Shown here: piece after piece, positions 1 to 64,000 of the stretch
Layout of the letters: every line of letters starts with the position of its first letter
Position numbering within the stretch: position 1 is the first letter of the stretch
Source of the DNA: Escherichia coli 042
GTDB lineage: Bacteria > Pseudomonadota > Gammaproteobacteria > Enterobacterales > Enterobacteriaceae
Assembly: GCF_000027125.1 (NCBI RefSeq)
Contig: NC_017626.1
Direction: 5' to 3' (one strand)
Length of the DNA: 64,000 nt
Made by a program: the position numbers and the translations under genes
Notes under the pieces: generated by a model
Database searches by the model: none
What the model was told of the DNA's origin: nothing
Seen by the model: only the letters and a program-made list of their open reading frames with translations

Positions 1-463
1 CAAGAATATCCATAACACCTTTCCGATCTATTCCGGCATCTCTAAATGGTAAACTAATAGTTAAATTTGCATTTTTCGAACTATATCCTTCACGGTAATC
101 TTCGTCTGCTCTTATTGCTACATAGCTTGTAACTTTATCACCAGCATTAAGCATCGGACGAACCCACTGTTCGAAGGGCGCGAGTTTTAACTGACGAGTA
201 CACCAACGAGTCTGCGGCGAGGGTAGAAAATGATTATATTCACGTAACCAGAAATCAAAACCACGTCTAGGGTTTAGTCTGGCAATTGGTTTGCCTAAAA
301 ATCCTTCTAATCGCCCCAAAAACTCATAGACTTCAGGTAATTCTTTACCTGTATCAGTAAAGAAATAGTCGATATCTAACTCGGGGCGTGTCTGGCGCAT
401 GAAAACAGCAAGTGCAGCACTGTCTTTACCCCCAGAAATACCAAGTACATGCTTTTCAGTCAT
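1..463 (-). CDS. PAPS-reductase-family PP-loop protein, N-terminal ~154 codons (gene continues past window start)
   Basis: Minus-strand translation from ATG at 461-463: MTEKHVLGISGGKDSAALAVF...FFTDTGKELPEVYEFL...RWCTRQLK. SGGxDS PP-loop motif and PAPS-reductase-like TDTG region. 2-bp gap after stop of upstream ATPase gene. Confidence 0.7.
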   Translation of the reverse strand, partial: MTEKHVLGISGGKDSAALAVFMRQTRPELDIDYFFTDTGKELPEVYEFLGRLEGFLGKPIARLNPRRGFDFWLREYNHFLPSPQTRWCTRQLKLAPFEQWVRPMLNAGDKVTSYVAIRADEDYREGYSSKNANLTISLPFRDAGIDRKGVMDIL

Positions 464-3400
464 TCTTAACCTCAACATCATGCTGAGCGATTTTAATACA
501 AGCTTTACCTAATGCAGCCATTATAATATCTGGGTTTAATCCTTTTCCAGATAATGTTCTAATTAACTCACCGGCGAGGTTGTCAATCTGATGGTTGAAT
601 TGCTCAGGTATACTGAATTCGTGTTTGAATGTTTTCATTTCTGAACCAGCTCCAATAACCACTGCAAATGCCTCGCTTGATGGTTTTCGTCCTTGGATCG
701 ATACTAATGCTTCGGATTGGCGAAACCGCAGTGCAAAATTGGCTATTTCCATAAGTGCTAAATCAATATCTCGATCATTCCAGTCTCTTGGAGGCTTGTT
801 TGCAGCTAGGCTGAGTATACCTTCTATAGAATAATGACTACCATCGTACGTAGCTAAACGTGTTGAAAAGGCATCTTGCCGAAGTTCGCCAGTGATACCG
901 GATAACGTTTCAGCACGTTTTCGTAGTGTAGATAAGTCATCTTTATTAGCATTCAGAGCTTTTAGCATTCTTGATGCAAATTGGTCTAAGAGTTTGTCAT
1001 AGGCACTCCAAAGTTCTTTTACTGGAGCCTGTAATGCATCAACATAATTTTTCCCACTTTCTACATTTAGAGCCGCGGCTAAATCAATAAATAAAACTTT
1101 ATGAGGATCGCTAGCTTTTAATAGTGTATCTCGTACCTTCTTCGCATTAGATGAAAGTCTCGCCGTCCTTTGTGTCCAATTTGGGAGTCCAACAATCATG
1201 GCAACTAGACTTCTGGCAGCTTCTAACGGTTCAGCTGAATTAGACATGAGACCAATAGAATCAAGAAGTTTACCAATTCCTACTAGAATCTTTTGTTTTT
1301 CATCATCAATTACAATCCACCGCAAGGAAAAACGTTTTTCATCCTGCAAGTATTCATCAATATCTGCATCAGTAAAAGTAGGAATAAATAATCCATCTTT
1401 ATAAATAGCAATATTACTTTTAGATGCCAGAAGGAAGGCCATAAATATTATCGGTATAACACCTTTTTTTAAACCAAATGGAGGTTTAGCCCAAAGGGTA
1501 TGAATATCAGATACTGATATCATTTGATTTTTATTTTTAATGAAATCATGCGTTTTCTTCCAAAGACCATAAAACGACGAATGCTTGTCGCTGACCGCAG
1601 GAAGAAAATGATAATACCCATCATGATGCTTCGCATACAAGCCGGTACGATGGAGAATCGTTTCATATAGGCCGCGTGAGGCAGGATATCCCTCAATTCC
1701 AAGATGGAGTTCACCCTCATTTTCTAGCATTCGATATAACAATTCTTTCCTGGCTTTTACGCTATTGCTGGATAAATTATCACGATTAACTAATTCACTC
1801 CATAACCTTGGAGCTTTGTAGTAAATATTATCTGCAAGAGAGGATGCAATTGATGATAAAGTACCTTTAGGTTCCGCCTGAGCAGAATCTATACACCATT
1901 CCGCAGTCGCTAATGCCTCTGCTAACTGTTCTTCTAATGTTGATTGCGTTGCACTTATCCTTGCTTGGACTTCTCTTCGTGCAACAGCATCACCTTGTAA
2001 TTCATGTCCACGTTTAGTTTGGACTATTTGAAGTGCTAGGAGTTCGGCACCTAAATCTTCTATGCGCAGGTAGTTATGTGGAATCCCGGCAACAATGGGC
2101 CATGGCTTTGAACGAGAAGCATCAGCACAAATTATTTTAGCTTGTTCTTCATTTACATTTCTTTCAGGAAGTGCCAGAAGAAATAATCCAAACTCTCCGT
2201 TACGTGGCTGGAACTCTTCTGAATATTTTTTTACCTCGTTAAGGTGACAAAGTGCAATATTCATCCAGCGAAAAGTACCAGTTTGATGGTAATGCCTTTT
2301 TGCAATTACAGGATAAAGATTAGCAATTTTATTCAGTTGACTAAAATCTGTTCCAAGCATGGTTGCACGTGATTGTGCAACGGCTTGGTCAATATTAAAA
2401 TCACTTCCTTCAAAAACAGACCATGCCCCGGTATGTTTTTTGAATATGATAACACGCCATTTAGAAAGATCTTCGAGTGCGGATCTAATATTTTCAATAG
2501 AAGTATTCAAGAATAATGATTCTAGTATGCTTGTTTCAGCGGTCAATCCTGAACCATCTTTGAAAAGGTCAAGTATTGCAATACATTTAATTAAATCAAT
2601 ATGCAATATATTATCAGATTTTGCCTCCGCACGTTCTACAGCGTCTACCGCTTGTGCCCAACGATGTCCATCATTAGAGGCCAAAATTAATTGTTCAAGA
2701 TTTGCTCTTAAGTAATCGAAATAGTTTGAGGGAAGATACCAAGTAGCCTCTTCAAATGTGGTTAGATTGAGATAGTTTTGAAACCCGAAAGGTTCAGAGG
2801 ACGAGAGAAAACCAAAAGTTGAACGCTCGTTCTGTCCAAACTGACGTTTTGATATAGGTCCTAATAAAGCAGCCATTACCGGGTGTAAAGGCCAACACTT
2901 GGATAATGCATAATCATATTGCTTTCCAACCATTGGGCGTCGATCATAAATAGCATCCGCGACTACTTGCGCTACTTTTTGAGTGTATTTGGGTCTTTTT
3001 TTAACATCTAACGCTTTACCTATAAGTTCAACAACTTCATCACTCCCTGCAACTAAGGGAATATCAGCATAACGGCCTTGGATTTTAGTCCACTCTTCAC
3101 GAGTTTCAAGTCCAAGTCGAACAGCATATTGTCCAAAAGATTGATGTAATATACCTAAGATAATGACTTTACCATTTGTACGTGCTGCAGATTCAGCAAG
3201 CTCTTGGTAAAAATAAATATCATCGCCATTTCCTAAAGCTGATGCTTCAAGGAACTTACCTAGCTCGTCAATGATAAGCAAGGTACCATCTAACTTCGCT
3301 TCATCTGCAGCACTGCATATGTGTTTAATAAGTAATGATGCTGATTTTTTATAATCTTTATCACTACCACAAACATTATTCAGAGTTTGCGAAATTTGTT

Positions 3401-3800
3401 GGATTATGCTACCTCTGCGGCCAATAACTGGAAGTATTAACCATCCTTTTTTAACTTGGAATGCTTTATCAAAATCACTTTGTGAATCGACATTTAACAA
3501 TGACCTTGCTTTTTCACGTAGAGCTTTGTTAGGTGATAATGAACTTGCAAGAACTAACGCTAATGATGATTTCCCACTTCCATACGGACCAGTCCATGTG
3601 AAAGCTCGCTGTTGGCTATTCAGAACCTGCTTGGACATGTTTTCAAGAACGCTTTGTGCCGTGCCATTGCATACATATCCATCAAGCGCATCTTCGCGGC
3701 CAAGATCAGCATCAATACGGATGGAACGTTGGTATTGTCTCGCAATGCGAACCTGTTCTGAAAGAAGGTTTTTATTATGTTTAGTCATAAGCCTTTCCAA
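456..3800 (-). CDS. Large P-loop NTPase (1114 aa), uncharacterised
   Basis: Supplied ORF; Walker A GPYGSGKSS near residue 70 and Walker B-like LLIIDELGKF near residue 175; long C-terminal extension. Overlaps upstream gene by 20 bp. AT-rich codon usage. Confidence 0.6.
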   Translation of the reverse strand: MERLMTKHNKNLLSEQVRIARQYQRSIRIDADLGREDALDGYVCNGTAQSVLENMSKQVLNSQQRAFTWTGPYGSGKSSLALVLASSLSPNKALREKARSLLNVDSQSDFDKAFQVKKGWLILPVIGRRGSIIQQISQTLNNVCGSDKDYKKSASLLIKHICSAADEAKLDGTLLIIDELGKFLEASALGNGDDIYFYQELAESAARTNGKVIILGILHQSFGQYAVRLGLETREEWTKIQGRYADIPLVAGSDEVVELIGKALDVKKRPKYTQKVAQVVADAIYDRRPMVGKQYDYALSKCWPLHPVMAALLGPISKRQFGQNERSTFGFLSSSEPFGFQNYLNLTTFEEATWYLPSNYFDYLRANLEQLILASNDGHRWAQAVDAVERAEAKSDNILHIDLIKCIAILDLFKDGSGLTAETSILESLFLNTSIENIRSALEDLSKWRVIIFKKHTGAWSVFEGSDFNIDQAVAQSRATMLGTDFSQLNKIANLYPVIAKRHYHQTGTFRWMNIALCHLNEVKKYSEEFQPRNGEFGLFLLALPERNVNEEQAKIICADASRSKPWPIVAGIPHNYLRIEDLGAELLALQIVQTKRGHELQGDAVARREVQARISATQSTLEEQLAEALATAEWCIDSAQAEPKGTLSSIASSLADNIYYKAPRLWSELVNRDNLSSNSVKARKELLYRMLENEGELHLGIEGYPASRGLYETILHRTGLYAKHHDGYYHFLPAVSDKHSSFYGLWKKTHDFIKNKNQMISVSDIHTLWAKPPFGLKKGVIPIIFMAFLLASKSNIAIYKDGLFIPTFTDADIDEYLQDEKRFSLRWIVIDDEKQKILVGIGKLLDSIGLMSNSAEPLEAARSLVAMIVGLPNWTQRTARLSSNAKKVRDTLLKASDPHKVLFIDLAAALNVESGKNYVDALQAPVKELWSAYDKLLDQFASRMLKALNANKDDLSTLRKRAETLSGITGELRQDAFSTRLATYDGSHYSIEGILSLAANKPPRDWNDRDIDLALMEIANFALRFRQSEALVSIQGRKPSSEAFAVVIGAGSEMKTFKHEFSIPEQFNHQIDNLAGELIRTLSGKGLNPDIIMAALGKACIKIAQHDVEVKND

Positions 3801-4671
3801 GCATGTTCAATTTAATTACTTCTGTTTCTGATGTTTTACGATGAACCTGGCGTAAACCAGCTGTATCAGTCCATATAAATGAACCTTCAGTTAACTCTTC
3901 TAATGCGAATAATCGTTCTGCAATAGAGTCTTCATCGAGCTTAAATACTCTACCCGGAGAACCGTCCCCATATGCAATTGTTTCGAAGGATAATGAGCTG
4001 AGATTTAGGGCCTTACGCTCCCAATAATCGATCAGAGCATAAGCAAATACACCATCAGACAAAGTAATCTTTGGACCTCGACGAAATGAAAAGTGTCCTT
4101 TTTTTTCTTCAGCTAGTAAACCTAATTCACCAAGCATAGGTTCGGCAAAGTCTTCAGGAGTGGTTCCACTCGACCGCGGTGCATAACTACGCAAACATGT
4201 CTCAATATCTCGAGAAAGTGTCATTGGTGATAGTTTTCTCCCAGGACAACATTGCGTAGCATAGTCAGCTAAAAGAGCCCGGAGGTCTTCTTGTGTAAAA
4301 GATGAAGAAACAACATGGTTAAATAACCAGTACCAAGTTGTCGAGCGTTCTCCTTTTCCTGAAAGCTTCCAATGGCTAAGCCATGCTGTCGAGGGATGCT
4401 CTGAATAAGGATCAAGCCCATGTTCGCTAAATATTTTAATAGCAAATTCTGTAAGTTTGAATTTACCATCCTCTTCTCGCATTACTTCACAGGCGAGTGC
4501 CCAATGCTTGATTGATGCGACCATGTTTTTGCCTACACCAAATTTGGCAATGGCCTCATCATTCGAAAAAACCGATTTGTCAATAGAACCATCCGGCGCT
4601 GCATAACTGCAGGTTTTTTTTAACCACATTTGTCTTAGTGGGAAGGTCTCGTGACCTGAAAAGTGAGCCAT
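3781..4671 (-). CDS. Hypothetical protein (296 aa), first gene of three-gene module; possibly a DUF4007-type protein (from memory, unverified)
   Basis: Supplied ORF MAHFSGHETFPLRQMWLKK...; ATG at 4669-4671; 20-bp overlap with ATPase start suggests translational coupling. Confidence 0.5.
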   Translation of the reverse strand: MAHFSGHETFPLRQMWLKKTCSYAAPDGSIDKSVFSNDEAIAKFGVGKNMVASIKHWALACEVMREEDGKFKLTEFAIKIFSEHGLDPYSEHPSTAWLSHWKLSGKGERSTTWYWLFNHVVSSSFTQEDLRALLADYATQCCPGRKLSPMTLSRDIETCLRSYAPRSSGTTPEDFAEPMLGELGLLAEEKKGHFSFRRGPKITLSDGVFAYALIDYWERKALNLSSLSFETIAYGDGSPGRVFKLDEDSIAERLFALEELTEGSFIWTDTAGLRQVHRKTSETEVIKLNMLGKAYD

Positions 4672-5502
4672 GACTTATCCTAATGCGATAACAACTTTGT
4701 ATAAGCTGATTGTACAGGAACTGGAGAGTTTCACCAGTGGCGGCTTTTGGACATCATTGGGGTGGCGTAGCGGTTTTTTTTTTATTTTTTTCGTTAAAAT
4801 ACATATTGTTAATTGTTTTTTATTGCGGAGGGGAACTGTCTATATCTTCTCATGCATCGGGATTTTTAACAGGCCTGAGCTGGCATGTTCTACCGTTTCA
4901 CACAGAAAGGAACAGTTAGTTTCAAACGGATACTTATCAATCAGTGGTGTGAGAAATGCTAAGAGTGGGAAACGCACTTAATTTTATGATTTCTTAGTGA
5001 CCAGTTTTTAACCATGAGCTAATCTTAAAATCTGATTTTTATCAATGAGTTAATGTTGATGTACTATGCGGCAATGAATGAAGTGTATTGCCATTCCGAA
5101 TTTTTGCTCATTTTTTAGCCATTTCCATACTTTTTTGCGTGAATATTTTATGAACAATGTTCCTTTCATAACTTATCTGTCTCAAATGATACGTTTGGAG
5201 TTTACAATTACTAAATATTTAATGTAAGTGGGAACAGCTATTTTTTGTTCATATTAGCTCCCAGCAGCAAAAGATGATGTAATTCATCCGGTGCAGAGAT
5301 AATATAGGAATGGATAATCTGGAGAGCGACTCTGCAGGCTGATATTGCGGTTTTGCGGCAAGTTTTTGGCATCCGCTTCTACGCCAAATACCTGAAGTAG
5401 GAATGGATGCGTTAGCAGCATACATCCGGATCTGCGCGGGGAATAGCCGGAAACGGCTATCCCTACCACAATAGCTAACTTTGTAATAGTGCCCTTTTAG
5501 GC

Positions 5503-6534
5503 TCATGTACTCTGACGTAATTCTATCTGGTAGTTGAATTGCACGATACGCGACTCTTCTGATTCATCATGATTATTATTCAATAGCCCAATCAGTAACT
5601 TACCCGTCTCTATCCCCATTTTTTTGTAGTCAATACGGATGGATGTCAAGGTTGGGTGTGTTTGATCGCAATTGTCTGAACCATCAAGACAAGCTACAGC
5701 GATATTTTCAGGAATTTTTAACAAACGCCGCTGGCACTCAAACATGATACCCAGCGCAATCTCTTCGTGGCTGCAAATCACAGCATCCAGCTCTGGTTGT
5801 CGCAGTAATATCTCGTTTAATGCGTAACGCCCCAATTGCAGACTTGCGGCATCCGGCATGGTGATAACAAGATCAGAGTTCTGGTAATGGCTCAACATTG
5901 CTTTATGCCAGCCGTTCAGTTGCTGACGTTGCAGGCGGTTGTCCATATGCGCACCGATAAATCCGATATTCTTATAACCCTGTTCCAGCAGATGTTCGGT
6001 CAGTTTATGTGATGCTTCAAAAAATGCTGTTTCGATGGTAATTTGAGCCGGACTGAAAGGGGAACCGACAACGTTAATGGTAGGTATATTTGTTTTCTCG
6101 AGTATCTGGTGAGTTTTATCAGCCAACTGAGAACCAAAAATAACTAACGCCGCCGGGTTGCCTTGAAGAAGCGTCATCAGAATTTCAGCTTCTTTGAGCT
6201 GATTATACTCATGACACCCAAGCAGTAGCTGGAATTCATTTTTATTAAGCACCTGCTGCAACGACTGCATAAAGCGGGAGCTGGCTTTATCTGTCAGGGA
6301 AGGAACCAGTACGGCGACTGTATCACTGTGACCAGATGCAAGGGCGCCAGCAGTTCTGTTGGGAATATAACCCAACTCTTCTACGGCCTGTTCTATCTTT
6401 TCCCTCAGCTTGTCAGATACCTGTTCCGGTGTTCTCAGCGCACGGGAAACGGTCATGGTTCCGACACCTGCAAAGTTAGCGACCTCCTGCAGCGTCACCC
6501 GTCCGGTACCACGGCGCTTACGTGTTTTTTCCAT
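5503..6534 (-). CDS. LacI/GalR-family transcriptional regulator
   Basis: N-terminal HTH VTLQEVANFAGVGTMTVSRAL followed by a periplasmic-binding-protein-like sugar-binding domain; 343 aa; divergent from the PTS genes. Confidence 0.85.
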   Translation of the reverse strand: MEKTRKRRGTGRVTLQEVANFAGVGTMTVSRALRTPEQVSDKLREKIEQAVEELGYIPNRTAGALASGHSDTVAVLVPSLTDKASSRFMQSLQQVLNKNEFQLLLGCHEYNQLKEAEILMTLLQGNPAALVIFGSQLADKTHQILEKTNIPTINVVGSPFSPAQITIETAFFEASHKLTEHLLEQGYKNIGFIGAHMDNRLQRQQLNGWHKAMLSHYQNSDLVITMPDAASLQLGRYALNEILLRQPELDAVICSHEEIALGIMFECQRRLLKIPENIAVACLDGSDNCDQTHPTLTSIRIDYKKMGIETGKLLIGLLNNNHDESEESRIVQFNYQIELRQST

Positions 6535-6804
6535 TTCGACTCCATGGATAATTACAACCAGCTGTTTTCATTACTTTTATTTCACCATTACTCTTTCCAG
6601 TTTTTGCCCACGGTAGCAAATATCCTGTTGCATTGTATATGCAGGAACCGAATATAGCCAAAGCATGGCGGCAGAGAAATGATAGCGCTATCACAAAGAT
6701 TGGTAGCGTTATCAGATAGCGCTATCAAATGCGACAATCATCACATTAATTAATGCGTAAAATATCTACTCTCCTGTTAATTATCATCGGGAGTTATCAG
6801 TAGC

Positions 6805-7248
6805 ATGTTAAAAAATCTATTAAATACAGAGGTCGTTCAGGTCGTGGAACAGGCCAAAGACTGGCGGGAAGCCGTGGCGATTTCATGCCGGCCGTTGATT
6901 GAAAACGGTTCTATCGAACCGCGTTATGTTGATGCGATCTATCGCTCGCACGACACTATCGGTCCGTACTATGTGGTTGGCCCTGGTATTGCGATGCCTC
7001 ATGCGCGCCCGGAAGAGGGAGCTAACAAGCTGTCATTAGCACTGACCCTGATCCCTTCAGGTGTGAATTTTGATGCCGATGAAAACGATCCAGTGAAATT
7101 ACTGATTGTGCTGGCTGCAACCGACAGTACCAGCCACATTGAAGCGATTTCTCAACTCGCCAAGTTATTCGATAACGAAAAAGACATACAGGCCATTTTG
7201 ATGGCCAAAACGACGCAGGACATTTTGTCTGTTATTGCGCGCTATTAA
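6805..7248 (+). CDS. PTS EIIA component, ascorbate (L-Asc) family
   Basis: 147 aa; GIAMPHAR phosphorylation-site-like motif; first gene of EIIA-EIIB-EIIC cluster. Confidence 0.75.
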   Translation: MLKNLLNTEVVQVVEQAKDWREAVAISCRPLIENGSIEPRYVDAIYRSHDTIGPYYVVGPGIAMPHARPEEGANKLSLALTLIPSGVNFDADENDPVKLLIVLAATDSTSHIEAISQLAKLFDNEKDIQAILMAKTTQDILSVIARY

Positions 7249-7263
7249 TCCAGAGGAACATTT

Positions 7264-7551
7264 ATGAAAATTACAGTGGTTTGCGGTAACGGCTTAGGCA
7301 CCAGCCTGATGATGGAAATGAGCATTAAAAGCATTTTGAAGGATTTGTCCGTCAGCGCTGATGTTGATCACGTCGACCTGGGCTCCGCGAAAGGGACGCC
7401 GAGTGATATCTATGTCGGCACCAAAGACATTGCCGAGCAGTTAGTCGCGCAGTCTGTCGCAGGCAAAATCGTCGCACTGGAAAATATGATTGATAAGAAA
7501 GCCATGAGAGAACGTTTATCCGTGGTATTAAACGAATTAGGCGCACTGTAA
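7264..7551 (+). CDS. PTS EIIB component, ascorbate family
   Basis: 95 aa; MKITVVCGNGLGTSLMM with active-site Cys typical of UlaB/SgaB-like EIIB. Confidence 0.8.
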   Translation: MKITVVCGNGLGTSLMMEMSIKSILKDLSVSADVDHVDLGSAKGTPSDIYVGTKDIAEQLVAQSVAGKIVALENMIDKKAMRERLSVVLNELGAL

Positions 7552-7563
7552 GCTGGGGGCGAT

Positions 7564-8820
7564 ATGGATTTCTTTCGTTTTTTGATGAGCGATGTACTTT
7601 CCGAACCCGCAGTGCTGGTCGGTTTAATCGCCCTGATTGGCCTGATTGCACAGAAAAAACCGGTAACCGAATGCATTAAAGGTACCGTCAAGACCATTAT
7701 GGGGTTTGTGATTTTAGGCGCAGGGGCGGGTTTAGTTGTGTCGTCACTGGGTGACTTCGCAAACATTTTCCAGCATGCCTTTGGTATTCAGGGTGTAGTG
7801 CCGAACAATGAAGCCATTGTTTCCGTAGCGCAGAAAAGCTTCGGGAAAGAAATGGCGATGATTATGTTCTTTGCGATGGTTATCAACATTATGATTGCCC
7901 GTTTCACACCGTGGAAATTTATCTTCCTGACCGGTCATCACACGTTGTTTATGTCGATGATGGTAGCGGTAATTCTGTCAACAGCAGGCATGACCGGCAT
8001 TACGCTTATAGCCGTTGGCTCTTTGGTTGTTGGCGTGGCAATGGTCTTTTTCCCGGCTATTGCGCATCCGTACATGAAGAAAGTGACCGGTTCTGATGAC
8101 GTTGCCATCGGCCACTTCTCAACATTATCTTATGTATTGGCTGGTTTCATCGGCAGCAAGTTTGGTAATAAAGAGCACTCGACTGAAGACATGAATGTGC
8201 CGAAAAGTCTGCTGTTCTTGCGCGACACGCCGGTTGCTATCTCTTTTACCATGAGCATAATTTTCCTGGTGACGTGCCTGTTTGCGGGTGCAGATGCGGT
8301 GAAAGAGCTTAGCGGTGGTAAAAACTGGTTCATGTTCTCTATCATGCAATCCATTACCTTCGCAGCTGGCGTGTACATCATTCTGCAGGGTGTGCGCATG
8401 GTGATTGCGGAGATTGTCCCGGCATTCAAAGGTATTTCAGACAAGCTGGTTCCGAATGCCAGACCTGCTCTCGATTGCCCGGTCGTCTTCCCTTACGCAC
8501 CTAACGCTGTACTGGTTGGTTTCCTGAGTAGCTTTGCTGCAGGTTTAATCGGTATGTTCACGTTGTATCTGCTGAACATGATCGTGATTATTCCTGGTGT
8601 GGTGCCGCACTTCTTCGTAGGTGCAGCTGCAGGGGTATTCGGTAATGCAACGGGTGGACGTCGTGGTGCGATTTTGGGTGCCTTCGCTCAAGGCTTGCTT
8701 ATTACCTTCCTGCCAGTATTCTTATTGCCGGTGCTGGGTGATATTGGTTTTGCTAACACCACCTTCAGTGATGCTGACTTTGGCGCACTGGGTATTTTGT
8801 TAGGGATTATCGTTCGCTAA
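7564..8820 (+). CDS. PTS EIIC permease, ascorbate family (UlaA/SgaT-like)
   Basis: 418 aa polytopic membrane protein immediately downstream of EIIA and EIIB. Confidence 0.8.
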   Translation: MDFFRFLMSDVLSEPAVLVGLIALIGLIAQKKPVTECIKGTVKTIMGFVILGAGAGLVVSSLGDFANIFQHAFGIQGVVPNNEAIVSVAQKSFGKEMAMIMFFAMVINIMIARFTPWKFIFLTGHHTLFMSMMVAVILSTAGMTGITLIAVGSLVVGVAMVFFPAIAHPYMKKVTGSDDVAIGHFSTLSYVLAGFIGSKFGNKEHSTEDMNVPKSLLFLRDTPVAISFTMSIIFLVTCLFAGADAVKELSGGKNWFMFSIMQSITFAAGVYIILQGVRMVIAEIVPAFKGISDKLVPNARPALDCPVVFPYAPNAVLVGFLSSFAAGLIGMFTLYLLNMIVIIPGVVPHFFVGAAAGVFGNATGGRRGAILGAFAQGLLITFLPVFLLPVLGDIGFANTTFSDADFGALGILLGIIVR

Positions 8821-8835
8821 TATTTTGATGACATT

Positions 8836-8892
8836 AATATCCTCCAGGATTTCAGGAACGTGGAGGATATTAATTCCTCTTATTTTCTCCAT
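8836..8892 (+). terminator. Rho-independent terminator after PTS EIIC
   Basis: Perfect 13-bp inverted repeat ttaatatcctcca / tggaggatattaa around a 14-nt loop, followed by T-rich run. Confidence 0.55.
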
Positions 8893-9066
8893 TTTTCTTT
8901 CTTCCAGTCAGGACTGCATCCGATTAATCGTAAGCGCTCCGAGAAGTACGTAGCGTAAGGATTATTTTACAGCTGAGAAGTTTCAGTGCAGCAGTTCATG
9001 CACACGGTTCGACGGCTAGTCATTGATCTTCATAATTACCTCGCGTAAAAAACGGGGTAAGGCCGC

Positions 9067-9496
<430 letters not shown>

Positions 9497-9537
9497 TGAC
9501 CAGTTTTTGTTGACCACTACAAATAAATAAAAGAGTT

Positions 9538-9612
9538 GCAGTGCTTGCTCGGTAAGAAAACAATGGAAGTTGAGATCCTCAAAGAAGCTGTGGAGTACAC
9601 CACTCTACAGTA
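9538..9612 (+). pseudogene. IS2-like (IS3 family) orfA C-terminal remnant
   Basis: Translation [22 protein letters not shown] matches C-terminus of IS2 InsC ([24 protein letters not shown]) at 15084-15449. Confidence 0.5.
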
Positions 9613-9741
9613 GTTGCGCAAATTTGGAGTGGACGATAATGTGATCGTCTATAAGGGCAACGCTATCATAGTCTTGTCCTGGCGGGTAAAAAAGCGCGCT
9701 TACCTTAACGATAAGCGCGCCGCTGTTCAGGCCTTGAGTGG

Positions 9742-10755
9742 TTATTCAATTCCTGTGGTGACTGTAAAAGTGCGCGTTTGCTGCGGTGCAACCTGAATCA
9801 GCGTGCCATTACGTTGCGCGGCAAGATACCCCTCAGGCCGACAGGTTGCAGGTAATGCAAAGGCGGCTACCTGTTGCTCTCCGTTATAAAGGATCCAGCG
9901 TGTCACATAATTTAGTTCAGCACTGTAGAAACGAGTAACAAACGTAGTGCCATCGGGAGAGATCATGCGAAACTCTGGCTGATCTGTATAAGCGTCCAGT
10001 TTGTCTGCAAAGAAGACAATTTCTGGATCATAAAATTCCGGTTGACTCAGCGTCGACAGAGAGGCTTCTCCCTGCATAATCCGTTGATTAAACGCCAGCC
10101 ACTGAGCGGTGGGATTAACATGCGAAGGCACTGATTCACGCAATCTTAATATTTCGTCCGGGATATTCTGGCTGAATGTAGCATTTGGTATATATGCATA
10201 ATTCATGTGGCACATATATTGTAGTGGCATATCTACAGAAGCCAGATTGGTTACGGCCATCTTAATATCGAACAGTGTAGAGGATTTGTGAAGGACCACT
10301 GTTGGTTGAGCCAGATAATGATGACCGAAACCCATTACATACTCGTAACGCCCGTTAAGGCGTAACATATCTCCGTCTAATTCCAGCCATGCTTCATCCA
10401 TCGCGGCACAGGCCATTTCACCGTGTAGCAGATGAGTATCTTCCGCAGATGGGCAGCCATTAGCCAGCAAACCTGAATGAAAAGCAAAACAGCCATAGGT
10501 CTCTATCACCTCTGTCGCCGGTTTAGGCTGGCGAAACATATTGCACATGGTGAGGCCGTGTCCATCAAATTGCGCATCCCAAATCATCTGCCCCATCCAG
10601 GGAAGAATAATCAAATGTCCACGACTGTTTGCAATTTTAAGCCCCTCGACACCGCTGTCATAGCGAAAAGACGTGACAGTAAAATCACTATTTTCCAGCA
10701 AGATACGAGGTTTCTCGCCAAAAAGCGCCCGCCACAAATTAATACGCGTACTCAT
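9742..10755 (-). CDS. deoX: DeoX-like protein of the deoK operon (putative deoxyribose mutarotase-type)
   Basis: 337-aa ORF at distal end of kinase-permease operon; assignment by synteny with the deoQKPX operon described in Salmonella and pathogenic E. coli. Confidence 0.5.
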   Translation of the reverse strand: MSTRINLWRALFGEKPRILLENSDFTVTSFRYDSGVEGLKIANSRGHLIILPWMGQMIWDAQFDGHGLTMCNMFRQPKPATEVIETYGCFAFHSGLLANGCPSAEDTHLLHGEMACAAMDEAWLELDGDMLRLNGRYEYVMGFGHHYLAQPTVVLHKSSTLFDIKMAVTNLASVDMPLQYMCHMNYAYIPNATFSQNIPDEILRLRESVPSHVNPTAQWLAFNQRIMQGEASLSTLSQPEFYDPEIVFFADKLDAYTDQPEFRMISPDGTTFVTRFYSAELNYVTRWILYNGEQQVAAFALPATCRPEGYLAAQRNGTLIQVAPQQTRTFTVTTGIE

Positions 10756-10766
10756 AACGGTTCTCC

Positions 10767-12083
10767 TCAGGACGCTGTGACTTCAGCCAGTGCGGTACGT
10801 ACTTTGCTTTCACGCCAGAAGTAGACTCCGACATAGACAAAGCAGAGCATAGAAACCAGGAATGAAAGCTGTAGTGAGTGGAACATATCTGCAATATATC
10901 CCTGAATTGCCGGAACCACCGCGGCACCGACAATAGCCATAACAATGACTGCTCCTGCCATTTCTGTATGTTCGTTATCAACTGTATCCAGTGTTCCTGC
11001 ATAGATCGTCGCCCAGCAAGGGCCAAACAAAACACTTACCAGGACGGCGACATAGACCGCGCTGAAACTTGGAGCCAGTGCAACATATGCCAGGAACAGC
11101 GCCCCTATAACGGAATAGAGAATCAATACTTTTTCCGGATTAAAACGCGTCATAAGGATGTTGGCTATAAACTTGCCAATAAAGAAGCAGGCAAAGCTAT
11201 AGACCATGAAGTTTGAAGCATCACGTTCGTTGATATCGCCCAACTCCAGCGCCAGACGGATGGTAAATGACCATACTGCGACCTGCATACCCACATAAAG
11301 GAACTGCGCCACAATACCGCGACGAAAGCGCGGATTTCTAGCCAGATAGCGCAGCGTATCCATTGCTGACGGGCGTTTATAGTGACTTGTCTGTGCCACT
11401 TTACAGGTTGGGAAGCGGGTTAAAAGGAACAACACCATGACCACAACCAGAATCATAATCATATACTTATACGGTTCAAGGGTGTTCTCTAACATCAGCA
11501 CCTTAAAGTTGTGAATTTGCTCGGCGTTCATTCCGGACATCTGCTTCTCAAGGCTTTCCCCCTCGGAGAAAACCAGATATTTGCCCAATAAAATACCAGA
11601 CGCAGCACCAATCGGATAAAAGGTCTGGCTGATATTGAGCCGCAATGTGGCATAGGCTTTTGGACCGATCATTGAACTGTATGTGTTCGCTGCAGTTTCA
11701 AGGAAACTCAGGCCAATCGCAATCGCAAAAATAGCTGCAAGGAACATAGTGTAGGTTGCCATATGCGAGGCAGGGAAAAAAAGTGTACAACCACCAATAT
11801 ACAGCGTCAGGCCAATTAAAATTGCCACCTTATAACTGGTCTTTTTAATCACAAGGGATGCTGGTATTGCAATTAAAAAATAACCTCCATAAAATGCGCT
11901 CTGCACCAATGCTGAAGCAAAGTTACTTAGCGAAAATACACTTTTGAATTGAGTGATTAATATGTCATTTAATGCAGCTGCGCATCCCCATAGCGGGAAT
12001 AAACACGATAACAAAATAAACTGGAACAAGGGAGTCTTATTCAGATACCCATCAGGCATCTGAATGATGTTTTTATCGTTCAT
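10767..12083 (-). CDS. deoP: MFS sugar permease, FucP-like (deoxyribose permease)
   Basis: 438 aa, ~12 predicted TM segments, L-fucose:H+ symporter-type; between kinase and deoX. Confidence 0.75.
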   Translation of the reverse strand: MNDKNIIQMPDGYLNKTPLFQFILLSCLFPLWGCAAALNDILITQFKSVFSLSNFASALVQSAFYGGYFLIAIPASLVIKKTSYKVAILIGLTLYIGGCTLFFPASHMATYTMFLAAIFAIAIGLSFLETAANTYSSMIGPKAYATLRLNISQTFYPIGAASGILLGKYLVFSEGESLEKQMSGMNAEQIHNFKVLMLENTLEPYKYMIMILVVVMVLFLLTRFPTCKVAQTSHYKRPSAMDTLRYLARNPRFRRGIVAQFLYVGMQVAVWSFTIRLALELGDINERDASNFMVYSFACFFIGKFIANILMTRFNPEKVLILYSVIGALFLAYVALAPSFSAVYVAVLVSVLFGPCWATIYAGTLDTVDNEHTEMAGAVIVMAIVGAAVVPAIQGYIADMFHSLQLSFLVSMLCFVYVGVYFWRESKVRTALAEVTAS

Positions 12084-12110
12084 AGTGCTACCTTTAACTG
12101 TGCAGGATGA

Positions 12111-13031
12111 TTATTCGTTTAAGGTTAAAAATTCATTAAATTGTTCAATACTCGGATAAGATGATTGCGTACCTTTCCCTGTGACGCTGAAAGCGGCAAA
12201 GAGAGCGGCTTTTTTCAAAGCGGCTTCAACATCACCGCTTTGAACATAATAATGGGAAAAGCAACCAATAAATGCGTCACCAGCGCCACTAGTATCAACA
12301 GCATTTACTTTGAATGCAGGAACATGGACTTCCTGATCGCGGGTCATCCATAATGCGCCTTTTTCGCTCATGGTAACAATAATATTGTTCAGCCCTTTAT
12401 CAACTAACGAACGTGCGGCCAAACGAATATGATCATAAGTATCAACCGACATACCGGTTAATATTTCCAGTTCTGTTTCATTCGGGATAAAGAAATCACA
12501 TTTGCAGGCATAAGACATATCTAACTCACGCAATGCCGGAGCCGGATTTAATAACACTTCAATACCATTTTTCTTACCAAACTCAATCGCGTGGTAAACT
12601 GTTTCCAGTTGAACTTCCAGTTGTAAAACGATCAATTTGCATTTTTTCAGATCTTCTGCAGCTCGATCGATATCTTCCGGGGAAAGAAATTTATTCGCTC
12701 CCTTAATTATTAATATACTATTGCTCGAGTTGGCATTAACAAAGATCGGTGCAACACCACTGCTGGTACAGGGGACCTTCTCAACATAAGTGGTATTAAT
12801 TCCCCATGATTCAAGATTACGAATAGTATTATCCGCAAAAATATCATCACCTACTTTAGTCAGCATCAGGACTTTTGAATTCAATTTAGCCGCCGCCACC
12901 GCTTGATTAGCACCTTTCCCACCACATCCGATTTTGAAGGCAGGTGCTTCCAGAGTTTCTCCTTCTTTAGGCATCTGATTAGTGTAAGTAATGAGATCCA
13001 CCATATTGGAACCAATAACTGCAATGTCCAT
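12111..13031 (-). CDS. deoK: Deoxyribokinase (ribokinase/PfkB family)
   Basis: MDIAVIGSNMVDL...GGKGANQAVAAAKL...DTSGAGDAF ribokinase signatures. Start placed at ATG 13029-13031 with GAGGT SD upstream (supplied ORF begins 27 bp earlier). Confidence 0.8.
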   Translation of the reverse strand: MDIAVIGSNMVDLITYTNQMPKEGETLEAPAFKIGCGGKGANQAVAAAKLNSKVLMLTKVGDDIFADNTIRNLESWGINTTYVEKVPCTSSGVAPIFVNANSSNSILIIKGANKFLSPEDIDRAAEDLKKCKLIVLQLEVQLETVYHAIEFGKKNGIEVLLNPAPALRELDMSYACKCDFFIPNETELEILTGMSVDTYDHIRLAARSLVDKGLNNIIVTMSEKGALWMTRDQEVHVPAFKVNAVDTSGAGDAFIGCFSHYYVQSGDVEAALKKAALFAAFSVTGKGTQSSYPSIEQFNEFLTLNE

Positions 13032-13333
13032 TTCACTACCTCTTATAAACTTTCGCATAACAATGGTATTTAAATAACATTAGCATGTTACTTTTGCATC
13101 ATTTGTGACTGAGATCGCGATTAGCACATCAACCCGATGTTTATTTAATAGACTTCCAGTCTCATCACTCAGGCCAACACTATCTAATCATAAGCAACCT
13201 AACAAGATTAGTGCCCAAAACTCAGCAGCCTATACCCTTTTCATTTCAAAGGGGCGGTCGTATAGTATGGTAATGAAAACAATGTTTACTAACGCCAAAA
13301 TGTTATTTTTATAACATTCTTACGGAGAGAGAG

Positions 13334-14119
13334 TTGATGGAAACGAAGCAAAAAGAGCGTATCCGACGTTTGATGGAACTGCTTAAGAAAACCGACAGAA
13401 TCCATTTGAAAGACGCAGCGCGAATGCTGGAAGTTTCTGTAATGACTATTCGTCGCGATCTCCATCAGGAAGATGAACCTCTGCCACTGACCCTACTGGG
13501 TGGCTATATTGTAATGGTGAATAAACCCGCGCCATCCATGCCAGTAATCCATGACGTTCCAAAAAATCATCGTGATGACTTACCTATTGCAATTCTGGCT
13601 GCCGGAATGGTTAATGAAAATGATCTGATCTTCTTTGATAATGGCCAGGAGATACCACTCGTTATAAGCATGATCCCGGATGCAATCACCTTCACCGGCA
13701 TCTGTTACTCACATCGCGTCTTTGTTGCGTTGAATGAAAAGCCTAATGTAACAGCAATACTTTGTGGTGGTACGTATCGTGCCAGAAGTGATGCTTTTTA
13801 CGATGCCAGTAACTCTTCGCCATTAGACTCTCTCAATCCGCGAAAAATATTTATTTCCGCCAGCGGTGTGCATAATCACTTTGGCGTCAGCTGGTTTAAC
13901 CCTGAAGATCTTGCCACTAAGCGTAAAGCGATGAACCGTGGACTACGGAAAATTTTGCTCGCCCGCCACGCGTTGTTCGATGAAGTGGCCTCTGCCAGCC
14001 TCGCACCGATCTCTGCATTTGACGTTCTGATTAGCGATCGTCCGTTACCGGCAGATTATGTTACGCACTGCCAGAATGGTTCTGTAAAGATCATTACACC
14101 TGATTCAGAAGACGAATGA
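13334..14119 (+). CDS. deoQ: DeoR-family transcriptional regulator
   Basis: N-terminal HTH ERIRRLMELLKKTDRIHLKDAARMLEVSVMTIRRDL and DeoR-type C-terminal domain; divergent from deoK. Confidence 0.8.
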   Translation: MMETKQKERIRRLMELLKKTDRIHLKDAARMLEVSVMTIRRDLHQEDEPLPLTLLGGYIVMVNKPAPSMPVIHDVPKNHRDDLPIAILAAGMVNENDLIFFDNGQEIPLVISMIPDAITFTGICYSHRVFVALNEKPNVTAILCGGTYRARSDAFYDASNSSPLDSLNPRKIFISASGVHNHFGVSWFNPEDLATKRKAMNRGLRKILLARHALFDEVASASLAPISAFDVLISDRPLPADYVTHCQNGSVKIITPDSEDE

Positions 14120-15083
14120 CTTACTGAAAAAACACCACAATCTTGTTAAACATCGTCGGGTTGGACTGATTACGTTGCACTTTCACCACATATTCCAGCT
14201 TATCTATTTGGCTTATCACCTACTCCAGACGCTGGCCATCCTTGACCAGTAGCCAGATATGGCTTTTGTCGCAGTCCTGAATCGGCAGGCAGAGAATGTC
14301 TTCAACGTTAAGAGCGCGACGGGCAAAAGCCCACAAAGGTGAGTCATTACACCCGGATGGTAAACAGGCACTTCCTTGTTGTAGAAGCCGTTATATTGTC
14401 CATAATGTCTGGGTTTTTAATGCATACTGGGTAACAACCGGACGAATCTTCGAATATCACTGGCGCTGCCAGCCGGTTTGAATTCATCTCACAACCCTGC
14501 ATAGAGCGAATCTCCTGCCTGCACGTCACTCCACTCCATGGTATCAACTTCACACTCTTTATCTGCGGCTAGCTTCAGCCACCAGATAAGCATCGACTAT
14601 GAAAGATGAGCCATGACAACATAACGTTGGTAACGCTCTGACGCCTTAATGGAAGATGCCTGCCACCATAGGGAATGTAAACGACTGAAGTGTGGCCTTT
14701 AATGCCGTGAACGGCTCATGGTCTCCTGGCACGGTTGCCGCCCCAACCTGTAACAACATTCCACAGTACAATGTCTGTCAGAGTCAGAGCCTCCCATGCT
14801 TGTTGTAGTAACTCTACCAGTTACGAACATCCTTCCTCAAAATTGTTGTCATATCTCGCATGGAAGAAAAGATCCTGGCTAAGGAGCAACACACAACGTA
14901 TTGCGGAACTTGCATATTTTTCCTGTAACTAGTGTATTACCACATATGGTAATAGCTACCTGTGTGGTTTCGCTGGATAGCAAGGGGATTTATAGACTGG
15001 CCCCCTGAATCTCCAGACAACCAATATCACTTAAATAAGTGATAGTCTTAATACTAGTTTTTAGACTAGTCATTGGAGAGCAG

Positions 15084-15449
15084 ATGATTGATGTCTTAGG
15101 ACCGGAGAAACGCAGACGGCGTACTACACAGGAAAAGATCGCTATTGTTCAGCAGAGTTTTGAACCGGGAATGACGGTCTCCCTTGTTGCCCGGCAACAC
15201 GGTGTGGCAGCCAGCCAGTTATTTCTCTGGCGCAAGCAATACCAGGAGGGAAGTCTTACTGCTGTGGCCGCAGGAGAGCAGGTCGTTCCTGCCTCTGAAC
15301 TTGCTGCTGCCATGAAGCAGATTAAAGAACTCCAGCGCCTGCTCGGCAAAAAAACGATGGAAAATGAACTCCTTAAAGAAGCCGTTGAATACGGGCGTGC
15401 AAAAAAGTGGATAGCGCACGCGCCCTTATTGCCCGGGGATGGGGAGTAA
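15084..15449 (+). CDS. insC: IS2 transposase OrfA (InsC)
   Basis: [26 protein letters not shown]...; supplied ORF starts at an upstream GTG. Confidence 0.9.
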
Positions 15450-16310
15450 GCTTAGTCAGCCGTTGTCTCCGGGTGTCGCGTGCGCAGTTGCACGTAATTC
15501 TCAGACGAACCGATGACTGGAAAGATGGTCGCCGCAGCCGTCACTCAGATGATACGGATGTGCTTCTCCGTATACACCATGTTATCGGAGAGCTGCCCAC
15601 GTATGGTTATCGTCGGGTATGGGCGCTGCTTCGCAGACAGGCCGAACTTGATGGTATGCCTGCGATCAATGCCAAACGTGTTTACCGGATCATGCGACAG
15701 AATGCGCTGTTGCTTGAGCGAAAAACCGCTGTACCGCCATCGAAACGGGCACATACTGGCAAAGTGGCCGTGAAAGAAAGCAATCAACGATGGTGCTCTG
15801 ACGGGTTCGAGTTCCGCTGTGATAACGGAGAAAAACTGCGAGTCACGTTCGCGCTGGACTGCTGTGACCGTGAGGCACTGCACTGGGCAGTCACTACGGG
15901 CGGCTTCGACAGTGAAACAGTACAGGACGTCATGCTGGGAGCGGTGGAACGCCGCTTCGGCAACGAGCTTCCGGCGTCTCCAGTAGAGTGGCTGACGGAT
16001 AATGGTTCATGCTACCGGGCTAATGAAACACGGCAGTTTGCCCGGATGTTGGGGCTTGAACCGAAGAACACGGCGGTGCGGAGTCCGGAGAGTAACGGCA
16101 TAGCAGAGAGCTTCGTGAAAACGATAAAGCGTGACTACATCAGTATCATGCCTAAACCAGACGGGTTAACGGCAGCAAAGAACCTTGCAGAGGCGTTCGA
16201 GCATTATAACGAATGGCATCCGCATAGTGCACTGGGTTATCGCTCGCCACGGGAATATCTGCGGCAGCAGGCCAGTAATGGGTTAAGTGATAACAGGTGT
16301 CTGGAAATAT
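15407..16310 (+). CDS. insD: IS2 transposase OrfB (InsD), 3' end altered by nested IS insertion
   Basis: DDE transposase; native ...RCLEI stop replaced, supplied ORF reads through to 16381 inside the IS66-family element. Confidence 0.8.
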
Positions 16311-16395
16311 GTAAGCGTAAACTGACCGCCGTATGTAGCCATCAGACGAGAATTGGTAACTTAGACGCCCATCTGATATAGACGGACATCTAAGT

Positions 16396-16821
16396 ATGGA
16401 ATTACAGGACTGGCGAAAAGAACCTCGTAAAAACTATTCGAATGAATTCAAACTTCGTATGGTGGAACTGGCATCACAACCTGGAGCTTGTGTTGCACAG
16501 ATTGCACGTGAAAATGGCGTCAATGATAATGTTATTTTCAAATGGCTCAGGCTCTGGCAGAACGAAGGGCGTGTTTCGCGGCGTCTTCCGGTAACGACCT
16601 CTTCTGACACTGGCGTTGAATTATTACCTGTAGAAATAACGCCGGATGAGCAGAAAGAACCTGTGGCGGCCATTGCGCCGTCTTTATCCACTTCCACTCA
16701 GACCAGAGTCAGTGCCAGTTCCTGCAAGGTGGAATTCCGTCACGGTAACATGACGCTGGAAAATCCATCGCCAGAGCTGCTCACGGTGTTGATCCGTGAA
16801 CTGACCGGGAGGGGAAGATGA
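16396..16821 (+). CDS. tnpA: IS66-family TnpA (Orf1)
   Basis: YSNEFKLRMVELASQPGACVAQIARENGVNDNVIFKWL. Confidence 0.85.
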   Translation: MELQDWRKEPRKNYSNEFKLRMVELASQPGACVAQIARENGVNDNVIFKWLRLWQNEGRVSRRLPVTTSSDTGVELLPVEITPDEQKEPVAAIAPSLSTSTQTRVSASSCKVEFRHGNMTLENPSPELLTVLIRELTGRGR

Positions 16822-17168
16822 TCTCACTCCCATCAGGTACCCGTATCTGGCTCGTTGCCGGCGTTACCGATATGCGTAAATCCTTCAACGGACTGGGAGA
16901 ACAGGTACAACATGTGCTGAATGATAATCCCTTCTCCGGTCACCTGTTTATCTTCCGTGGCCGACGGGGTGACACCGTCAAAATTCTTTGGGCTGATGCT
17001 GATGGTCTGTGCCTGTTCACCAAACGCCTGGAGGAAGGCCAGTTTATCTGGCCTGCGGTACGTGACGGCAAGGTATCCATTACCCGCTCGCAACTGGCAA
17101 TGCTCCTCGATAAGCTGGACTGGCGTCAGCCAAAAACATCCAGCCGTAACTCACTGACAATGTTGTAA
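16818..17168 (+). CDS. tnpB: IS66-family TnpB (Orf2)
   Basis: MISLPSGTRIWLVAGVTDMRKSFNGL...; overlaps tnpA stop by 4 bp. Confidence 0.85.
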   Translation: MISLPSGTRIWLVAGVTDMRKSFNGLGEQVQHVLNDNPFSGHLFIFRGRRGDTVKILWADADGLCLFTKRLEEGQFIWPAVRDGKVSITRSQLAMLLDKLDWRQPKTSSRNSLTML

Positions 17169-17198
17169 AAAACTCCTGACCGCATTATAAAAACGGTC

Positions 17199-18812
17199 AT
17201 GAGTCAGAAATACCTCATTCGCATCGCAGAGCTGGAAAGGTTGCTCTCTGAGCAGGCTGAAGCCCTCCGTCAGAAAGACCAGCAACTGAGTCTGGTTGAA
17301 GAGACGGAAGCCTTCCTGCGCTCTGCACTGACACGTGCCGAAGAAAAGATCGAAGAAGATGAACGGGAAATAGAACATCTGCGGGCTCAGATAGAAAAAC
17401 TGCGCCGGATGCTGTTCGGTACCCGTTCTGAAAAACTGCGTCGTGAAGTTGAACTGGCTGAGGCTCTGCTGAAACAACGTGAACAGGACAGCGATCGTTA
17501 CAGTGGGCGGGAAGACGATCCTCAGGTTCCCCGCCAGTTGCGACAGTCGCGCCATCGTCGTCCGTTACCGGCACACCTTCCCCGTGAAATACACCGCCTG
17601 GAGCCAGAAGAAAGCTGTTGCCCGGAGTGTGGCGGTGAGCTGGATTATCTGGGGGAAGTCAGCGCTGAACAGCTGGAACTGGTGAGCAGTGCCCTGAAAG
17701 TGATCCGCACAGAACGGGTAAAAAAAGCCTGTACAAAATGTGACTGTATTGTTGAAGCACCGGCGCCGTCCCGCCCGATAGAGCGTGGTATCGCGGGCCC
17801 CGGATTACTTGCCCGCGTGTTAACGGGAAAATACTGCGAACATCTGCCACTGTATCGTCAGAGTGAAATCTTTGCCCGCCAGGGTGTCGAACTGAGCCGG
17901 GCCTTACTCTCCAACTGGGTTGACGCGTGCTGCCAGTTAATGACACCGGTGAATGATGCCCTGTACCGTTATGTAATGAACACCCGCAAGGTTCACACTG
18001 ATGACACACCGGTAAAGGTACTGGCACCGGGTCAGAAAAAGGCGAAAACAGGGCGTATCTGGACGTATGTCCGGGATGATCGCAATGTGGGTTCGTCATC
18101 TCCTCCAGCGGTCTGGTTCGCGTACTCGCCGAACCGGCAGGGGAAACACCCGGAGCAACACCTCCGCCCCTTCCGGGGTATCCTGCAGGCGGATGCGTTC
18201 ACAGGTTACGACAGGTTGTTCAGTGCAGAACGTGAAGGTGGTGCACTGACAGAAGTTGCGTGCTGGGCCCATGCCCGGCGAAAAATCCACGATGTATACA
18301 TCAGCAGCAAAAGTGCGACGGCAGAAGAAGCCCTGAAGCGAATCAGTGAACTGTACGCCATCGAGGATGAAATACGGGGATTACCGGAGTCAGAGCGTCT
18401 TGCCGTCAGGCAGCAGCGAAGCAAAGTGTTACTGACGTCGCTGCATGAATGGATGGTGGAGAAGAATGGTACGCTGTCGAAAAAATCCAGACTGGGCGAA
18501 GCGTTCAGCTATGTACTGAATCAGTGGGATGCCCTCTGTTATTACAGTGATGACGGTCTGGCGGAGGCGGATAATAATGCTGCGGAAAGAGCGCTTCGTG
18601 CAGTCTGTCTCGGAAAGAAAAACTTTATGTTCTTTGGCAGCGATCACGGCGGCGAGCGTGGAGCACTGTTGTACGGGCTGATCGGCACCTGCCGTCTGAA
18701 CGGTATCGATCCGGAAGCGTATCTGCGCCATATCCTGAGCGTACTGCCGGAATGGCCTTCCAACCGAGTTGATGAACTCCTGCCATGGAACGTAGTACTC
18801 ACCAATAAATAA
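17199..18812 (+). CDS. tnpC: IS66-family transposase TnpC (537 aa)
   Basis: N-terminal coiled coil, CxxC...CxxC zinc motif (CCPECGGEL...CTKCDC), DDE-type core. Confidence 0.85.
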   Translation: MSQKYLIRIAELERLLSEQAEALRQKDQQLSLVEETEAFLRSALTRAEEKIEEDEREIEHLRAQIEKLRRMLFGTRSEKLRREVELAEALLKQREQDSDRYSGREDDPQVPRQLRQSRHRRPLPAHLPREIHRLEPEESCCPECGGELDYLGEVSAEQLELVSSALKVIRTERVKKACTKCDCIVEAPAPSRPIERGIAGPGLLARVLTGKYCEHLPLYRQSEIFARQGVELSRALLSNWVDACCQLMTPVNDALYRYVMNTRKVHTDDTPVKVLAPGQKKAKTGRIWTYVRDDRNVGSSSPPAVWFAYSPNRQGKHPEQHLRPFRGILQADAFTGYDRLFSAEREGGALTEVACWAHARRKIHDVYISSKSATAEEALKRISELYAIEDEIRGLPESERLAVRQQRSKVLLTSLHEWMVEKNGTLSKKSRLGEAFSYVLNQWDALCYYSDDGLAEADNNAAERALRAVCLGKKNFMFFGSDHGGERGALLYGLIGTCRLNGIDPEAYLRHILSVLPEWPSNRVDELLPWNVVLTNK

Positions 18813-19039
18813 GCGTCAATACGGTGCTCCGTTGACGCTTACGGAAATATAGGGGCAAATCCAATTTATTCGCAAGTAAAATGCCTGATAAAATACACGA
18901 ATCTAGTAATCATCAATATTTACTCTGGTCGAATGACGCGTGAAGTGGACGGCCAACAGACGCAGTCAGTGATCTACAGCCTGTTGAATAAAACCCCGGA
19001 TGCTTCCCCCGATTCTGCAAGTAATACTTCGGTTATTTG

Positions 19040-19145
19040 CACTATTTTATCCCTGTTGAATTTGGTTAAGCCGGTGCAGACGTGCCGGGAAACGCACACC
19101 TGAACCGGCACAATAAAATACAATACAACCCCCTGTTACTGGAGA
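19040..19145. repeat. 106-bp repeat, copy 1 (copy 2 at 47474-47579, one mismatch)
   Basis: cactattttatccctgttgaatttggttaagccggtgcagacg...ccccctgttactggaga present at both positions. Confidence 0.8.
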
Positions 19146-19445
19146 AATGCCTGCGCCGGGGTCCGATATGGCGGTATTGTTGCAGCCTGCGGCATGGCTC
19201 AGGGGATGGATTTGATGGGCAATATGGCTCCGTTTATTCTGCGTGGTGTCACGCTGAAAGGGATTGATAGCGTCATGTTCGCGAAAGAGAAAAGAGCAGC
19301 AATCTGGCAACAGGCGATATAGTATTTGCCAGAGTCCAGAATGGATAGTCTCACTACCGTTTATCCGCTCAGTGACGCCATCACTGTGGCTGAAAAACTT
19401 CTGAGTGGCGGAATTCGCGGTCGTGCAGTCATTCAATATAGCTAA
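19140..19445 (+). pseudogene. YhdH/AcuI-like oxidoreductase, C-terminal fragment with frameshift
   Basis: Translation [36 protein letters not shown] then, in another frame, LPESRMDSLTTVYPLSDAITVAEKLLSGGIRGRAVIQYS*; no N-terminal part. Confidence 0.45.
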
Positions 19446-19502
19446 TTAGATGGATGCCGAGCTCAGGCTTAGTATAATAAGTTTTAGGGGCTGCGGCCCC
19501 TT

Positions 19503-19962
19503 TTACTGGCTAGTTGTTGCTTCCTGAGAAGACTGATAGCGTACCGAGGTTTTGAAATAGCTCCAGAAGTCGTACACTGGCTCAGTAGAACAATATAGTT
19601 TGGAACGCATTACCGCACCTTCCCAGCCACTCCAGAAAATAGCCGCCAGTTGTGTATTATTCATATTTGAACTTATTTCGCCTGAAGATAACGCGTCGGA
19701 CAGGCAGGCCGCAACAAGTGCCTGCCAGCTCTCAAGAATATTCTGTAGTACTTTAATGAAGGATTGGGGAAGCCCCGGACTCTCCTGCATCATATTTCCA
19801 ACCAGGCAGCCGCGGGTAAAATTGTATTTTTTAATCCCCTCACAGGCATCATTGATGAAATTTTCCAGACGTACCATTGGTGTGCAGGATGATTCATGTA
19901 GATGTTTTTTGAGGTTATGCTCGAAGAAACTGTCATAGGCGTTCAGAACGGTCTGAGCATAA
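19503..19962 (-). pseudogene. TetR-family regulator, C-terminal part (gene split by IS100)
   Basis: Reading frame runs from the IS100 junction (…AQTVLNAYDSFFEHNLKKH…) to stop at 19503; joins in-frame with N-terminal part at 21916-22119 once IS100 and one repeat copy are removed. Confidence 0.75.
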
Positions 19963-22119
<2,157 letters not shown>

Positions 22120-22257
22120 GACCCATCTCCTACATTTTATTAACGCAAAAGAATAAGTGATTTTGCGCGAGAGCATCAATCAGTTTATCCCCGCAGTGGC
22201 AAAGTGTTCGCTTTTGCAGTGCCTGTCTCTACTGCGCCATCGCTGAACAGTGCAGAA

Positions 22258-34106: not shown

Positions 34107-35063
34107 TTATCGCATTCTCACAAGCAACCAGACAAACCACGGCGCACCGATAATGGCGGTCAGCACGCCAACCGGGAGCTCCAGTGGGGGATGAATAATT
34201 CTCGCCAGCAGATCGGCAACCACCAACAGCAACGCACCTGTCAGGGCCGAAACAGGCAGCAGTCTGCGGTGACGTCCACCGGTGATGCTACGCATCATAT
34301 GCGGCACCACGAGACCAATAAAGCTAATCGGGCCGCAGGCGGCCACGCCGGTAGATGTCATGGCGACAGCTAGTAACAAAGCCCAGAATCGGGTATGGGG
34401 CACCGACACACCGAGCGTGGTGGCGCGCGCATCGCCGAGTGCAAGGAGGTCGAGATCGCGGCAAAAACTCAGGCTCAGCGGCAGAAATAAAATCATCAGC
34501 GGGATGGCAATCTTCACAAAGCTCCAGTCACGGCCCCATAAGCTGCCGGTCAGCCACAGCAGGGCGTTGTTCACATCCTGCGGGCGCGAGAGCATCAGAT
34601 AATCCGTCAGGCTGGCCCAGCATGCAGAAAGCGCCACGCCGGTGAGCGCCAGCTTCATCGGCTGGTGGGTCTTTGCCAGCATCTTCAGTAATATCAACCC
34701 CGCCATGCCGCCCGCAAAGGCCAGCAGCGGCAGCACCATCACGGGCAGTGACGGCATAAGAAGTAGAGCCCCCACAGAGGCCAGGCTGGCGGCATGGTTA
34801 ACGCCGAGAATATCCGGTGATGCCAGAGGGTTGCGCACAATCCCCTGTATCAGCACGCCCGCCACGGCGAGGGCTGCACCGACAAACAGTGCCAGCAGCA
34901 AGCGCGGCAGTCGGTACTCCATCAATACATAATAATGCTCGCGTCCGGCCTGCCAGTCGGTCAGCAGCGCGCGCCACGGCACGGGGATCACTCCCATATG
35001 GAGTGATAACAGCGCACAGCCCGCCAGGGCAAGGGTGATGAAAATAACCAGCGCAATTTTCAT
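34107..35063 (-). CDS. fecD: Ferric citrate ABC transporter permease
   Basis: True start MKIALVIFITLALAGC... (318 aa); the supplied 488-aa ORF is an upstream over-extension in GC-rich sequence. Confidence 0.85.
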   Translation of the reverse strand: MKIALVIFITLALAGCALLSLHMGVIPVPWRALLTDWQAGREHYYVLMEYRLPRLLLALFVGAALAVAGVLIQGIVRNPLASPDILGVNHAASLASVGALLLMPSLPVMVLPLLAFAGGMAGLILLKMLAKTHQPMKLALTGVALSACWASLTDYLMLSRPQDVNNALLWLTGSLWGRDWSFVKIAIPLMILFLPLSLSFCRDLDLLALGDARATTLGVSVPHTRFWALLLAVAMTSTGVAACGPISFIGLVVPHMMRSITGGRHRRLLPVSALTGALLLVVADLLARIIHPPLELPVGVLTAIIGAPWFVWLLVRMR

Positions 35064-36058
35064 CCTCGCCTCCTCACAAGCCAGACAAAGCAAGGGCTGC
35101 CAATCAGCGCCAGCACTGCGCCTGCGGGCAGATCTCCGGGGAAGGCCAGCGCGCGTGCGAGTACATCTGCCAGCAGCATCAGCGTGGCCCCCAGCAGCAT
35201 GCTCACTGGCAGTACGTTGCGCTGATCGAAGCCTGCCCAGAAGCGCGCCAGATGTGGCACCAGCAGACCGATAAACGCCACCGGACCTGCCACGCTGACG
35301 CACGCACCAACCAGAAGCAGCACTAACATATTGATGACCAAACGTAGCCTCGTCAGGTTCACTCCCAGCGTATGGGCGGTGCTGTCGCTGAGGTTGAGCA
35401 GGTTCAGTTGATTCGCCAGCAGTAACACGACAGGGACAGCAGTGACCACCACCGGCAAGAGCTGCCAGACATCCTGCCAGCGGGCGTGGGACACTCCGCC
35501 TGCCAGCCAGTAAAAGATGCCGTAAGCATGATCTTCGGCCAGCAGCAGGGTGATGCGGGTAAGGCCCATACAAAAGGCCGACAGCGCGATACCCGCGAGG
35601 ATCAGTTTGTTTCTGTCATGGGTATGACGAAATCCGCCTCCTGCGGTCATGACCAGCAGCCAGCTCACGCCGCCCCCGCATGCCGCGATGAACGACAGAG
35701 AATAGCCTGCAATCGGCGTCGGACTCAGCGCGCTGGTAAGCGCCATAGCCAGCGCCGCGCCGCTGTTAATGCCGAGCAGTGAAGGAGAGGCCATTGGGTT
35801 GTGGGTCAGGGTTTGCAGCAGCGTGCCCGCGAGCGCCAGGCTTGCGCCGATCAGAACGGCGACCAGGCTTCGTGGCAAACGAAGGTTTTGCACCAGCGCT
35901 TCTGGTAGCGTTGGCGTGTGTCCAGGCAGCAGGGCGCGGGTTGCATCTGCTCCGGAAACAGGAATGGCCGAGTAGCAAAACAGACTCAGCCAGAAAATAA
36001 TAATAAGTGCTGCAACGGGAAGCCCCCACAGCAGCACCGGGTGTTTTATCGCGGTCAT
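35060..36058 (-). CDS. fecC: Ferric citrate ABC transporter permease
   Basis: 332 aa FecCD-family permease; 4-bp overlaps with fecB and fecD. Confidence 0.85.
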   Translation of the reverse strand: MTAIKHPVLLWGLPVAALIIIFWLSLFCYSAIPVSGADATRALLPGHTPTLPEALVQNLRLPRSLVAVLIGASLALAGTLLQTLTHNPMASPSLLGINSGAALAMALTSALSPTPIAGYSLSFIAACGGGVSWLLVMTAGGGFRHTHDRNKLILAGIALSAFCMGLTRITLLLAEDHAYGIFYWLAGGVSHARWQDVWQLLPVVVTAVPVVLLLANQLNLLNLSDSTAHTLGVNLTRLRLVINMLVLLLVGACVSVAGPVAFIGLLVPHLARFWAGFDQRNVLPVSMLLGATLMLLADVLARALAFPGDLPAGAVLALIGSPCFVWLVRRRG

Positions 36059-36963
36059 TTCACAACGGTAAGCGGCTGATGGTGGAAGATTTTTACCGTG
36101 TCAGCGGCAATACGCTCTGCAGCAAAAATACCGCGCATCCGCGCCCAGGTGTTACTGTCGACCGAAGCAACCTGCTGCTTCTGCGCGGCGGTTAACATCT
36201 GCCAGAGCGGATCTTGTTGCCAGCGTTTAACAATGCTCTCTTCGCGATAGTGGGCAACCAGCAGCCAGGCAGGATTGACCGCCAGCAGTTGCTCCAGGCC
36301 GATGGACGGCATGGACGCACCCGCCATCGCAGCGGGAACGTTCAGCCCCAGAGAGGCCAGCACGCTGCCGGTCCAGGTCTCCTGAGTATGCAGGTTGAAT
36401 TGCTGTTCGCGTGATGTGCCAAAGGCCACGCGTGTCCCTTTGGGAAGCTGGCTGGCCCACTGCGCCATCCTCTCTTTATGTTGTTCCAGACGTGCCTGCA
36501 TCTCTCGCTTTTTACCCACCATTTCGCCGATGATAGCCGCAGATTGCAAATTTTCAGCGTAGGTTTCGTTGCGGGACTTAAGCAGCAGTACCGGCGCGAT
36601 TTGCTGCAAGGCGATGTAAACCCCCGCATGGCGACTGCTGTCGGCAATGATCAGGTCTGGTTTCAGAGCGGCAATGGCTTCCAGGCTCGGCTGCGCGCGC
36701 GTTCCGACGGACTGCCACGGTTTCAGGTGCGCACGCACTTCGGGCAGGATGCGTTTTGCATCGTTATCGTCGGCAATACCGATCGGGCTGACGTCCACGG
36801 CGGCCAGCGCATCGGCGAACGAGAGTTCCAGCACCACAATCCGTTGTGGCGTTTTTTCGAGTGTAAACGTGCCGTGTTCGTCCTGAACCATGGCGGCAAA
36901 GGCGTGGCTGATCACCAGCAGCAGGCCTGCAAAAAGAAAACGGATAAATGCCAACATAATCAC
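36055..36963 (-). CDS. fecB: Ferric citrate periplasmic binding protein
   Basis: 302 aa with N-terminal signal peptide MIMLAFIRFLFAGLLLVISHAFA. Confidence 0.85.
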   Translation of the reverse strand: MIMLAFIRFLFAGLLLVISHAFAAMVQDEHGTFTLEKTPQRIVVLELSFADALAAVDVSPIGIADDNDAKRILPEVRAHLKPWQSVGTRAQPSLEAIAALKPDLIIADSSRHAGVYIALQQIAPVLLLKSRNETYAENLQSAAIIGEMVGKKREMQARLEQHKERMAQWASQLPKGTRVAFGTSREQQFNLHTQETWTGSVLASLGLNVPAAMAGASMPSIGLEQLLAVNPAWLLVAHYREESIVKRWQQDPLWQMLTAAQKQQVASVDSNTWARMRGIFAAERIAADTVKIFHHQPLTVVK

Positions 36964-37001
36964 ATTCCAGCTAAAAGCCCGGCAAGCCGGGCGTTAACAC
37001 A

Positions 37002-40362
<3,361 letters not shown>

Positions 40363-40366
<4 letters not shown>

Positions 40367-40884
40367 AACCCATACTCCAGACGGAACAGCAGGCAGTGCT
40401 CGACGGCTTTCGCCACGTATTTTTTCACGGAGCTGATGGAAACACCGAGTTTGTGCGCAATCTCGCTGTATGTCAGACCATCCAGTTGCGAAAGCAGAAA
40501 CGCTTCACGTGTTTTGCCGTTTAGCCCGTCCAGCATGCTGTCGAGGAGTTGTAGGGTCTCGAGTTGGCTTTCGCGTTCCTCAGGTGAAGGCGCTCCCCCC
40601 TCCGGCATAAGCGCCAGCATCTCCAGATACGCTTTTTCCAGCGCGTTTCGGCGAAACAGGTCCACCATCACGCGTTTGGCGATAGTGCAGAGGAAGGAGC
40701 GAGGATCGCGGATCGTCGAGAGCGTTTCGCTGACCATTACCCGCAAAAAAGTGTCCTGGGCAATGTCATCTGCATCAAAAGCAGACTGGAGTTTGCGCGT
40801 CAGCCAGCTTTTCAACCAGCCGTGATATGTGCCATAAAGCGACTCGAACGTTAAGGAAGCTGTGGTAGTGGCGCGGTCAGACAT
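40363..40884 (-). CDS. fecI: ECF sigma factor FecI
   Basis: 173 aa sigma-70 family ECF protein. Confidence 0.9.
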
Positions 40885-40919
40885 GCGGAGTGCATCAAAA
40901 GTTAATTATCACGTAGTCA

Positions 40920-40950
40920 TATTAATATGAGAATGGTTATCATTACAATT
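40920..40950 (-). promoter_or_regulatory. Putative Fur box in fecI promoter
   Basis: Minus-strand gtaatgataaccattctcat resembles Fur consensus GATAATGATAATCATTATC; ~40-60 bp upstream of fecI start. Confidence 0.5.
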
Positions 40951-41175
40951 GGAAATAAAATTGTTTCCAATAGACATTTTTAACATGTTGTTTTTCTAAG
41001 TGTTATAAGGTAGGTATAAAATGGGATGGAGCCTCTGCTTCTGGCATGTGTCGGTCAGAATGACTCATGATGTGGTCTGCTATTATTGACATCCTCACTG
41101 CCCTAAAGGATGGGGATTTCGGTAATGCTGCCAACTTACTGATTTAGTGTATGATGGTGATTTTAAGGTGCTTGC

Positions 41176-41451
41176 GTGGCTTCCATTTCCATCAGATGTC
41201 CTTCCTGCTCCGCTACTGAAGGCGTGGTGCGTAACGGCAAAAGCACTGCCGGACATCAGCGCTATCTCTGCTCTCATTGTCGTAAAACATGGCAACTACA
41301 GTTCACTTACACCGCCTCTCAGCCCGGTAAGCACCAGAAAATCATTGATATGGCCATGAATGGCGTCGGATGTCGCGCCAGTGCACGCATTATGGGCGTT
41401 GGCCTCAACACGGTTTTACGTCACTTAAAAAACTCAGGCCGCAGTCGGTAA
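41176..41451 (+). CDS. insA: IS1 InsA
   Basis: [41 protein letters not shown]... Confidence 0.9.
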
Positions 41452-41873
41452 CCTCGCGCATACAACCGGGCAGTGATGTGATTGTCTGCGCTGAAATGGA
41501 CGAACAGTGGGGCTACGTCGGTGCTAAATCACGTCAGCGCTGGCTGTTTTACGCGTATGACAGGATACGGAGGACGGTTGTGGCGCACGTCTTCGGTGAA
41601 CGCACTCTGGCCACACTGGAGCGTCTTCTGAGCCTGCTGTCGGCCTTTGAGGTCGTGGTATAGATGACGGATGGCTGGCCGCTGTATGAATCACGCCTGA
41701 AGGGAAAGCTGCACGTTATCAGCAAGCGTTACACTCAGCGCATTGAGCGACATAATCTGAATCTGAGACAACATCTGGCAAGGCTGGGACGGAAGTTACT
41801 GTCGTTCTCAAAATCGGTGGAGTTGCATGACAAGGTCATCGGGCATTATCTGAACATAAAACACTATCAGTAA
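41370..41873 (+). pseudogene. insB: IS1 InsB with internal stop
   Basis: Canonical ...VIWMTDGW... reads ...VV*MTDGW... here (TAG at 41661-41663). Confidence 0.7.
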
Positions 41874-42598
41874 GTTGGAGTCATTACCTCCTCCCGAACT
41901 CAAAGCTATCATACAGATAATTACTGGTTAACCCTATATAGGGCATTTTAAAGTGTTGTGATCTTACCCAGCAATAGTGGACACGCGGCTAAGTGAGTAA
42001 ACTCTCAGTCAGAGGTGACTCACAAGACAAAACAGTTTCAACCAGTAAAAAAACGTAAACACCATTCGCATGAATTTCGTAGTTAAGATCTGAAGCTTGC
42101 AGAATGCATCGGTGTTACTGCCGGAGTCCGTGAACTTAGTCTGCATGAATCACCACAGCTTTACATCTGTCGCAGTAAACAGCAAAATCAGCAAACTTAC
42201 TTAATTATATCGAGTGCGATTACAATCGCTGGCGATGGTACAGTTGGTGTGGCGGTCTCAGTCCGGAACAATTTGAAAATCAGAATCTCACTTAAAACGG
42301 CATCCATTTTATAAAAGATGGCCGTCTGTGTATTTGTAATGAATACCTTCTACATGTTTAGAGTGCATAATCCACGACAAGGCGATATCCTAAAAATTAG
42401 CTAGCAGGCAACTTTGATGGCATAGATAATGTTTTTAGTAAAAAAGAGTTGACTGAATATAATACAGCCTCTTCCTACATAAGAAGGAATGTGCTCACAA
42501 AAAAAAACCATTAGTCTGCTTCCTGTTCTTACAATAATCAGTATTATGTATTTTATTTATATAGCAAAATATGCTTGTTACACCTGTCATAATTAGGC

Positions 42599-42892
42599 AT
42601 GGTAAAATTATTGACTGAACCCTGGGGGAGAAAGATGCACAGTGATTATTATAATATGGTTTTTGGTGAAAAATTGGCCAATATTTTATATGAAGCTAAC
42701 TCTCAATTTTTTTACGAGAGAAATGTCATAGAAGAGGCAGTCAACGCTTTATTCTGTGAGCGTGAAATAATAAACAACAAGAACATAATAAAGAAGCTGA
42801 TGTTCTTTTTGTCAGATGTTAATCACACCAAGAAAGATGTTGTTCAGAGCGCACTTAATATTATCATTGACATTACATCAGGTGATATTTGA
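42599..42892 (+). CDS. Hypothetical protein (97 aa), AT-rich
   Basis: Supplied ORF only; no recognisable motif. Confidence 0.25.
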   Translation: MVKLLTEPWGRKMHSDYYNMVFGEKLANILYEANSQFFYERNVIEEAVNALFCEREIINNKNIIKKLMFFLSDVNHTKKDVVQSALNIIIDITSGDI

Positions 42893-43211
42893 GATTTTAC
42901 ATAAAAGATAATCTCTCAAGGAGTCTTATCTGAAAACGAAATATATAGTTCCTCTCGTTTTGTAATATCGATTGGCTTTGTTGAATCGGTTACGTACCCC
43001 GGAGCCGGTCATATTTTCAGGTAATACACACGCTTTCAGACATTTCGGCTTTCGTCATTTTTGTATCATGGGCATAGCTTCTGCTACCTGACCATCATAA
43101 TCACGCAGCTTCAGTGAAGCAGTGACCACCTGTTTAACCCGGTGTATCGTTATGATCTTATCCAGCAATTGAACCGCCCCGGGTTTCCTGGAGAGTGTTT
43201 TATCTGTGAAC

Positions 43212-43343
43212 TCAGGCTGCCAGATCATCGTTTCCGATGGAAGCATAATAAGCTTTTTCTGCTTCTGCCGGTGGGATATGGCCCTGCCTTTCCAGCAATC
43301 GTCGATTGTTATACCAGTCCACCCACGTGAGTGTGGTCAGCTC
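43212..43343 (-). pseudogene. DDE (rve-type) transposase C-terminal remnant
   Basis: Minus-strand translation ...YDELTTLTWVDWYNNRRLLERQGHIPPAEAEKAYYASIGNDDLAA*; no upstream ORF. Confidence 0.4.
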
Positions 43344-43624
43344 ATCATACTGACACGTGCATTACCCCTACCGCGATAATGCAACCGTACAATATAGGGC
43401 GTTTCCTAAACGCAGCCCTCATCACTCCAATCCAACAAGACACAGCATTTTTGATCACGAAGAAAGACAAATAATTTCCGTAAATGTTTCCGTTGTTACA
43501 AATAACAACAGTGTTTTACATTTCTTTGGCCTCAGGCCCGCGCATGTTGCCATTCGATGTCATTTTCCTGACTCGTTTCTTCTTTATGGTGTAGTGTGAT
43601 CTTCACTTTATGGATGCGAACAAT

Positions 43625-44983
43625 ATGAAAAGAAAAATTATTCCCGTGCTAATCGGTTGTACGCTCTCTTTCTCTGCCCTGGCGGCACAACCTACGGCTG
43701 AGCGCTATGTCGTCAGTTTTCCAGAAGGCACGCACGTGAACTACGCCGGCGCATTTGCCAGTGCATTCCCGAACGGCCTTCCGGTTGGGATAGGTTCTGG
43801 CCTGCTGTTCACCGGTAAACAGGGCGATGCCCTGACATTCGCAACCATTACCGATCGCGGTCCGAACGCGGATTCACCGAAAGAGGGGAAAAACGAAACT
43901 AAAATTTTCGTTACGCCAGATTTCGCGCCGCTGCTGATGACGATTCGTGTACAAAACGGCAAAGCGGAGGCCATCGATCCCCGTCCTCTGCATGACGATA
44001 AAGGCGCGATCAACGGTCTGCCGCTGGCAAGCGACGTGATTGGCTCCACCAATGAAGTGGCCTTCAGCGACACGTTACATAGACTGAAGGGGGATAATCG
44101 CGGGCTGGATACGGAAGGGATCACTCCGGATGGTAAAGGAGGTTACTGGCTGTGCGATGAGTATGGCCCGTTCCTGATTAACATCGACAGTAAAGGGAAA
44201 ATCCTGGCAATCCACGGTCCGCAGGCGGCGGAAGGGGAAAAAGCGATTGCGGGCGGTTTGCCAAATATCCTCAAATGGCGTCAGGCGAACCGCGGCTTTG
44301 AAGGCCTCACCCGTATGCCGGACGGGCGTATTATTGTCGCCGTGCAAAGTACGCTGGATATCGACGCTAAGAGCAAGAAAAAGGCGCTGTTTACGCGTCT
44401 GGTGAGCTTCGATCCGGCAAGCGGAAAAACCGCGATGTACGGTTATCCTATCGACAGCGCGGCCTACAGCAAAAACAGCGACGCTAAAATCGGAGACATC
44501 GTGGCGCTCGATAACCAGCACATCCTGCTGATCGAACAGGGAAGAGATAAAAACAACAGAATGCGTAACCTGATTTACGAGGTCGATCTCAATAAGGCGA
44601 GCGACCTGTCAGGCTTCGACAAGCCGGGTGAGTATCCGGAGTTTGATGATGAGAAAACCCTGTCACAGCGCGGCATTACCCTTGCGCAGAAAACGCAGGT
44701 TGTTGATCTGCGCTCCTTGGGCTGGCAGCAGGAGAAGGCTGAAGGGTTGGCGCTGATCGACAGCAAAACGCTGGCGGTGGCGAACGATAACGACTTTGGC
44801 GTGAAGGTGGCGATGCAACATCCGGTCGAGGGCAAGACATTCAAGGATTATCGGGTGAACGCGGAAGGAAAGCTGACGCTTGACGACAAGCAGGTTGAAA
44901 CGACCCTCAGAGTGAAGCCACTGGAGAAACCGGAGTCTGACAGTGAACTGTGGATTGTGACGCTGCCGGAAGCGTTGAAATAA
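43625..44983 (+). CDS. Secreted protein, possibly phytase-like esterase family
   Basis: Signal peptide MKRKIIPVLIGCTLSFSALAAQP; ~450 aa Gly/Asp-rich; family call tentative. Confidence 0.45.
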   Translation: MKRKIIPVLIGCTLSFSALAAQPTAERYVVSFPEGTHVNYAGAFASAFPNGLPVGIGSGLLFTGKQGDALTFATITDRGPNADSPKEGKNETKIFVTPDFAPLLMTIRVQNGKAEAIDPRPLHDDKGAINGLPLASDVIGSTNEVAFSDTLHRLKGDNRGLDTEGITPDGKGGYWLCDEYGPFLINIDSKGKILAIHGPQAAEGEKAIAGGLPNILKWRQANRGFEGLTRMPDGRIIVAVQSTLDIDAKSKKKALFTRLVSFDPASGKTAMYGYPIDSAAYSKNSDAKIGDIVALDNQHILLIEQGRDKNNRMRNLIYEVDLNKASDLSGFDKPGEYPEFDDEKTLSQRGITLAQKTQVVDLRSLGWQQEKAEGLALIDSKTLAVANDNDFGVKVAMQHPVEGKTFKDYRVNAEGKLTLDDKQVETTLRVKPLEKPESDSELWIVTLPEALK

Positions 44984-45221
44984 GTTTATAAGGTACGGAC
45001 AGCAGTATCGCTTAGTTTTTCAAATTCATGTATGTGAACAATATTGGGGTTCCGGCGTAGACCCCCAATGAAAGCGTCACCACGTGAAAACATGCCTGCA
45101 CGGTTTACACGTCATCCCATGGTGGCAGCCGGTTAACTTTCCTGCGCCACCAGTGGAAAAAGGCCATAAGCAGTCCGAACAAAAGTAAGCGTACAGCGAG
45201 GGCCGTATTGACGGGGATGTG

Positions 45222-46607
45222 TTATTCAGCTGGCAGTGCTATGCGCCACGGAAGCAGTTCGCTGACCCGGTTGACCGGCCAGTCTGCTATGACGCCAAGC
45301 ACATGGCGAAGGTAGCTTTCTGGATCCACGTCATTCAGTTTGCACGTCCCGATCAGGCTGTACAGTAGCGCTCCCCGCTCACCACCATGGCCAGAGCCGA
45401 AGAACAGGGTCTTCATCTTTTCACGCAACCAGCTTTCCAGGGATTTCAACAGCGGTTTCGTTTTTCGCTGACGTTCAGCAAGCCGCTGCTCTGCCGGCAT
45501 TCCCCTTATATCCGCCTCTATGGCGTACAACTGACCGATCTGCTCCAGGGCTTCTTCCGTCAGTGCTGACGGGATGCGGACGTGCACATCGTGGATCTTT
45601 CGGCGGGCATGAGCCCAGCAGGCAGCTTCCGTTATCCCACCATTGCGATACAGCTCGTTGAACCCGGCGTACGCATCCGCTTGCAGCACACCGCTGAAGC
45701 AAGCAAGATGAGTCTGCGGATGGATGCCTTTTCTGTCCGGGCTGTAAGCGAACCACACTGCAGGTGCCAACGCTGACCCGGCATTGCGGTCATCACGAAC
45801 ATACGCCCACAACCGCCCGGTCTTCGTCTTCTTATTACCCGGCAGCAGTACCTGGACCGGGGTATCATCGGCATGGAGTTTGCCGTCAGTCATGACATAG
45901 CCATGAAGCGCCTCTTCCAGCGGAGACAGCAGCCGGCAGCATGCATCCACCCAGCCCGACAGCAGTGAACGGCTCAGCTCCACACCTTGCCGGCCGTATA
46001 TTTCTGACTGGCAATACAGCGGGGTGTGCTCTGCATACTTCGAGGTCAGCACGCGGGCCAGCAGCCCCGGTCCGGCGATACCCCGCTCGATGGGCCGCGA
46101 AGGTGCAGGTGCCTGCACGATGGTATCGCACTGAGTACAGGCATGTTTTTCCCGTACCGTCCGGATAACCCGGAAGGCGCTACGCATCAACTCCAGCTGT
46201 TCGGCGGTATCCTCGCCCAGATAGCTCAGTGAACCGCCGCAGTTCGGGCAGCACGGCGCCGCAGGCAACAGTCGCTTTTCGTCACGGGGTAGTGATTCAG
46301 GGAACGGCTTACGGGTGCGGGTCTGACGCAACGGACGCTGTACTGCCGGGTCATACACCCTAACAGTCAGCGTATCGCTCTCTTTCTGAAGCCGGTTCAG
46401 ATCGGCTTCCATTTGTGCGATACGGCGGGAGACTTTTTCGGAACGACTGCCGAAGTTCATCCGGCGGAGTTTATCCAGCTGCGCCTGCAGATGGTCTATT
46501 TCGCGCTCCCGGTTGCTCAGCTTTTCCTGCAGGGCGTGGATCAGCGCTTCCTGTTCGGCCAGGCGCTGTTTCAGCAGGAAGATGTCGTCAGAAGAGATGT
46601 CGTTCAT
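45222..46607 (-). CDS. tnpC: IS66-family transposase TnpC (461 aa, ~76 aa shorter than copy 1)
   Basis: CCPNCGGSL...CTQCDT zinc motif and DDE core; region between ...[11 protein letters not shown] and ...[11 protein letters not shown] is shorter than in copy 1. Confidence 0.8.
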
Positions 46608-46656
46608 AAGCCCGTATTTTACCGGGCTTATTCTGTGACAACCAGGATAAAGAGAT

Positions 46657-47004
46657 TTACAGCATGGTCAGGGAGGTCAGCAGCCGCTTGGGCTGTCGCC
46701 AGTCGATACCTTCCAGCAGCATCGCCAGCTGCGCCTGCGTAAGGAACACTTTGCCATCACGGGCTGACGGCCAGGCGAAGCGCCCACGCTCCAGCCGTTT
46801 GGTCAGGAGGCACAGTCCGTCACCGGTGGACCACAGCAGTTTAACCTGACTGCCGCTGCGGCCCCGGAAAATGAAAATATGGCCGGACATGGGATCGTCT
46901 TTCAGCGCCGTTTGTACTTTCGCAGCCAGGCCGTTGAAGCTATTTCTCATATCGGTGATACCGGCAACCAGCCAAATTTTGGTCCCGGAAGGTAACGGGA
47001 TCAT
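46657..47004 (-). CDS. tnpB: IS66-family TnpB
   Basis: [26 protein letters not shown]... Confidence 0.85.
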
Positions 47005-47381
47005 CGCTTCAGTTCCTGTATCAGCAGAGTCAGGAGCTTTTCGCTGACATTGCCATTGAAGCGGAGCGTCCCGTGCCGGAACGTTACCTCACAGCTGATA
47101 CTGAGGGTTTCCGGGTCCTCTGCGAGCGATTCTGGCTGTTCGGCAGCTGCATCGAGAGTCACAGGAAGTAGCTGGGGGCTCTCTGAAGAAGGTAATAGCA
47201 GCTTTCCCTCGCGCCATTGTTGTCGCCATTTGAACAACAGATTGGCGTTAATGCCATTTTCAAGAGCAAGTTTTGAGATGGATATCCCGGGTTCACAGGA
47301 GGCAGCAACGAGCAGCTGTTTAAATTCGGGAGGATAATTAGGGAAGCCTTTTCGCCTGCCGGGAGTCACATTTTTCTGCAT
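47001..47381 (-). CDS. tnpA: IS66-family TnpA
   Basis: ...PEFKQLLVAASCEPGISISKLALENGINANLLFKWR...; start placed at ATG 47379-47381. Confidence 0.8.
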   Translation of the reverse strand: MQKNVTPGRRKGFPNYPPEFKQLLVAASCEPGISISKLALENGINANLLFKWRQQWREGKLLLPSSESPQLLPVTLDAAAEQPESLAEDPETLSISCEVTFRHGTLRFNGNVSEKLLTLLIQELKR

Positions 47382-47473
47382 ATCTGACACTTTGGTTCCC
47401 ACTACTTATTTGGTGGACACCACTTTGTCTAATTCGTCAGATTCTGACCAGACGGTTCAGGCTGTACGCTTAC

Positions 47474-47579
47474 CACTATTTTATCCCTGTTGAATTTGGT
47501 TAAGCCGGTGCAGACGCGCCGGGAAACGCACACCTGAACCGGCACAATAAAATACAATACAACCCCCTGTTACTGGAGA
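47474..47579. repeat. 106-bp repeat, copy 2 (copy 1 at 19040-19145)
   Basis: Abuts the IS66-family left end at 47473. Confidence 0.8.
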
Positions 47580-47735
47580 TACGAATGGAATGACGAGGCA
47601 GCCTGTCAGTCACAGGGGGCTGTTGGCATAAAATCAACGGAAAGGCCACCAACACCGGAATTAAGCTCCACAGTCCCCGCACTGGCAATCCATTCCCGGG
47701 AAAGGCATCACCGCAAACTGCTCCGGAGGCAACCA

Positions 47736-48170
47736 TTACAGCCTCTGTAACGGATTATCAGCCCTGGCATCTTCCGACGGCACCTCCTGCCGCCCCCACG
47801 CCCTGCTGTATACCCCGGTACCGCAGCGTGGGCAGCACTTTTCCCCCTCATAATCTTCGTCACACATCACACAAAACCACTTTCTCACCTTCACCGTATA
47901 ATCCGGAACCGTCATGCCCTGCAGATGCAAACGACGGGCCTCTTTCTCTGCCGGGTCAAGCCAGGTACATCGCAGCAGGATTTTTTCAGCGACAGTCATC
48001 TGGTCATGTTCAAACCACGGTGGTTGTCCGTCATTGCCCCGCTGAAGTGTTAACGGGCATCCACAGGACACACAGCACAAAACGTCCTGTCGGTTGTGCT
48101 TCGCAGCTTCTTTCGCCGTAACAAAATGGCCTTTGCTGTCATTCGCCATATAACAGTTCAGAATTCGCAT
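47736..48170 (-). CDS. Cys-rich putative zinc-binding protein (paralog B, ~144 aa)
   Basis: MRILNCYMANDSKGHF...CCVSCGCPL...PWFEH...WFCVMCDEDYEGEKCCPRCGTG; ATG at 48168-48170 preceded by AGGAGG; overlaps stop of paralog A by 13 bp. Confidence 0.6.
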   Translation of the reverse strand: MRILNCYMANDSKGHFVTAKEAAKHNRQDVLCCVSCGCPLTLQRGNDGQPPWFEHDQMTVAEKILLRCTWLDPAEKEARRLHLQGMTVPDYTVKVRKWFCVMCDEDYEGEKCCPRCGTGVYSRAWGRQEVPSEDARADNPLQRL

Positions 48171-48565
48171 ATTTCCTCCTGAGTTGTCCGGGGAATACTG
48201 AATCCTCCGGTCTGGCAGTGTGTGCAGTACTGCTCCCCATAATAATCGTGGTGACATTGTCTGCAGTGCCAGCTGGCTTTACGCACCACGGGTAAGGCAT
48301 CCGGTACGAATTGCTGCAGACGTTTAATCAACTGTATTTCTCTGCGCTCCGGCCTGACATAAGGGCACTGTTGACCGTGCTCTGTCAGCCTGTCGTCAGT
48401 GTGTTCAAACCAGGGAAGTTCAGTTTCGTATTGCGGATGGTATCTGAGTGCACTGCCACACAAGTGGCAGGTGTAGTTAGCATAAGGTGCGGCCTGTGCA
48501 GTACGGGCGCCCGTCAGACGTCCGTTGCCATCAAGAGCGATAAAGGATTTTGCGTACATAGTCAT
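48158..48565 (-). CDS. Cys-rich putative zinc-binding protein (paralog A, 135 aa)
   Basis: MTMYAKSF...CHLCGSAL...PWFEH...WHCRQCHHDYYGEQYCTHCQTG; same motif architecture as paralog B. Confidence 0.6.
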   Translation of the reverse strand: MTMYAKSFIALDGNGRLTGARTAQAAPYANYTCHLCGSALRYHPQYETELPWFEHTDDRLTEHGQQCPYVRPERREIQLIKRLQQFVPDALPVVRKASWHCRQCHHDYYGEQYCTHCQTGGFSIPRTTQEEICEF

Positions 48566-48818
48566 ATACCTCAGCCGCCAGACGACACGCAGGCAACAGC
48601 CGTCCCGGTACGGGCAGCGTGGTCAGGGTGTGAATGGCGGTTCAGTTAAAATCTGGACTGGAGTTTGGGTAAAGCAGGCTGGTTGCTGTTACAGCACTGT
48701 GGTTGTCACACAATGGAACACTGACGTAAAAAACAGTCAGTGGGCGAGTGGATACATCGTTGCTGCCAGACAACAACCCATACTTTTGGTTTGCCGGATA
48801 TTGGCGCGCCAGTCGTGC

Positions 48819-49424
48819 TCAACTCCGGCTACAGCCAAAATTGCGCTCACCGGTGCAGTGAGCTTTGGTATGCTCCTTCGCCAGATAGTCAGCACGTTCC
48901 AGCACTTGCTGAAAGCCGGTGTCATCATTACGCGCCAGCCACACCGCCGGCCAGGCCGGAAAATGCACCAGCGTGGCATGGCACCCGACATCCACTCCCA
49001 GGGCACTGCACCACGCCTGTTTAATCATCCCGGCCAGAGACTCCGGAGCGCGGTAATCACCGGCACGACACCAGGTATCCCGGTTGACCAGCAGCATCAG
49101 GTGATAGTGTTTTTTACCTTTGCACTCCCCAAACTCCCGGGCCCAGACGTAATGCAGGGTTGTGGGATGCACGCGTTTACCTTCCCGATGCTTACGTTTC
49201 TGGTAAGCGTCGATTCGGGCTTTCAGGGCATTGATGAAGCGGGATATCACAGCTGCGTCCGTTGCTGCCGGTACATCCGGGAGACGCAGGTCAACCCGCA
49301 ATGCCGTCAGGCGGGGATGAACATTCAGTGCGTGCCGCACCGTCTCACGAATACGTTGCTGCCAGAAGGGGTTGTATTTGTAGGTCATGGTTAAATCTCC
49401 GTATGGTTCATACGGAATAGCCAC
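48819..49424 (-). CDS. Hypothetical protein (201 aa); possibly inovirus Gp2-like family (tentative)
   Basis: Supplied ORF MAIPYEPYGDLTMTYKYNPFWQQRIRETV...; upstream of the Cys-rich pair on the same strand. Confidence 0.5.
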   Translation of the reverse strand: MAIPYEPYGDLTMTYKYNPFWQQRIRETVRHALNVHPRLTALRVDLRLPDVPAATDAAVISRFINALKARIDAYQKRKHREGKRVHPTTLHYVWAREFGECKGKKHYHLMLLVNRDTWCRAGDYRAPESLAGMIKQAWCSALGVDVGCHATLVHFPAWPAVWLARNDDTGFQQVLERADYLAKEHTKAHCTGERNFGCSRS

Positions 49425-49586
49425 GTCGTAAAAAATACGCAGAGTCCCTGAAGTGACCTCCGGCAGGACACTGTCTCAGGCACTCTGTGATAACCCGAAC
49501 GGTCGTCTCCGGACTGACGGTTGAATTTTCAGCGTCGTTTTTTAATGTAAAAAACCGGTTACGGGTAAGGCTGTGAGGAGGGAGTG

Positions 49587-49787
49587 ATGGTGATACGCAA
49601 AAAGAAGTGCAGGGACTGTGGAAACGCGATTACTCATAATACAGTGTGTTGCCCGTATTGTGGTTCTGTCGACCCCTTCGGCTACTACCGGAATACAGAC
49701 CGTATCGTTACCATACTGCTGGCGCTGATTATTGTGGTCCTGCTGACTACTGTCAGCGTCAGTGTGTGTATACTGTGTAGCTGGTGA
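49587..49787 (+). CDS. Small zinc-ribbon membrane protein (66 aa)
   Basis: CRDCGN...CCPYCGS followed by one hydrophobic helix IVTILLALIIVVLLTTVSVSV; GGAGGGAG SD before ATG 49587. Confidence 0.45.
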   Translation: MVIRKKKCRDCGNAITHNTVCCPYCGSVDPFGYYRNTDRIVTILLALIIVVLLTTVSVSVCILCSW

Positions 49788-51016
49788 GATAACGGTTCAT
49801 GTATCCCCTGAGCTGACAGTGTACCGTGTATATTAAGCGTAACCGACAGGTTCTCCTTCATACCATATTAAATTTTCCAGGGATTGCCGCTGCCTTATTT
49901 CGTCCCATACAGGAAAACTCATCTGGGTTTCTGACAAATACGCGAAACTCACAGCCCCTCAATATCAACCACACGTTGTAAGCCGGTAATACCTGAAAAT
50001 CAGCCTATTACCGCCCACGCCTCCGGCACCATTCCCTTTTGATTTCGAATTCTTTGTTGTCGCTATACCGCTTAATGTTCCCGGTCCTCCGGTGCAGATA
50101 ACACCGGAGTCATCGTAGCGCTGCTTCAATATTCAGGTGACATATTTCCAGACGGAAGCCGGCGCGCGATCGTAAAGTTTGTTCATTGTCAGTTCTGCCA
50201 GCCGGTTGTCAACGGCAGAGTTAAAGGCTTCCAGCTCCGCAAGGGTAAGTTTATAACGCGTGTGGGAATTCACTTTTCCCGCGTCTCCTGACGTATTACG
50301 GGCTGCCACTTACCAGGTGTCCCGCAATACAGCCTTAGTGTTCCGTTATCGGGGATCCGGACGCACCGCAACAACCGGGGAAGTATTTCTGGTTTAGAGC
50401 AGTGTCAAGAGGGATTTCTCAGCCCCTCACTCACCGGCTCAGTCTCAGGGCAGGAGCATTAATACGCTCAGTTCATGTCTTATACAGGAATGGGCACAGG
50501 GGGAGCTGGCGTGTCACTGCTGATTTTACGCATCAGCGTTCATGTATCTGCACTCTGATACATGAACGATTCACAGCGCTCTGTTACCGGAGAGATTTAC
50601 TCTCTTAGCTTACTCTGGCAAATCCTTTACGTTACTCTCTGATGACTTCTTATATTTATAATACCAATCAGACAGCCTTATCCCATCGGTGATATCAGTC
50701 TCCTCCTCGCCAGGAACGGGCTGACTCACTGTAACCACCTCCGAAAACAACTCTGCAATTATCAGAACGCCTGCTTCTCTCCCTGTCCTCACGAAAACTA
50801 TCCCCTCTTTATCGCGCGTGCGTGCGGAAGCATCTTTTCGCAACAACCACCCGGTATACCGGTACGGCTCAGCCACCGCAACCTCCCCGTTTATCTCCTG
50901 GCGGTCACATTCCCGATTATTTTTTACGTTTCTCCCCGGTTGTTATGCCGGTGAAGGTGGCGCGCTGTTTTCATGACCACACCGGCTGGTTTAACAACAT
51001 CCGGAGGAACATTCTC

Positions 51017-51223
51017 ATGGCTACCCCAGTTTCACTGATGGATGACCAGATGGTCGACATGGCATTTATCACTCAACTGACCGGCCTGACAGATAAGTGG
51101 TTTTACAGGCTCATCAGGGATGGGGCCTTTCCGGCTCCCATCAAGCTGGGCCGCAGCTCCCGCTGGCTGAAAAGTGAAGTGGAAGCCTGGCTGCAGGCGC
51201 GTATTGCACAGCCCCGCCCGTAA
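51017..51223 (+). CDS. alpA: AlpA-family prophage transcriptional regulator
   Basis: MATPVSLMDDQMVDMAFITQLTGLTDKWFYRLIRDGAFPAPIKLGRSSRWLKSEVEAWL; GGAGG SD 9 nt upstream. Confidence 0.8.
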   Translation: MATPVSLMDDQMVDMAFITQLTGLTDKWFYRLIRDGAFPAPIKLGRSSRWLKSEVEAWLQARIAQPRP

Positions 51224-51311
51224 TTTCTGACCGTTATCCGTTCACCCGCAGCAGACGTAATCCCCGGCCTGCCGGCGGCATTCTGCTGCCTGTTATATCC
51301 CCGTGAGGAAT

Positions 51312-51920
51312 ATGAAAATGAAACAACAGTATCAGACCCGCTACGAATGGCTCCACGAAAGCTACCAGAAATGGCTGACCGGCTTCACCCGGCACGCCGT
51401 ATCCTGGGGCGTGTGTCATCCGAATATCTACTACTTCCATAATCTGACGCCCGGTTGGGTGTCATTCAATGGTGAAAAACCGGAGATTGCCATCGTACCC
51501 CAGAGCCTGCACCGGCTGATTTATGGCCCTGACAAACGGGCCACGCCGCCCCTGGATGATGATCTGATTGTGAATTTATGCACCAGTGAACATCTGCTGG
51601 TTCATCATCCGATGCTGGAAGGCATTCTCCTGTCTGAATGTGAACGTCTGAGGCAGCGTTCTCTGGCAAATAAACTGATCAGCCTCTTCCGTCAGTTTGG
51701 TGGCACGGAGTTGCGCCTCAAACTGGTCTGGCTTTGCTGGCTTGATTTAATGACCGGAAACAGCCTTGAAGACTGGAAAGAGAACCTGAAACGGAAATCA
51801 GAAAAAGAGCTGGAGGAATGGATCATCAACCGTCAGAGGCAGAGCGCAGCACTGACGGATCTGATGGATCAGTACGTGCTCCTGGCATACCGCACAACGG
51901 TTGACGATAGCCGCAACTGA
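51312..51920 (+). CDS. Hypothetical protein (~203 aa), island cargo
   Basis: Supplied ORF; start codon among clustered ATGs at 51312-51320 is uncertain. Confidence 0.45.
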   Translation: MKMKQQYQTRYEWLHESYQKWLTGFTRHAVSWGVCHPNIYYFHNLTPGWVSFNGEKPEIAIVPQSLHRLIYGPDKRATPPLDDDLIVNLCTSEHLLVHHPMLEGILLSECERLRQRSLANKLISLFRQFGGTELRLKLVWLCWLDLMTGNSLEDWKENLKRKSEKELEEWIINRQRQSAALTDLMDQYVLLAYRTTVDDSRN

Positions 51921-53122
51921 TGCCGGTTGCTTCCGGAAGGTGTGACAAAATACGGAAATGATGATGCTCCCGGCCCTGCATGCTCACCTGCAGAGCGTGT
52001 TCGTCGTCATCATACTGAGCCATGACGGGCGTCTTAAGGGCATCCTGTCATTGCTGAGCAGGCAACACCACCAGAGGAGCCACGGACAGGGATGTTCTTT
52101 ACAGCCCGATACACGCCAGGTTCTCAGCAGACTGAATGTGCAGGTGCGGTTATTCACCAGAAATGGCATGCTGCGGTACATACCCATCCTGGTGACAATA
52201 TGTACGTGGCGACAGCGATCCCGGCACTGTGGAAGAGACTCACTCAGCCTGCAGGATATTCTTTCCGGCATCCGGGAATGTCCGCCTGAATGCAAACAGG
52301 ATGATATTTGAATCCGTAATACTGTTCTTTCATCATAAATAATTTATGCAGATACAGTTAACCGTTACAGTAGCCGGTTTGTTTTACCGGGAAATAATAT
52401 CCGTCAGACTGATGCCGGAACATATCTGAAACACGTTATGATGTTTTGTTATCAGAAATGTTGTATATTCTTATCCGTGGCGACAGTTTAATGCCCTCTG
52501 GTATCACCTTGGATAATGCATATCCTGCGATGATTCGTTATATTTACGGGACACGCCTCTTTTCATTGTGCTCCTTTTCAGACTTCATTTTCCGTAAGTG
52601 TTCCCCGGCATAAAGGAGGTACCTTTCTGGCGTTTATAACTCTCTTTATCGGTGACGCCGGTAATACAGGGAATACCACACCGACAAACGAGGTATTAAC
52701 AGACGATATTTCAGTGTCCATAATTTTTCTGTCCGGTTAAATAACGTCAGTCTGCTGCCCTCTGACTGTAATCATCAAAGCCGGAATGCATACCGGGTTA
52801 CAACGTAAAAAAAGTGATGCTGGCCCCCGGTGCAGCTGGCGGGCGAAACATGTTTACCTTTCAATACCCCCTGTCTGCAGTCTCCACTCTTCCATCCTCT
52901 TAAGCTACGTCGGCCACATGAGTGCACTTCCATGATAACAGGTATTCCTGTCAGCATAACGAAGCTGGTTACCTTCCCTTCCTCCTGCATTTCCTGTCAG
53001 AATGACTGTACAGCGCGCAGATTGCCTTTTTATTGACCACCTTAATATACCATTATAAACTTCTTTTTATCATGTTATTATCACCTTATTATGTTTAATT
53101 TTTAAGCAGCCGGAGAAAGGGG

Positions 53123-54001
53123 ATGGTTCAGAAAATTTTGTCGGATAAGGTTATGAATGAAAGAACAAATGCGTATTACTCTTATTATCTTGGAGGGCGT
53201 AATATCTCCGTACTGCCCCTTAATGTTTATGATCCCCCGGAACGTTTTATCGCTTACATAAAAAAAAACAGAGAAAATCTGAACATCACACTTTCAGATT
53301 TTGAACTTGAACAAATAATTTCTGGTATGCGTCTGAAGGCCCTGGCCTTCCTGGTCCCCCTGGAAAAAATATCCTGGATCGCGGGCAGTGAACGCGCATG
53401 CTTATTTTCCTGGTATCTGTTGATGCAGTTTATCCAGAATAACAGGGCAAAAATAAGCGCAGACTTGCTTCAAAAGAATAAACTGTATCTTAAAGAAGAG
53501 TATCTGGAAGGGAATGCCTTCCCGTCGGACTCATCGACACAGTTCAGACAAATACTCAGAGTTCTCGATATTCTTTCTGATAAGAATTTGCGGGATGAGT
53601 GGATAATCCAGACCAAAGACAGATGGATGCGGGCATTTAAATCAAAGAGTCCTTTCAGTTACCTCCTCCCGGAGAACGAACATGAATGCATATGGACATG
53701 GAATTATTTGAAGGGAAAAAATATTGCACTGGAAAAACTGGCCAGTTTTCCTGGTTCTGCTGATATTTACCACGCAATTCACCTTTCATTTGACATATGG
53801 GTTACCTGTCCACTCACCTCACCTGACGATATAAAAAATTTCAGAAACAGTTTCAATAAGGCCAAGGCGCAGCGCAAGTACAAAAAATGCAGGAAGATAA
53901 AGTCAATGTACAGTTTTTTCTTGACGCAGAAACCAGGGCGCAGCTCAAAGAATTATCGAGGGTCAGAAGACTCAGTACCGGCGAAATGCTGCATGACCTG
54001 A
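53123..54001 (+). CDS. Hypothetical protein (292 aa), AT-rich island cargo
   Basis: Supplied ORF; contains A9 homopolymer at ~53255-53263; an alternative frame over the last ~150 bp encodes MQEDKVNVQFFLDAETRAQLKELSRVRRLSTGEMLHDLIVEEYKRYRHSR*. Confidence 0.4.
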   Translation: MVQKILSDKVMNERTNAYYSYYLGGRNISVLPLNVYDPPERFIAYIKKNRENLNITLSDFELEQIISGMRLKALAFLVPLEKISWIAGSERACLFSWYLLMQFIQNNRAKISADLLQKNKLYLKEEYLEGNAFPSDSSTQFRQILRVLDILSDKNLRDEWIIQTKDRWMRAFKSKSPFSYLLPENEHECIWTWNYLKGKNIALEKLASFPGSADIYHAIHLSFDIWVTCPLTSPDDIKNFRNSFNKAKAQRKYKKCRKIKSMYSFFLTQKPGRSSKNYRGSEDSVPAKCCMT

Positions 54002-54065
54002 TTGTTGAAGAGTATAAAAGGTACCGACATTCCAGATAATTTCAGACATATATTATCTCTGTGAG

Positions 54066-54108
54066 TCCCCCGCCACCTTTCCGGTGTGCGGGGGTTTTGT
54101 CTTTTTTC
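54066..54108 (+). terminator. Rho-independent terminator
   Basis: GC stem cccccgc ... gcggggg with short loop, followed by ttttgtctttttt. Confidence 0.5.
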
Positions 54109-54123
54109 ACCGGGAATACATGT

Positions 54124-54996
54124 ATGAATCCGTCTGATGCCATTGAGGCAATTGAAAAACCGCTCTCCTCCCTGCCTTACTCACTTTCCCGTCACATCCA
54201 GGAACATCTGCGCAAACTCACCAGTCACGAACCCGTGATTGGCATTATGGGTAAAAGCGGGGCCGGTAAATCCTCACTCTGTAATGCACTGTTTCAGGGG
54301 GAGGTCACCCCGGTCAGTGATGTTCACGCCGGCACCCGGGAAGTGCGGCGCTTCCGTCTGAGTGGCCACGGTCACAGCATGATTATCACTGACCTGCCCG
54401 GGGTGGGCGAGAGCCGGGACAGGGATGCAGAGTATGAAGCCCTGTACCGTGACATTCTGCCTGAACTTGACCTGGTACTGTGGCTGATTAAAGCCGATGA
54501 CCGTGCCCTGTCTGTGGATGAGTATTTCTGGCGACACATACTGCACCGGGGACATCAGCAGGTGCTGTTTGTGGTGACGCAGGCCGACAAAACGGAGCCC
54601 TGCCATGAATGGGATATGGCCGGCATTCAGCCTTCTCCCGCACAGGCACAGAACATTCGTGAGAAAACAGATGCGGTATTCCGGCTGTTCCGGCCCGTAC
54701 ATCCGGTTGTGGCCGTATCGGCCTGCACCGGCTGGGAACTGGATACGCTGGTCAGTGCGCTCATGACAGCGCTTCCCGACCATGCCGCCAGTCCCCTGAT
54801 GACCCGCCTGCAGGACGAGCTGCGCACGGAATCTGTCCGGTCTCAGGCCCGTGAACAGTTTACCGGTGCGGTGGACCGGATATTTGACACGGCGGAGAGC
54901 GTCTGTATTGCCTCTGTTGCACGCACGGTTCTGCGTGCCGTCCGTGACTCGGTGGTCTCTGTTGCCCGCGCTGTATGGAACTGGATTTTCTTCTGA
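54124..54996 (+). CDS. yeeP: YeeP/YfjP/YkfA-family GTPase
   Basis: MNPSDAIEAIEK...; G1 motif GIMGKSGAGKSS, ITDLPG; start at ATG 54124. Confidence 0.8.
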   Translation: MNPSDAIEAIEKPLSSLPYSLSRHIQEHLRKLTSHEPVIGIMGKSGAGKSSLCNALFQGEVTPVSDVHAGTREVRRFRLSGHGHSMIITDLPGVGESRDRDAEYEALYRDILPELDLVLWLIKADDRALSVDEYFWRHILHRGHQQVLFVVTQADKTEPCHEWDMAGIQPSPAQAQNIREKTDAVFRLFRPVHPVVAVSACTGWELDTLVSALMTALPDHAASPLMTRLQDELRTESVRSQAREQFTGAVDRIFDTAESVCIASVARTVLRAVRDSVVSVARAVWNWIFF

Positions 54997-55104
54997 ACAG
55001 TCTGCCAGGGGAAATGCCTGATTACATTGCGTTAACCAACTGAAAACATGACACAAACACCTCATGCTCCTCCTGTTTCTCTTGCGTGACCGCCTTGCAA
55101 TCAA

Positions 55105-55160
55105 TAGAATAAAACGATCGATAAAACAGGTATCGATCGTTACTATCGATCGTTTATAGT
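55105..55160 (+). promoter_or_regulatory. Antigen 43 phase-variation switch (three Dam GATC sites, OxyR site)
   Basis: GATC at 55116-55119, 55135-55138 and 55148-55151, embedded in repeated cgatcg(a/t)t units, ~220 bp upstream of flu start. Confidence 0.65.
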
Positions 55161-55368
55161 GGTTAATGGTCTGCGAAAAGGCAGCTGAATCTCTTCATCA
55201 TGCAGAACGGAATTGCACACAACGGACTGATACTTCTCTGGCGGATGAGAGAGGGGAAGCATTTATGCCCGGGAAAAACCACTTTATCTGACCATGCTGT
55301 TTTGTACCTGCCGGTATCCACATTTGTGGGTACCGGCTTTTTTATTCACCCTCTGTAAGGAAAAGCTG

Positions 55369-58215
55369 ATGAAACGACATCTGAACACCAGCTACAGGCT
55401 GGTATGGAATCACATTACGGGCACCCTGGTGGTGGCTTCCGAACTGGCGCGCTCACGGGGAAAACGCACCGGTGTGGCGGTTGCGCTGTCTCTTGCTGCT
55501 GTCACGTCAGTCCCGGTACTGGCTGCTGACACGGTCGTACAGGCGGGAGAAACCGTGAGCGGCGGAACACTGACAAATCATGACAACCAGATTGTCTTCG
55601 GTACGGCCAACGGAATGACCATCAGTACCGGTCTGGAGTATGGGCCGGATAACGAGGCCAATACCGGCGGACAATGGATACAAAATGGCGGTATCGCCAA
55701 CAACACTACTGTCACCGGTGGTGGTCTTCAGAGAGTGAATGCCGGAGGAAGCGTTTCAGACACGGTTATCAGTGCCGGAGGCGGACAGAGCCTTCAGGGG
55801 CAGGCAGTGAACACCACTCTGAACGGCGGTGAGCAGTGGGTACATGAAGGCGGGATTGCAACGGGTACCGTCATTAATGAGAAGGGCTGGCAGGCCGTCA
55901 AATCCGGCGCAATGGCAACCGACACGGTTGTGAATACCGGCGCGGAAGGGGGACCGGATGCAGAAAATGGTGATACCGGGCAGTTTGTTCGCGGAAATGC
56001 CGTACGTACCACTATCAATGAAAATGGTCGTCAGATTGTGGCTGCTGAAGGAACAGCAAATACCACTGTGGTTTATGCCGGCGGCGACCAGACGGTACAC
56101 GGGCATGCGCTGGATACCACACTGAATGGCGGTTACCAGTATGTGCACAACGGAGGCACAGCCTCTGACACGGTTGTAAACAGTGACGGCTGGCAGATTG
56201 TCAAGGAAGGTGGTCTGGCGGATTTCACCACCGTTAACCAGAAAGGCAAACTGCAGGTGAACGCCGGTGGTACAGCCACGAATGTCACCCTGAAGCAGGG
56301 AGGCGCACTGGTCACCAGTACGGCGGCAACCGTCACCGGCAGCAACCGTCTGGGCAATTTCACTGTGGAAAACGGTAATGCTGACGGTGTTGTTCTGGAG
56401 TCCGGTGGTCGCCTGGATGTACTGGAGGGCCATTCAGCCTGGAAAACACTGGTGGATGACGGCGGAACCCTGGCAGTGTCTGCCGGTGGTAAGGCAACAG
56501 ATGTCACCATGACATCCGGTAGTGCCCTGATTGCAGACAGTGGTGCCACTGTTGAGGGGACCAATGCCAGCGGTAAGTTCAGTATTGATGGCACATCCGG
56601 TCAGGCCAGCGGACTGCTGCTGGAAAATGGCGGCAGCTTTACGGTTAATGCCGGAGGACTGGCCAGCAACACCACTGTCGGACATCGTGGAACACTGACG
56701 CTGGCTGCCGGGGGAAGTCTGAGTGGCAGAACACAGCTCAGTAAAGGTGCCAGCATGGTACTGAATGGCGATGTGGTCAGTACCGGCGATATTGTTAACG
56801 CAGGGGAGATTCGCTTTGATAATCAGACGACACCGGATGCCGCGCTGAGCCGTGCTGTTGCAAAAGGCGACTCCCCGGTAACGTTCCATAAACTGACCAC
56901 CAGTAACCTCACCGGTCAGGGTGGCACCATCAATATGCGTGTTCGCCTTGATGGCAGCAATACCTCTGACCAGCTGGTGATTAATGGTGGTCAGGCAACC
57001 GGCAAAACCTGGCTTGCGTTTACAAATGTCGGAAACAGTAACCTCGGGGTGGCAACCTCCGGACAGGGTATCCGGGTTGTGGATGCACAGAATGGCGCCA
57101 CCACAGAAGAAGGTGCGTTTGCCCTGAGTCGCCCGCTTCAGGCCGGCGCCTTTAACTACACCCTGAACCGTGACAGCGATGAAGACTGGTACCTGCGCAG
57201 TGAAAATGCTTATCGTGCTGAAGTCCCCCTGTATACATCCATGCTGACACAGGCAATGGACTATGACCGGATTCTGGCAGGCTCCCGCAGCCATCAGACC
57301 GGTGTAAACGGTGAAAATAACAGCGTCCGTCTCAGCATTCAGGGCGGTCATCTCGGTCACGATAACAACGGCGGTATTGCCCGTGGAGCCACGCCGGAAA
57401 GCAGCGGCAGCTATGGCTTCGTCCGTCTGGAGGGTGACCTGCTCAGAACAGAGGTTGCCGGTATGTCTCTGACGACAGGGGTGCATGGTGCCGCAGGCCA
57501 TTCTTCCGTTGATGTTAAGGATGATGACGGTTCCCGCGCCGGCACGGTCCGGGATGATGCCGGCAGCCTGGGCGGATACCTGAATCTGACACACACGTCC
57601 TCCGGCCTGTGGGCTGACATTGTGGCACAGGGAACCCGCCACAGCATGAAAGCGTCATCGGACAATAACGACTTCCGCGCCCGCGGCTGGGGCTGGCTGG
57701 GCTCACTGGAAACCGGTCTGCCCTTCAGTATCACTGACAACCTGATGCTGGAGCCACAACTGCAGTATACCTGGCAGGGACTTTCCCTGGATGACGGCCA
57801 GGATAACGCCGGTTATGTGAAGTTCGGGCATGGCAGTGCACAACATGTGCGTGCCGGTTTCCGTCTGGGCAGCCACAACGATATGAGCTTTGGTGAAGGC
57901 ACCTCATCCCGTGACACCCTGCGCGACAGTGCAAAACACCGTGTGCGTGAACTGCCGGTGAACTGGTGGGTACAGCCTTCTGTTATCCGCACCTTCAGTT
58001 CCCGGGGTGACATGAGCATGGGGACAGCCGCCGCCGGCAGTAACATGACGTTCTCACCGTCCCGGAATGGCACGTCACTGGACCTGCAGGCCGGACTGGA
58101 AGCCCGTGTCCGGGAAAATATCACCCTGGGCGTTCAGGCCGGTTATGCCCACAGTGTCAGCGGCAGCAGCGCTGAAGGTTATAACGGTCAGGCCACGCTG
58201 AATGTGACTTTCTGA
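55369..58215 (+). CDS. flu: Antigen 43 autotransporter adhesin (948 aa)
   Basis: [33 protein letters not shown]... signal/extended leader, beta-helical passenger repeats, C-terminal beta-barrel ending ...GQATLNVTF. Confidence 0.9.
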
Positions 58216-58235
58216 TAATCAGGTCACTCTCCTTC

Positions 58236-58268
58236 AGGCCCCGGTCATCATGACCGGGGCTTTTTACT
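58236..58268 (+). terminator. Rho-independent terminator after flu
   Basis: gccccggtcat ... atgaccggggc stem followed by ttttt. Confidence 0.6.
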
Positions 58269-58598
58269 TTCAGGGAGCAACAGATATGCCGGGTTGTACA
58301 TCACGTTTATTGCCCGAAGGCCCTTTCTCACGCGAACAGGCTGTTGCCGTCAAAACAGCTTACCGCAATGTGTTTACTGAAGATGACCAGGGAACATATT
58401 CCCGGCTGGTTATCCGTAATGCTGAAGGTCAGTTGCGCTGGTGATGCCGGAACACAGCTTAATACTCAGCTCGCCAGTTAAGGGCTTCTCAGACAATAAA
58501 CGTCATTCATTTCATCTGTCAGGCCGCGTCTTCTCCGGGAGACGCAGCTTTTTCATTTATTACACCAGTAAATCGTAACCACCGATAAGGAGCAAATT

Positions 58599-59417
58599 AT
58601 GCGACTAGCCAGTCGTTTTGGTTATGCGAACCAGATACGCCGTGACCGTCCGCTGACACACGAAGAACTGATGCACTATGTTCCCAGTATTTTCGGTGAA
58701 GACCGGCATACTTCCCGCAGTAAACGATATGCGTACATTCCCACCATCACCGTACTGGAAAGCCTGCAGCAGGAAGGTTTTCAGCCATTCTTCGCCTGCC
58801 AGACCCGCGTGCGCGACCCGGGCCGCCGGGGATACACAAAACACATGCTGCGTCTGCGGCGGGCCGGAGAGATAAACGGAGAACATGTCCCTGAAATTAT
58901 TCTGCTCAACTCTCATGACGGTACCTCCAGCTACCAGATGCTGCCGGGTTACTTCAGATTCGTCTGCCAGAATGGCTGCGTCTGCGGTCAGTCTCTGGGG
59001 GAAGTGCGTGTTCCACACCGGGGAAATGTGGTGGAGAAAGTTATCGAAGGGGCTTACGAAGTGGTGGGGGTTTTTGACCGGATTGAGGAAAAGCGTGATG
59101 CCATGCAGTCGCTGGTCCTGCCGCCACCGGCACGCCAGGCGCTGGCACAGGCGGCACTGACTTACCGTTATGGTGACGAACATCAGCCAGTCACCACCGC
59201 TGACATTCTGACGCCACGACGCCGGGAGGATTACGGTAAGGACCTGTGGAGTACTTATCAGACCATCCAGGAGAATATGCTGAAAGGCGGGATTTCCGGC
59301 CGCAGTGCAAAAGGAAAACGTATCCACACCCGTGCCATTCACAACATCGACACCGATATTAAGCTCAACCGCGCATTGTGGGTAATGGCAGAAACGCTGC
59401 TGGAGAGCCTGCGCTGA
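58599..59417 (+). CDS. DUF932-family protein (YafZ/YfjQ-like)
   Basis: 272 aa MRLASRFGYANQIRRDRPLTHEELMHYVPSIFGEDRH...; position between flu and antirestriction gene. Confidence 0.6.
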   Translation: MRLASRFGYANQIRRDRPLTHEELMHYVPSIFGEDRHTSRSKRYAYIPTITVLESLQQEGFQPFFACQTRVRDPGRRGYTKHMLRLRRAGEINGEHVPEIILLNSHDGTSSYQMLPGYFRFVCQNGCVCGQSLGEVRVPHRGNVVEKVIEGAYEVVGVFDRIEEKRDAMQSLVLPPPARQALAQAALTYRYGDEHQPVTTADILTPRRREDYGKDLWSTYQTIQENMLKGGISGRSAKGKRIHTRAIHNIDTDIKLNRALWVMAETLLESLR

Positions 59418-59758
59418 TGCAGCATGTCCCTGAAGGCGTGATTCAGGCACCAGAATCACCCGACGCCCCGGAGGCGCTGCCGGGGTGTCGTTCCATTTCT
59501 GATGATGACCTGTGCGCCTGGTGTACCCGTCTGCTTTACCGTCCCGGAGAAATCAGTCTGTGCAGACTGAGTATACAGGCAATGGCATCTGGCCATCCGT
59601 CTGTGACCGGAACGGTTACGCGTACGGCTGTCCGGAATTTCAGCCGAATATCATTCATCCCTGATATTACCGGGTCATCACGGTCAGTGATGAACGTGAT
59701 GTTGCCAGGTCCCGACCTTTACTCCCTCTCATTTATTCACATTACAAGGATTTCATAC

Positions 59759-60232
59759 ATGAAAACATTGTCTCAGAACACCACCTCTTCGGCCTGTGCA
59801 CCGGAGACTGACCTGCAACAACTGGTTGCCACCCTCGTCCCTGATGAACAGCGCATCAGCTTCTGGCCGCAGCACTTTGGCCTCATTCCACAGTGGGTGA
59901 CCCTGGAGCCCCGTGTCTTCGGCTGGATGGACCGTCTGTGCGAAGACTACTGCGGTGGTATCTGGAATCTGTACACCCTGAACAACGGCGGGGCATTTAT
60001 GGCACCCGAACCGGATGACGATGATGACGAAACATGGGTACTGTTCAATGCCATGAACGGTAACCGCGCTGAAATGAGTCCGGAAGCTGCCGGCATTGCT
60101 GCCTGTCTGATGACGTACAGTCATCATGCCTGTCGTACGGAGTGTTATGCCATGACGGTCCATTATTACCGGCTGCGGGATTACGCCCTGCAGCATCCGG
60201 AATGCAGCGCCATTATGCGCATCATCGACTGA
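59759..60232 (+). CDS. Antirestriction protein (KlcA/ArdB-like; YfjX/YafX-type)
   Basis: MKTLSQNTTSSACAPETDLQQLVATLVPDEQRISFWPQHFGLIPQWV...; start at ATG 59759 within the supplied longer ORF. Confidence 0.7.
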   Translation: MKTLSQNTTSSACAPETDLQQLVATLVPDEQRISFWPQHFGLIPQWVTLEPRVFGWMDRLCEDYCGGIWNLYTLNNGGAFMAPEPDDDDDETWVLFNAMNGNRAEMSPEAAGIAACLMTYSHHACRTECYAMTVHYYRLRDYALQHPECSAIMRIID

Positions 60233-60724
60233 ATGGAGAGAAGTACAATGCAACAGCTTTCCTTTCTGCCCGGAGAGATGACGCCCGGCGAGCGCAGCCT
60301 CATTCAACGGGCCCTGAAAACCCTGGACCGCCATCTTCATGAACCCGGCGTGGCCTTCACCTCCACCCGTGCGGCACGAGAATGGCTGATTCTGAACATG
60401 GCGGGACTGGAGCGTGAAGAGTTCCGGGTGCTGTATCTGAACAACCAGAATCAGCTGATTGCCGGTGAAACCCTCTTCACCGGCACCATCAACCGCACGG
60501 AAGTCCATCCCCGTGAAGTGATTAAACGCGCCCTGTATCACAATGCCGCTGCTGTGGTGCTGGCACACAATCACCCGTCCGGTGAAGTCACACCCAGCAA
60601 GGCAGACCGCCTTATCACGGAACGTCTGGTACAGGCACTGGGCCTGGTGGATATCCGGGTGCCGGACCATCTGATAGTCGGTGGCAGCCAGGTTTTCTCC
60701 TTTGCCGAACATGGTCTGCTTTAA
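60233..60724 (+). CDS. yeeS: RadC-like JAB-domain protein
   Basis: ...HNHPSGEVTPSKADRLITERL JAMM-like motif; start may be the internal ATG at 60248. Confidence 0.8.
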   Translation: MERSTMQQLSFLPGEMTPGERSLIQRALKTLDRHLHEPGVAFTSTRAAREWLILNMAGLEREEFRVLYLNNQNQLIAGETLFTGTINRTEVHPREVIKRALYHNAAAVVLAHNHPSGEVTPSKADRLITERLVQALGLVDIRVPDHLIVGGSQVFSFAEHGLL

Positions 60725-60786
60725 CCCGTCACAACCACATCACACCTGTTTTCACTTTTATCTTCTGTCTTCAGAGGTATCCCACC

Positions 60787-61008
60787 ATGAAAATCATCAC
60801 CCGTGGCGAAGCCATGCATATTCACCGTCAGCATCCGGCATCCCGTCTTTTTCCGTTCTGTACCGGCAAATACCGCTGGCACGGCAGTGCTGAAGCGTAT
60901 ACCGGTCGTGAAGTGCAGGATATTCCCGGTGTGCTGGCCGTGTTTGCAGAACGCCGTAAGGACAGTTTTGGTCCGTATGTCCGGCTGATGAGCGTCACCC
61001 TGAACTGA
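60787..61008 (+). CDS. yeeT: DUF987 protein YeeT-like
   Basis: 73 aa MKIITRGEAMHIHRQHPASRLFPFCTGKYRWHGSAEAYTGREVQDIPGVLAVFAERRKDSFGPYVRLMSVTLN. Confidence 0.85.
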   Translation: MKIITRGEAMHIHRQHPASRLFPFCTGKYRWHGSAEAYTGREVQDIPGVLAVFAERRKDSFGPYVRLMSVTLN

Positions 61009-61170
61009 TGTTCCGTCACCCGGAAAACGAGTACGACTGGCTGAGCTCAGACGCCGCTGTGGATGAGGTCCTGCTCATCAACGAATACACCTTTACCGAA
61101 GCCGGTCTGCGCGCCGGCTGACCCGTCATCGTTAAACTATCATTCACCGATTTTCTGTGAGGATTTTATC

Positions 61171-61539
61171 GTGTCAGACACACTTTCCGGGACAACGCAT
61201 CCCGATGACAATGACGACCATCCCTGGTGGGGACTACCCTGCACAGTGACGCCCTGTTTCGGCGCCCGTCTGGTGCAGGAGGGTAACCGGTTGCATTACC
61301 TTGCCGACCGTGCCGGTATCAGAGGCCGGTTCAGAGATGCGGATGCGTACCCTCTGGACCAGGCCTTTCCGCTGCTGATGAAACAACTGGAATTAATGCT
61401 CACCAGTGGTGAACTGAATCCCCGCCATCAGCATACCGTGACACTGTATGCGAAGGGGCTGACCTGTGAAGCCGACACCCTCGGCTCCTGTGGTTACGTT
61501 TATCTGGCTGTTTATCCGACACCTGAAACGAAAAAGTAA
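61171..61539 (+). CDS. cbeA: Type IV antitoxin CbeA (YeeU-like)
   Basis: GTG start at 61171 after [55 protein letters not shown]... Confidence 0.85.
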
Positions 61540-61628
61540 ACCACCGGAATAACCTTCTGCTCCGGCCTGGTGTTTTCACCACGCCACTGTCCCATTTTTT
61601 ATCTCTGCATATCAGGAAAATCTTCAGT

Positions 61629-62003
61629 ATGAAAACATTACCCGACACGCATGTACGGGAGGTATCGTGCTGCCCGTCTCCCGTCACCATCTGGCAGACA
61701 CAGCTCACCCGACTGCTGGACCAGCACTACGGCCTTACGCTGAATGACACACCGTTCGTGGATGAACGTGTGATTGAGCAGCATATTGAGGCAGGCATTT
61801 CACTGTGTGACGCGGTGAACTTTCTCGTTGAAAAATACGCGCTGGTACGTACCGACCAGTCGGGATTCAGCGCAGGAGCCTCGTCGCAGTTAATCAACAG
61901 CATTGATATTCTCCGGGCTCGCCGGGCAACAGGCCTGATGACCCGCCACAACTACAGAACGGTGAACAATATCACCCTGGGTAAGTATCCGGAGGCGAAA
62001 TGA
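61629..62003 (+). CDS. cbtA: Toxin CbtA (YeeV-like)
   Basis: 124 aa ...[49 protein letters not shown]...; 4-bp overlap with downstream yeeW-like gene. Confidence 0.85.
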
Positions 62004-62131
62004 TGAAACTGGCCCTGACACTGGAAGCCGACAGTGTTAACGTACAGGCACTGAATATGGGGCGAATTGTCGTTGACATTGATGGTGTTAATCTCGCTGA
62101 ACTGATTAACATGGTCTGCGATAACGGCTAC
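62000..62131 (+). pseudogene. yeeW: yeeW-like gene, N-terminal part (split by IS2)
   Basis: [44 protein letters not shown] then IS2; rejoins in-frame with 63463-63827. Confidence 0.7.
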
Positions 62132-62142
62132 TGGATTTGCCC

Positions 62143-63048
62143 CTATATTTCCAGACACCTGTTATCACTTAACCCATTACTGGCTTGCTGCCGTAGATAT
62201 TCCCGTGGCGAGCGATAACCCAGTGCACTATGCGGATGCCATTCGTTATAATGCTCGAACGCCTCTGCAAGGTTCTTTGCTGCCGTTAACCCGTCTGGTT
62301 TGGGCATGACACTGATGTAGTCACGCTTTATCGTTTTCACGAAGCTCTCTGCTATGCCGTTACTCTCCGGACTCCGCACCGCCGTGTTCTTCGGTTCAGG
62401 CCCCAACATCCGGGCAAACTGCCGTGTTTCATTAGCCCGGTAGCATGAACCATTATCCGTCAGCCACTCTACTGGAGACGCCGGAAGCTCGTTGCCGAAA
62501 CGGCGTTCCACCGCTCCCAGCATGACGTCCTGTACTGTTTCACTGTTGAAGCCGCCCGTAGTGACCGCCCAGTGCAGTGCCTCACGGTCACAGCAGTCCA
62601 GCGCGAACGTGACTCGCAGTTTTTCTCCGTTATCACAGCGGAACTCGAACCCGTCAGAGCACCATCGCTGATTACTTTCTTTCACAGCCACTCTGCCGGT
62701 ATGTGCCCGTTTCGATGGCGGTACAGCGGGTTTTCGCTCAAGCAACAGCGCATTCTGGCGCATGATCCGGTAAATACGTTTGGCATTGATCGCAGGCATA
62801 CCATCAAGTTCGGCCTGTCTACGAAGCAGCGCCCATACCCGACGATAACCATATGTGGGCAGCTCTCCGATAACATGGTGTATACGGAGAAGCACATCCG
62901 TATCATCTGAGTGACGGCTGCGGCGACCATCTTTCCAGTCATCGGTTCGTCTGAGAATGACGTGCAACTGCGCACGCGACACCCGGAGACAACGGCTGAC
63001 TAAGCTTACTCCCCATCCCCGGGCAATAAGGGCGCGTGCGCTATCCAC
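62143..63048 (-). CDS. insD: IS2 transposase OrfB (InsD, 301 aa)
   Basis: Full-length DDE transposase ending ...RCLEI. Confidence 0.9.
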
Positions 63049-63371
63049 TTTTTTGCACGCCCATATTCAACGGCTTCTTTAAGGAGTTCATTTTCCATCG
63101 TTTTTTTGCCGAGCAGGCGCTGGAGTTCTTTAATCTGCTTCATGGCGGCAGCAAGTTCAGAGGCAGGAACGACCTGTTCTCCTGCGGCCACAGCAGTAAG
63201 ACTTCCCTCCTGGTATTGCTTGCGCCAGAGAAATAACTGGCTGGCTGCCACACCGTGTTGCCGGGCAACAAGGGAGACTGTCATTCCCGGTTCAAAACTC
63301 TGCTGAACAATAGCGATCTTTTCCTGTGTAGTACGCCGTCTGCGTTTCTCCGGTCCTAAGACATCAATCAT
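63006..63371 (-). CDS. insC: IS2 transposase OrfA (InsC)
   Basis: [18 protein letters not shown]... Confidence 0.9.
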
Positions 63372-63462
63372 CTGCTCTCCAATGACTAGTCTAAAAACTA
63401 GTATTAAGACTATCACTTAAATAAGTGATATTGGTTGTTTGGAGATTCAGGGGGCCAGTCTA

Positions 63463-63827
63463 GCTACTCCCTTCGTGTTGTTGATGAATCTGACCGGACC
63501 TCAGCAGACTGCACGCCACCATTTGTTGCCCTTACCGGCATACGCTGCAGTACCGCACATATCACGGAAACGGACAACGCCTGGCTGTACTCGCTGTCAC
63601 ACCAGACCAGTGACTTCGGTGAATCAGAATGGATTCATTTTACCGGTACCGGTTATCTGTTACGTACCGATGCGTGGTCATACCCGGTTCTGCGGCTTAA
63701 GCGCCTGGGGCTGTCAAAAACGTTCCGTCGTCTGGTCGTCACACTCATCCGGCGTTATGGTGTCAGTCTCATTCATCTGGATGCCAGTGCCGGATATCTG
63801 CCGGGTTTACCCACTTTCGACTGGTAA
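63463..63827 (+). pseudogene. yeeW: yeeW-like gene, C-terminal part (split by IS2)
   Basis: SLRVVDESDRTSADCTPPFVALTGIR... continues the frame of 62000-62131 after removal of IS2 and one GCTAC copy. Confidence 0.65.
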
Positions 63828-63843
63828 TCCGGAAATTCACAAC

Positions 63844-64000
63844 ATGAAATCATTAACCACGGAAACAGCGCTGGATATTCTGATTACGTGGCTGCAGGAC
63901 AATATCGACTGCGAATCGGGAATTATCTTCGACAACGATGAGGATAAAACAGGTTCGGCAGCACTGTTGCGCTGTATCGAACAGGCCAGGGAGGGTATCC
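63844..64000 (+). CDS. Hypothetical protein, 5' part (continues past window end)
   Basis: ATG at 63844; MKSLTTETALDILITWLQDNIDCESGIIFDNDEDKTGSAALLRCIEQAREG... Confidence 0.4.
   Translation, partial: MKSLTTETALDILITWLQDNIDCESGIIFDNDEDKTGSAALLRCIEQAREGI

Follow-up and report, generated by a model that had tools for sequence, protein, structure and literature searches.

Four insertion sequence fragments around an AriR-like cargo gene in the fec island of Escherichia coli: a probable recombination scar with a putative connector gene

Results

The window, which is the whole stretch of 64,000 nucleotides of Escherichia coli 042 that was analysed, represents the E. coli ferric citrate (fec) island, and the block studied here spans 41889-43600 with fecR and fecI immediately to its left. 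The features of the block and of its boundaries are collected in Table 1. The PGAP annotation of an identical locus (L001) was used, the window coordinate being the L001 coordinate plus 35888. A preliminary description of this DNA had placed the block between an IS1 copy and a gene for a secreted protein, and both neighbours were confirmed. The left one is IS1F, a mobile element that is also annotated at the matching position of K-12. The right one is a phytase-like gene that starts at 43610 or 43625 and has a signal-peptide-like N-terminus (judged by eye, without a predictor). A small gene of 22 codons, ykiE (41021-41089), is annotated between fecI and IS1F in CV839-06, PEC1011, K-12, BL21 and RR1, and it moves together with IS1 onto a Shigella plasmid.

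Table 1. Coordinates of the features in and around the block (positions in the window).
Feature	Position	Strand	Basis or remark
IS1F, pseudogenised IS1 copy, left boundary	41121-41888	+	PGAP: IS1F family transposase with internal stop, 41176-41873
Spacer between IS1F and the IS3 relic, 70 bp	41889-41958		41889-41938 accompanies IS1 onto a plasmid of Shigella
IS3 relic, left part (IS3 nt 1-238; decayed orfA)	41959-42196	+	88.8% identity, local BLAST against intact IS3
IS3 relic, right part (IS3 nt 1134-1227; orfB C-terminus)	42201-42294	+	88.3% identity, local BLAST
AT-rich cargo module (upstream region, AriR-like gene, 70-bp tail), ~575 bp	42383-42963	+	Stretch homologous to the IncFII variant
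Candidate promoter (TTTAGT, 18-nt spacer, TATAAT)	42434-42463	+	Relaxed scan; -10 perfect (42458-63), -35 weak
Shine-Dalgarno-like GGGGGAGAAAG	42624-42634	+	Directly 5' of ATG 42635, read from the sequence
YmgB/AriR-family gene, 85 aa plus stop	42635-42892	+	PF10798; PGAP starts 42599 (97 aa) or 42611 (93 aa)
IS903-like (IS5 family) end fragment	42974-43149	-	~76% identity to IS903B over 42997-43149
Second IS3 left-end scrap (4 bp flank and 17 nt of terminal repeat)	43149-43169	+	90% identity to 41955-41975 (direct repeat D2)
IS1203/IS629 right end (terminal repeat and last ~43 transposase codons, 43212-43343)	43170-43343	-	95.4% identity to IS1203 nt 29-202 (locus L017)
Partly palindromic repeated element, 54 bp, degenerate in the window	43366-43419		Recurrence on plasmids
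Phytase-like ('esterase-like activity of phytase') secreted-protein gene, right boundary	43625-44983	+	Pfam PF13449, E 4.6e-43; PGAP

The block was found to be 100% identical to that of the annotated genome of E. coli CV839-06 and was covered over at least 80% of its length in 1,556 of the 5,426 complete E. coli genomes. Because it is kept at an identity of at least 99% in about 30% of the complete genomes, it is no chance feature. The region 41959-43348 was also recovered as a single piece of 97.7% identity on an IncFIB plasmid of Shigella flexneri, where it lies between unrelated genes. The homology of K-12 MG1655 to the window stops exactly at 41888, the end of IS1F, and the gene order there is fecI-ykiE-IS1F followed by yjhU, the AriR-like gene of the block being absent. 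In BL21(DE3) and in RR1 the block is kept up to 42959, at which point it is cut by a copy of IS1A. The AriR-like gene itself is present and identical in BL21(DE3), as ECD_RS21935, and in the K-12/B hybrid RR1, with IS1A and then sgcR behind it (window 41889-42959 was compared with 4432622-4433700 of BL21(DE3), NC_012971.2, and with the region around 4519240 of K-12, NC_000913.3). The AriR-like gene is a small regulatory gene-content difference between BL21(DE3)/RR1 and K-12 MG1655.

The nucleotide search for a parental element returned four relics, IS3 twice, one IS903-like and one IS1203/IS629, three of which had been missed in the preliminary description. That description had taken the block for the decayed edge of one inserted element; the IS edges are present, but they amount to at least four fragments of three kinds, and the core enclosed by them is cargo. 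On the left, the region 41959-42294 aligns as one IS3 copy from which about 895 bp have been deleted internally. The left terminal repeat of 22 nt matches that of IS3 exactly and occurs once in the window, and BLAST against intact IS3 recognised no right terminal repeat, this end being diverged or lost. PGAP annotates a frameshifted IS3 orfA pseudogene at 41993-42197 and an 'IS3 family transposase, missing N-terminus' at 42197-42295. A full member of IS3 has terminal inverted repeats with intact orfA and orfB; since the ORFs are disrupted here, this copy is a relic.

On the right of the cargo, the IS903-like fragment carries GGCTTTGTTGAAT at 42974, which we take to be the IS903-type terminal repeat as recognised by eye, and PGAP places an 'IS5/IS1182 family transposase, frameshifted, missing N-terminus' at 43017-43147 on the minus strand. 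It is followed by the second IS3 left end, which is longer (42 bp) at the same place in the Shigella plasmid copy. The two IS3 left ends (41955-41975 and 43149-43169) bracket the module in direct orientation and have four outer bases in common (GTTG/GTTA), and because of this orientation and these bases they hint that a duplication or recombination, and not a pair of independent insertions, gave rise to them. The last relic is the right end of IS1203/IS629, in which the opposite-strand transposase tail reported earlier at about 40 codons was identified. The matches of 43170-43343 carry the annotation 'IS3-like element IS1203 family transposase', and PGAP has an IS3-family C-terminus pseudogene for the coding part on the minus strand; of a complete element of about 1.3 kb with both ends, 174 bp of the right end are left. 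The GC content of the IS relics is 43-52%, and they are routine island scars of known kinds. Two further ORFs, one of 80 aa at 43357-43599 and one of 63 aa at 43055-43246, were rejected as genes, as they gave no family match and overlap IS relics or the intergenic region.

The 54-bp element to the right of these relics has the core ACGTACAATATTGTACGT, and a perfect 22-bp palindrome is present in plasmid L005. About 400 enterobacterial plasmids carry the element at 85-92% identity, often with two copies per record, and it is unannotated. Further copies were noticed at L005:153-205 and ~3365, L024:~650 and ~3020, L025:~3018 and L018:~3178, and the element is positioned at cargo/IS junctions. It could be a miniature element, a scrap of a repeat or an operator. 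A 13-nt repeat, ATATAGGGC(A/G)TTT, is present at 41936 and 43392, and the gapped alignment around it is weak. A diverged copy of the 54-bp element may lie in the spacer next to IS1F, which is unproven, and the same holds for the idea that two such copies bracket the whole block, for which the 13-nt repeat and the gapped alignment are the evidence.

The region between the IS3 relic and the IS903-like end differs in composition from its surroundings. Its GC content was found to be 31.7% over 42383-42963, as against 39.5% for the whole block and 49.5% for the window, and the earlier term 'very AT-rich' fits this region, not the block or the IS relics. The module alone was detected in 1,768 of the 5,426 complete genomes and in 87 plasmid places, and the plasmids include those of E. 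coli, Salmonella and Shigella. About 98% of the copies are at least 99% identical. In addition, a divergent form occurs on the IncFII plasmids L004, L005 and L008, with 87.5% DNA identity over 42383-42957 and 87% protein identity, and there it is flanked by Tn3 fragments and by a toxin-antitoxin pair, TacAT. Because this variant is found in an unrelated IncFII context, the ~575-bp module is a discrete unit that moves independently of the fec island, and not IS debris. The module was seen in the fec island, on IncFIB and IncFII plasmids and in BL21(DE3), and its ORF is uninterrupted in each of these contexts, the IncFII one being the variant. Just 3' of the gene (42957-42974), a stretch of about 15 bp takes in three independent junctions: the end of the IncFII homology at ~42963, the IS1A insertion of BL21 at 42959/60 and the terminus of the IS903-like fragment at 42974. 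This clustering points either to a hot spot for insertions within the AT-rich tail or to selection against events that hit the gene.

The ORF of 97 codons reported in the preliminary description is present at 42599-42892. Its product, WP_000239862.1, bears the RefSeq/PGAP name 'biofilm development regulator YmgB/AriR family protein', and more than 1,000 contigs were seen to carry the gene. The start assigned by PGAP differs among genomes, being 42599, 42611 or 42635 for products of 97, 93 and 85 aa, respectively. In the IncFII variants a 1-nt deletion inside GGGGGAGAAAG puts ATG 42599 out of frame, with the G-run and ATG 42635 being kept, and all the relatives are 84-88 aa long and align from the methionine at 42635. 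Because of this frameshift and of the length of the relatives, the comparison favours ATG 42635 as the true start of an 85-aa product, and does not back the starts for 97 and 93 aa. The inconsistency of the annotated start is a practical point for users of these annotations. Three protein clusters that had been candidates for divergent homologues with 55-84% identity (P0039, P0040 and P0053) were rejected as paralogues, as they are frameshifted copies of the same gene; their frameshifts are probably homopolymer errors in long-read assemblies of a sequence rich in A/T runs. Similarly, P0028, the representative of a cluster of 620 members, was rejected as the common form because it is a rare allele truncated by Tn3.

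The statement that the ORF was without motifs did not hold. The protein matched PF10798 (YmgB) with 26.7 bits against a gathering score of 22.3 (E 4.9e-6), residues 40-96 of the 97-aa form aligning with positions 2-59 of the 59-position profile. The sequence of the YmgB crystal structure (2OXL) was matched with an E value of 1.6e-3, residues 40-96 falling on 6-63 of 64. NCBIfam gave no significant model for the ORF or for the relic peptides. The 85-aa protein aligned end to end with K-12 AriR at 28-29% identity and was collinear over its full length with AriR and with three other sub-clades, the relatives being 28-46% identical. Twelve of the 15 invariant or near-invariant columns of the family are kept, the exceptions being I to V, R to Q and E to N. 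The AF2 model had a pLDDT of 80, and in the fold search the predicted fold matched the helical bundle of 2OXL. An exhaustive HMMER search of 1.84 billion representatives returned two real distant relatives, P0061 (46%) and P0065 (36%), and the remaining matches were fragments of the same AriR-like gene. A profile search tied P0061 and P0065 to hundreds of canonical AriR sequences. The gene is, by its profile match and predicted fold, an intact member of a known and already annotated family, and its description as a weak, element-derived frame had to be given up, as it is conserved and of known family. The 2007 paper on the YmgB structure reportedly proposed a resemblance of YmgB to Hha; a resemblance of the AriR-like protein to Hha/YmoA was rejected, Hha being absent from the fold-search matches.

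The signals for expression were searched around the gene. The strict scan for promoters and terminators gave counts at or below those expected from shuffled sequence, with nothing on the plus strand upstream of the gene, and the Rfam scan of 40800-43700 (E <= 1) found no RNA family. A hairpin at the 3' end was rejected as terminator, as it is no more stable than shuffles (z -0.18). The relaxed scan gave the candidate promoter of Table 1, whose position in the alignment is shared by the window and the two plasmid variants.

When the variants were compared, dN/dS was found to be 0.75 (11.5 non-synonymous and 3.5 synonymous), a value that comes from 15 differences only and is not distinguishable from 1. 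The density of substitutions was 5.8% in the CDS and 9.6% in the flanks (p = 0.11), and the CDS had no indel as compared with 5-6 in flanks of similar length. The upstream region of about 180 bp is conserved about as much as the CDS by our own count on the variant alignment. The signal of purifying selection on the gene in this comparison is weak, and the intact reading frame could reflect recent spread instead, because nearly all the copies are at least 99% identical. The most serious alternative reading builds on this: the ORF would be a functionless hitch-hiker, a recently mobilised AriR gene that is no longer expressed or used and is intact because its copies are young. The dN/dS value, the lack of a significant excess of conservation in the CDS over its flanks, the near identity of the copies, the failure to find a strong consensus promoter or terminator and the position of a gene absent from K-12 amid IS debris are all compatible with it. 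Against it stand the family residues retained in a sequence collinear with relatives of such low identity, the ORF being uninterrupted in separate contexts that are bounded by IS and have their junctions just beyond it, the lack of indels, and the good ribosome-binding site and perfect -10 kept between variants. On balance we consider the hitch-hiker unlikely, and the case for a living gene, as read from the sequence, is moderate at best.

Discussion

The locus is ordinary and already annotated. The block is probably a recombination scar in which repeated IS insertions and deletions would have packed four IS fragments, the internally deleted IS3, the IS903-like end, the second IS3 terminus and the IS1203/IS629 right end, around the one piece of cargo that survived, the AT-rich module with its intact YmgB/AriR protein, translated from ATG 42635 behind the putative ribosome-binding site; this reading includes a YmgB-type connector role of the product. 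The anatomy of the block and the assignment to the YmgB/AriR family are held with high confidence. The earlier view, which takes all 1.7 kb of the block for the decayed edge of a single element and the ORF for a chance frame, draws on the transposase remnants that flank the AT-rich core at both ends, but it is practically untenable and was refuted by the PF10798 match, the IncFII variant, the IS BLAST and the fold search, the remnants being four pieces of three IS kinds, the core recurring elsewhere without them and the ORF being a family member by HMM and predicted fold.

The activity of the product is predicted from what is known of YmgB. Over-expressed YmgB activates the RcsC/D/B phosphorelay, as seen from mucoidy and induction of rprA (PMC10704370, PMC11451591, PMC3509220), and this activation increases colanic acid and lowers CsgD and curli through RprA (PMC3509220). 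It does not need RcsF or the periplasmic domain of RcsC and is blocked by RcsD T411A (PMC11451591). YmgB is known as a homodimer from 2OXL and from two-hybrid assays, its R74 contacts SpoT's TGS-helical domains, and the R74G change abolishes SpoT binding and ppGpp induction with mucoidy and dimerisation being kept (PMC10704370). By analogy, the AriR-like protein would be a small cytoplasmic helical dimer acting as a two-component 'connector', and when expressed it would switch on the RcsC/RcsD/RcsB phosphorelay, so that colanic acid would increase and curli decrease via RprA. Because the module is AT-rich, silencing by H-NS and conditional expression of the gene are likely.

The SpoT arm of this activity appears to be different. 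In an alignment of 34 members the R74 column holds arginine in 31, and glutamine in the other three, namely the window protein and the two variants of 87% identity; the conserved surface arginine expected of a SpoT activator is absent from the window protein. The glutamate next to it is replaced by N or D in the same three proteins, and both replacements of this clade fall in the third helix, where the YmgB substitutions at the SpoT contact cluster. Because the essential arginine is glutamine in this clade, the SpoT arm has probably been lost or changed, and the AriR-like protein probably does not drive SpoT-dependent synthesis of ppGpp. It could be argued that both YmgB activities, Rcs activation and SpoT binding with ppGpp, are retained and couple the fec island or the plasmid to the stringent response, given that the protein has the fold and family of YmgB, which does both (PMC10704370). 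The two replacements, which are confined to this clade, and the effect of R74G in YmgB make this highly improbable. The best reading of the paralogue, if it is expressed, is an Rcs-activating connector with its SpoT arm lost or changed.

The Rcs function itself, which is transferred from YmgB by analogy, is put forward tentatively. The gene stands alone, without ycgZ and ymgA, and it is absent from K-12, and both points count against the connector reading; ycgZ and ymgA are reported to act together with YmgB in a study cited by PMC11451591 (Kettles 2019). A more specific proposal, that a mobile and specialised AriR paralogue without the SpoT-contact arginine serves as an 'Rcs-only' activator, or, through heterodimers with the chromosomal AriR, as a modulator of the coupling of Rcs and the stringent response in its host, is improbable. 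If it were true, such a paralogue would be carried by the fec island and by F-type plasmids, and B strains such as BL21(DE3), which have the gene, would differ from K-12, which does not, in one unrecognised regulatory trait.

About 30% of E. coli, including BL21(DE3), have in this gene a second and divergent AriR-family gene that is absent from K-12, and it could matter when capsule, biofilm and stress phenotypes are compared across strains. As R is naturally replaced by Q at the SpoT contact, the paralogue is a convenient means of testing the separation of Rcs and SpoT activities published for YmgB. Full-text searches of the literature by name and accession returned no paper on this paralogue.

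As compared with the known elements IS3, IS1203/IS629 and IS903, the termini and transposase fragments of the window were matched at 88-89%, 95% and ~76%, respectively, but all the copies in the window are truncated or internally deleted, none is complete and they cannot transpose. A known relative of the cargo gene is AriR/YmgB of K-12 (b1166; 2OXL; PF10798), to which the identity of the window protein is just 28-29%. In K-12, ariR lies within the BluR-controlled ycgZ-ymgA-ariR-ymgC operon beside bluR-bluF, whereas the window gene is outside this canonical location and stands solo in an IS mosaic of the fec island. R74 of YmgB, the SpoT contact, corresponds to Q in the window protein and the adjacent conserved E to N. 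Two further groups, the nearest relatives in the exhaustive search, share the family (PF10798, precomputed for both) and the length of the window protein, namely that of P0061 (46%), carried on IncF plasmids, and that of P0065 (36%), located at the bluF-bluR locus with ycgX on one side and an IraM-like gene on the other. The genes of P0061 and P0065, as seen at L009-L012 (plasmids; P0061), L013-L015 (chromosome; P0065) and L027, adjoin a small gene of the PmrD family (PF11183), annotated as anti-adapter IraM on plasmid pSA31IncF, and the plasmid pair sits among genes for polysaccharide deacetylase, VirK/YbjX, SMR and glycosyltransferase proteins. Small connector genes for stress signalling, of two kinds, appear to be neighbours or to move as a pair. 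P0061 and P0065 keep the R74-equivalent arginine and have the IraM/PmrD-family neighbour, and the gene of the window differs from them in both respects.

Follow-up and report, generated by a model that had tools for sequence, protein, structure and literature searches.

Identity and gene content of the element

The DNA that we analyzed, referred to here as the window, is a 64,000-nucleotide stretch of the genome of Escherichia coli 042 (NC_017626.1). An IS66-family element lies on its minus strand exactly at positions 45185 to 47473, as had been proposed by a reading made without any database search (the sequence-only reading), and is bounded by perfect 13-bp terminal inverted repeats. The left, tnpA-proximal repeat (47461 to 47473, minus strand) reads exactly GTAAGCGTACAGC and is identical to the end of ISEc8, and the right, tnpC-proximal repeat (45185 to 45197, plus strand) is likewise exact. 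Terminal inverted repeats starting with GTAAGCG are a trait of the IS66 family, as are the consecutive tnpA, tnpB, and tnpC genes with matching protein domains found between them. Two further family traits are missing, namely, an 8-bp target-site duplication at this locus and a complete DDE catalytic domain in TnpC.

The tnpA gene (47001 to 47402, minus strand) encodes 133 amino acids from a GTG codon, while RefSeq annotates a 126-amino-acid form from ATG; its product has a Pfam HTH_Tnp_1 domain (E = 1.9e-11). The tnpB gene (46657 to 47004, minus strand), which has a 4-nt overlap with the tnpA stop, encodes 115 amino acids with a TnpB_IS66 domain (E = 2.7e-38), and tnpC (45222 to 46607, minus strand) encodes 461 amino acids matching LZ_Tnp_IS66, zf-IS66, DDE_Tnp_IS66, and DDE_Tnp_IS66_C. 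Since the published open reading frames of ISEc8 specify 133, 115, and 512 amino acids, with L0013 encoding the 133-amino-acid product (PMC2762410), tnpA and tnpB have kept their full length, and TnpC is 51 residues short.

When aligned to the ISEc8 copy of pO157, the element, which measures 2,289 bp versus 2,442 bp for the full-length form, showed 15 substitutions and a single 153-bp gap, corresponding to 99.3% nucleotide identity over 2,289 aligned bases. Roughly 95% DNA identity is the ISfinder convention for copies of one IS; the window element lies above this figure, and its length departs from that of ISEc8 through the 153-bp deletion alone. It shares with the ISEc8 of O157:H7 (L0013/L0014/L0015, 2,442 bp) the terminal repeats, the tnpA-tnpB-tnpC layout, and the 4-nt tnpA/tnpB overlap, but it lacks nucleotides 2066 to 2218, has five more TnpC substitutions, and has no duplication at its locus. 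A search of 5,426 complete E. coli genomes returned contiguous 2,289-bp matches of 99.5 to 100% identity from E. coli chromosomes by the thousand, together with two-piece matches of 99.3% identity spanning 2,442 bp that were annotated as "IS66-like element ISEc8." The window element is very probably a defective derivative of the cataloged IS66-family element ISEc8.

The five TnpC substitutions are G82V, A162T, R199C, R212S, and D457G, of which R199C alters the conserved PLYRQ motif and D457G the conserved FGSD motif, and the tnpA product carries two amino acid changes relative to the pO157 copy. Across the whole element, we counted nine nonsynonymous and four synonymous substitutions against that copy, a pattern that, in these small numbers, fits relaxed constraint.

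A 153-bp in-frame deletion in tnpC

The segment missing from the window element corresponds to nucleotides 2066 to 2218 of ISEc8 and was lost in frame. In full-length ISEc8, a CCTGT motif opens this segment and a second CCTGT directly follows it, so that a 5-bp direct repeat bounds the deletion; one copy is retained at the deletion junction (45404 to 45409, minus strand), which falls between positions 45409 and 45408. No copy of the missing 153 bp was found elsewhere within the window. The lost residues, 402 to 452 of the 512 in full-length TnpC (SRHSELAKAFAYALNQWPALTYYANDGWVEIDNNIAENALRAVSLGRKNFL; 51 residues), sit toward the C-terminal end of the DDE domain and not in the central region of the protein, where the sequence-only reading had put them.

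That reading had also estimated the loss at about 76 residues. The shortening is real, but the figure of 76 is 537 minus 461, a comparison with the TnpC of the other IS66-family element in the window (copy 1), which we identified as ISEc23 (16311 to 18842; TnpC of 537 amino acids); it adds a natural 25-residue difference between ISEc23 and ISEc8 to the real 51-residue deletion. Copy 1 belongs to the same family and has the same gene order and the same GTAAGCG... ends, and it does have the target duplication ascribed to it, the 8-bp GGAAATAT. However, its TnpC and TnpB are 57% and 68% identical, respectively, to those of the window element, and the length of its TnpC cannot serve as a standard for that of ISEc8. 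The sole nucleotide similarity between the two elements, 75% over 159 bp, also rules out recombination between them.

It could be argued that a short TnpC is natural for this IS66 subgroup and that the element is intact and autonomous, as all three reading frames are open and RefSeq lists the 461-amino-acid product as "IS66 family transposase" without marking it as a pseudogene. This is almost certainly wrong. The alignments to ISEc8 and to the family refute it: the element is 99.3% identical to an ISEc8 with a 512-amino-acid TnpC, its gap is bounded by 5-bp direct repeats, as a deletion would be, and its distant full-length relatives have about 495 to 580 amino acids, with segment 402 to 452 present in all those chosen for alignment (495 to 577 amino acids). 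The reference transposases are thus not naturally short. Judging from these alignments, the short TnpC is the product of a microhomology-bounded internal deletion of ISEc8.

Predicted effect of the deletion on TnpC

The Pfam DDE_Tnp_IS66 match covers profile positions 1 to 222 of 284 in the window TnpC, compared with 1 to 283 in that of full-length ISEc8, so that the last 60 or so positions of the profile are gone with the deletion. A search of 1.84 billion representative proteins, with the TnpC of full-length ISEc8 as the query, supplied relatives, and 47 of these, with 33 to 62% identity to ISEc8 TnpC, were combined with the query and the two TnpC proteins of the window in a 50-sequence alignment. 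D247 was invariant in this alignment, and D311, E438, G447, and N450 were at least 90% conserved. Three of these, E438 in a DNNxxER motif and G447 and N450 in GRKNWLF, fall inside the deletion, which removes six near-invariant residues in total. The leucine zipper, the zinc finger, and the first two aspartates are kept in the 461-amino-acid protein, as is a second conserved glutamate, E364.

In an AlphaFold model of the full-length ISEc8 TnpC (pLDDT 89.9), the strands follow the order of an RNase-H-like core. D247 lies on strand 1 and D311 just beyond strand 4, and a long all-helical insertion precedes the helix (residues 435 to 445) that carries E438; E438 and the GRKN motif both lie on helices behind this insertion. 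Searches of solved structures with the single sequence and with profiles returned no sequence relatives of TnpC, and a literature search found no paper defining the catalytic residues of IS66. From its conservation, its place in the predicted fold, and the usual layout of DDE enzymes, E438 would be the third catalytic acidic residue. With E438 and the GRKN segment deleted, the 461-amino-acid TnpC is predicted to be catalytically dead and should not catalyze transposition, but as it keeps the leucine zipper, the zinc finger, and the first two aspartates, it should still bind DNA and multimerize. Sequence and predicted structure thus argue against autonomous movement of the window element, and the earlier suggestion that it may be non-autonomous appears well supported by the loss of about 60 DDE_Tnp_IS66 positions, E438, and the GRKN motif.

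Distribution among E. coli genomes

Three 80-bp probes were used to count junctions in the 5,426 complete E. coli genomes. The deletion junction occurred in 2,218 genomes at 2,407 places, with at most three per genome and 58 on plasmids, while the junction with a gene encoding a DUF6404 protein, at the right end of the element, was present in 2,169 genomes and the tnpA-end junction in 1,758. The deleted form amounts essentially to a single locus, which about 40% of the complete genomes carry as part of its island. Since its formation, the relic has been passed on by descent or has spread along with this island. We also observed that the tnpA side has been rearranged further in some lineages, for example, in O139:H1 strain P15-25, which has a truncated copy. 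The plasmid copies were considered as a possible ancestral state and rejected as such, since those examined were IS1-captured, further-truncated pieces of the chromosomal DUF6404/phytase module.

The commonest allele of the 461-amino-acid TnpC, taken from strain 2013C-3513, was found as the exact sequence in 11,152 blocks of a large assembly collection. Nine of the 10 distinct neighborhoods returned for this allele were the usual locus, and the other was the chromosomal gene yehR.

Given this prevalence, the shortened protein might be thought to be kept because it is of use, perhaps by inhibiting ISEc8 and related IS66 elements in a trans-dominant manner. Such a protein would be comparable to the truncated transposase derivatives of other elements, and the 461-amino-acid TnpC has the build for it, with LZ_Tnp_IS66 and zf-IS66 intact and the catalytic end gone; moreover, the tnpC frame is open in 41% of complete genomes, and the commonest allele is extremely widespread. 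Still, we regard retention for such a role as very unlikely. The substitution pattern looks relaxed, with nine nonsynonymous and four synonymous changes and conserved motifs struck; the copies are 99.5 to 100% identical, so that an open frame can be explained without selection; linkage to a widespread island accounts for the prevalence; and enterohemorrhagic E. coli (EHEC) genomes with the deleted copy still have many ISEc8-like copies.

A copy of the deleted element in yehR

In strain 10153, the 2,289-bp deleted element splits the chromosomal yehR gene, and the 8 bp on its two sides, GAACGGCA, form a perfect duplication. This copy shares the variants that separate the deleted lineage from the pO157 ISEc8, which extend from nucleotide 86 to 2237. 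The yehR junction was found in 82 genomes, of the O103/O111:H11 type of EHEC, in two of which we inspected the copy and saw the deleted form with the 8-bp duplication. Copies at the usual locus and in yehR are both present in O103 strain RM8385, and in strain 2013C-3513 the usual-locus copy, with the flanks GAACAAAA/CACTATTT, differs from the yehR copy by 1 nucleotide in 2,289. The deleted element was copied from the window locus into yehR, where it is flanked by the usual 8-bp duplication, and its ends are therefore functional.

Gene conversion of a full-length ISEc8 that already resided in yehR would give the same arrangement without transposition of the deleted form, given that homologous IS copies within a genome can exchange sequence and that EHEC genomes hold many ISEc8-like copies. 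It is highly unlikely, because the deleted-lineage variants cover nucleotides 86 to 2237, almost end to end, so that the conversion would have had to span nearly the whole element; the single-nucleotide difference from the usual-locus copy of the same genome also speaks against it.

The deleted TnpC might still be catalytically active and the element autonomous, having moved into yehR unaided. That the deleted form reached a new site and has the usual 8-bp duplication there would agree with this, and the frame is preserved and the conserved E364 retained. We consider it unlikely, however, as about 60 of the 284 DDE profile positions and six near-invariant residues including E438 are lost, the element has stayed in place as a single copy in roughly 2,100 genomes, with no more than three copies anywhere, and the 10 sampled neighborhoods of the commonest allele comprise the usual locus and yehR only. 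Instead, full-length ISEc8 copies of those EHEC genomes would have provided, in trans, the TnpC for the move into yehR. Such mobilization in trans is most likely, being the most economical reading of the event, because the chromosome of strain 10153 has 13 ISEc8-like places (among which there may be partial copies or other members of the IS66 family), deleted copies number at most three per genome, and the deleted form is static in the roughly 2,100 other genomes.

Flanks of the element and the missing duplication

Full-length ISEc8 copies elsewhere are flanked by 8-bp duplications, such as GTAAAGCG and AGACAAAA. The 8-bp sequences outside the ends of the window element, GAACAAAA and CACTATTT, do not form a direct repeat, in agreement with the sequence-only reading. 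The two sides come from unrelated contexts. At the right end of the IS, a 3' remnant of the DUF6404 gene of about 26 codons adjoins the element (45107 to 45184, minus strand) and is marked as partial, without its N terminus, in the RefSeq annotation of ST648; the intact 348-bp gene, found on ColIa-type plasmids, continues unbroken past the junction point, and the rest of it is absent from the window. The left end abuts island-end sequence (47474 to 47579, plus strand), a 99% direct repeat of 19040 to 19145. This sequence is unbroken at 19039/19040 and in O22:H8 strain 154, reading ...GGTTATTTG/A up to the junction point and CACTATTTTATCC... beyond it. Because these uninterrupted copies extend about 60 bases further left of the junction point, the tnpA-side end of the IS is joined about 60 bp inside a sequence that is intact elsewhere.

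A probe joining both flanks detected no genuine empty site in the 5,426 genomes. An apparent one in the old Nissle 1917 assembly CP007799 holds a 166-bp IS stump, and since other Nissle assemblies have the full 2,289 bp, it was taken as an assembly collapse. Reciprocal junctions were sought with probes that joined ...CACTATTT to the right end and the left end to GAACAAAA plus the rest of the DUF6404 gene, and none was found in the same genomes; the best partial match, in STEC316, was an unrelated full-length ISEc8 with the duplication AGACAAAA. Strain 504237 seemed to have a full-length copy at the window locus, but this copy lies at a different site, yhiM-pco.

Elsewhere in the window, another ISEc8 copy has left 82 bp of its left end, standing alone (27046 to 27127, minus strand); this remnant is 100% identical to 47392 to 47473 and lies 18 kb away from the window element in the same orientation. 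The island therefore once held more than one ISEc8 copy. The remnant was examined as the missing recombination partner and rejected, since its flank, AAACAACT, matches neither flank of the element.

One original flank was probably lost in an IS-associated deletion. Two ISEc8 copies in direct orientation may have undergone homologous recombination, or transposition may have made an adjacent deletion; on the sequence data, the two routes appear equally possible. The term "recombined" used in the sequence-only reading is therefore plausible for the flanks, in view of their unrelated contexts and of the lack of an empty site or reciprocal junction in 5,426 genomes, but does not apply to the short TnpC, which is an internal deletion. 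Nor are the two features a joint sign of a recombined copy, as that reading had it: the internal deletion and the absent duplication are independent events. The absent duplication is part of the local history of the locus and not an inability to move, because the same deleted element has a perfect 8-bp duplication in yehR.

Relation to known elements and implications

The window element is a thing of an already known kind, a defective non-autonomous IS relic. Non-autonomous transposon derivatives that arose by internal deletion and are mobilized in trans form an established class, with which it shares intact ends, a crippled transposase gene, and rare appearance at new sites amid ISEc8-like copies. 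Unlike the usual members, it has a small in-frame deletion and still encodes a near-full-length protein, and complementation in trans is its likely route. IS copies with mismatched flanks after an IS-mediated deletion are likewise a textbook phenomenon. In a deletion derivative of the Agrobacterium plasmid pAt15955, recombination of two direct copies left a single IS66 with mismatched 8-bp flanks, each from a different original insertion, much as the two flanks differ here (PMC6778807). However, both parental copies and their duplications were observed in Agrobacterium (PMC6778807), whereas no parental or reciprocal junction of the window element was found in 5,426 genomes.

The window element leaves the understanding of how such elements work unchanged. 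The relic is found in about 41% of complete genomes, and RefSeq labels it "IS66 family transposase" like any other, so that IS censuses and estimates of activity that count this defective copy as a live ISEc8 would overstate the number of active copies. Should the very unlikely inhibitor role hold after all, about 40% of E. coli would retain a 461-amino-acid TnpC that dampens IS proliferation. The element is a clean natural example in three respects. An in-frame deletion bounded by microhomology has taken away what is predicted to be the catalytic glutamate of its IS66-family transposase; its lack of a duplication marks what was probably an old IS-associated deletion in a genomic island; and, although crippled, it was still copied into yehR as a new site in an EHEC lineage, a sign of cross-mobilization.

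The deleted ISEc8 form in sequence annotation and assemblies

The 461-aa TnpC product of the deleted ISEc8 form is annotated in RefSeq as "tnpC: IS66 family transposase," for example, at L002:20867-22252 (from the ST648 chromosome), with neither a pseudogene nor a partial flag, despite its lack of approximately 60 catalytic-domain profile positions. Full-length copies are labeled more specifically, as "ISEc8 family transposase." In the older Nissle 1917 assembly (NZ_CP007799.1, 5166677-5168242), only a 166-bp IS stump lies between the two flanks, and the full 2,289-bp element is present in the newer Nissle assemblies. The stump is thus probably a repeat collapsed during assembly and not the outcome of a genuine excision.

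Flanks of the element and the surrounding island sequences

For the ISEc8 copies in pO157 (L001), in yehR (L007), and at L015 and for the window element, the flanking sequences or target duplications were GTAAAGCG, GAACGGCA, AGACAAAA, and GAACAAAA, the last being the tnpC-end flank of the window element. Three of the four (GAACGGCA, AGACAAAA, and GAACAAAA) resemble one another, which hints that ISEc8 has a target preference and that the DUF6404 side represents the original insertion of the window element, in a sample of flanking sequences far too small for either conclusion. Elsewhere in the window, a solo 82-bp ISEc8 left-end remnant (27046-27127) is identical (100%) to 47392-47473 and has the same orientation. 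Its inner side is cut off and adjoins an IS3-family element, its outer flank is AAACAACT, and an lpxM/msbB-like gene lies next to it.

A 106-bp direct repeat (99% identity) was found at 19040-19145 and 47474-47579, the latter copy starting precisely where it meets the IS. The repeat and 18979-19039 together match the terminal sequence of a related island in O22:H8 strain 154 (L003), where that terminus is joined directly to the chromosomal backbone. The approximately 28-kb segment separating the two copies, which carries acuR, a BCCT transporter gene, an lpxM/msbB-like gene, virK, fecIR, and a phytase-like gene, is absent in that strain. This arrangement may point to two tandem islands with a common end sequence.

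A nested IS pair occupies 14993-18864. Here, ISEc23 (16311-18842), flanked by the duplication GGAAATAT, has entered an IS3-family element at a point about 13 bp into its terminal repeat. The IS3-family element looks IS2-like by its end sequence. The otherwise collinear ST648 chromosome lacks the whole pair. Another copy of the IS3-family element at 14993-16310 lies approximately 46 kb away at 62145-63462, inverted and 98% identical; such a pair could support inversion of the region between them.

ISEc8 insertion in yehR

In 82 complete E. coli genomes of the O103/O111:H11-type EHEC (L007:3001-5289, L014, and L024), an ISEc8 insertion interrupts yehR, a lipoprotein gene on the chromosome. The insert was the deleted form in both genomes whose DNA was read, namely, those of strains 10153 and 2013C-3513. 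The ISEc8 insertion in yehR could be used as a clade marker.

Follow-up and report, generated by a model that had tools for sequence, protein, structure and literature searches.

Paired zinc-finger proteins encoded with a predicted HUH endonuclease in AlpA-associated islands of Enterobacterales

We describe a three-gene unit on the minus strand of Escherichia coli 042 (NC_017626.1; positions are those of the window, the whole 64,000-nucleotide stretch analysed), formed by a predicted HUH endonuclease (gene A) and two tandem zinc-finger paralogues, ZnB and ZnC. Our preferred explanation, held tentatively and with a little less than even confidence, is that the island HUH nickase has ZnB and ZnC as accessory or targeting subunits, used in replication or single-strand transfer. 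The basis of this model is a set of domain homologies, the HUH fold and motifs of gene A, linkage of the genes across genera, fusion of the zinc module to a catalytically dead HUH domain, and purifying selection. The zinc unit is already catalogued and very common, yet uncharacterised; its Pfam names (PF25165, DUF7828; PF11682, Zn_ribbon_11, formerly DUF3279) carry no function and were used in no paper found, and literature searches returned no experiment or publication on the family.

Results

Layout and prevalence of the unit

Gene A occupies 48819–49388 (minus strand) when read from the RefSeq ATG at 49388 (189 aa), or 48819–49424 (minus strand) from an alternative GTG at 49424 (201 aa). 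The initial annotation took the longer form and missed the HUH identity; that open reading frame exists, with its GTG start, but the 189-aa product is likelier because the ATG and a GGAG 8 nt 5′ of it are both conserved in orthologues. ZnB, the B-type paralogue (48158–48559, minus strand, 133 aa, beginning MYAKSF), and ZnC, the C-type paralogue (47736–48170, minus strand, 144 aa, beginning MRILNCYMAN), follow. Since 259 bp separate the coding sequences of gene A and ZnB, we go no further than calling a single transcript for all three genes plausible. Beyond ZnC lies a probable operon terminator on the same strand (47559–47623; inverted repeat I1, a terminator-like match), a long hairpin with 17-nt arms and then a T-rich run, with a predicted fold of −32 kcal/mol (z −1.85). 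A 78-aa open reading frame at 47500–47736, overlapping the ZnC stop in a TAATG, was set aside: the terminator-like hairpin falls within it, and none of the loci has a homologue.

RefSeq annotates an alpA-family regulator at 51017–51223 on the plus strand. The unit had been described as upstream of alpA, which holds for the neighbourhood, with the correction that alpA lies at a distance of about 1.6 kb and in divergent orientation. An hha-family regulator is also found near the unit in the window, and IS66 flanks the E. coli version.

E. coli chromosomes such as that of JE86-ST05 match the region at 100% identity, and the JE86-ST05 copy of the island is near a tRNA-Leu gene. Of 5426 complete E. 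coli genomes, 2696 (about half) carry at least 80% of the 2.2-kb unit, frequently at more than one site: among E. coli genomes with any match to the query, the median number of matching places is 2.

Gene A is a predicted HUH endonuclease

Pfam matches assign gene A to the YagK/YfjJ (‘inovirus Gp2’) family. The protein carries an HUH motif, HYHLML, with HYH at residues 94–96, and a catalytic motif formed by Y168-x2-K171; E, HxH and YxxK are invariant among 18 homologues, and the protein qualifies as an HUH/Rep fold. These features identify gene A as an HUH endonuclease of single-stranded DNA with predicted nicking activity. It is short and single-domain, without a helicase or origin-binding extension. 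A PDB sequence search with gene A gave nothing significant, comparison with PHROGs gave a match to an unknown-function family alone, and NCBIfam gave no match for gene A, ZnB or ZnC.

Gene A resembles the inovirus gpII-type initiators, SIRV Rep, parvovirus NS1/Rep and pMV158 RepB in its HUH fold, HxH and YxxK motifs; unlike these initiators and relaxases, it is a gene of an integrative island, neither phage nor plasmid. We know of none of these HUH systems that uses paired zinc-finger partners. In Pf prophages, an AlpA-family excisionase controls an inovirus-type initiator gene, and the presence here of an alpA-family gene beside an inovirus-type initiator recalls that arrangement. The HUH transposases of IS91/ISCR and Helitron elements carry an N-terminal zinc-binding domain, but these zinc modules are unrelated in sequence to ZnB and ZnC, which have no match to the Pfam IS91 or Helitron zinc domains; gene A also differs from those enzymes in its single catalytic Tyr motif, and we identified no transposon ends.

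ZnB and ZnC share a two-part zinc-finger architecture

Both small proteins are full-length members of one family. ZnB matches DUF7828 at 5.5e-31 and Zn_ribbon_11 at 8.6e-9, ZnC matches them at 9.3e-31 and 1.7e-18, and all 36 aligned relatives match both. Across these 36 sequences C33, C36, H55, C100, C103, C113 and C116 are invariant and C68 nearly so; this invariance suggests two zinc sites per protein, one CCHC (C33/C36/H55/C68) and one C4 (C100/C103/C113/C116). The shared architecture is a CoiA_N-like CCHC finger within DUF7828, then a C4 ribbon (Zn_ribbon_11). The motifs originally noticed (CxxC, PWFEH and W-x-C-x2-C...C-x2-C) are all present, whereas the proposed set of eight cysteines gives way to seven cysteines and one histidine. 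The AlphaFold2 model of ZnC has a pLDDT of 89, and in a Foldseek search of AFDB50 all 50 matches listed are apparent family members. This is a small family, restricted to Enterobacterales. ZnB and ZnC found nothing in PHROGs, and PDB sequence searches with the family gave nothing significant. RefSeq labels members ‘putative zinc ribbon protein’ or ‘zinc-ribbon domain-containing protein’, and some UniProt members are mislabelled ‘DNA-directed RNA polymerase beta subunit’ or ‘Competence protein’.

The N-terminal finger aligns with real CoiA_N sequences (PF25164) with an hhalign probability of 90% (E 1.6e-6, 51 columns), and 10 of the 36 family members give weak, sub-threshold Pfam CoiA_N matches. 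CoiA is an endonuclease that cuts DNA structure-specifically, its substrates being single-stranded and D-loop DNA, and it has a putative zinc finger at its N terminus (bioRxiv 10.1101/2024.02.06.579203). The proteins share a strand-CxxC-...-(P)xF(A/E)H pattern; CoiA differs in its PD-(D/E)XK nuclease domain (PF06054) and long C-terminal region and in its restriction to Bacillota, whereas ZnB and ZnC lack a nuclease domain, carry an additional helix and the C4 ribbon, and occur in Enterobacterales only. At 133 and 144 aa and with no PF06054 match, they therefore stand outside the CoiA family. From the homology of the two fingers we infer nucleic-acid binding by ZnB and ZnC. Their pI values are near-neutral (6.7–6.9; family median 7.8), so that their charge is not obviously that of DNA binders and protein binding fits at least equally well.

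The CoiA likeness also bears on a different proposal, in which the zinc proteins are not partners of the nickase and would act after nicking as single-stranded-DNA-binding or priming-type factors, coating displaced strands or marking the start of the complementary strand. The single-stranded and D-loop substrates of CoiA favour it, as does a very basic mini zinc-ribbon open reading frame (42–50 aa) that accompanies the zinc genes in 10 loci. We nevertheless consider it distinctly unlikely, given the absence of any likeness to SSB folds and of any sequence or fold similarity to primase (DnaG, T7 gp4 type) or initiator zinc-binding domains, a kinship that the initial annotation had named as grounds for refuting its reading; moreover, the domain found fused to the zinc module (below) has an HUH fold and is neither polymerase nor primase.

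Two other resemblances were discarded. The CxxC...PW.EH pattern matches a BIR domain at E 1.5, which we take as chance or as convergent CCHC geometry. An HNH or His-Me nuclease centred on WFEH is contradicted by the alignment, where E54 is variable and no residue other than F53 and the presumed zinc ligands is invariant.

Both paralogues are old, coupled and under purifying selection

ZnB and ZnC are 30% identical by BLASTP (E 3e-15), more than expected by chance, which together with their shared DUF7828 and Zn_ribbon_11 matches bears out the original description of tandem, translationally coupled Cys-rich paralogues. The coupling region (48158–48180, minus strand) is also as first described: the ZnB stop (TGA, 48158–48160) and the ZnC start (ATG, 48168–48170) give a 13-bp overlap, and an AGGAGG (48175–48180) sits within the ZnB coding sequence, 4 nt 5′ of the ZnC ATG. 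An identical overlap occurs in 10 other loci (L007, L008, L011, L013, L014, L022, L023, L026, L027 and L031). ZnB falls in a B-type clade represented in 10 other loci and ZnC in a C-type clade, both old and kept across genera.

One alternative is that a duplication in a decaying island left one or both paralogues behind without function. Its support comes from the many truncated database entries and from the E. coli version, which is flanked by IS66 and has lost two genes of the fuller module (a dead HUH paralogue and the mini open reading frame; see below). In comparisons with unsaturated dS, however, dN/dS is 0.11–0.44 for ZnB and 0.08–0.37 for ZnC, indicating purifying selection on both, so that neither has decayed. 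Both retain every zinc ligand, the two clades and the 13-bp overlap persist across genera, and the cluster of intact 144-aa ZnC sequences has 2076 members. The idea of a decayed duplicate, against which the pair was originally to be checked, is thus largely refuted and scarcely credible.

HUH genes accompany the zinc genes across genera

The informative loci come from about 15 genera, and nearly all of them have an HUH gene 5′ of the zinc gene or genes on the same strand; the pattern extends to Salmonella, Klebsiella, Budvicia and a Klebsiella plasmid. In some loci the upstream HUH protein belongs to a divergent clade that is weakly recognised, by HMM or by motifs. The exception is one locus (L020), whose zinc gene has no HUH gene within 6 kb upstream. 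A fuller module runs HUH, alpA, mini zinc ribbon, ZnB, ZnC and a catalytically dead HUH paralogue, so that in these other genera alpA sits between the HUH gene and ZnB; the window alpA is 61–65% identical to those of two such loci (L007 and L031). The dead paralogue lies 3′ of ZnC in at least 9 loci. At least one metagenomic protein, P0180, joins a zinc module to a dead HUH domain; this domain matches the neighbouring active HUH protein at E 5e-23. The E. coli version has neither the dead paralogue nor the mini zinc-ribbon gene, and for this reason, as well as the 259-bp gap, its link to HUH may be looser. A search for a decayed alpA or dead HUH gene adjoining the E. coli operon found none. 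AFDB also contains a 466-aa protein similar to P0180, a candidate further case.

The module beside alpA stays constant while the neighbouring cargo varies, which is core-like behaviour, and the placing of an unknown-function pair in an island mobility or replication neighbourhood holds up. In Klebsiella the cargo next to the unit comprises a type I restriction-modification system and an SduA_C-domain (Shedu-type) protein; in K-12, AbpAB and RnlAB adjoin yfjJ.

Such defensive neighbours raise the alternative that the three genes are themselves a conflict module (defence, anti-defence, exclusion or addiction), in which, for example, the HUH enzyme would cut incoming replicons of single-stranded DNA, and ZnB and ZnC would detect the invader or inhibit the enzyme. 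The unit borders variable and often defensive cargo, a dead HUH paralogue could serve as a decoy or inhibitor, and near-neutral ZnB and ZnC could be protein binders. The unit itself nonetheless remains constant as cargo changes, the family is absent from 50,697 phage genome records, and PADLOC-DB 2.0 gave no matches for gene A, ZnB, ZnC or three neighbouring open reading frames; we regard a conflict module as an improbable reading.

A conserved hairpin overlaps the ribosome-binding site of gene A

Upstream of the HUH gene, a hairpin (TCCGTATG-AAC-CATACGGA; 49398–49416, minus strand) has a 3′ arm that overlaps the GGAG ribosome-binding site. The hairpin folds in all 10 orthologous loci, with the same (T)GAAC loop and three stem sequences bearing compensating changes, as judged by folding each sequence separately and not by a formal covariation count. 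It occurs once in the window. Its role may be to control translation, to act as an operator or to be recognised by the HUH enzyme. An Rfam search of 47000–52500 gave no matches. We rejected TTTTTTACG as a repeated site: its 5 matches, against 1.3 expected, were equalled in 2 of 100 shuffles, which is not significant.

The hairpin also raises the question whether ZnB and ZnC are instead zinc-finger regulators of transcription or translation, acting on alpA, the HUH gene or cargo, possibly through this element, and taking no part in HUH catalysis. That the conserved palindrome covers the ribosome-binding site of the HUH gene, that zinc genes lie directly 3′ of alpA in other genera and that an hha-family regulator is nearby would all suit such a role. 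Fusion to an HUH-fold domain would, by contrast, be unexpected for a free-standing regulator; neither protein has a helix-turn-helix domain or similarity to a known regulator, and their charge is near-neutral. Regulators of this kind therefore seem unlikely to us.

Discussion

Returning to ZnB and ZnC as subunits serving the island nickase, we envisage gene A, ZnB and ZnC as part of an AlpA-associated mobility and replication core of CP4-57-type integrative islands in Enterobacterales. Translational coupling would yield ZnB and ZnC at a fixed ratio, and the two would form a heteromer, which would dock on the HUH-fold domain, on structured or single-stranded DNA, or on both. Docking would target or restrain HUH nicking at an island site, and from the nick the excised island could be copied by a rolling-circle mechanism or transferred as a single strand. 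Within this scheme we infer zinc binding, the heteromer, its contact with the HUH enzyme or DNA, and the biological outcome. We know of no CP4-57-type island that uses rolling-circle replication or its own relaxase, which counts against the model.

A bolder version is more doubtful. Here the three proteins would form an unrecognised zinc-finger-assisted nickase machine that provides CP4-57, SRL and leuX-type islands, the commonest class of pathogenicity and fitness island in E. coli and Enterobacterales, with a rolling-circle replication or relaxase-like single-strand transfer system of their own; the fuller form would add the mini zinc ribbon and the dead HUH protein, and the upstream hairpin would be a control or recognition site.

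Little is understood of how these islands spread, since the usual view of them is as ‘cryptic prophages’ with just an integrase and AlpA. If the unit is a working nicking machine, the islands would gain an autonomous replication or mobilisation step that is directly testable, HUH enzymes would gain a new type of accessory factor, and DUF7828 and Zn_ribbon_11 would gain a function. If ZnB and ZnC are simple regulators, the finding is of routine interest. The CP4-57 and CP4-44 regions of K-12 contain yfjJ only, with no ZnB or ZnC match or remnant in either, which may be why the unit has gone unstudied.

The unit belongs to the conserved core of islands with virulence, resistance and defence cargo, among them the SRL island of Shigella flexneri. 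There, orf34–orf41 include a phytase-like esterase, IS66, hypothetical orf38, the YfjJ/‘inovirus Gp2’ protein orf39, Hha and Vis/AlpA, and the zinc-gene position is listed just as ‘no similarity / hypothetical protein’ (PMC6980539). The SRL island and the window have the same gene order.

A putative operon of an HUH endonuclease and a zinc-finger pair

The putative minus-strand operon opens with gene A (48819–49388; YagK/YfjJ family, 'inovirus Gp2'), whose 189-aa product is an HUH endonuclease with predicted enzyme activity; its ATG has a GGAG 8 nt upstream, and a GTG start at 49424 gives an alternative 201-aa reading. On the same strand are the small Cys-rich paralogs ZnB (48158–48559, 133 aa) and ZnC (47736–48170, 144 aa). 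As the initial annotation described, ZnB and ZnC share 13 bp at their junction and an AGGAGG lies inside ZnB; this AGGAGG stands 4 nt before the ZnC ATG. A long hairpin and T-rich run 3' of ZnC (47559–47623, minus strand) looks like a terminator. An IS66 copy (tnpA, tnpB and tnpC; 45222–47474, minus strand) begins ~260 bp beyond ZnC; the boundary near 47474 was placed where matches to other genomes stop. In strain JA0072, which lacks this copy, the operon directly adjoins an ilvN pseudogene and a DeoR-family gene.

ZnB and ZnC share 30% identity (E 3e-15), and both match Pfam DUF7828 (about 1e-30) and Zn_ribbon_11 (formerly DUF3279). RefSeq names them 'putative zinc ribbon protein' and 'zinc-ribbon domain-containing protein'; some UniProt/AFDB entries, such as B7MMF4 and A0A2C6DNN4, are labelled 'DNA-directed RNA polymerase, beta subunit/140 kD subunit', 'Competence protein' or 'Ybl85', which looks like propagated annotation error. 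The family is small: only 277 relatives emerged when 1.84 billion representative proteins were searched exhaustively with a profile. One species-level genome scan and one protein search place every credible member in the Enterobacterales, in genera including Escherichia, Salmonella, Klebsiella, Citrobacter, Enterobacter, Cronobacter, Serratia, Siccibacter, Rosenbergiella, Mixta, Budvicia and Limnobaculum. Across 36 diverse members C33, C36, F53, H55, C100, C103, C113 and C116 are invariant and C68 nearly so, a pattern that points to a CCHC site plus a C4 ribbon in each protein, in place of the eight-cysteine assignment first proposed. Both proteins are near-neutral (pI 6.7–6.9), and the gene A product is basic (pI 9.7).

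The paralogs form two separate clades, B-type (MYAKSF...) and C-type (MRxLKCYLAN...), each present in many genera. The same 13-bp overlap recurs in ten other loci, and dN/dS where dS is unsaturated (0.11–0.44 for ZnB, 0.08–0.37 for ZnC) is near gene A values. On these three counts neither is a decayed duplicate, an outcome the initial annotation had raised, and it is very improbable that the pair is decaying.

Linkage and fusion to HUH proteins

Almost every informative locus has a same-strand HUH gene, its motifs intact, immediately upstream of the zinc gene(s); some of these HUH genes fall in a divergent clade. A fuller module outside E. coli, reconstructed from locus L007, a Klebsiella plasmid locus (L031) and the loci with a mini ORF, runs HUH – alpA – mini zinc-ribbon ORF – ZnB – ZnC – dead HUH paralog, and is closed by a DUF2913 gene in at least L031. 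Ten loci outside E. coli carry the mini ORF (42–50 aa, for example MEKQRRTKPQNIPARWKCPRCRRQYCGARPCPVCFR...), with alpA on one side of it and ZnB on the other (L007, 5320–5454; L031, 6322–6456; also L008, L011, L012, L013, L014, L016, L017 and L023). The mini ORF encodes a basic product, combining a basic tail with a Zn_ribbon_11-type ribbon, and has no annotation in the RefSeq plasmid record.

The dead HUH paralog, encoded after ZnC (L007, 6496–7044; L031, 7493–8059; L026, 10861–11403), has 21–26% identity to the gene A product and no longer has the Glu, either His or the Tyr-Lys motif; it is an 'inovirus-type Gp2 protein' in RefSeq and UCP030791 in Pfam. One metagenomic protein, P0180, joins a zinc module to a dead HUH domain (HYH to FLH, Tyr to Met) that matches the neighbouring active HUH protein at E 5e-23, in the order alpA – HUH – fusion. 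A 466-aa Serratia protein in AFDB is similar and may be a second fusion.

The E. coli form is reduced relative to other genera: neither a dead HUH paralog nor a mini ORF was found in it, the latter being absent from the window. The initial annotation placed the genes upstream of alpA; in E. coli alpA lies 1.6 kb away on the opposite strand. At 18939–19004 (minus strand), adjoining the end of another IS66 copy, a weak 22-aa match to the dead HUH N-terminus (64% identity, E 0.002–0.011) could be either what is left of a second module or chance.

A finger domain in common with CoiA

Weak Pfam CoiA_N matches occur in 10 of 36 zinc-family members. Against a profile built from retrieved and aligned CoiA_N-containing sequences, the N-terminal finger scored 90% probability (E 1.6e-6, 51 columns), aligning the leading strand, CxxC, and PWFEH with CoiA PHFAH. 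Profile comparison thus supports real homology of the two fingers. A structure-specific endonuclease, CoiA resolves the D-loop of transformation, and its N terminus bears a putative zinc finger (bioRxiv 10.1101/2024.02.06.579203). ZnB and ZnC lack its nuclease domain and, by sequence, are not CoiA family members but have one domain in common with it.

The best-supported reading, which we hold tentatively, is that ZnB and ZnC act with the HUH nickase in island DNA processing, probably as a heteromer. Homologies, fold, linkage, fusion and selection are its observed steps, and zinc binding, the heteromer, its contacts and the biological outcome its predicted ones. The pair would bind an HUH-fold domain, structured DNA or both, and rolling-circle copying or single-strand transfer of the island could follow AlpA-driven excision. 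A role as single-strand-binding or priming factors is improbable. The unit would be an HUH nickase module whose pair of zinc-finger partners is unusual. The raw observation is not new, because these very common genes are already catalogued, with annotations as unknown-function domains; our literature search found no paper on systematic zinc–HUH gene coupling, the dead paralog, the zinc–HUH fusion, the CoiA_N homology or the mini ORF.

Prevalence and island setting

Several complete E. coli chromosomes match positions 47500–49700 at 100% identity. Of 5,426 complete E. coli genomes, 2,696 contain at least 80% of this 2.2-kb query (median two matching places, maximum seven, in genomes with any match). 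The zinc genes occur in 32 of 72,556 plasmid records and matched none of 50,697 phage records; among the matches listed, the distant ones come from large plasmids of Klebsiella type, of which the one inspected (L031) holds the whole module. The JE86-ST05 unit is ~46 kb from a tRNA-Leu gene; IS elements and integrase fragments are abundant in that region, which we take to be a large mosaic island.

The unit sits within a conserved backbone (alpA and a 200-aa partner, a YfjP-type GTPase, DUF932, an antirestriction gene, RadC and CbeA/CbtA), adjoining variable cargo. A function in defence or conflict is unlikely. The Shigella SRL island has the same gene order, with the zinc-gene position entered as 'no similarity' (PMC6980539). 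As in that island, an Hha/YmoA-family nucleoid-associated regulator gene (50133–50309, minus strand) separates the HUH operon from alpA. The 200-aa gene directly 3' of alpA (51318–51920, plus strand) has 61% identity to a same-position Salmonella gene, recurs in Klebsiella and carries no recorded Pfam match; it looks like a conserved alpA partner, as yet uncharacterised.

A hairpin upstream of the HUH gene

A conserved hairpin (49398–49416, minus strand) lies just upstream of the HUH gene beside a T-rich block (49424–49435, minus strand). Its (T)GAAC loop is constant, and its stems differ among E. coli, Siccibacter-type loci and Rosenbergiella with compensating changes; because the conserved bases occupy different reading frames in different loci, the element is non-coding. 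In 10/10 loci the GGAG ribosome-binding site shares bases with the 3' arm, and the hairpin could sequester that site or serve as an operator or HUH recognition site. That ZnB and ZnC are purely regulatory is as doubtful as a defence role; the probability left by all four alternatives and the HUH-partner reading belongs to some explanation not considered. Divergent from the HUH gene, a 67-aa ORF (49584–49787, plus strand) encodes a CxxC...CxxC zinc ribbon and a hydrophobic tail that is probably membrane-spanning; it is 'hypothetical' in RefSeq, with weak matches to PHROG families of unknown function.

Follow-up and report, generated by a model that had tools for sequence, protein, structure and literature searches.

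A putative tail-anchored, inner-membrane zinc-ribbon protein encoded on SRL-type genomic islands of Escherichia coli and Shigella

Background

The type I toxins of E. coli (Hok, Ldr, TisB, ShoB, ZorO) are small single-helix membrane proteins that are often encoded on mobile elements and often left unannotated. To our knowledge none of them contains a zinc ribbon, and all those known to us are accompanied by a cognate antisense or divergent sRNA and are translated from an occluded mRNA. A different layout is found in the ElaB/YqjD/YgaM class of helical, tail-anchored inner-membrane proteins, which are about 100 residues long, are encoded by chromosomal core genes, and consist of a cytoplasmic N-terminal domain and a single C-terminal helix with a scant periplasmic tail. 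Several generic families, namely DUF2116 (labelled 'probable treble clef'), Zn_ribbon_1, Zn_ribbon_3, DZR and PHROGs 38187, 10292 and 14275, likewise combine CxxC...CxxC knuckles with one following helix in 55-85 residues. Finally, DanI of the uropathogenic E. coli strain UTI89 (WP_001298030.1) is a four-cysteine zinc protein of 69 residues that antagonises its partner DanR (bioRxiv 10.1101/2025.06.10.658900).

Here we analyse an open reading frame (ORF) of 66 codons in a 64,000-nucleotide stretch of E. coli 042 (contig NC_017626.1; hereafter the window), and compare its product with these systems. With the ElaB/YqjD/YgaM class it appears to share the arrangement of a cytoplasmic domain followed by a C-terminal helix, as far as its predicted topology goes, but there is no sequence relationship. 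In contrast to the type I toxins, neither a cognate RNA (in an Rfam search) nor an occluding 5' fold was detected. The generic ribbon families give weak matches below their cut-offs (for DUF2116, 22.2 bits against a cut-off of 26.8, and this for distant relatives of the protein only); they lack the DPFG-xx-R motif described below, and the resemblance is uninformative on mechanism. DanI is similar in being small, in its four cysteines, in its location on an E. coli pathogenicity island and in its label 'hypothetical', and may by analogy serve as a precedent for a protein acting as a binding module. However, its sequence (MADSADIAYENEQ...CYNCGEPV...CDGDC, as read from UTI89) bears no resemblance by eye, it has no hydrophobic segment, it occupies a different island position next to a LytTR regulator, and it is present in about 7% of E. 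coli as against about 65% for the present ORF, which is not adjoined by any danR-like LytTR-regulator gene. DanI, considered as a relative through the DUF2116 lead, was hence rejected on the grounds of the unlike sequence and the missing hydrophobic segment, and is used here as an analogy only.

Results and discussion

The gene and its island

The features of the locus, in coordinates of the window, are as follows.

47736..48170, minus strand: second zinc-ribbon gene (DUF7828 + Zn_ribbon_11)
48158..48559, minus strand: first zinc-ribbon gene (DUF7828 + Zn_ribbon_11) of the Cys-rich operon
48819..49388, minus strand: YagK/YfjJ-family ('inovirus Gp2 family') gene, the immediate divergent neighbour (PF11726, E = 5e-48)
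49389..49586: divergent intergenic region of 198 bp between the Gp2-family gene and the small ORF
49587..49787, plus strand: the small ORF, 66 aa and stop (RefSeq WP_001297219.1), supported by sequence, RefSeq, conservation and dN/dS
50133..50255, minus strand: remnant of an Hha/YmoA-family gene, convergent with the small ORF and intact in other islands

The original prediction had the small ORF transcribed divergently from the Cys-rich operon. Its plus-strand orientation opposite to these genes holds, but the adjoining minus-strand gene is the Rep-like YagK/YfjJ gene, with the Cys-rich genes lying behind it. At every enteric locus examined that has upstream sequence the YagK/YfjJ gene is divergent from the small ORF, usually with two DUF7828 + Zn_ribbon_11 genes behind it and with an hha-family gene convergent with the small ORF. 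The region in the window matches E. coli chromosomes such as NZ_CP025892.1 at 100% identity, and the surrounding island genes include fec, virK/capU, IS66, an AlpA-like gene and a gene for a YeeP-type GTPase, as well as those encoding Ag43, KlcA, YeeS and CbtA/CbeA. This gene order is that of the Shigella SRL pathogenicity island, and enteric copies of the small ORF sit on tRNA-type islands.

Within the small ORF and just upstream of it the following elements were delineated.

49576..49581, plus strand: Shine-Dalgarno sequence AGGAGG, spaced 5 nt from the ATG
49608..49661, plus strand: zinc-ribbon core, codons 8-25 (CRDC-x10-CPYC)
49671..49691, plus strand: juxtamembrane motif DPFGYYR, codons 29-35 (DPFG-xx-R in the distant family)
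49704..49784, plus strand: predicted C-terminal membrane anchor, codons 40-66 (Kyte-Doolittle, AlphaFold2)

The ORF runs from the ATG at 49587 to the TGA at 49785-49787 and encodes MVIRKKKCRDCGNAITHNTVCCPYCGSVDPFGYYRNTDRIVTILLALIIVVLLTTVSVSVCILCSW. The strong Shine-Dalgarno sequence that had been claimed for it is a perfect AGGAGG, and the most frequent upstream 12-mer among 96 metagenomic copies is GAGGAGGGAGTG. An alternative GTG start at 49584, which appears in the ORF listing, lies only 2 nt past the Shine-Dalgarno sequence, and the ATG at 49587 is therefore the likely start; the NCBI annotation pipeline (PGAP) chose it too. The 5' region folds no better than its shuffles (z = -0.8).

The protein begins with a basic N-terminus (R4, K5-7), followed by four cysteines spaced C8-x2-C11-x10-C22-x2-C25, a short linker (DPFGYYRNTDR) and a 27-residue hydrophobic segment (residues 40-66) that reaches the C-terminus at W66, with a Kyte-Doolittle 19-residue maximum of 2.99 at residues 40-58. 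An AlphaFold2 model based on a 24-sequence alignment has a mean pLDDT of 79, with predicted strands at residues 5-7 and 14-16 that flank the first knuckle as a beta-hairpin (moderate confidence in the ribbon, pLDDT 70-78) and a predicted helix over residues 33-65 (pLDDT of about 91). The proposed architecture of a CxxC...CxxC knuckle and a single hydrophobic helix is thus borne out by the sequence, the hydropathy profile and the model. From the motif we infer a Cys4 zinc ribbon with a predicted Zn2+ site. A Foldseek search of the PDB with the model returned no significant match, and the best non-significant ones were generic zinc ribbons, which superposed at 1.1-1.7 A across 21-28 residues.

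The length of the ORF is in itself unremarkable, as a single 5.5-kb stretch contains or touches 61 ORFs of 30 aa or more. The cysteine pattern is rarer: among the 212 small ORFs (40-120 aa) of the window only the one at 49587-49787 contains CxxC...CxxC, and 30 Markov-simulated windows contained on average 0.3 ORFs with the cysteine pattern and none with both the pattern and a membrane helix.

Conservation and coding status

Among 18 intact enteric members 22 positions are invariant (the four cysteines and 18 others), including C8, C11, C22, C25, H17-N18-T19 and G32-Y33-Y34-R35-x-T37-D38-R39. Over codons 2-40 of eight diverged copies, most pairs show a dN/dS of 0.05-0.29 (Nei-Gojobori) at a dS of 0.3-2.9; higher values are seen among the close alleles L004, L005, L006 and L008, one of which has a degenerate knuckle. 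Mismatch rates at codon positions 1, 2 and 3 are 0.13, 0.15 and 0.36 in the ribbon half, and 0.37, 0.27 and 0.37 in the tail. The hydrophobic tail evolves in a different manner: comparisons between its three allelic classes give a dN/dS of 0.5-1.9, yet T occupies position 2 (hydrophobic residues) in 16-19 of the 25-27 tail codons. At a DNA divergence of 32-51% the tails of these classes are still hydrophobic and free of gaps, with 64-66 codons in total, and beyond the stop codon the classes are unalignable. A fast-evolving hydrophobic tail would equally be expected of a membrane-damaging peptide. Changes at the start are also compensated for: an abundant allele with ATG changed to ATC retains an AGGGAG Shine-Dalgarno sequence and has GTG as its next codon, which can serve as a start, and one allele with deletions spanning the start has acquired a new in-frame ATG. 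The codon-phased substitutions, the maintenance of a hydrophobic tail in frame and the start-codon compensation together form the pattern of a translated gene, and they exclude a regulatory DNA block as the sole conserved entity. As judged from these codon-level signatures, the small ORF is a genuine translated-type gene under purifying selection on its ribbon half. The conservation on which the original prediction had staked itself is hence present.

We also considered that the conserved entity might belong to the Gp2-family gene, as its regulatory region, 5' leader or origin, with a fortuitous ORF beside it. The adjoining 198-bp intergenic region is indeed the more conserved of the two (p = 0.10 against 0.22 for the small ORF), and its mean pairwise distance of 0.10 compares with 0.36 for the small ORF at third codon positions; on its minus strand 49389..49586 has strong predicted folding (z = -4.7), and BLAST similarity of diverged copies ends near codon 40. 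A consensus scan found no sigma-70 promoter in this intergenic region and no promoter or terminator around the small ORF, and no Rfam RNA matched between 48500 and 51500. However, a non-coding block would not be expected to show codon-phased substitutions, low dN/dS and invariant cysteines, nor would it preserve hydrophobicity and length across 32-51% DNA divergence. Moreover, the protein motif recurs in unrelated genera without DNA similarity, and the simulated windows yielded no such combination of cysteine pattern and helix. We regard a fortuitous ORF as extremely improbable, the codon-level evidence having in effect refuted it.

Annotation, prevalence and allelic mosaicism

The original prediction implied that the gene had escaped annotation. 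This is wrong for current databases: the RefSeq annotation contains the exact ORF as WP_001297219.1, 'hypothetical protein', and other sources label it 'zinc-ribbon domain-containing protein' or 'predicted nucleic acid-binding Zn ribbon protein'. In the ORF table published for the SRL island of S. flexneri there is no entry between orf39 (YfjJ-like) and orf40 (Hha) (PMC6980539), which indicates that the older (2001) annotation missed a gene that is annotated now. In K-12 no small gene is annotated adjoining yfjJ or yagK, the two places inspected. We found no paper on the small ORF in the literature, and those on 'inovirus Gp2' mention the neighbouring gene only. Accordingly, the discovery claim is only partly new, as the existence of the ORF was already recorded in databases. 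The new elements are the codon-level demonstration of a genuine gene, the very high share of genomes that carry it, the diversity and mosaic distribution of its alleles, the wider uncurated family to which it belongs, and the conserved partner gene in the non-enteric branch of that family.

The exact 66-aa sequence occurs on at least 1000 contigs, and DNA matches to the small ORF were found in about 3500 of 5426 complete E. coli genomes (about 65%), with a median of two copies, nearly all of them chromosomal. A protein search recovered 75 clusters, all from Enterobacteriaceae (E. coli, Shigella, Salmonella and Klebsiella). True plasmids seldom carry it: there are eight plasmid records, several of which are megabase-sized and are probably chromosomes. 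The possibility of a phage gene was rejected, given a single partial match in phage genomes and two IMG/VR contigs that are both fragments of E. coli islands.

Approximately 7-10% of the sampled copies are frameshifted or interrupted, by loss of one nucleotide from the A5 run in codons 5-7, by an insertion, or by C-terminal frameshifts, and allele L005 has lost Cys25. Given this frequency of disruption, the gene is dispensable. The alleles are also distributed in a mosaic fashion: between L005 and L009 the Gp2-family gene diverges by 2% and the small ORF by 30-43%, and between the window and L004 the respective values are 2.5% and 45%. Among the compared loci the small ORF and the Gp2-family gene did not co-vary, which argues against the Gp2-family protein as a tightly co-evolving partner. 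Evidently, recombination reassorts alleles of the small ORF against a conserved block formed by the Gp2-family gene and the intergenic region.

A wider family found on conjugative elements

When zinc-ribbon models (zf-ChsH2, UPF0547, Zn_ribbon_3, DZR, DUF2116 and rubre_like_arch) were weighed by their gathering cut-offs, no curated family in Pfam, NCBIfam or PHROGs matched the 66-aa protein above threshold, the best scores being 16.5 bits against a cut-off of 23.2 in Pfam and 16.6 against 32 in NCBIfam. A search of 1.84e9 representative sequences with a profile of the enteric proteins recovered only enteric variants below E = 1e-10. Between E = 1e-5 and 1e-3, the same search recovered small proteins with the same layout and with DPFG-xx-R after the second knuckle. 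The enteric and distant sequences align without gaps, with the four cysteines and the D, P, F, G and R invariant, and a comparison of 18 enteric with 25 distant sequences by hhalign gave a probability of 98.8% (E = 8e-17). On the strength of this alignment the 66-aa protein is a member of an uncurated family of 57-85 residues, defined by CxDC-x10-CxxC-x3-DPFG-xx-R and a predicted membrane helix, which ranges over the Beta- and Gammaproteobacteria.

We further back-translated the motif to a DNA pattern of fixed length carrying about 43 bits, which by our estimate should match about 0.06 times by chance in 298 Gb. In species-representative genomes all eight matches were ORFs of 57-82 aa with ribbon, DPFG and helix, from Thiotrichales, Thalassocella, Rubrivivax, Methylobacillus, Janthinobacterium, a Burkholderiaceae metagenome-assembled genome, Collimonas and Variovorax. 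Metagenomes yielded at least 120 loci; among the matches listed 96 were of the enteric type and 24 distant, one of the latter being an enteric copy truncated by the end of its contig. A helix was present in 22 of the remaining 23 listed distant matches, the exception being a truncated ORF. Most distant members have an additional C-terminal segment of 15-25 residues with the signature G-x-Φ-T-P-x-x-Φ-x-x-F (Φ, hydrophobic), which the enteric proteins lack.

The neighbours of the distant relatives include AcaB, SSB, topoisomerase III (TopB), the TraF peptidase and PilL2 of PFGI-1-class integrative and conjugative elements (ICEs), as well as the T4 coupling protein (T4CP), TrbI, DotM and ParA. 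Judging by this gene content, the distant relatives sit on conjugative elements (ICEs and conjugative plasmids), and the enteric protein is, as the alignment shows, a shortened branch of a family carried by ICEs, conjugative plasmids and genomic islands. At about three quarters of 36 non-enteric loci the small gene is convergent with, and overlaps the 3' end of, a gene of about 150-170 codons, here called p166, whose product (about 165 aa) has the conserved motif ID..I..LV..MN..G..T.ASCQGHG..PPYV.F. The overlap covers only the C-terminal codons of the small ORF; the ribbon lies outside it and is therefore not a shadow of the opposite strand. A p166 HMM run over the window found no homologue (best E = 1.5), and the convergent gene in the enteric islands is hha, not p166.

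The shortened enteric branch could be read as a relic, that is, a truncated orphan of the ICE pair of p166 and small ORF that hitch-hikes with the Gp2-intergenic block and has little or no function. The missing C-terminal extension and the lack of a p166 homologue in the window would fit this, as would the frameshifted copies, the allele with a degenerate knuckle and the lack of any match to enteric peptide queries in the species-representative genomes of GTDB. However, the ribbon is under purifying selection among enteric paralogues whose synonymous sites are saturated, the frame has been rescued following loss of the start codon, and over 90% of the sampled copies are intact, across thousands of genomes. 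A functionless relic consequently seems very unlikely to us.

Proposed mode of action

Based on these observations we propose, with a probability of roughly 60% for the account as a whole, that the small ORF is a gene of SRL-type E. coli and Shigella islands for a tail-anchored inner-membrane protein that would hold its zinc ribbon against the membrane. The N-terminal domain carries a net positive charge (R4, K5-7, R9, R35, R39) and Cys4 sites need a reducing compartment; by the positive-inside rule the protein would be oriented N-in/C-out, with a cytoplasmic ribbon, the helix as a tail anchor and almost no periplasmic part. As the linker comprises only about 10 residues, the ribbon would be held at the cytoplasmic face of the membrane. 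The ribbon and the DPFG-R motif are under selection, the identity of the tail residues hardly so, and for this reason we tentatively suggest, at well below even odds, that the helix may be an anchor only and that the surface formed by the ribbon and DPFG-R may bind the partner. Such a partner could be one of the element's own proteins or nucleic acids, which would be tethered or sequestered without formation of a pore. In the ICE branch the product of the convergent p166 gene would be the candidate; there is no p166 gene in the enteric islands.

The hydrophobic tail might instead be the active part of a small membrane-damaging peptide, such as a type I-toxin-like, abortive-infection or addiction effector, with the ribbon regulating or targeting it. 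A lone small hydrophobic gene on mobile elements, on the strand opposite to its neighbours, would suit such an effector, and so would the fast evolution of the tail and the fairly common disrupted copies; the way in which ICE-branch members converge on and overlap p166 would permit antisense control, and in the window a lone promoter-like match lies antisense inside the small ORF (49756..49728). However, this match is at chance level (one found against 1.1 expected) and falls in the non-conserved tail region, and neither an Rfam RNA (48500-51500) nor a conserved antisense element was found. Constraint is strongest on the soluble ribbon rather than on the tail, and the perfect, unsequestered Shine-Dalgarno sequence, with the unremarkable 5' folding noted above, would be unusual for type I toxins. 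Furthermore, the PADLOC v2 defence models matched neither the small ORF nor its neighbours (six proteins of the locus), and the approximately two copies per genome occur without an evident cognate antitoxin. We consider a toxic peptide of this kind unlikely.

A further proposal, which we regard as quite unlikely, is that the small ORF and p166 make up a hitherto unrecognised two-gene module of conjugative elements to which the DPFG proteins would contribute the membrane arm, and that the enteric orphan, found at about two copies per genome in most pathogenic E. coli, would have been re-wired. The module might act as an antisense-coupled switch, as a toxin-immunity pair or as a tether in transfer or replication, and the enteric orphan might then control the Rep-like YagK/YfjJ module or the excision or replication state of SRL-type islands.

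Conclusions

The gene described here is among the most widespread uncharacterised small-protein genes of the E. coli accessory genome, often present in several copies, and belongs to the conserved backbone of SRL/CP4-type islands bearing virulence and resistance cargo. That it is without annotation beside the two YagK/YfjJ-family genes of K-12 may explain the lack of study. Its link to a wider family offers a natural allelic series, a defined Cys4 and DPFG-R motif and, in the ICE branch, a candidate for the partner gene. Should the protein have no measurable effect, it would be just one more hypothetical protein. If the tail-anchored ribbon does capture an island factor at the membrane, by tethering or by sequestration, the protein would represent a small-protein layer of island maintenance.

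A two-gene module and mosaic alleles

In ICEs and conjugative plasmids, the non-enteric relatives of the 66-aa zinc-ribbon membrane protein (the small ORF) are paired with p166, a gene for a protein of about 150-170 aa with the motif ASCQGHG...PPYV.F, which is convergent with the relative and overlaps its 3' end. This arrangement, seen at loci including L024, L025, L026, L029, L016, L021, L039, L055, L069, L095, L115 and L123, among others, defines a conserved two-gene module. Searches of p166 against Pfam, NCBIfam and PDB gave no match except for a weak TYW3-like stretch.

Comparison of 48819-49787, which spans the small ORF and the divergent Gp2-family gene (YagK/YfjJ, Rep-like), with the loci L004, L005 and L009 revealed mosaic alleles, in that nearly identical Gp2-family genes (2% divergence) are attached to small-ORF alleles 30-45% apart. 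The breakpoint lies at about codon 40 of the small ORF, where its membrane tail begins. This mosaicism implies that the tail and downstream segment are reassorted between islands through recombination. The small ORF also contains a recurrent frameshift site:

49599-49607, plus strand: A5 run encoding KKK at codons 5-7, AAAAAGAAG

An identical 1-nt deletion in this run knocks out the small ORF in the unrelated strains L034 and L035; the run likewise bears a deletion in the allele L008, and the 1-nt deletion recurs among metagenomic copies.

Flanking and antisense elements

The divergent pair is separated by a region with a perfect hairpin near the Gp2-family gene:

49389-49586: 198-bp intergenic region, small ORF to Gp2-family gene
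49398-49416: perfect 8-bp hairpin, TCCGTATG-GTT-CATACGGA

The intergenic region (mean p = 0.10) is more conserved than the synonymous sites of the small ORF, its minus-strand RNA folds much more stably than shuffled sequences (z = -4.7), and the hairpin overlaps the GGAG Shine-Dalgarno sequence of the Gp2-family gene. This conserved, hairpin-bearing region might control translation, or it might serve the Rep-like protein as an origin or nick site. An antisense promoter-like site lies inside the small ORF, in the part that encodes the tail:

49756-49728, minus strand: sigma-70-like site, CTGACA-17-AATAAT, 10/12 matches

This is the sole promoter-like match in 1 kb, a frequency equal to chance, and the surrounding region is not conserved between allelic classes. 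Two further features lie 3' of the small ORF:

50133-50255, convergent with the small ORF: hha-family pseudogene
50028-50075, just downstream of the hha remnant: conserved block of roughly 50 bp, CACCATTCCCTTTTGATTTCGAATTCTTTGTTGTCGCTATACCGCTTAA

The hha-family gene, truncated here, is intact (49-70 aa) on other islands. As no terminator was predicted between it and the small ORF, a transcript from the latter may read through antisense to hha. The block, which falls within a 54-aa minus-strand ORF (49965-50129), is retained across island variants that are not alignable elsewhere, and is possibly an hha 3' UTR or terminator, or else a small RNA or ORF.

Genomic setting

Downstream of the Rep-like YagK/YfjJ gene are the genes of the 'Cys-rich operon':

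47736-48559: two tandem, overlapping paralogues, each DUF7828 + Zn_ribbon_11

PADLOC returned no match for either protein. Compared with the locus L014, the whole window matches an SRL-type pathogenicity island, with a fec operon, virK-capU-shf-lpxM, a group II intron and IS66, IS3 and IS1 copies on a backbone of Ag43, KlcA, YeeS and CbtA/CbeA. In a preprint on the evolution of the Nissle strain, an integrase and a Gp2-family gene are reported to have gained copy number in vivo (10.1101/364505), which hints that modules of this kind are able to amplify.

Follow-up and report, generated by a model that had tools for sequence, protein, structure and literature searches.

What does a genomic island carry in front of its alpA gene when neither an integrase nor an attachment site is found there, and has such an island lost its integration module or does it keep it elsewhere? 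The question arises for a window of 64 kb (the whole stretch of DNA analysed here, 64,000 nucleotides), which is E. coli chromosome and in which the interval 49790-51016 sits in a leuX (KpLE2-like) genomic island. An earlier note on this DNA placed the interval directly upstream of alpA, correctly as alpA starts at 51017, and took the island for a CP4-type one that had lost the integrase/att module upstream of alpA, or in which IS66 and a Cys-rich block had replaced it. In the CP4-57 prophage module of E. coli K-12, the order is ssrA-intA-yfjH-alpA, with the integrase and att within about 1-2 kb upstream of alpA. CP4-57 and the present island have in common an AlpA-family gene close to their start, together with YfjJ/YagK-type genes; the present island differs in that hha, YagK and Zn-ribbon genes stand upstream of alpA, the integrase lying by inference some 56 kb off. 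The content of the interval is ordinary and already known, namely a truncated hha paralogue that bears a name, hha3, and the alpA leader, both set in a conserved backbone, and the hha3 relic is its sole gene-like content.

Along the window, the order of the island runs from the fec operon through an IS1 and a phytase-like gene to IS66 (45222-47402), then through a DUF7828/Zn_ribbon_11 pair, a YagK/YfjJ gene, a 67-aa ORF and the interval to alpA, which is followed by a 205-aa ORF, a GTPase gene, Ag43 and a YeeU/CbtA pair. The features around and within the interval are as follows.

47736-48565, minus strand: the Cys-rich block, i.e. two DUF7828/Zn_ribbon_11 genes (Pfam matches)
48819-49424, minus strand: YagK/YfjJ gene (Pfam match)
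49584-49787, plus strand: 67-aa Zn-ribbon/membrane ORF, convergent with hha3
49790-50132, no strand: spacer without coding content from the 67-aa ORF to the hha3 stop codon, where no CDS is annotated in RefSeq relatives
50133-50309, minus strand: hha3, N-terminally truncated island Hha paralogue, a 58-aa ORF with a GTG start
50300-50650, no strand: lineage-specific segment replacing the hha 5' coding end, Shine-Dalgarno and upstream region; the stretch tested for similarity to full-length copies is 50289-50650
50610-50876, minus strand: 88-aa hypothetical ORF, WP_000840364.1 (PGAP annotation)
50917-51016, plus strand: alpA leader, with TTTTTAC at 50921-50927, a hairpin-forming segment and the Shine-Dalgarno GGAGG at 51003-51007
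51017-51223, plus strand: alpA, encoding an AlpA-family helix-turn-helix protein of 68 aa (Pfam Phage_AlpA 36.4 bits, HTH_17 32 bits)

All ORFs in the interval are short, as the earlier note had it, and the peptide it quoted as a possible decayed minus-strand fragment is the exact C-terminus of the ORF at 50133-50309, the truncated Hha paralogue. Its further claim that no intact gene is present needs rewording: RefSeq/PGAP annotates two CDS there, a 58-aa 'Hha/YmoA family' protein and an 88-aa hypothetical protein, and both are uninterrupted, but the first is truncated and the second is without a coding signature. An intact small gene, which the note had named along with a tRNA as contrary to its reading, is thus present in the annotation and not in the evidence, and there is no tRNA.

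The interval is a divergent region separating two backbone genes of flu/Ag43-type islands, which in E. coli are inserted at leuX or pheV/pheU. By megablast, it is matched in 3691 of 5426 complete E. coli genomes and covered to at least 80% in 1722. Positions 49400-50025 are 98% identical to the island copies L010-L012 and matchless in the copy L005, to which positions 50027-50288 show 93.6% identity, and IS elements are inserted within the interval in ETEC1731 and strain 315. With the KpLE2/leuX and pheV/pheU Ag43-type islands, the common traits are a tRNA-Leu or tRNA-Phe att site, a P4-type integrase at one end, the fec cargo and the alpA...GTPase-Ag43...YeeU/CbtA backbone; there is no essential difference, the window being one mosaic variant.

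Regarding the integration module, the searches with ARAGORN, Rfam, tblastn and tRNA 3' ends were all empty for the interval, in line with the earlier note. ARAGORN finds 0 tRNA or tmRNA genes in the whole 64-kb window, the Rfam 15 covariance models give no match at E<=1 in 46000-54000, and tblastn with three P4-type integrases reaches a best E of 0.85 in the window and of 0.13 in the interval alone; likewise, the 3' ends of leuX tRNA-Leu and of tRNA-Phe have no match of at least 17 nt at 2 mismatches or fewer. At 50019-50032, 13/14 positions agree with the leuX 3' end, which is chance level (E 5.4); this stretch was rejected as an att remnant because Ag43 contains an equal match and no T-arm sequence stands in front of the one at 50019-50032.

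The absence of integrase, tRNA and att remnant from the interval and the whole window agrees with a lost or replaced module, as does the fact that IS66 adjoins the Zn-ribbon genes at 47402 and that the interval is an IS insertion hotspot in other strains, but genomes collinear with the window tell otherwise. ETEC1731, collinear with positions 1-36001 at 99.94% identity, has, ahead of the point matching window position 1, a tRNA-Leu (leuX) at 6.5 kb and, at 5-6.3 kb, a P4-type integrase (Arm-DNA-bind_3, Phage_int_M and Phage_integrase domains), while MARGA_4 (99.84% identity over 31964-64000) has leuX and an integrase about 40 kb upstream of alpA; both genomes thus carry at the left end the module held to be lost. 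The order Zn-ribbon/YagK/hha/alpA is also present in L004, L005, L094 and L009-L013, and in L005, a compact tRNA-Phe island, the tRNA has the P4-type integrase as its neighbour, on the side of the Zn-ribbon block away from hha and about 6 kb from the latter. Because this same gene order occurs in integrase-bearing islands, the Cys-rich block is backbone and not a replacement; IS66 abuts that backbone at 47402, so that a portion to the left of the Zn-ribbon genes may be displaced. Besides, among 80 cross-species AlpA loci from other Enterobacterales, a P4-type integrase occurs within 6 kb upstream in 1 and within about 6 kb downstream in 3, leaving 76 without an integrase within about 6 kb on either side. 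Since such an arrangement is so rare in these loci, the expectation of an integrase directly upstream of alpA, on which the earlier note built, misfits this AlpA subfamily and is a weak premise. Of note, a Hha homologue within 6 kb of alpA was found in 0 of the same 80 loci.

Loss or replacement of the module upstream of alpA is thus largely refuted already and must be deemed very improbable. Based on the collinear genomes, the most likely place of the P4-type integrase and leuX is the left end of the island, a short way beyond the window and some 56-57 kb upstream of alpA. Cargo flanked by IS elements (fec, shf-capU-virK, PTS and others) would then separate this left-end integrase from alpA, and the interval 49790-51016 would be no place for an integrase or an att site. 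There is nothing out of the ordinary upstream of alpA, and it is not shown that the island is without an integration module.

What the interval does hold is the 58-aa minus-strand ORF, named 'Hha/YmoA family nucleoid-associated regulatory protein' in RefSeq. Its product matches Pfam HHA (PF05321) with 64.1 bits (cutoff 25, E 1.5e-17) over profile positions 14-57 of 57 only, and NCBIfam Hha NF008191 with 66.1 bits, under the cutoff of 90, over profile positions 27-71 of 72; with the latter model, the 70-aa island paralogue P0027 scores 101.7 bits, above the cutoff. The C-terminal 46 residues align with Hha residues 26-71 (PDB 1JW2, 4ICG; E 2.7e-12), and it is in this part that the product resembles the Hha/YmoA family (Hha, Cnu/YdgT, YmoA; PDB 1JW2, 4ICG, 2K5S). 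It differs by a length of 58 aa, against 67-72 aa in the members, and by the missing helix 1 and LRRC motif; in the protein alignment, it is the family-conserved W/Y-L-x-x-L/F-R-R/K-C segment of helix 1 that it is without. Close relatives of the protein in E. coli come in many lengths, the intact forms having 70 aa (MEVKTKEDWLYQFRRCSSRETLEKV...), and one of these, P0008, is 100% identical to the hha3 product over the last 48 residues. Relative to the 70-aa island copies, about 22 N-terminal residues are missing and the first 11-12 residues are unrelated. The product keeps D34, R36 and W54, which are invariant columns of the aligned C-terminal part; D34 is the equivalent of Hha D48, an acidic residue of helix 3 that contacts H-NS.

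Structure predictions made by AF2 with a shallow alignment give the 70-aa form four helices (6-13, 19-29, 35-52 and 63-66) at a pTM of 0.55, and the 58-aa form a pLDDT of 62 and a pTM of 0.31, residues 1-17 falling below pLDDT 50. At the nucleotide level, the GTG start of the ORF abuts the preceding TAA and is served by no Shine-Dalgarno, as opposed to the GAGAGG found shortly upstream of the ATG in the full-length island copies. The lesions can be arranged as a series, from the intact 70-aa gene (L005) to a 14-nt deletion in codons 7-11 (L012 and L013, both PGAP pseudogenes), then to an extra 1-nt deletion (GAGACGC^GGG) that restores the frame and yields 65 aa with a scrambled N-terminus (L094), and finally to the window, where unrelated sequence stands in place of all that lay upstream of GGAGACGC, leaving 58 aa.

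On these alignments, hha3 is a truncated derivative of the 70-aa island Hha paralogue, from which the ATG, the Shine-Dalgarno and the native upstream region are gone, because 50289-50650 shows no similarity to the full-length 5' region. The local alignment of the two scores 23, shuffled sequences giving a mean of 18.9 and a maximum of 30. Decay in situ of the hha 5' end was considered and rejected, the segment being a replacement without detectable similarity. The lost upstream region would have held the hha3 promoter, and the copy has lost helix 1 entirely and helix 2 by half.

The replacing segment is widespread, being found at 95-100% identity in 2826 of 5426 E. coli genomes, the full-length 5' segment being found in 2157, and it adjoins the hha remnant in every copy examined. 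Complete E. coli genomes carry roughly 3400 copies of the truncated lineage and roughly 3100 of the full-length one. No source for it was found in phages; in the plasmid collection, it has 5 matches, one of which is a chromosome-sized record of 4.9 Mb, with no annotated feature beneath. A scan for sigma-70 promoters and terminators returned counts equal to the shuffle expectation. The segment also contains a perfect 12-bp inverted repeat (50537-50568), to which no function was assigned, since sister copies have it in imperfect form and no T-run comes after it.

The gene already has a place in the literature, since two island paralogues of hha were described in EAEC 042, hha2 (EC042_4516) and hha3 (EC042_4796) (Prieto et al., 2016, Sci Rep; PMC4864382). 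The primers of the supplementary table of that study were mapped onto the window, with the following sites.

50268-50287: hha3 PCR forward primer, 0 mismatches
50134-50155: hha3 PCR reverse primer, 0 mismatches
50304-50345: lambda-Red P1 homology arm, 1 mismatch
50097-50138: lambda-Red P2 homology arm, 0 mismatches
50550-50569: P1-UP check primer, 0 mismatches

The forward PCR primer covers the diagnostic 1-nt deletion, the lone mismatch of the P1 arm falls within the GTG start codon, and the P1-UP site lies within the lineage-specific 5' segment. From the mapping of these five primers, it follows that EC042_4796 is the 58-aa allele found here, its 5' flank included; the published hha3 and the present ORF are also alike in context, with alpA, the GTPase gene and ag43/flu. 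The truncation goes unmentioned in both Prieto et al. (2016; PMC4864382) and Bernabeu et al. (2019, BMC Genomics; PMC6480617), which treat hha3 as a paralogue; the word 'truncated' has 0 occurrences in the text of the former and is not applied to hha3 in the two later papers.

Full-length Hha proteins bind H-NS at its N-terminal dimerisation domain and reinforce silencing of genes that were acquired horizontally. As to whether hha3 still takes part in this, we infer, with a probability of about 0.75, that it is a remnant, truncated in structure, weakly expressed and degenerate in function. The alternative is a working short Hha, which would bind H-NS through helix 3 and the C-terminus and act as a co-silencer, e.g. 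of ag43, or as a decoy weakening Hha/H-NS silencing; the decoy version appeals to the missing helix-1 segment, by analogy with truncated H-NS (H-NST), and is, like the working protein in general, conceivable but doubtful. The C-terminal match to Hha, in which the invariant residues of that part are retained, the D48 equivalent included, is what a working protein has on its side structurally, but helix 1 is gone and helix 2 is predicted to be disordered. Similarly, the CDS is uninterrupted in RefSeq and its frame was restored by the 1-nt deletion, which may be due to selection for continued translation of the C-terminal part, but its GTG, abutting a stop codon, has no Shine-Dalgarno, and the native upstream region has been replaced.

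The distribution of alleles can also be argued both ways. The exact 58-aa protein occurs on at least 1000 contigs, and its lineage is that of the 2826 genomes mentioned above, which would suit a maintained gene, but common 58-aa alleles swap family-invariant residues, with W54R on 419 contigs and also R36W, and I stands in place of the near-invariant M42 on 754 contigs. Sister copies that share the 5' replacement decay freely, their further lesions including a 4-bp deletion, 3' deletions and a GTG turned into GTA; L009 and L011 are pseudogenes according to PGAP, which leaves L010 unannotated. The IS elements within the interval in ETEC1731 and strain 315 count as a sign of the same kind. The evidence on selection points to relaxed constraint. 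With respect to experiments, Prieto et al. (2016) report that all three paralogues modulate one ag43 allele and that deletion of hha3 alters expression of ag43 EC042_2242 in EAEC 042, a phenotype that favours a working protein, if indirectly, but in the same study hha3 mRNA was 'significantly lower' than that of hha and hha2 (PMC4864382), and in a later paper of the same group the 'hha null' strain is deleted for hha and hha2 only. A degenerate remnant therefore stays the preferred reading of hha3. The gene, which has been put forward as a virulence marker for PCR and regarded as a regulator, is a 5'-truncated remnant present in about half of complete E. coli genomes, and because of this, functional claims on hha3 need direct tests at the protein level.

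The second annotated CDS of the interval, the 88-aa ORF, is called WP_000840364.1 in many genomes, and its 90% cluster holds 623 member sequences, as could be expected from a real small protein gene, but other lines of evidence go against it. It has no Pfam or NCBIfam match, and its homologues are nearly all from E. coli (one labelled Shigella and one Escherichia sp.), range from 48 to 134 aa and, for some of them, read the same DNA in a shifted frame in their middle parts. Substitutions per codon position number 22/21/24 relative to L005, and 19/13/22 and 20/21/26 for two other copies, i.e. without third-position bias; among seven island copies, the diverged ones have 3-17 deleted columns and most of these copies show frame-breaking indels. 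In the same copies, alpA as a control has 2/1/8 substitutions per codon position, a third-position bias, and no indels, and its divergence from L005 is about 5%, against about 26% for the 88-aa stretch. Besides, the ORF is left unannotated in several copies, and a second gene caller reads part of the stretch on the opposite strand, as an ORF of 68 aa. The plus strand there has a strong bias of C over G (GC skew about -0.4). That a real gene is encoded is hardly credible; the 88-aa ORF is most likely non-coding, a compositional artefact, and WP_000840364.1 looks like a spurious RefSeq call.

Within the interval, only the last 100 bp or so are conserved, even in L004 where the upstream gene is a different one. 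Among seven island copies, this alpA leader (50917-51016) diverges by 0-10%, against about 26% for the 250 bp upstream of it. In the window, its predicted fold has an energy of -34.5 kcal/mol (z -2.27), with 50928-50935 pairing with the Shine-Dalgarno region. The AlpA family includes regulators of island excision. The leader probably controls the expression of alpA, and it can be put forward, tentatively and at rather long odds, that 50917-51016 is an undescribed cis-regulatory leader RNA of AlpA-family genes in Enterobacterales islands, gating AlpA translation. As a switch, the 5' arm would mimic the Shine-Dalgarno, and the 3' arm, an anti-Shine-Dalgarno, could alternatively pair with the real one. 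The structure is a lead and not a result. RNAalifold gives no consensus structure for a MAFFT alignment of all leader subtypes, the test of Shine-Dalgarno pairing (occlusion) is not significant overall (0.71, against 0.64 in shuffles), and Rfam has no match at gathering threshold in 12 cross-species alpA loci. Conserved and absent from Rfam, the hairpin is a candidate control element of an AlpA-family regulator.

As side observations across alpA loci, the part of the leader between -78 and -21 has a more stable fold than its dinucleotide shuffles (mean z -2.4 across 40 non-identical loci), with z below -2 in 55-58% of loci, as against mean z values between -0.4 and +0.1 for five control segments of the same loci. 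Compared with the antisense, the sense strand has the better fold by about 2 kcal/mol (29 vs. 10 loci, with a p-value that is indicative only as the loci are related), which speaks for an RNA structure rather than a DNA palindrome. Stem sequences vary among subtypes; the 3' arm of the hairpin usually contains an anti-Shine-Dalgarno, and the 5' arm a Shine-Dalgarno-like sequence. Within subtypes, covariation is weak; in one subtype, the share of cells in which both pairings hold is 82-87%, vs. 28-50% with the partners slid. The motif TTTTTAC stands about 90-96 nt before the alpA ATG in 36 loci.

In the window, the island hha gene has had its 5' end replaced by a 351-bp segment. At 95-100% identity, this segment occurs in 2826 of 5426 E. 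coli genomes, and the hha remnant adjoins it in every copy examined. The features considered here are as follows.

49584-49787, plus strand: 67-aa ORF, hypothetical in RefSeq
50300-50650: 351-bp segment in place of the island hha 5' end
50307-50309, minus strand: presumed GTG start of hha3, inside the match to primer '4796 P1' (50304-50345)
50610-50876, minus strand: WP_000840364.1, 88-aa hypothetical protein (RefSeq)
50917-51016: conserved alpA leader, compared with the ~100 nt upstream of each alpA in the loci from other Enterobacterales (L014-L093)

Within the 351-bp segment lies a perfect 12-bp inverted repeat (50537-50568), which is imperfect in the sister copies. Regarding the presumed start of hha3, the published lambda-Red primer '4796 P1' differs from the window by a single base, reading GTC where the window has the GTG; this is either a typographical error in the primer or a true difference in strain 042. 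Elsewhere, the hha alleles of E. coli islands display a series of lesions (L094 2501-2698; L012 and L013; proteins P0005, P0015, P0017 and P0021): some are pseudogenes with a 14-nt deletion, in others an additional 1-nt deletion restores the frame and gives a 65-aa form, and many have unrelated N-termini fused on. Among the copies to which PGAP gives pseudogene status is the one in L013, whose sequence fits the hha2 reverse primer.

Between the hha remnant and alpA, WP_000840364.1 is probably a spurious gene call, as judged from the sequence: a coding signature was looked for in this ORF and none was seen, substitutions are spread evenly across codon positions, indels break the frame among copies and the supposed homologues are frame-shifted. 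The underlying DNA has a strong C-over-G bias on the plus strand. On the other side of hha3, GCCTCCGGCACCA at 50019-50032 is similar to the 3' end of tRNA-Leu(leuX) (13/14) and sits at the limits of the inter-copy homology blocks (50025-50027); this likeness is statistically at chance level, and the motif was not found in L005 or L013. Further upstream, the 67-aa ORF, which is conserved beside YagK across the examined island copies, combines an N-terminal CxxC...CxxC zinc ribbon with a hydrophobic C-terminal tail, and all its family matches are weak.

The alpA leader, which matches no family in Rfam 15, carries TTTTTAC ~90-96 nt 5' of the alpA ATG, followed by a hairpin at -78..-21. Over 40 non-identical loci the hairpin has a mean z of -2.4, against -0.4 to +0.1 for control segments; the fold is stronger on the sense than on the antisense strand, and the stems vary in sequence from subtype to subtype. 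Of the two hairpin arms, the 5' one has the appearance of a Shine-Dalgarno mimic and the 3' one that of an anti-Shine-Dalgarno.

Other strains show the hha-alpA interval to be an IS target: ETEC1731 (L008 15131-19444) has ISEc43, of the IS66 family, as well as an IS3-family element there, and strain 315 has IS1. Compared with sequenced strains, window 1-64000 has a mosaic make-up, with 1-36001 matching ETEC1731 at 99.94% and 31964-64000 matching MARGA_4 at 99.84%; in strain CV839-06, the two halves lie ~2.5 Mb apart.

Follow-up and report, generated by a model that had tools for sequence, protein, structure and literature searches.

The segment from 58599 to 62003 of the window (the whole 64-kb stretch of DNA that was analysed) raises the question of what kind of gene block it carries, where that block ends, and which of its small open reading frames (ORFs) are genuine genes. 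We found six co-directional genes on the + strand, encoding in this order a DUF932 protein, an ArdB-type antirestriction protein, a RadC-like JAB-domain protein, a DUF987 protein, CbeA, and CbtA. Their Pfam matches have E values of 1e-37 to 4e-60, far beyond chance, and place the genes where the first-pass annotation had put them. For start sites we followed PGAP, which annotates the same products in a genome 99.9% identical to this one. The gaps had been described as short, which is partly true: they measure 341, 15, 62, 162, and 89 nt. The wider succession of GTPase, DUF932, and then ArdB, RadC, DUF987, antitoxin, and toxin genes is the P4-like accessory order, as seen by comparing the ORFs with CP4-57 and CP4-6. 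The region is very probably a conserved co-directional accessory module near one end of P4-like (CP4-type) Escherichia coli integrative islands, and in this respect the core of the earlier reading was right.

The block is already known, being published, structurally characterized, or present in the annotations of thousands of E. coli genomes. Its exact protein sequences are public on between 73 and at least 1000 contigs, E. coli 042 among them. Among 5426 complete E. coli genomes, 5236 had a full or partial match to a 6-kb query, at a median of 6 places each; the number of genomes carrying the block itself is overstated by this count because the query contains the common IS2. Judged by their reading frames, all six core genes are intact. 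PADLOC gave no defence-system match for the six core proteins. A permissive Rfam scan of positions 53000 to 64000 (E ≤ 1) returned nothing inside the block, its sole match being IsrC (IS102 RNA) upstream of Ag43, and a sigma-70 consensus promoter scan gave nothing convincing for ardB-cbtA (5 matches versus 4.3 expected from a shuffled background). Three minus-strand ORFs (59753-60712, 58605-59459, and 61400-61708) lack Pfam matches and were set aside as shadow ORFs.

The first-pass annotation had named frameshifts in cbeA or cbtA as the finding to look for. The cbeA-like type IV antitoxin gene (YeeU family; 61171-61539, + strand; 122 aa) starts with GTG, as in K-12, and matches Pfam PF06154 (CbeA_antitoxin) with an E value of 1.3e-53; its product is 90.2% identical to K-12 CbeA over 122/122 residues without gaps, matches the YeeU structures PDB 2INW and 2H28 (E 1e-75), and occurs as the exact sequence on 996 contigs. 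The cbtA-like type IV toxin gene (YeeV family; 61629-62003, + strand; 124 aa) covers positions 1 to 112 of the 112-position profile PF06755 (CbtA_toxin; E 4.1e-60), and its product is 84.7% identical to K-12 CbtA over 124/124 residues, again without gaps, and is exactly CBG37633.1 of E. coli 042. Because both proteins align gaplessly and at full length with their K-12 counterparts (90% and 85%), neither gene is frameshifted, and homology shows CbtA and CbeA to be an intact predicted type IV toxin-antitoxin pair. The antitoxin gene lies immediately 5' of the toxin gene on the same strand, and the 89-nt spacer between them is 94% identical to that of K-12; as a candidate structured RNA, this spacer is unremarkable (z -1.34). 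In systems of this type, the toxin would be expected to arrest growth and give lemon-shaped cells, with rescue by an antitoxin that is reported to act without binding the toxin; K-12 CbeA is annotated as a cytoskeleton bundling-enhancing antitoxin. K-12 CbtA binds FtsZ and MreB and thereby blocks division and elongation. In the window toxin, residue 65 is the conserved phenylalanine, F65 being a determinant of the FtsZ interaction (PMC5624674), and position 15 is a cysteine, as in YpjF and YkfI. The idea that C15 marks a natural MreB-binding-defective variant was rejected, since YpjF and YkfI naturally carry C15 and still block elongation (PMC5624674).

The RadC-like JAB-domain gene (YeeS/YkfG/LfgB family; 60248-60724, + strand; 158 aa; Pfam PF04002, E 1.5e-44) encodes a protein 99.3% identical to K-12 YeeS, 82% to YkfG, and 78% to LfgB (YfjY), with a match to PDB 2QLC at an E value of 3e-25. 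Its JAMM motif, H-x-H-x7-S-x2-D (HNHPSGEVTPSKAD), is intact as read from the translation. For the K-12 paralogue LfgB, protease activity against the antitoxin MqsA, which it cleaves, has been reported (PMC10846083); the role of RadC-like proteins is disputed between a protease (PMC10846083) and nucleic-acid processing (PMC5512222). The DUF987 gene that follows (YeeT family; 60787-61008, + strand; 73 aa; Pfam PF06174, E 3.1e-40) encodes a protein 95.9% identical to K-12 YeeT over 73/73 residues.

The antirestriction gene (59759-60232, + strand; 157 aa; Pfam PF03230, E 8.4e-37) is preceded at 8 nt by a Shine-Dalgarno sequence of its own (AAGGA). Its product is identical at 154 of 157 positions (98%) to PDB 2WJ9, the crystallized ArdB of E. 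coli CFT073 PAI II ORF14, and is more distantly related to the KlcA structure 2KMG (E 2.6e-21) and to K-12 YfjX (LfgA) and YafX (75% and 67% identity). The CFT073 protein has the same length of 157 aa and is likewise encoded on a pathogenicity island (PMC2836571); the three substitutions, written as window residue, position, and 2WJ9 residue, are D18G, L25I, and D62N. In vivo, CFT073 ArdB is an inhibitor of each of the four Type I restriction families; in vitro, ArdB is inactive (PMC2836571). By homology to this 98% identical protein, the window ArdB is predicted to have Type I antirestriction activity. At the other side of the 341-nt gap, the DUF932 gene (YfjQ/YafZ family; 58599-59417, + strand; 272 aa; Pfam PF06067, E 2.6e-52) is intact, and its product aligns without gaps over 271 aa with K-12 YfjQ and YafZ (74.5% and 75.3% identity); a structure search with it returned no solved homologue.

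Two further small genes had been suggested, one ahead of ardB (59378-59758) and one after flu (58250-58444). Each belongs to a genuine gene family and is inactivated in this copy, the first by a frameshift and the second by a 20-bp deletion. The supplied ORF 59378-59758 is only the stop-free upstream part of a single ORF, 59378-60232, that is in frame with the antirestriction gene. Within it, positions 59417 to 59758 (+ strand) hold a frameshifted copy of a conserved, un-named small gene encoding an 80- to 87-aa Cys-rich protein, as recognized from indel positions and intact homologues. Its ATG at 59417 overlaps the DUF932 stop codon by 1 nt (TGATG). After codon 52 the frame is shifted by two inserted nucleotides, TA at 59572-59573, and with an additional A at 59677 the shifted frame runs stop-free to the ATG of ArdB. 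Intact homologues are found at loci L002 (81 aa), L004 (84 aa), and L003 (58 aa), and 184 homologues were found in Enterobacterales. The protein alignment has conserved Cys, Trp, and Pro columns, and the L002 and L004 copies differ at 14, 9, and 27 first, second, and third codon positions, a third-position bias. The gene occupies the same position in Yersinia, Mixta, and Salmonella, and in several Enterobacterales and on IncHI2 plasmids it follows DUF932 with a 1-nt overlap of start and stop codons; in all five intact loci examined, which come from other genera and a second E. coli lineage, it has this overlap and sits directly 5' of ardB. The protein has no match in Pfam, NCBIfam, PHROGs, or PADLOC, and its family profile found only chance-level matches among PDB sequences (E 0.047 and 0.16). 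An AlphaFold2 model built from a 62-sequence alignment (mean pLDDT 55.8, pTM 0.30) did not reach a quality usable in a fold search. Upstream of ardB, the long ORF represents a frameshifted small gene rather than an N-terminal extension or a new gene.

The small ORF after flu is a DUF905 (YkfF-family) remnant at 58286-58444 (+ strand), which matches only positions 2 to 46 of the 70-position Pfam DUF905 profile (E 1.3e-14). Alignment with intact copies (loci L002 and L004 and K-12 ykfF) reveals a 20-bp deletion directly after 58442 that shifts the frame, and a stop follows after 52 codons; PGAP labels the remnant "frameshifted" in the 99.9% identical genome. By this alignment, it is a pseudogene. 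The ATG at 58250 falls inside a terminator-like hairpin of flu (58236-58262), and the gene likely started at the ATG at 58286 instead.

Could the stop-free ORF 59417-60232 (271 aa) nevertheless be a real long isoform, in which the 52 N-terminal residues of the Cys-rich protein and a frameshift-derived linker precede ArdB? With 3 nt gained in total from the TA and A insertions, about 62 shifted codons are stop-free and in frame with ArdB, and E. coli 042 has an annotation for the 271-aa product (CBG37629.1), which is present on 98 contigs. The frameshift allele is also the commoner one: when test stretches were searched in complete E. coli genomes, 2594 records had the element, of which 1550 matched the frameshifted stretch at ≥99% and 788 the intact one. 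However, PGAP annotates nothing there in genomes that are ≥99% identical, ArdB retains a start of its own behind a strong Shine-Dalgarno sequence, and the active protein that was crystallized is the 157-aa form. Moreover, out-of-frame and previously non-coding DNA is the source of the linker, the products of other frameshift alleles are 90 aa long and end before ardB, and some 62 stop-free codons in frame would arise by chance in roughly 2% of cases, for an observation made post hoc. We therefore regard a real long isoform as very improbable. Somewhat broader, and hardly more probable, is the suggestion that the Cys-rich protein could be a functional partner of DUF932 or ArdB in element establishment or anti-defence, with the E. 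coli frameshift allele giving an N-terminally extended second ArdB isoform.

A non-coding reading of the same 341 nt, 59418-59758, as a structured nucleic-acid element, either a single-stranded DNA promoter of the plasmid-leading-region type or a regulatory RNA driving ardB, draws on its location directly upstream of an antirestriction gene. Plasmid leading-region single-strand promoters sit directly upstream of antirestriction genes. As single-stranded DNA, the stretch does fold unusually well (z -4.45 for the + strand and -3.72 for the - strand; 0 of 100 shuffles were as stable). Against this, its RNA fold is weak (z -2.15), Rfam gives nothing at E ≤ 1, the homologous stretch of a Klebsiella IncHI2 plasmid folds no better than shuffles (z -1.59 and +0.53), and conservation is of the coding type, in the Cys/Trp/Pro columns as well as in the codon-position differences of 14, 9, and 27. 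With structure not conserved in the Klebsiella plasmid homologue and conservation of the coding type, both the promoter and the structured RNA were rejected, and we consider this reading extremely unlikely. A frameshifted copy of the Cys-rich gene remains our reading of this stretch.

Downstream, the block had been said to end at cbtA; it does not, as a DUF5983 (yeeW-like) gene overlapping cbtA and then a DUF957 gene come after. The DUF5983 start overlaps the cbtA stop (ATGA), and the gene is interrupted by IS2. Its 5' part (62000-62131, + strand; Pfam DUF5983_N, E 5.6e-24), which PGAP labels "DUF5983 family protein, incomplete," is followed by a full-length, 1331-bp IS2 on the - strand (62132-63462), gaplessly 95.5% identical to K-12 IS2F over 1331/1331 bp. 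The transposase genes of this IS2 lie on the minus strand (PGAP: "IS3 family transposase, programmed frameshift"), and a 5-bp target duplication, GCTAC (62127-62131 and 63463-63467), flanks the element. The 3' part of the split gene lies at 63468-63827 (+ strand; Pfam PF19419, E 1.2e-21), and joining it to 62000-62131 restores a 163-aa DUF5983 ORF collinear with the intact protein of locus L004. The DUF957 gene (63844-64000, + strand) is cut by the window end and was identified from its translation and from locus L001, which is 99.9% identical and where PGAP annotates the gene at 11845-12021.

As for its role, ArdB could guard the element against restriction on entry, so that the module would help establishment in a new host, while CbtA/CbeA, as an addiction or stress module, might let the element persist. 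By analogy with the lfgABCDE operon of CP4-57 (PMC10846083), ardB to cbtA would be transcribed together. Three flanking small genes are broken, namely DUF905 (20-bp deletion), the Cys-rich gene (+TA frameshift), and DUF5983 (IS2), and the module is therefore under some decay. Is the whole block then a non-functional remnant of a dead mobile element, whose intact ORFs have merely not degraded so far? Inactivating lesions in 3 of the 9 small genes in and around the block, and the IS elements and pseudogenes with which the surrounding island is riddled, would fit such a view. Yet none of the six core ORFs is shortened and their catalytic and interaction residues are preserved, identical copies of the proteins turn up on hundreds to thousands of contigs, and expression and phenotypes are on record for the K-12 paralogues (PMC10846083, PMC5371832). 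A dead remnant is hence unlikely, and we favor a module with an intact core and some decay around it. As a discovery, the block carries little weight; its practical use lies in annotation hygiene, that is, in recording intact cbtA and cbeA, the extension past cbtA, and the pseudogene ORF upstream of ardB. The conserved, un-named Cys-rich family overlapping the DUF932 stop is a mildly useful by-product that deserves a family entry.

How does the block compare with known islands? The first-pass annotation had equated its order with that of CP4-44 and CP4-57, and this holds for the shared genes but not literally. In CP4-44 of K-12, yeeS-yeeT-cbeA-cbtA-yeeW have the same order and strand as the RadC-like, DUF987, antitoxin, toxin, and DUF5983 genes, with a cbeA-cbtA spacer of 88 to 89 nt (94% identical), and upstream yeeP-isrC-flu matches the GTPase, IsrC, and Ag43 arrangement of the window. 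However, CP4-44 lacks DUF932 and ArdB and has yeeR in place of the window's DUF905, DUF932, small gene, and ArdB. K-12 YeeS lacks the first 10 residues of the window protein, the two CbtA proteins differ mainly at residues 6 to 28 (R15 in K-12, C15 in the window), and K-12 yeeW is a short fragment (YeeW is 73% identical to the N-terminal part of DUF5983 over 41 aa), whereas the window gene is complete apart from IS2. The K-12 loci resemble one another (PMC5371832), and CP4-57 lfgABCDE (yfjX-yfjY-ypjJ-yfjZ-ypjF) and CP4-6 yafX-ykfG-ykfH-yafW-ykfI share the order ArdB, RadC-like, DUF987, antitoxin, toxin with the window, as well as upstream DUF932 (yfjQ, yafZ) and GTPase genes on the same strand and, in YpjF and YkfI, the toxin residues C15 and F65. 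Protein identity to the window is nevertheless only 62 to 82%, and the antitoxin-toxin spacer is 20 nt (PMC5371832) instead of 89 nt. Several genes separate DUF932 from ArdB in these islands (eight annotated genes or pseudogenes between yfjQ and yfjX in CP4-57), no Cys-rich small gene is annotated between the two, and DUF905 lies directly 5' of ArdB rather than before DUF932.

In E. coli 042 (CBG37629-CBG37633), the fused 271-aa ORF and CbtA are exactly identical to those of the window, which therefore carries essentially the published, annotated 042 allele set. The block probably lies inside a large leuX-type island. The 64-kb window itself contains no tRNA gene and no integrase homologue, and in MARGA_4, which is 99.8% identical to and collinear with the last 32 kb of the window, an integrase adjoins tRNA-Leu about 50 kb from the block. 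Outside E. coli, the Klebsiella quasipneumoniae IncHI2 conjugative plasmid p17277A_477, Mixta, and Salmonella arizonae carry DUF932, the Cys-rich gene, ArdB, RadC, DUF987, CbeA, CbtA, DUF5983, and DUF957 contiguously. On p17277A_477, DUF905 precedes DUF932, as in the window, and an extra 72-aa gene lies between ArdB and RadC. In the Yersinia island, only the run from DUF932 through the small gene and ArdB to RadC is kept; next come an unnamed gene, DUF5983, and CbeA, and neither DUF987 nor CbtA was called. In the chromosomal versions, DUF4942 comes after the block. In the IncHI2 plasmid and the Yersinia, Mixta, and Salmonella islands, the small genes are all intact, and the Cys-rich gene shows about 53 to 64% identity at the protein level. 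By gene content and order, the contiguous arrangement thus matches that of other E. coli islands, other Enterobacterales, and IncHI2 plasmids, rather than that of CP4-44 or CP4-57.

The six core genes of the block all lie on the plus strand in the order claimed by the first-pass annotation, as judged from the ORF list and a Pfam scan: DUF932 (58599-59417; E 2.6e-52), antirestriction (PF03230; 59759-60232; E 8.4e-37), RadC-like JAB (60248-60724; E 1.5e-44), DUF987 (60787-61008; E 3.1e-40), the antitoxin CbeA (61171-61539; E 1.3e-53) and the toxin CbtA (61629-62003; E 4.1e-60). Start sites are those that PGAP assigned in E. coli MARGA_4, whose sequence shares 99.9% identity with this region. The description of the gaps as short is only partly accurate, the intergenic distances being 341, 15, 62, 162 and 89 nt. 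The block is real and already known, and the outline of its earlier interpretation is correct; what changes is how far it extends and how three small genes flanking it are classified. At least part of a 6-kb query was matched in 5236 of 5426 complete E. coli genomes, at a median of six places per genome, a count that overstates the genomes carrying the block itself because the query contains the common IS2. Exact sequences were found on 73 public contigs for CbtA, 996 for CbeA and at least 1000 for ArdB, and the window CbtA has the same sequence as CBG37633.1 from E. coli 042. None of the six core proteins matched a PADLOC defence model, and no solved relative was found for DUF932 or DUF987.

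A frameshift in cbeA or cbtA, named earlier as the observation that would count against the block, was found in neither gene by BLASTP against the K-12 proteins. The alignment of the cbeA-like product with K-12 CbeA is gapless and spans 122/122 residues (90.2% identity), and that of the cbtA-like product with CbtA, also gapless, spans 124/124 (84.7%). Identity to K-12 reached 95.9% for YeeT and 99.3% for YeeS; the window RadC-like protein has a longer, YkfG-like N-terminus. For the DUF932 product, identity to YfjQ and YafZ is about 75%, and the antirestriction protein shares 75% of its residues with YfjX (LfgA) and 67% with YafX. The CbeA-like protein matched the YeeU structures 2INW and 2H28 (E ~1e-75), while no solved relative was found for CbtA. 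In the window CbtA, F65, which is needed for FtsZ binding, is kept, and residue 15 is a cysteine, as in YpjF and YkfI. The R15C mutation abolishes MreB binding in K-12 CbtA (PMC5624674). However, because YpjF and YkfI naturally harbor C15 and still block elongation (PMC5624674), we draw no functional inference from this residue. The cbeA-cbtA spacer is unstructured and 94% identical to that of K-12. The gap between DUF987 and cbeA (61009-61170) measures 162 nt, of which about 92 are additional to the window, and the K-12 gap is 73 nt; at this position, E. coli O18:H1 carries a gene for a 214-aa hypothetical protein with no Pfam match (L002 4107-4751). An in-frame ATG at 61063 would add 36 aa to CbeA, but the homologues and the YeeU structures begin at GTG 61171.

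The block does not end in cbeA/cbtA, as had been proposed, but continues with pieces of DUF5983 and then DUF957. The 5' part of DUF5983 starts at 62000 (plus strand) in an ATGA overlap with the cbtA stop and matches DUF5983_N in Pfam, and a piece with the C-terminal domain, also matched in Pfam, lies at 63435-63827 on the same strand. A complete IS2 of 1331 bp (62132-63462), 95.5% identical to K-12 IS2F without gaps, is bordered by a 5-bp target duplication, GCTAC. Removing IS2 and one copy of the repeat in silico yielded a 163-aa DUF5983 ORF collinear with an intact plasmid homologue. The DUF5983 (yeeW-like) gene is split by IS2. DUF957 follows from 63844 and runs past the window end, according to the PGAP annotation of MARGA_4 and to translation.

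The ORF at 59378-59758, suggested earlier as an additional small gene, marks the site of a real gene family, but the window holds a frameshifted copy whose frame is shared with ArdB; the listed ORF (59378-60232) is a single stop-free frame including ArdB. In the related loci examined, the small gene, which encodes a Cys-rich protein, is separate, located between DUF932 and ardB, with its ATG overlapping the DUF932 stop by 1 nt. Its product has 81 aa in E. coli O18:H1 (L002 2500-2745), 84 aa on the Klebsiella plasmid (L004 4935-5189) and 58 aa in VR50, and further copies of the family lie at 5001-5264 of loci L010-L014. A database search recovered 184 homologues, distributed over Escherichia, Enterobacter, Citrobacter, Klebsiella, Salmonella, Yersinia and Mixta. 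Most have 80 to 87 aa, and they carry no Pfam domain; alignments gave the conserved core GCRSISDDDLCAWC..LLYRPGE.SLC.LS...WPS.CD.DGYAQSCP. When the E. coli copy is compared with the Klebsiella one, differences within the core number 14, 9 and 27 at codon positions 1, 2 and 3, respectively, and 20 codon changes are synonymous versus 14 non-synonymous. As judged from these alignments, the codon differences follow a protein-coding pattern. The family had no match in Pfam, NCBIfam, PHROGs, PADLOC or PDB sequences, and an AlphaFold2 model was too uncertain for use (pLDDT 55.8). The family occurs in Enterobacterales islands and on IncHI2 plasmids, and some sources mislabel its product "antirestriction protein".

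In the window copy (59417-59758), the reading frame changes after codon 52 owing to an inserted TA (59572-59573), and an additional A is present at 59677, past the ancestral stop. Together these insertions sum to 3 nt, so the shifted frame runs into ArdB. From its sequence, we read this copy as a pseudogene, because ArdB has its own Shine-Dalgarno sequence (AAGGA, 8 nt 5' of ATG 59759) and PGAP annotates nothing at this stretch in genomes at least 99% identical. Against this reading, E. coli 042 has an annotated 271-aa protein (59417-60232 in the window) that fuses the small gene product to ArdB. Among complete E. coli genomes, the +TA frameshift allele is commoner than the intact one. The element is carried by 2594 records; 1550 of them matched the frameshifted test stretch at 99% or more and 788 the intact one. 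We also considered that the stretch ahead of ardB acts as a single-strand promoter of the leading-region type. Each strand of 59418-59758 folds with unusual stability as single-stranded DNA (z -4.45 and -3.72). However, the homologous plasmid stretch folds no better than shuffles (z -1.59 and +0.53), Rfam gave no match and conservation is of the coding type, and this candidate was rejected. The stable fold may reflect sequence composition or lineage-specific hairpins. An 11-bp GC-rich hairpin (59461-59490) lies within it. Long minus-strand ORFs had no family match.

The other small ORF noted earlier, after flu (58250-58444), does belong to the DUF905 family, but it is a broken copy with a wrongly placed start. 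It covers only profile positions 2-46 of 70 (Pfam), and alignment with intact copies revealed a 20-bp deletion directly after 58442 that brings a stop into frame. ATG 58250 falls within the flu terminator hairpin (58236-58262), and the start homologous to intact copies is ATG 58286. PGAP labels the gene frameshifted in a near-identical genome. By these alignments, the window DUF905 is a pseudogene.

Upstream lie a YeeP/YkfA-like GTPase (54124-54996), an IsrC/IS102 RNA (55114-55350; Rfam 74.6 bits versus a gathering score of 46) and Ag43 (55369-58215). The GTPase gave weak PADLOC matches to two dynamin-like GTPase models, LeoBC (E 9.7e-9) and LeoA (E 3.3e-5), and a 292-aa ORF 5' of it (53123-54001) has no Pfam match and is a hypothetical protein according to PGAP in a near-identical genome. 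A search of the whole window found no tRNA gene and no integrase. Over the final 32 kb of the window, the MARGA_4 locus is collinear at 99.8% identity, and its island, which harbors the fec operon and many IS elements, is bordered by a tyrosine integrase adjoining tRNA-Leu. Past the window end, MARGA_4 carries gene fragments and then genes for an SNF2-related protein, a DNA methyltransferase and a DEAD/DEAH helicase, followed by pieces of a phosphorothioation-dependent restriction endonuclease gene (L001 12931-18001); together these may represent a defence cluster at the island end.

The antirestriction protein is identical at 154/157 residues to PDB 2WJ9, the ArdB from ORF14 of PAI II of E. 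coli CFT073 (PMC2836571). In vivo, this protein and its K-12 paralogues inhibited each of the four Type I restriction families, whereas in vitro CFT073 ArdB failed to inhibit EcoKI (PMC2836571). The close relationship to experimentally tested homologues suggests that the window ArdB blocks Type I restriction in vivo and, likewise, that the toxin of the CbtA/CbeA pair binds FtsZ and MreB. The antitoxin, whose K-12 annotation is cytoskeleton bundling-enhancing, is reported to work without binding its toxin. The JAMM motif of the RadC-like protein (HNHPSGEVTPSKAD) is intact. In CP4-57, its paralogue YfjY, renamed LfgB and encoded in the lfgABCDE operon (yfjX-yfjY-ypjJ-yfjZ-ypjF), is reported to be a protease degrading the MqsA antitoxin (PMC10846083); the opposing view is that RadC domains process nucleic acids (PMC5512222). 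ArdB would serve establishment of the element, CbtA/CbeA and the RadC-like protease would contribute to retention or a stress response, and the module would form one transcription unit beginning upstream of ardB, like its counterpart in CP4-57.

The order had been likened to that of CP4-44 and CP4-57, which is approximately right in that genes are shared, but neither element has this order literally. The GTPase, IsrC/IS102 RNA and Ag43 reproduce the yeeP-isrC-flu arrangement of CP4-44, which then carries yeeR in place of the window's DUF905, DUF932, small gene and ArdB. In both CP4-57 and CP4-6, DUF932 and ArdB are set apart by several genes, and DUF905 (ypjI, ykfF) directly precedes ArdB. The contiguous arrangement of the window is also found in E. 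coli O18:H1 and VR50. Outside E. coli, it occurs on an IncHI2 conjugative plasmid from Klebsiella quasipneumoniae and in islands of the Mixta and Salmonella arizonae chromosomes; in a Yersinia island, the correspondence is limited to DUF932, the small gene, ArdB and RadC, in that order. In these other genera, the module reads GTPase, DUF932, small gene, ArdB, RadC, DUF987, CbeA, CbtA, DUF5983, DUF957 and then DUF4942.
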